Shown: positions 1 through 64,000 of the stretch, piece after piece
How the letters are laid out: every line of letters starts with the position of its first letter
How positions within the stretch are numbered: the first letter of the stretch is position 1
Assembly: GCF_040938485.1 (NCBI RefSeq)
Contig: NW_027271204.1
Span: forward strand, 620,001 to 684,000
DNA length: 64,000 nt
Reading direction: 5' to 3'
Origin: Diadema antillarum
Lineage: Eukaryota
The notes under the pieces: model-generated
The model's database searches: none
Seen by the model: only the letters and a program-made list of their open reading frames with translations
Told to the model about the DNA's origin: nothing
Made by a program: the position numbers and the translations under genes

Positions 1-36988: not shown

Positions 36989-39900
36989 TTAATGATTTTC
37001 AAGCTTTTGGACACATTTATAAAGACTCTGCACAAGTTGATTAGTCCGGGGATCTTCACCGACAAGATTTTGAATCATGGTGCTACTGACGTAGGCGAAT
37101 CCAACCTGATGCCCCGGGTCTGCACAGCCGTGTTGTCCGCCAGCTCCTGGGTGTCCAAACATTGTCACTCCGTCCTACAAAAAGAAGGAGAATGTCAGGT
37201 CAGTTCACATATTAAATCATAACTCGATCCTTCGAATATAGACATTAGAATCACGGGCATAAGTTCAGTTATGTAAAAAGAAATGTGAAATTTATATGGG
37301 GTAACTTTATATTACCTTTTATAGCAAAGGAATGTTCACCTTCGAAATAGCTATCGTGATGTTTATATCATTACTTTGACTCATCAAATAACAATAGCGA
37401 GGGTATCATGTACGCTAATCAATTAGGACAGAATTATTAATGAGAGGGTTATCAAAAAAGAATAAGGCTGTATAACACAAACATTATCCAAGCAAGATGC
37501 GGAAAAGCGGAGAAAATATGATCCGGTATTGTGTGGAACGAGATGTTACGTTTAGGACTTGACTTGAAAATGAAATCACACTATAAAAACTGTTGTAGTG
37601 CCATTGTGTTCAAATACGAAACCAGTTACAGTCAAACCAGCCCTAGCGGCCACCTATCTGTAGCGGTCACCTATCTATAGCAGTAACCTGCCGTATACGA
37701 CCACTAAGATAAACAATTCCTCAGAGAGAAAATCCAACGACCCTGGCCACAGCGGCCACCTGTCTATAACGGTCTTTTCCCTCTTGACCCTTGGGTGGCC
37801 GCTGTAGACAGGTTTGTCTTCATACGTATAACATGAGTCATCTTTTAAAGCCTGATTGGTAACATACCACAAACTTATCAATTTTCATCATCCCGCGACT
37901 GTTGGAGAGAGGAAGACCAAGAGTCCTGTCGACAGAAGGAGGCTCGAAATTCAGAAAATCGTCGACTCTCTCCTTCGACAGCAGAGTTCTGTTAGTAACT
38001 GGGTCTATGCCACCGGATGAAATTATTCCATAGAGCTGAAAACAGAAGAACATCACATTATAAACCGGAAATGGACATATATATTTGATATATTCGTTCT
38101 CTCATTCATTCATTCATTTTTCCATTTCTAACAGAAACAGATAAATGTTTTACAGAAATGGAATACATAGATTTCATCATAATACATAATTAAGGATAAG
38201 GCTACAAAATATTTTAAGTAAACGAAAAACGCTGGATAAACAACAAATATATATACATTAAAACTACTGGATCAAATTTCCAGCTTGTTTAAGTAATTTG
38301 TAAGTGCAAAATAGTAAAATAGCAAGATAGTAAAATATTCATTAGTTGACAGTTCAACTTTTACATTTTGTGACATACTTAAAAACCACTATATGAAATA
38401 TTGAAAAGCATACATATAAAAATGGGGTTATATGGATGAGATATCAAATATATATATATATATTATATATATGTAGTAAAACGATGCAATCCGAATAGAA
38501 GCTGGGTCTCACCTTTGATAAGGATAACTTTGTTTTGGATATCTCATCCATTTCAAAACCATTTTTTAAAAATCAAATAAACTTTGGATTCATTTAAGTA
38601 TAATGTTCTCTTTCATATTTCATACGAGATTTGTAATAAAAAAAAAATCATCAAAAATCGTTTGCAACATCAATCCCCATATCAACCGAAACTGTACCAC
38701 CCCTTTAAAATACGAAATATTAGGTAGAAAATGGAGAACACAACAAAAGATGGGATTAAACTGAGACAACGATTAAACATCATTATCATTTTACTTTTCT
38801 TGATGGTGTGTTTAGTCACTTGGAGGTGCAAGTTATCATTACTTTGGACACATTAACGATTAACGATTATCCTCTGAATTACGCCATTGCTTTATGAAAA
38901 TAGTATTTAAGCCCATAGTTTAATAACTAATAATGATTATGATGATAATGATAATAAAGTGGTAATGATAATTGTGAATTTACACACCATATAGATTCCA
39001 TATACTCAATTGCGTATTGCAATATGATATAATGTGATCAAAAGAAAAACAGATAATAAACAAATTCATTATTACATACATTAATCATTCAATGAAAATC
39101 TTACAAAATAATAAAGGATATGACAAATAAAGTTTGATACAACTACATTCAACCATTTATCAGTGAATTGCTCCATAATACATCAGAAGGATAAATGGAA
39201 CCGAAAATTATTGGTCTTTATATTCACACACTTATTCTTTTTTTTTGGATTAATTTTATTATAAAATGTTCGCCAATCCTTCGGTAAAAATTATTGAGGA
39301 TAATCTCTCATGTTGTAAACTAATTACTTCATTTTTGCCACTTTTACACCATGGAAATAGTCACAAGCTATTCATACTGATAACTTAAGCATATTAAGTG
39401 CAGATAGCACAACGTTTTCGACATTGCCGCCATGTTTTTTTTTTTCTCATACGAACCTTTGCAAGACCAGCCGCAGACCCAATACCGTTTGCTGAAGGCA
39501 ATTCGATGGCTCTGTAAGCGGGATCGTTGAAGACTCCGAACTGTCGAAAAGACGCAAAAGTTTTAAATGCCGTTATTGGCTTTTTTTGGGGGTCCTGCCT
39601 TCAGGCAATTTGCCTCGATATATACGTATCATTTTGACCTTAATGAAGTGAAGTGGGTAACTATCTAAGGTGAATAGGAAGACGTAATGATAAAAACAAT
39701 CTAAGGGGTGATTATTGTATGTGTTTCCGTGTACCAGGTATATGTACATTTTAGATGTACTTGAAACAGTATTTTGTAATGCAATTATTGTATCAGGTTA
39801 TTGCTCAGTTGTAGTTTAGTTTAGTTTAGTTTTAATTTTCGCATAAGTGCTGATAGATAAAGCGTTTTTCATGAGCATTTCTTTGACAGTCATGCATACT

Positions 39901-42900
39901 CACACACACAAAAAAAAAAATATACGTACATTGTATATGTATATAAATGCATATGTATGTGTACATGCTTATATCGGGTGTGTTCCCATTTTCACAGCGT
40001 AATACAGTTTGGATGCAGTATACACATCCAAATAAATTGCGTGACCACAGACAATTGGGGACAAGAACGCCTCAGTAACGCTTATAATGCAATGGTGTAC
40101 AGAGAGCGTGTGTGAATGCATACATCGTGGCATGCCTACCCCTGTAAAGTTTATAGTCCATGCAAATGACTTTCTCAGTGTTTGTGATGTTGACGCTGAG
40201 ATTATTCCCTTGTCGAAAACTAAGTGGTATCAGTGATGATCATTATTATAAATTAATAAATCAACAACAAAGGAAAATTTTGAAAGACGTACAATAGTTG
40301 GTTTTCCTGCCCAATTTCATCAGATTCGCATTCGATTTAACGATGCGGTCATTCAAGTTGGAGTGAATTTGAATGATCACCGAGATCGACATTCAAAAAG
40401 GTAACTAGTTCATTCAATTTAATTTCATTAGCATGCGATTTCATGAGTTTCTCACACAAGGGTGTAAAAAGGGCATTCAAAAAAAAATGTAAGTCAATGC
40501 ATTCAAATTCGAATCAGCACCTCCGTGGAGAGGCTTACGGAATTTAAAGTCACGACAAGGCAAACAACTACAAAGAATGGGCAGTCTTTTTCGTTGTTGC
40601 TTTTATTCTTTGTAGTTACTCAGCAGTTTAAAAGTATGCAAATTTGATATACCTTCAAATGTGATTTTGACTCATACTAAATAACTCGTATAACCTCACT
40701 TTCATAAGAATGCATTTACACGTTATTCATAGAGTAATATTATTTAGCAGCTGCTACAATACAGAGTATGCGTGAACATCTCAATACGTACACAATAATG
40801 GTGGATGAAGCACGACCTTCATGCTAGAGTCACACACAGCCGGGTCACAAAACGATTTGATTCGGTTGAAAATGAGCCGGATTAGTCCCGGAATGGAGGG
40901 TAATTATTTATGCTACAGTCACACAAGGCCGGATTTCGAATCGGGTCCAAAAGGAATTAAAACCGTATGGACCAGGTTCGAGCCGTAGAGACCCATATTG
41001 ACCCGTAACGAACCATATAAAAATCCGCTTTAAATCCTTTTCATCCTTTTCGACCCCAGTATCGACTCGTGTCAACCCTCTACGACCCGTACCTACCCAG
41101 ATGTAAACCTTGTCATCATCTGTTGCATGAAGGCAATGCGGTATACGGCAAGGGTCCATACGGTTTTACGCTGCGCGTTACAGCGGTTCGATGCGAGTCA
41201 ATGCGCTGTTCGAACAGGGTCAATTTGGATATCAATACGGAATTAAAATCCGTGAAAAATTTTGAACATGACCAATTTTTTTTTTTTCACCGCCGCGCCG
41301 TATCGTAGCCCCCGGAATCCATCAGGAATTGACACGGGTTACGATGCGGGTCAATTCGGGTCTCTACGGCTCGAACCGGGTCGATACGGTTTTAATTCCT
41401 TATGGTCTCGGTAGGAAATCCGGCTGTGTGTGACTCTAGCATGACAACCAGAAACTGGTGATATTATCTTTTGGTAAATGGGTCTATACCATTTACAGCG
41501 GAGCCAATTGCGGCGACTTATGATCGATAATATGGACACGGGAAACTAAGGAATGAAATTAAAATGAATCAATTTGGATTTGGATGTACATAGGACCCCT
41601 AAAATATTCTAGGATATGGCCAGTTCCTAAATGTTACATATACTGTTAGCGATGACTTGAAAATTATAGAAAGGTAGCCAGGAAAGAAATACATCCAAAA
41701 CAATTAAGATAATTAAATGAGACTTTGAAATGAAAATGAAATTGTATCATCCGATTGTATGACAGTGAAAAAAGGTCCGTAGAAACTGTGTATGTTGACT
41801 GAATTTGAACTTTCAAAATGCAAAGCTGTGTTCCTATAAATGAAATTGAAAGTGGTATTTGGCGCGAATTTAAATGTCTATCCAGCTGGCGCGAAATTGA
41901 ACGCCAACTTTGAGTCGTTGAATTGAATGAATTTCCCCCTAAATTGAATGACATGAAATATAAAAGGAATGACAAGAAATGAAATAGAATACTCAAAGAA
42001 TTAAAATGGACCGTAAGAGTAGAGCAGTGACCCAAATCGCTTGAATTTGAATGCCTTTTCATTAATTCGAATGCAAATCTGATGAAATTAGGCGGGGGAA
42101 ACCTATACATGGCGTATAAAAAAGTTAAAATTTTGAAAATCTTTTCATGAATACATCTCAAAATGTTTCGGAGAGTTTTTTTCATATTCATGGATGCCCA
42201 ATAGACTCATCTTTCAAGTGCAATCAACCAAACAAATTTTTGTTCACGCTTGGTGGAACACTGACGCTCTTTGTCCAGAGTGTGAAAAATGACTTGCGCC
42301 AAATTGAAAGAAGATGGAAAATTCAGCCAGCAGTCCAAAGAAGTTTTCTCATTCAAACAAATTGCTCTTTTGCTCACAATTTTAATCATGTTATGATAGT
42401 TTAGGAATTTTCTGGCGATTTTCTGTCACGTTTTAAATGATTCCATTGTGTAATAGAAGGTTGATTATCAAAATCATGCACAGACATATCGAACCCACAT
42501 GCCAGTCCCTCAATCAAGAAGGAAAGTACAAAATTAATGCATCCTCAGGTCATTCAATCAATACCATCAATCCAATCAATCAATCAGTCCAATCAATTGA
42601 TCAATACATCAATCAATCAATCCAAGAATCAATCAATCAACAAATCAATCAACAAATCAATCAATCAATCAATCTGTCACAATCATTATTGTATGCATGT
42701 TTAAAGTGACAGATCGACATAGGAAATATCACCTTTCAATCATTCAATCAATACAATCAATCCAATCAATCAATCGATCAAATCCAATCCAATCAATCAA
42801 TCAATCAATCAATCATTTAATCAATCAATCAATCAATTAATCAGTCAGTCACAATTGTTGCATGTTTAAAGTTGTAGATCGACATAGGCATAGGGAATAA

Positions 42901-45900
42901 CCTCCCTCCCCCCCCCCCCCGTGACTTAAAGGCTCGTTTTTTGTTTTTTGTTTTTAGGTTTTTGGTATTTTGTTCATCCAAACTGGCCACTGCTCTCTTC
43001 CCTTGTTGTTTCTACCACCAGCAAAAGAGCATTTTTTTTAATGGGAGCATTATTTGGACTGCTGGCTGAATTTTCCATCTTCTTTCAATTTGGCGCAAGT
43101 CATTTTTTACACCTTGGACAAAGAGCGTCAGTGTTCAGCCAAGCGTGAACAAAAATTTGTTTTGTTGATTGCATTTGATAGATGAGATCGATAAATATCA
43201 TCCGTAAATATGAAAAAATCTTCTAATATTTTTAAATGTAATTTAGACATTTTTTTAAGTGTAACTTTTTTTTGATACACCCTGTATAACAACAAACTAA
43301 TTATGAAAAAATCATTACAGCAGGACACTGCCCACAACAAGACGTTTTAATAAACATGCCGAGCAAAATGAGGATTAGACTCAACAAAGGATAGACATCT
43401 CAACTAATAATAGTCCCCCACCAACAATAAACAAAACAAAAAATGAATGTCAATAGAACATTACCTGTTTCATCAAAAATCTGACAAAAAAATGAGAAAA
43501 TAATGAATGTCTAGATATTGCCGTGTTTGTACGAAACAGTTCTTGAATAATTCAAGGAATAAGATAGCACAGGTATATACCTGAATAGAGAGAATGATGG
43601 AGGGGCAAAAACACTTAAGGCGAAAAAAAAAATAGAGATTGGTGTGTGATGGAGTTGGCTGGTACAGGGCGATCCACTCGCAGGCTTCAGTGTATTGCGA
43701 CATAATAATGATGACCAGATCTGTAACAATATTGTAGTACGATCTCACATTAAGGGGGATGGCTAGTAACTGATCAGTGGGAATCAGTGGGAATGCTGGG
43801 GGATGCCTGTTCCAATTTTTGTAGGATTCATTTAAGAGTACATTATACATAGTGATCTATTGATGTGTGAAAATTATTTGCTTCGGAACAGTCTCTTAGT
43901 CAAGTAAAATGTGCAGTTTAATGCCCCGTCACTGTACAGACATGCTTAAAATGCACATTACTTGAATATGAGACCATTCTGAAGCAAATAATTTTCACAC
44001 AACAATAGATTTATAATGCACTCTTAAATGAATCCCACAAGGATCCCCCATCCCCAATCATCCCCCAGCATTTCCGCTGATTCCCACTGATCAGTAACTA
44101 GAAATCCCCTTTAAGTTTCCTGAACAGAACCCCCCCCCAAAAAAAAAAGAAAAAAAAAAAGTAGAATGCGTGGCTAAGAGCGGGCCAAAGAGCGCTTGAA
44201 TACAAACTTCACATCCTCGACCTTTGCAACATTGTGTGTATGTGTGTGTGTGTGTGGGGGGGGGGGGCTGAATGTGCCTGTATACATACATCTGCCATTT
44301 CATTCAAATTGTCCATCATTTCTCCAAAGGCGTTGGTGGCTATCATGTGCTTTAGAACTTGTCTTCCATCCGAAGTCTGTATACTCTTTAGGATTCGCAG
44401 CAATGCCGGGCGACGGTTCACGAGAAGGCGGGCGACACGGTGGTTGCTTTCCAATGGAAGACCGATGTGGAAATCTATGCCTGAGAGGAAATAGATTTAA
44501 ACACTATTAGCACAAAAAAATGAAAAGGAAAATGTGCATGTGTTCATGAGAGAGGATGTATGTATGCTTGTGAAGGCATATAGAAATTGTACTTTAAAAT
44601 GTCAATGATTACAAAAACAGATATCAAAGTTTGAACAGTGAATGAGTCCTGAGGACTTGATTATATAATAGATAATATGAAACGCGATCACCTTTACGCC
44701 CGTGTATACTGCACATTGGTGAATTTGGCGCTAATAGCCGCGGGAAATCACGAAAGACTATTTTCATCAAGGAGATATAAATATGATATTATGAGTTACT
44801 GTAGAATTTCGTTCTTACTGGGAAACAGATTTGCCGTTATAGTACACCCAGGTAGCGTTAAAAAAAAAAATCCTCCCCCTCTCTCCCTCTCCTTAAAGGG
44901 CTCCTGAAATCTAAATGCATGCTGATTTGTATTGATTTATGATATCCTCAACATCACTTCTGCGGTGAAATGAATATCTAGAAACACACCATGGTATATC
45001 TTTAATGAGTTTTTCTTCTATTTTCCTTCAACTTACTTGGGAACGCCACAAAAAGTCCTCCGAAACCACTATTCCTCAGATGACCTCATCTGTCAATCAT
45101 TGCTAAAGTACTGAAATGTTTAACAAAAGACGTTGGAATTATGCACCTTCCCCTCGACTCATCATGACTTGCATGTTTCTAGCTGTGTTCAGACGGAGGC
45201 AGTTTTGGTCGGAGTAACTTCGGAGGAAGGGTCGGAGGAAGCTTGGTCGGAGTAACTTCGGAGGATAGGTCGGAGTAGTGCCCGTCTGAACAAGGTCGTG
45301 GCAACTTTCTCCGAACGAGATACTCCTGAGTTTTCTCAGGAGTATCTCGCTACCACGACTAGCCGGTCGGAGTAAATTGCCCGTCCGGACAAGCCCTCGG
45401 AGTATCTATGAACTTACATGCCGTACGACCTAGGTAAAACTTCCTGGGTCAAATCGCAATGTTGACATTTTGCGACTACACGTGCGCGTGTAGTGCAATT
45501 CTAACCTCGTCGATCGCGACGAAGAAGCTAGCGCTCATGTGATATTAATGTGACTAACAAAAGGCATGAGCCATGTTCACACGTATTTCTAGTCGGAGTA
45601 AAAATTTATGGCACGGCAATTAAAATTCAAATTAATGCATATCTTACCACGACCCGTGTGTCCACACGACTGTCGTGCGAAGAAACTCCGACCAATAATA
45701 TGTGCGAGGGTCGGTGTAACTTCCGGAAGTGGTAGCGCCGCGCTCGTCGACCATGCGATTGTTTTTTACCAGTTGCATTGTCTTCTCCATTCTTGTTAAC
45801 GGAAATTTCTGCATGAGCGCTAGCTTCTTCGTCGCGATCAACTAGGTTAGAATATTGCACTACACGCGCACGTGTAGTCGCAAAATGTCAACATTGCGAT

Positions 45901-47616
45901 TTGACCCAGGAAGTTTTACCTATAGTACGGCATGTAAGTTCATAGATGCTCCGAGGGCTTGTCCGCACGGGCAATTTACTCCGACCGGCTAGTCGTGGTA
46001 GCGAGATACTCGCTAGTATCTCGTTCGGAGGAAGAGGTCGTGGTAAGTTCCTACTATCGGAGGAAGTTGCCACGACCTTGTTCAGACGGGCACTACTCCG
46101 ACCTATCCTCCGAAGTTACTCCGACCAAGCTTCCTCCAACCCTTCCTCCGAAGTTACTCCGACCAAAACTGCCTTAGTCTGAATGCAGCTATGGTGAGGG
46201 AACATGCAAGTTATTCTGACTCGAGGGTAAGGTGCATTCCAATGTCTTTTGTTAAACAAATGAAATAGGTTCGTTAGCATGGTTAGTACGAAGGTTCGTA
46301 AGGAGGCACCTTCTTTTCGTTTTCGGATTAACAAACCTTCAGAACAGCGAACCTATTTCATTTTCTGGTAAAAAAAATACTTAATTGGGAATTACGACCC
46401 TTATTTCATTAATTCAGATTCACAAACCTTCGGAATAACGATAGCGTACCTCATTTGATTTTCGGATTAACGAACTTTTTATGATTTTTATTTTCGGATT
46501 AATGACCATTTAAGTATGCCTATTGAGATTGTGTCTCGGAAAACGGACCTTCGGAAAAACGAACCTTCTTTCATTTTCAAATCAACGAACCTTCGGAATG
46601 AAGGTATACCATTTCGTCCCTTTTCTGAATAAGGAATCAATTTGACTAACTAAAGGAGCTATCAATTGACATTACCGAAAGGCTCTGCTATCTCCTCCTT
46701 GAAAAACTGTCCCAGAGTTCGATGTTGAGGGTCAACTCGCCGCAAAAGCTCATTGGCTAGTGGTCCAAATGTGAAACCATGGTAACCATGGGTGTGGCCA
46801 TCATACTCCCATTGTGGCTCTGTTTTTGCCATGAGTTCACCTGCCTTGGCAACATCTTGTAGCAACTCGAGGCTCAAACCAGGTGGTGCGGATACGGCAA
46901 GTCCCGCCTTAAAAGAGTAAGTAAAACTTCTTGCAATCACGTGTCAATCACATCATACATGCCATTATGTGAAAGCGATTCGCGTAAGAATGGATTCCAT
47001 CATTAAGATGTAATAGCACGTTTATAATTACTATCTACGTTGCAAAATTTAGTGTCATTCTCAATTGTACATTCTTTTAATTGTTTGTGAATGTGTTTCA
47101 AAAACAAATTTAATAAACTCGTTTATACATAATTTCACCTTACCATCATATTTTTATCAATCAGTCCCAGTTGTTTCAAGTGAATTTTACTCTTACTTAT
47201 CAGACTAACTTATAAATGCGTTCGAATTTCCCTTTCAGATTTATTTAAAGTCTTTTTTACCATTGATTACTTGTAACCAGGCCGTTCAAGTTTCCTTATA
47301 AAAGAGTTAAATAACCTTATGCTCCATCATGTCTTTGACGGTAACCTTCTCTTTGCCCTTCTGTGCGAATTCCGGCCAATAGAGGGCGACTGGTTTGTTG
47401 TAGTCCAGCAAACCTCGATCTACAAGCATGGCAATGCACACTGACGCAACCCCTACATCGGGGGAAAAAAGAATGATAATTTCAATACGGGAAATAAGGC
47501 TTGTAGTAATAATCTCCTTGATTTTTTATAGAGGACACATACAGTGAGTACATGAAGGCAAGCTGAGAACTGCACGTTTACCTTAAAAAACAACAACAAC
47601 AAAACTCACACACAAC

Positions 47617-47661
<45 letters not shown>

Positions 47662-50600
47662 CAAATAACAGACCAGAGGTATCGTTTTAGATAGGAGTAT
47701 GGGGCCGCACCTCCGGGTGCTGTTCGTTATTCTGAAGGTTTGCTATTTTGATAGGTTCGTTATTCCGAAGGTTCGTTAATCCGAAACACACAAATCCCCG
47801 ATACCTAGAGGTTCGTTAATCCGAAAATGAAAAAGGGTTCGTTAATCCGAACATTTGTGGGGTTATTTCGAAGGTTCGTTATTCCGGAGATTCGTTAATC
47901 CAAAAATGAAATTCTGAATAACGAACCTTCGGAATAACGAATCTTCGGACTAAAGAGCCTTCGGAATAACGACCCTTCGGAATAACGAGCTGTAACCGCA
48001 CCTCCACCCCTGGCAAAGCTGAGATAAAAGGCAGGAGAGAACTAACTTATAGGCCTAATACTCCCTGGGCGTATCCGGGCAATTACCCCCAGAGGGCAAT
48101 TACCCTCCGGCTAAATACTGGTTAGTGGTAAGGTTAGAGTAAATATTAGGGTTAGGGTTAGGTTTAGGGTTAGGAGTTTGGGTTAGGGTTAGGATTAGGT
48201 TCAGGATTAGGATTAGGATTAGGGCCAGGGGAAGGGTCCGGGGTAATTGCCCAGGGGGTAATTGCCCTAGACCCCTCCCTGAGAATTATCAATGTTCATG
48301 AAAAATCTAATTGTATTTTATGTTGGTTTTTTGACAATGATAGCGATATTGTATTGCTGTATGTCTCTTGTATGTCTATCATGTCTATGTATTTATGTTA
48401 TATGTGTGCTTTGTATACTTATAATCATTGATGTAACCGGGTATGCATGCAAACAAAACAAATTTCCAGAAACCGAAAATAAAATCGAATTGAATTGAAT
48501 TGAAATCAATAGCTTTGCGTAACAATAAGTTTACCTTAAAGTTGTGAAATTTTGCCAGAATAACAAGAAATTGGTATGTTGCCAAATCACTCCATCCGCA
48601 GCAAGAGACGTCGGGGCGACCCCCCCCCCCCCACCCCTCATTCCATCTCCAGACTTTGCCTGTTAGTCCATGGGCCAGGCCAGATATTGGTACCATCTGA
48701 GGTGGCAAAACCTTTTTGGTGTCATTTTGTTTGTCGGGCATAGATATGCTTATCAAGCTATGATAGCATTTCCAAATGAGTAGCTTAGTCATAGTAAATG
48801 AATTTTTAACCAATTTGGTCTCGTTGTTATATCCCTATACTTCTGAATCGAAACTAACCGCCATACAAAGAAGAGCACTGTCTACTGTATGTTCCATAGA
48901 GCTGTAAAATGCAGCTCTGTGGTATGTTCACAGGTGTTCTGTTGTAAACGCGGTGCGCTTAGTCTTTATTCAAGGCAGCGAAGGGAATATCAAAAGGTAA
49001 TGATGTCCACAGCGCTTAGTCTTTATTCTAGACGGCGAAGGGAATATCCAAAGCGTATGATACAGTGTATATCCTTTTATCTAAAAACAACAACAACAAC
49101 AAAAGCAATTCCTAGTAAATTTTACCGTATTTTTCAATCATTTATCATTTTCCGGTGAAAACGCTACGGTGAAAATGCTGATACCACGCCAATGTCGCTT
49201 TATTTCCCTCCAACAATATAAGATAATGCAAAAACAATGTACCGGTACACTACGATACATTATAATGAATGATATTGTAAATGAACAGAGTGATTTTTGT
49301 TTAAAACTGATGTATTTGTTGATAGGGTAGTATAAAAACAGTATAGATAATCCCTTTTACGAGGAACTTTAGATATGATAACGGTACATTGGTCTAGATA
49401 AAGAACTAAGCGCACCGCGTGACAGCTGTGGACATCATAACCCTTTGGATATTCCCTTCGCTGCCTTGAATAAAGACTAAGCGCACCTGTGGACATACAG
49501 AAGGCAGTGCTCTTCTTTGTATAGCGGTTTAGTTTCGATTCAGAAGTATAGGAATATAAATACGAGACCAAATTGGTTAAAAATTCATTTATTATGACTA
49601 AGCTACTCATTTGGAAATGCTATCATAGCTTGATAAGCATATCTATGCCCGACAAACAAACTGACACCAAAAAAGTTGTGCCACCTCAGATGGTACCAAC
49701 AACCCATTTTTCGGGTCTTGGCCCATTGACTATGTGTGACTCTGAGAACGATACTACTCTCTGAATCAGAGTACGTGTGTGGTTCAACATGATTGCGTAT
49801 AATGAAAATACCTCACACAAAGAGGGGTCCGGGGAGTATTTTTCTCTACTCTATTTAAATGTCCTGCTGTAATACATGTACCTTGCTACAGAAGTATGCA
49901 AGCATCTGATCATTCGTGTTGTTGCACGTCTGTCATTGTGTTGATAAAATTAATTTCGCTGGGGTATTTGGACAAAGATTCTTCCCATTTCTGTTGCAAA
50001 TTTGAAGACAGGTTTAATATAATCATCATACCTGAAAATGACGTATACATTAAAAATGTAAAAAAGACAAACGAATATGAAATTAACCTTTCGTTGATGA
50101 GAAGAAAATGGAGATAGTGTCTTTTCGCCATTTCTGCTTGCTCTCATAATCTGCGAATCCACCCCAAATGTCGACGACTTTCTTCCCCCGATGATAGGCA
50201 GCAAATGCCGATCCTCCTGTACGGGGATCTCGGCCACTCTCAAAGTTTGCTCTGTGTCAAAGATTTGATTCATTCCAGATTAATATTTGAATTAAAGATC
50301 AACTTTACAGAATATGATCGACGACTTTCTGTTCCTCATTCACTCACATACCTACGTTTCAGTGTTCGCTCCCTTGAGCTTTTAACTATTTCTTCTAACT
50401 GATCCTTTCTCCTTTCTCTTGGGTGTATACCTGCGGAAGTCTAATGCTAAGAGGCATATTATTATCTTTATTGGAGAGTACTTTTATAGGATCGGGATGA
50501 AAAGAGTTGATACAGTCCATTTTTGTTCCTGACACGGTATCAGATGACTTCACATCCCCTTTTGGCCCTTGGAAGCTGTCAACAAAATCTGACTTGAAAT

Positions 50601-60242: not shown

Positions 60243-62295
60243 CTACAGGATAACGCAAACGGATGACGAGGCGTCGTTACTGTCCAGTCTCTGGTATCGG
60301 TAGCCCGCGTCACCGTCCGCGGCGTAGACCGCGGCGCCGTTCATGTGCGACGTTGCCGCCCCGTGTGGCGCATTAATCACATTTGCGTTCACATCGTTGG
60401 CAGGTTGCTGCTGTGCTGCTGTCTTTGGCACTGATGATGACTTCCGGGAAGACTTTCGCTCCCTATCGCCGTCGGAGTCGCTCTCACTTCCTGAATCCGA
60501 TCCGGATCCGGAACTGCTTGTGTAAGAATCGTACGAGTCGTACGACGAACTCGAGTAGTCATCAGAATCCGAATCCGAATCTGAATCCGAATCAGAGCCC
60601 GAACCGCTGGAACTAGCTTGACCTACCGACGACCTATAGAAAAAAAAGATGAATGATTGAAATGAAATGATGAATTTGTTTTCCTCCGTGAAAAAAAAAA
60701 ATGAGGCAGATTGATTATTCTTAGAAAAAAAGAACAAACCCAATTTTCAATGATAGATTTACAGTTACCACCAACTAAACACTGCTAAAAGGCAGTTCGC
60801 ATGTCTATTGTGTACGTGATTTTTAGTTGTATTTGCTTGTCGAAGGAAAATAACCATGCATGGCGTAGACATTGGTAGATTGATTCGTAGTAATTTCGTA
60901 GGATTTTGGAATATCTGAGAAATCATCCAATATTGACAAGAAAACAATATCATTATTTACTAAACATATCTGAGATTACAAAGCTATCCATTGTCCAATG
61001 GCTTTAAACATCTTTAGACGTATCTCTCATTAATGTCCAAGCAGAAATTACTGGAAACTGCACGGTGTGCCTACTAAACAACGTTCAATCGTTCAATCAA
61101 AAGCTCAATCTTAACATTTATTTCAAACATTATGCCACTGGAGCGTGTCAGCCTGTTGATTCTAATATTGTCATAATAGCTTGTGAAATGTTTTAGCAAG
61201 AGACATCGATTTCAAAAAGTACGAAGTGATGTCAGTGTCTAAGTACCGCATTTGATCAAAGGAGATGAATCAAACTAACCTTCTTCTGCTACTAGCCTTT
61301 GAACTCCGTCTCATGATAAGGGATCTCTCCCATTCCTTGAGGTCACCTCCTTGGGACAGCCGCCGCATAATCTGGCTTCCCTCGATGCCATTTGGATTGA
61401 CAAGGGCCACGTAGGGAGGCTCGTATGATGACAATCTGCGACTGCTGACACTACCTCGTCTGGATCCGGCTACCGAAGATCTCCGACTCGAGACGGAGTC
61501 ACGCCGACTGGAGGTCGATGCTTTTCGGCTCGATACGGAAGGACGTCGACTAGAAACCGAGTCCCTCCGACTAGAAACCGAATCTCTCCGACTAGATACA
61601 GAATCCCTTCGACTTGATGACGAGCTCCTCCGAGGACTCTTACTGGAGTGTCGTCTAGCGTCGACGTACTCGCGGGCGAGGCTTGCGCTGGATGGGCGGC
61701 GACGATAGATCTGATCGTAGTCGTTCATGGAATGGGCGCTCACGTACGACTCCCTGTCGCTCGAAATTGATAGCCTTGGCGCATACCTCCCACTCCAACC
61801 GTTTCCGTTCTCGTACGCCGACATGATGTCCTCTACAGTGGAGAAGCGCACACTGGAGCTAGGCGAATCCCTACCCCGGCTGCTACCCGTGGATCTCGAG
61901 GATGACTTCCGCTTGATGATGGTCGGAGAAGGCGGCCTTCCGGCTTTTTCGTCTCGTCGTGTGCTGCTGACGCGTCGAATTTTGGGGTAACCCTCGTATG
62001 TGTCGCTGTGTATCGACGAGCTCTTCGACATTCTGCGATCCAGCGAGTGACTGCGATTGGAGTTATACCCCGACTCGGAAGACGTGCGGCTGCGGCGTCG
62101 AAGCTCCAGCTTCCCGCTGCTCTCCGAACGTCGGGTTGGCGGAGGATAGTAGATGCGGTCGTGGTGTGGATTGCTGAACGAGTTCTGGCGACTGAGTCGT
62201 CGGGACAGCCGCGATCGATCTTCTATCTCCTGGGCTGTGACTGCAGCATTGTACAGCTGCAGGAATCTCATGTGTTGGTCGTAGTTGAAATCCAT
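60243..62295 (-). CDS. Uncharacterised Ser/Arg-rich disordered protein with C-terminal CaaX (CVIL), 468 aa; coding exons 62295-61280 and 60633-60243
   Basis: The 341-codon ORF starts in a good context (aagcATGG). It ends at AG|GTTAGT (phase 2) and joins tttctatag|G in frame with the 60243-60743 ORF (1016+391 = 1407 nt), finishing ...SSSVCVIL*. Both exons are GC-rich relative to their flanks. Confidence 0.85.
61430..61625 (-). repeat. Coding 21-bp tandem repeat (about 9 x SSRRxSV)
   Basis: SSRRDSV SSRRDSV SSRRDSV SSRRPSV SSRKAST SSRRDSV SSRRSSV AGSRRGSV SSRRLSS. Confidence 0.9.
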
Positions 62296-62628
62296 GCTTG
62301 GTCGATTTCAGTCAAAGCGTACACAAATATTACTCACTTCCTGTTCCAAATGGCAAGTTCAACTGTAGACGAAGTAGAAAACTCAAATGGAAGAAGTCTC
62401 TTACACGTCACGCTTAGGTTGAGCTAACATTCTCTCATTGTGCTTTACTATCAAATAAGCTGTTTCGTCTTTTCTTCATATCAGGAATTTTCTTGAGCAA
62501 ATGAAGACGTGAGAAGAAGTTAATATATCCTTCACCGTACGTAAAATCATCTGAACCTGTTAACTTCTGTGAGCAATTATATTTCTGTAGCGGTGGTCGT
62601 CGAAAATGACGTCAAATAAACTTTCTAC

Positions 62629-62892
62629 CAGGTCCTCACAGGCGTACTATCGACGAGCGCATCAACTGAGAGGTTGTCATCTCACAAAATGTGTATTCAC
62701 GTGACCAGCTGTCCTGCCGAGTCCTCTGACGCCAAGGAGAGACGGATCTGGGCTATCGATCTATATCTGCTCTTGCTTCAACGAATGGCGTTATCGATTG
62801 TTTGCGTGTTCTTGTGCCGCTACGATCACTCGAGTGGTTTGCTTTCTGACTCCGCTCTCATCAACACGTCCCGTATATTTCAGATCGAGGTC
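62629..62892 (-). other. Probable non-coding 5'-UTR exon of the Ser/Arg-CaaX gene
   Basis: Pyrimidine-rich acceptor (tttctctttcacactacacag|) at 62893, donor CTG|GTAGAA at 62628, and stops in all three frames. A second strong acceptor (ttttctacttcgtctacag|) at 62363 opens the large coding exon 67 nt before the ATG. Confidence 0.5.
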
Positions 62893-64000
62893 CTGTGTAG
62901 TGTGAAAGAGAAAGAAAATGGCGAAGAAATTAATCATCAGTTTATCTTTATCCTACCGACTTCGCAACATTTTGAATAATTCACAAGCATAATACATGTG
63001 ACTTTGAATAATATCACCTTTCGACATCACTATGCACACTGATTTTCACAAAGATTTGGAAAGACGTTTGGTTTCGTTTCACTTTCTCAGGTTGTTGAAG
63101 TCCATAATGTTGCCATCATTTTACTTTGAAACATATCGATTTCGACCCTGGATGAGTCTTTTAGTACTTAGAAAAAGGACATGAAAGCCATATTTTTGGG
63201 GGTGCAAAACCACAGTAAACATACGCTCTACTTTGCAGAGGAGTCTTGGTACGATCCTTCATAAGACCTGAATTTGACAGTCTTACTTTTTTAGAGGTAC
63301 AGGGTTTTGTGCTTCGTAAGTTGTCAGCTGTACCTACTAACAGATAGTCAACAGGTCTGTTGAATGTCTTATGATATCATCAAACCATAATGCTGAATGA
63401 ACCGAAATCAAACCACAAATGCCTGCCACTAAACAACAGATATGAAGGACTCATACAACACTATTGATTTCAAGTATTTCGGTCCTAAAATAAACAACTA
63501 AAAGTTGATCTAAATCCTATCTTTATCAACAACAGGAACACCAACATGTTTTCCATGAGCAACATCAAGTTAAGTCAGTTGATATCCTATGTTCAGTTGA
63601 ATACTTCTCCAGAGTCCGTTTCATGAAGTTATCCCATAAAAGTTTGTACATAAATCTCAGAGATCGGCCAAAGTCACCTATTTCTATGTACACATGTAGT
63701 TATGTAGAGAAGTAAAATTCATTTCATGAAATCTCTCATAAGTGTGTCTTATTCCTTTTGAGCAAACAGTCTCTCATAAGACTTTTATGAAACGTTCCAC
63801 TGGCCCTTCTTGGCCAGACAATGATTATTAGGCCTGTCGCACCGCGCGTTTGATAGATTTTGAATGCCAGTAACCATGGTAACTGATGGTTTCAGTGACG
63901 AAATCCTACGCTAGGTCTATGATAAACATGATAAAGAAGTTCCAGCAGAATACCAAGGGACAGCAGAACATGGAATCTAGAAATCGCCTCTGCTAACCTT

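What the first reader, a model, noticed from the sequence alone, without database searches (positions are those of the whole stretch)
61400..61700. Tandem polymer of the SRRxSxxS PKA/GSK3/CK1 relay motif in a prenylated, unrecognised protein
Seen: about nine 7-residue repeats (SSRRDSV) and about 18 RRxS sites overall in a 468-aa low-complexity protein ending CVIL. Established: RRxS-hydrophobic is the optimal PKA site. Ser at -4 and +3 are primed GSK3 and CK1 sites, the same SRRxSxxS arrangement as in Ci/Gli phospho-clusters, and here each repeat's +3 Ser is the next repeat's -4 Ser. CaaL predicts geranylgeranylation. Inference: a membrane-tethered, cAMP-driven ultrasensitive charge switch (polybasic plus prenyl, as in K-Ras4B, MARCKS or the Smoothened tail) or a multivalent 14-3-3 / beta-TrCP scaffold.
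Basis: partly seen in the sequence, partly recalled or inferred. Interest (0 to 1): 0.75.

Follow-up and report, generated by a model that had tools for sequence, protein, structure and literature searches.

The report
Lipid-anchored sea-urchin PP1-docking phosphoprotein
This is a real gene, found so far only in sea urchins, for a floppy protein with a conserved lipid-anchor signal, about 20 conserved kinase target sites in 7-residue repeats and, as found here, a conserved motif predicted to dock protein phosphatase 1; it resembles known lipid-anchored phosphatase regulators, but none of its functions has been tested.

Summary
A two-exon gene on the minus strand (62295-61280 and 60633-60243) encodes a 468-aa protein ending CVIL. 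It has 19 RRxS sites, against 2.5 expected by chance, and ten 7-residue units at aa 222-292.

The gene is real. The exon structure, both RRxS arrays, the acidic Ser/Asp tract and the C-terminal CaaL box are kept in Strongylocentrotus purpuratus and two Lytechinus species. Synonymous sites are saturated, while only about 29% of non-synonymous sites differ. No relative outside sea urchins was found, and no Pfam domain. Apart from one N-terminal helix the protein is predicted disordered.

A complex model put its Val and Phe into the canonical RVxF groove of protein phosphatase 1 (score 0.71; best control 0.00).

My best reading is a geranylgeranyl-anchored, disordered PP1-interacting protein whose basic region is a multi-site substrate of PKA-type kinases. 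The closest functional analogue is TIMAP/MYPT3, which is not a homologue.

Prenylation, phosphorylation, PP1 binding and expression are all untested. I rate it a new variant of a known kind, of moderate interest.

The parts
61280..62295 (-). Coding exon 1 (aa 1-338 plus two bases of codon 339). It starts at the ATG at 62295-62293. The donor is AAG|GTTAGT after 61280.
   Evidence: S. purpuratus and L. pictus have the same exon end and phase (AGAAG|GTAA), as do two further echinoid contigs. The two haplotype copies differ at only 0.39% of exon 1 bases, against 3.9% in the intron.
60634..61279 (-). Intron, 646 nt, GT...AG, preceded by a polypyrimidine tract.
   Evidence: The orthologous introns are about 545 nt in S. 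purpuratus and about 535 nt in L. pictus.
60243..60633 (-). Coding exon 2 (last base of codon 339 to aa 468, plus the TAG stop at 60245-60243).
   Evidence: A 6-nt indel between the haplotypes preserves the reading frame.
62185..62283 (-). N-terminal helix, aa 5-37. It is the only confidently predicted structured element.
   Evidence: AlphaFold2 on a 6-sequence alignment gives block pLDDT of 74-88 here, against a mean of 47 for the whole of exon 1. Q7, R10, F11, L14, Y15 and A18 are invariant.
61912..61923 (-). TIIK (PIIK in the orthologues), aa 125-128. This is a SILK-like motif 21 residues before the VxF core, preceded by an invariant PP[ST]P.
   Evidence: It does not match the strict [GS]IL[RK] pattern, and it was not among the confident contacts in the complex model.
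61765..61854 (-). Predicted PP1-docking string, aa 148-177. It consists of SVRF (RVxF core), five residues, IM (phi-phi position), then the invariant W167-S-G-R-Y, P173-R174 and S176-I177.
   Evidence: SVRFSTVEDIM is the longest invariant run in the family. In the complex model with a PP1 catalytic subunit the score was 0.71, 0.72 and 0.71, with the best control at 0.00. V149 and F151 sit against PP1 residues 168-169, 242-243, 261 and 288-293, which form the RVxF groove (PMC3387161).
61420..61632 (-). Array 1, aa 222-292: ten 7-residue units of type RRxSVSS, each with one [RK][RK]xS site.
   Evidence: The orthologues have 4-6 units at the same place and in the same phase.
61306..61404 (-). Conserved island between the arrays, aa 298-330 (VNPNGIEG..IMRRLS..LKEWERSLIM), with two weakly predicted short helices.
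   Evidence: KEWERS is invariant.
61280..61311 (-). Array 2, exon 1 part (aa 329-339, continuing into exon 2 to about aa 342). It is short here, with 3 sites, against 6 in the full-length orthologues.
60462..60632 (-). Acidic Ser/Asp tract, aa 340-396, net charge -13, with many SxxD/E (CK2-type) sites.
   Evidence: It is conserved as a tract (-10 to -14) in all four full-length orthologues. Its length is polymorphic between the haplotypes.
60246..60257 (-). CaaL box CVIL (aa 465-468), a predicted substrate of geranylgeranyltransferase I.
   Evidence: It reads CVIL in L. pictus and L. variegatus and CAIL in S. purpuratus, while the preceding tail is poorly conserved. CVIL was fully geranylgeranylated by human GGTase-I (PMC11152559).

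Best explanation
The gene encodes a protein seen so far only in sea urchins. It is almost wholly disordered and sits on the cytosolic side of membranes. From N to C terminus it has five parts:
1. A short helix.
2. A strongly basic Ser/Arg-rich block of about 300 residues with 16-20 conserved [RK][RK]x[ST] sites, most of them in two 7-residue-phased arrays on either side of a conserved island.
3. Within that block, an invariant SVRF-x5-IM string.
4. An acidic Ser/Asp tract.
5. A CaaL box.

Proposed mechanism:
- The C-terminal Cys is geranylgeranylated and tethers the chain to a membrane.
- The SVRF string docks protein phosphatase 1 in its RVxF groove, so the protein acts as a membrane-targeting PP1 subunit.
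- PKA-type basophilic kinases phosphorylate the arrays. This takes the basic block from about +36 to about 0, or below if the primed Ser at -4/+3 is also used.
- The docked PP1 reverses this in cis.
- The arrays thus act as a multi-site, kinase-versus-phosphatase charge switch that changes what the basic block binds: acidic lipids, its own acidic tract, or partners.

Shown here: the gene model, conservation, purifying selection, motif counts and phase, disorder, and lack of relatives.
Predicted by a controlled model: the PP1 docking geometry.
Inferred only: lipidation, which kinase acts, the switch behaviour, and the tissue.
For: Gene and selection:
- Orthologues share the two-exon structure.
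- pS is 0.76-0.84 (saturated) against pN of 0.28-0.29 over exon 1.
- Exon 1 differs at 0.39% of bases between haplotypes, against 3.9% in the intron.

Anchor:
- CaaL is kept in 4 of 4 full-length orthologues.
- CVIL is a complete GGTase-I substrate (PMC11152559).
- There is no signal peptide or transmembrane segment; the maximum 19-residue hydropathy is 0.27.

Phosphosites:
- 19 RRxS against 2.5 expected.
- RRVS110, RR.SS199-203, RRLS314 and the array sites are conserved.
- The two arrays together hold 13-15 sites in every full-length species, although the split between them shifts (12+3 here, 7-8+6 elsewhere).
- Site count times 2 roughly equals the net charge of the basic block in every species.

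PP1 docking:
- The longest invariant run is SVRFSTVEDIM.
- A VxF core followed by x5 and phi-phi is present in all five sequences that cover this region.
- The complex model scored 0.71 against a best control of 0.00. That mark was reached by 51 of 78 solved complexes and 2 of 108 mismatched pairs. The runs agree in at least 28% of contacts, and the partner pLDDT is at least 39.
- Val and Phe land on I169/L243/L289/C291, the canonical groove. These groove residues are invariant in 20 PP1 sequences from diverse metagenome contigs.
- Non-basic RVxF variants exist (LIRF in Phactr1), and PP1 partners use strings of about 27 residues of similar length (PMC7599070).
- PP1 regulators are typically disordered and are themselves PP1 substrates (PMC11536154).

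Precedent:
- TIMAP is a prenylated PP1 subunit controlled by PKA-primed GSK3 phosphorylation at -4 (PMC3560227).
Against: - The three published RVxF patterns, which I recalled from memory, all fail because the two residues before Val are Pro/Ser-Ser rather than basic.
- The complex tool warns that a pass can reflect the model's memory of solved RVxF complexes. It was not calibrated on disordered peptides, and the partner pLDDT is only 39-41.
- The PP1 used was a metagenomic orthologue, not the sea urchin's own. Its own PP1 gene is split into exons.
- The phi-phi and SILK-like contacts were not among the confident ones.
- No RNA run was listed, so expression and tissue are unknown.
- Nothing shows that the Cys is lipidated or that any Ser is phosphorylated.
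- A single geranylgeranyl group with no nearby second signal does not say which membrane is used.
Confidence: 0.5

Rival explanations
1. The protein is a membrane-tethered, cAMP/PKA-driven charge switch that runs a PKA to GSK3/CK1 relay along the SRRxSxxS polymer. The SVRF block has some other role.
For: The motif arithmetic is correct and the phase is conserved. Charge cancellation on phosphorylation works out in every species. PKA-primed GSK3 and CK1 phosphorylation and Arg-cluster/phospho-cluster switches are established for Ci/Gli and for the Smoothened tail (PMC3567827).
Against: The sequence does not identify PKA, GSK3 or CK1 as the kinases. A GSK3 relay stops after one step, because the residue four before the relay Ser is the variable x position (often Asp). 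The basic block is not next to the anchor. The model leaves the most conserved block of the protein unexplained, whereas PP1 docking explains it.
Confidence: 0.2
2. A tether at the nuclear envelope or chromatin. The Arg/Ser-rich block would carry the protein into the nucleus and bind nucleic acid or chromatin, while the prenyl group holds it at the inner nuclear membrane. Mitotic kinases such as Aurora B, together with PP1, would release and rebind it during the rapid cleavage cycles. As far as I recall, lamin B and Drosophila Kugelkern work in a comparable way.
For: The net charge is +27 to +39 with many Arg clusters. As far as I recall, RRxS followed by a hydrophobic residue also fits Aurora kinases, and Aurora/PP1 antagonism at RVxF proteins is well known. 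TIMAP shuttles between nucleus and membrane (PMC3560227).
Against: I know of no geranylgeranylated inner-nuclear-membrane protein; lamins and Kugelkern are farnesylated. No nuclear import signal was tested. RS/SR dipeptides make up only 12-14% of residues, and there is no RRM.
Confidence: 0.12
3. A multivalent phospho-dependent scaffold for 14-3-3 or for the beta-TrCP ubiquitin ligase.
For: Many RRxS sites could give weak, non-canonical 14-3-3 binding. SSRRxS has the same spacing as DSGxxS if the first Ser is phosphorylated (consensus in PMC3567827).
Against: There are no matches to the 14-3-3 mode I pattern in any orthologue. The only true DSGxxS (aa 385) is absent from the other species. Two arginines lie in the middle of the would-be degron.
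Confidence: 0.08
4. A homologue of the nucleolar phosphoprotein SRP40/Nopp140, as the automatic NCBI names suggest, or an SR-type splicing factor.
For: NCBI names the S. purpuratus and L. variegatus proteins 'suppressor protein SRP40(-like)'. The protein has a Ser/Asp-rich acidic tract.
Against: No Pfam family, including SRP40_C or RRM, matches at E up to 1. There is only one acidic tract, not alternating acidic and basic repeats. An exhaustive profile search finds nothing outside the echinoid family. A CaaL box is out of place in either family.
Confidence: 0.02

Closest known systems
TIMAP (PPP1R16B) and MYPT3 (PPP1R16A), the prenylated PP1 regulatory subunits of vertebrates
   Same: Both have a C-terminal CaaX box needed for membrane localisation, an RVxF-type PP1-binding motif, and a PKA site that primes GSK3 phosphorylation four residues upstream (Ser337/Ser333 in TIMAP). 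Phosphorylation changes both PP1 activity and localisation (PMC3560227; PMC6737228, listed).
   Different: TIMAP and MYPT3 are folded ankyrin-repeat proteins that are farnesylated and carry one PKA/GSK3 pair. The protein here has no ankyrin repeats or any Pfam domain and is predicted disordered. It ends in CaaL (geranylgeranyl) and carries 14-21 RRx[ST] sites in tandem 7-residue arrays. It is not a homologue.
[quoted passage not shown]
   Same: In both cases a disordered string of about 27-30 residues starts with a VxF-type core and has hydrophobic residues 5-8 positions later. Phactr1 also lacks the basic residue before the core (LIRF) (PMC7599070). Here the invariant block runs over aa 148-177, and Val and Phe dock in the same groove in the model.
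   Different: The order and spacing of the later invariant W167 and R170/R174 do not match the published R-then-W string. Only the VxF contacts were confident. No sequence homology was found.
PKA/GSK3/CK1 phospho-clusters of Ci/Gli, and the Arg-cluster plus phospho-cluster modules of the Drosophila Smoothened tail
   Same: The spacing is the same: an RRxS priming site with Ser at -4 and +3. Each Arg cluster is paired with a phospho-cluster, so that graded phosphorylation neutralises positive charge (PMC3567827).
   Different: Those proteins have three separate clusters inside large folded or transmembrane proteins. Here there are up to ten head-to-tail units in an orphan disordered protein. 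No conserved beta-TrCP degron is present. There is no homology.
MARCKS and K-Ras4B lipid-plus-polybasic electrostatic switches (from my own knowledge)
   Same: Both combine a lipid anchor with a basic stretch whose phosphorylation should weaken binding to acidic membranes.
   Different: In those proteins the basic patch lies next to or near the lipid. Here the 60-70 residues before the Cys are about neutral, and an acidic tract lies between the basic block and the anchor.
SRP40/Nopp140 (the automatic database name)
   Same: Both have a serine-rich acidic tract with CK2-type sites.
   Different: The SRP40 C-terminal domain is absent and there are no alternating repeats. The name reflects a low-complexity match only.

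Membership tests
CaaX substrates of geranylgeranyltransferase I | Cys at the fourth position from the C terminus, followed by two aliphatic residues and Leu | tested here: met
   The window protein ends CVIL. The orthologues end CVIL, CVIL and CAIL. CVIL was fully modified by human GGTase-I in yeast (PMC11152559).
CaaX substrates of geranylgeranyltransferase I | The Cys actually carries a geranylgeranyl group | not testable with these tools
   This needs metabolic labelling, a gel-shift assay or mass spectrometry.
Substrates of PKA-type basophilic kinases | The R-R-x-S/T consensus, ideally followed by a hydrophobic residue, and conserved across orthologues | tested here: met
   There are 19 RRxS, 8 of them followed by V, I, L, M or F. 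The orthologues have 14-21. Several single sites are invariant.
Substrates of PKA-type basophilic kinases | Phosphorylation by PKA in vivo or in vitro | not testable with these tools
   No phosphoproteome was available, and no RNA run was listed.
PP1-interacting proteins (RVxF class) | A match to the published RVxF sequence patterns, which require a basic residue one or two positions before Val/Ile | tested here: not met
   Three patterns, recalled from memory, give no match in any orthologue. The residues before Val are Ser and Pro/Ser.
PP1-interacting proteins (RVxF class) | A [VI]-x-[FW] core with two hydrophobic residues 5-8 positions later, lying in a disordered and conserved region | tested here: met
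   VRFSTVEDIM is present in all five sequences that cover the region. It is the longest invariant run and lies in a low-pLDDT region.
PP1-interacting proteins (RVxF class) | Docking of the core into the PP1 RVxF groove | tested here: inconclusive
   The model supports docking: score 0.71 against a best control of 0.00, a mark reached by 51 of 78 solved complexes and 2 of 108 mismatched pairs. The runs agree in at least 28% of contacts, and the partner pLDDT is at least 39. Contacts are to PP1 residues 168-169, 242-243, 261 and 288-293. This is a prediction that may draw on remembered complexes, not a measurement.
TIMAP/MYPT family | Ankyrin repeats following the PP1-binding motif | tested here: not met
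   No Pfam family matches at E up to 1 in the window protein or in two orthologues.
Ci/Gli-type PKA-primed clusters | A PKA site with Ser at -4 (GSK3) and at +3 (CK1) | tested here: met
   SRRxSxxS occurs 6 times, against 0.16 expected. S[RK][RK]x[ST]xxS occurs 3-8 times in the orthologues.
Ci/Gli-type PKA-primed clusters | A conserved beta-TrCP/Slimb degron (DSGX2-4S or a close variant) | tested here: not met
   The window protein has one DSGSES at aa 385, which is absent at that position in the orthologues.
14-3-3 ligands | The canonical mode I motif (RSxSxP type) | tested here: not met
   There are no matches in any orthologue. The looser R..[ST].P pattern also gives no match in the window protein.
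K-Ras4B/MARCKS-type switches | A polybasic stretch adjacent to the lipid anchor | tested here: not met
   The net charge of the tail is +1, +5, -1 and -2 in the four species. An acidic tract lies between the anchor and the basic block.
SRP40/Nopp140 | The SRP40 C-terminal domain and alternating acidic and basic repeats | tested here: not met
   No Pfam hit and a single acidic tract.
SR splicing factors | An RRM plus an RS-dipeptide-rich domain | tested here: not met
   There is no RRM. RS/SR dipeptides cover 12-14% of residues in the full-length proteins.

The most novel reading that the evidence does not exclude
An orphan, sea-urchin-specific subunit places PP1 on a membrane through a geranylgeranyl anchor. 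It carries its own tandem polymer of PKA-type sites, so that kinase and docked phosphatase compete in cis over about 15-20 identical units. That would make it a built-in, ultrasensitive or timed charge switch, with unit number tuned by repeat gain and loss between two arrays. It would be a natural polymer version of the single PKA/GSK3 module of TIMAP, possibly acting at fertilisation, cleavage or in sperm.
Probability: 0.2. Interest if true: 0.65.

Novelty: new variant of a known kind. Interest (0 to 1): 0.45.

Why it matters
If the reading holds, a disordered orphan protein assembled from short motifs alone has reached the same design as the ankyrin-repeat TIMAP/MYPT3 subunits: lipid anchor, PP1 dock and PKA-primed sites. 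It would do so with the phosphosite module multiplied into a regular polymer.

That would give a simple natural system for asking how the number of identical sites sets the sharpness or timing of a kinase/phosphatase switch on a membrane. Sea urchin eggs, embryos and sperm are classical material for cAMP and PP1 physiology.

It also corrects a misleading database name ('suppressor protein SRP40'). If the PP1 docking fails at the bench, what remains is an uncharacterised, lineage-restricted, probably prenylated phosphoprotein of modest interest.

Tried and rejected
- **Pfam.** Scans of both exons and of two full-length orthologues found nothing significant.
- **Word-index protein searches.** Three searches (whole exon 1, aa 1-212, aa 145-212) found only echinoid relatives plus two unrelated low-complexity hits at E of about 1e-4.
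- **Exhaustive HMMER search.** A profile of the N-terminal 212 residues against 1.84 billion representatives found only the family's own cluster and one fragment.
- **ESM Atlas.** Feature searches gave no usable hit. The Atlas model of the L. pictus protein has pLDDT 0.42.
- **AlphaFold2 on exon 1.** The model is disordered apart from helix 5-37, so no fold search was worthwhile.
- **RNA runs.** None was listed, so the splice and expression could not be checked with reads, and read laying was not used.
- **Synteny.** 10-kb flanks compared with S. purpuratus and L. pictus gave no tblastx or blastn match.
- **Literature.** Searches for the accession and for the SRP40 name in sea urchin found nothing relevant.
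- **The animal's own PP1.** Its gene is split into exons. The intronless Metallophos ORFs in the genome look by eye like purple acid phosphatases and an ApaH-like enzyme, not PP1. An intact PP1 ORF from a metagenome contig was used instead. I took none of those contigs for human.
- **AKAP-like helix.** I considered by eye whether the N-terminal helix could bind PKA regulatory subunits. The hydrophobic spacing does not fit the pattern I recall, and the idea was dropped untested.
- **N stretches.** Stretches of N in the window were left untouched.
Full report
**What is there**

The window is animal DNA of about 38% G+C with few long open frames. The longest, 62295-61270 on the minus strand, ends three codons past a good donor site (AAG|GTTAGT after 61280). 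A polypyrimidine tract and TATAG|G at 60634/60633 open a second exon in the matching phase, which runs to a TAG at 60245-60243. An in-frame TGA lies 15 nt upstream of the ATG, and the start context is CCAAGCATGG.

**The observation**

The protein is 26% Ser and 14% Arg. It has 19 RRxS sites, against 2.5 +/- 1.5 (maximum 8) in 2000 shuffles, and 6 SRRxSxxS against 0.16 expected. From aa 222 to 292 (window 61632-61420) there are ten consecutive 21-nt units. Seven of them match SSR[RK]xS[VT] in strict phase.

The four units that encode RRDSVSS differ from each other at 2-7 nucleotides, and every difference is synonymous. The peptide is therefore under selection, not just recently copied.

**It is a real, conserved gene**

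Protein searches recovered these relatives:

| Source | Accession | Length | C terminus |
|---|---|---|---|
| Strongylocentrotus purpuratus | XP_003729045.2 | 439 aa | CAIL |
| Lytechinus variegatus | XP_041479902.1 | 448 aa | CVIL |
| Lytechinus pictus | XP_063965345.1 | 449 aa | CVIL |
| two further echinoid contigs | – | exon 1 only | – |
| one fragment | – | 169 aa | – |

- The NCBI models of S. purpuratus and L. pictus have the same two coding exons, with the donor at the same codon phase.
- The window protein is about 57% identical to these orthologues, which are 74% identical to each other. The window therefore comes from a sea urchin outside the Strongylocentrotus-plus-Lytechinus group. 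I did not identify the species.
- Between three lineages, synonymous sites are saturated (pS 0.76-0.84) while pN is 0.28-0.29.
- The genome (1.75 Gb) holds a second copy on another contig that is 98% identical and looks like the other haplotype. Exon 1 differs at 0.39% of bases, the intron at 3.9% and exon 2 at 5.4%, including a frame-preserving 6-nt indel in the Ser/Asp tract.

**No known family**

- Pfam finds nothing.
- An exhaustive HMMER profile search of the non-repetitive N-terminal 212 residues against 1.84 billion representatives returns only the echinoid cluster and one fragment.
- The ESM Atlas gives no usable neighbour and a pLDDT of 0.42.
- AlphaFold2 on six sequences gives a mean pLDDT of 47, with one confident helix at aa 5-37.
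- There is no signal peptide or transmembrane segment.
- The database name 'suppressor protein SRP40' reflects low-complexity similarity only.

**Conserved architecture**

All four full-length proteins have three charge blocks:

| Block | Net charge |
|---|---|
| Basic block | +35 to +39 |
| Acidic Ser/Asp tract, 53-57 aa | -10 to -14 |
| Tail ending in CaaL | about neutral |

- The basophilic sites sit in two 7-residue-phased arrays on either side of a conserved island (VNPNGIEG..IMRRLS..KEWERSLIM).
- The window species has expanded array 1 and shrunk array 2 (12+3 sites). The other full-length proteins have 7-8+6, so the total stays at 13-15.
- Twice the number of [RK][RK]x[ST] sites nearly equals the net charge of the basic block in each species (+39 to -1, +35 to +3, +38 to +2, +36 to 0).

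**The anchor**

CaaL is kept although the tail before it is poorly conserved. CVIL was completely geranylgeranylated by human GGTase-I in a humanised yeast assay (PMC11152559). Lipidation here is inferred, not shown.

**The new lead: PP1 docking**

The longest invariant run in the family is SVRFSTVEDIM at aa 148-158. Invariant residues continue to I177.

- The run has a V-x-F core and two hydrophobic residues after five spacers, as in RVxF-phi-phi strings. An invariant IIK lies 21 residues upstream.
- The strict RVxF patterns I recalled fail, because the residues before Val are not basic.
- To test the idea I needed a PP1 catalytic subunit. The animal's own gene is split into exons. I therefore took an intact 327-aa PP1 ORF from a metagenome contig (E = 8e-216 to PDB PP1-alpha). 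The groove residues are invariant across 20 such ORFs from diverse metagenome contigs.
- The complex prediction of PP1 residues 1-305 with aa 115-180 of the window protein scored 0.71, 0.72 and 0.71, with the best of three controls at 0.00. That mark was reached by 51 of 78 solved complexes and 2 of 108 mismatched pairs. The runs agree in at least 28% of contacts, and the partner pLDDT is at least 39.
- The confident contacts are aa 147-152 and 154 against PP1 residues 166, 168-169, 242-243, 261 and 288-293. V149 lies on 169/243/289/291. This is the Val pocket of the RVxF groove described for the RRVSFA peptide (PMC3387161).
- Phactr1 shows that a non-basic core (LIRF) can work, and that such strings run for about 27 residues (PMC7599070).
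- PP1 regulators are usually disordered and are often PP1 substrates themselves (PMC11536154).

The tool warns that a pass may reflect memory of solved RVxF complexes and that disordered peptides were not part of its calibration. I therefore treat this as support, not proof, and put PP1 binding at about 55-60%.

**How it most likely works**

The protein is a geranylgeranyl-tethered, disordered PP1-interacting protein. Its basic block is phosphorylated at many RRxS sites by PKA-type kinases and dephosphorylated by the docked PP1. This flips the block from strongly positive to neutral or negative, and so changes its binding to acidic lipids, to its own acidic tract or to partners.

The gene model, conservation, counts and disorder are shown. 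Docking is predicted with controls. Lipidation, the identity of the kinase and the switch behaviour are inferred.

**Comparison with what is known**

The nearest functional analogue is TIMAP/MYPT3. These are prenylated PP1 subunits in which a PKA site primes GSK3 four residues upstream, and phosphorylation changes localisation and PP1 activity (PMC3560227). They are farnesylated ankyrin-repeat proteins with one such site pair. The protein here has no repeats of that kind and no homology to them.

However, the beta-TrCP degron and 14-3-3 motifs are not there. The K-Ras4B picture fails because the basic block is far from the anchor.

**Verdict**

I rate it a new variant of a known kind (a lipid-anchored, PKA-regulated PP1 partner) in an orphan echinoid family, with interest 0.45.

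Noticed in passing
G000:C973:203064-206699 (L004) against window 60160-63795 (L003): A second copy of the whole locus lies on another contig at 98% DNA identity. Together with the 1.75 Gb assembly size, this suggests uncollapsed haplotypes. Exon 2 (5.4% different, six amino-acid changes and one SD indel) is far more polymorphic than exon 1 (0.39%).
   Followed up: partly
window 46665-46940 (-): An open frame with a significant Pfam Beta-lactamase match (PF00144, E = 5e-9). It is probably one exon of a beta-lactamase-like (LACTB/esterase-type) gene downstream of this locus.
   Followed up: partly
window 12658-13696 and 41664-44510: Two pairs of open frames have very similar translations about 30 kb apart: 12658-13059 with 41664-42191, and 13226-13696 with 44196-44510. 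This points to a segmental duplication or a dispersed repeat. Neither frame has a Pfam match.
   Followed up: partly
window 52202-52639 (+): A 145-aa open frame with an Arg-rich N terminus reads to my eye like the start of a PIF/Harbinger-type transposase. It has no Pfam hit, so the resemblance is unconfirmed.
   Followed up: partly
L005 1348-2409 (+) and L010 1237-2256 (-), both in G000: Two intronless genes of 353 and 339 aa have signal-peptide-like N termini and full-length Metallophos matches. By eye they are purple (tartrate-resistant) acid phosphatases. Each is also present as a second haplotype copy.
   Followed up: no
L012 1327-1833 (-) in G000:C528: The sea urchin PP1 catalytic subunit gene has an exon ending at ...GFYDECK that runs straight into a long (TG)n microsatellite in the intron.
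   Followed up: no
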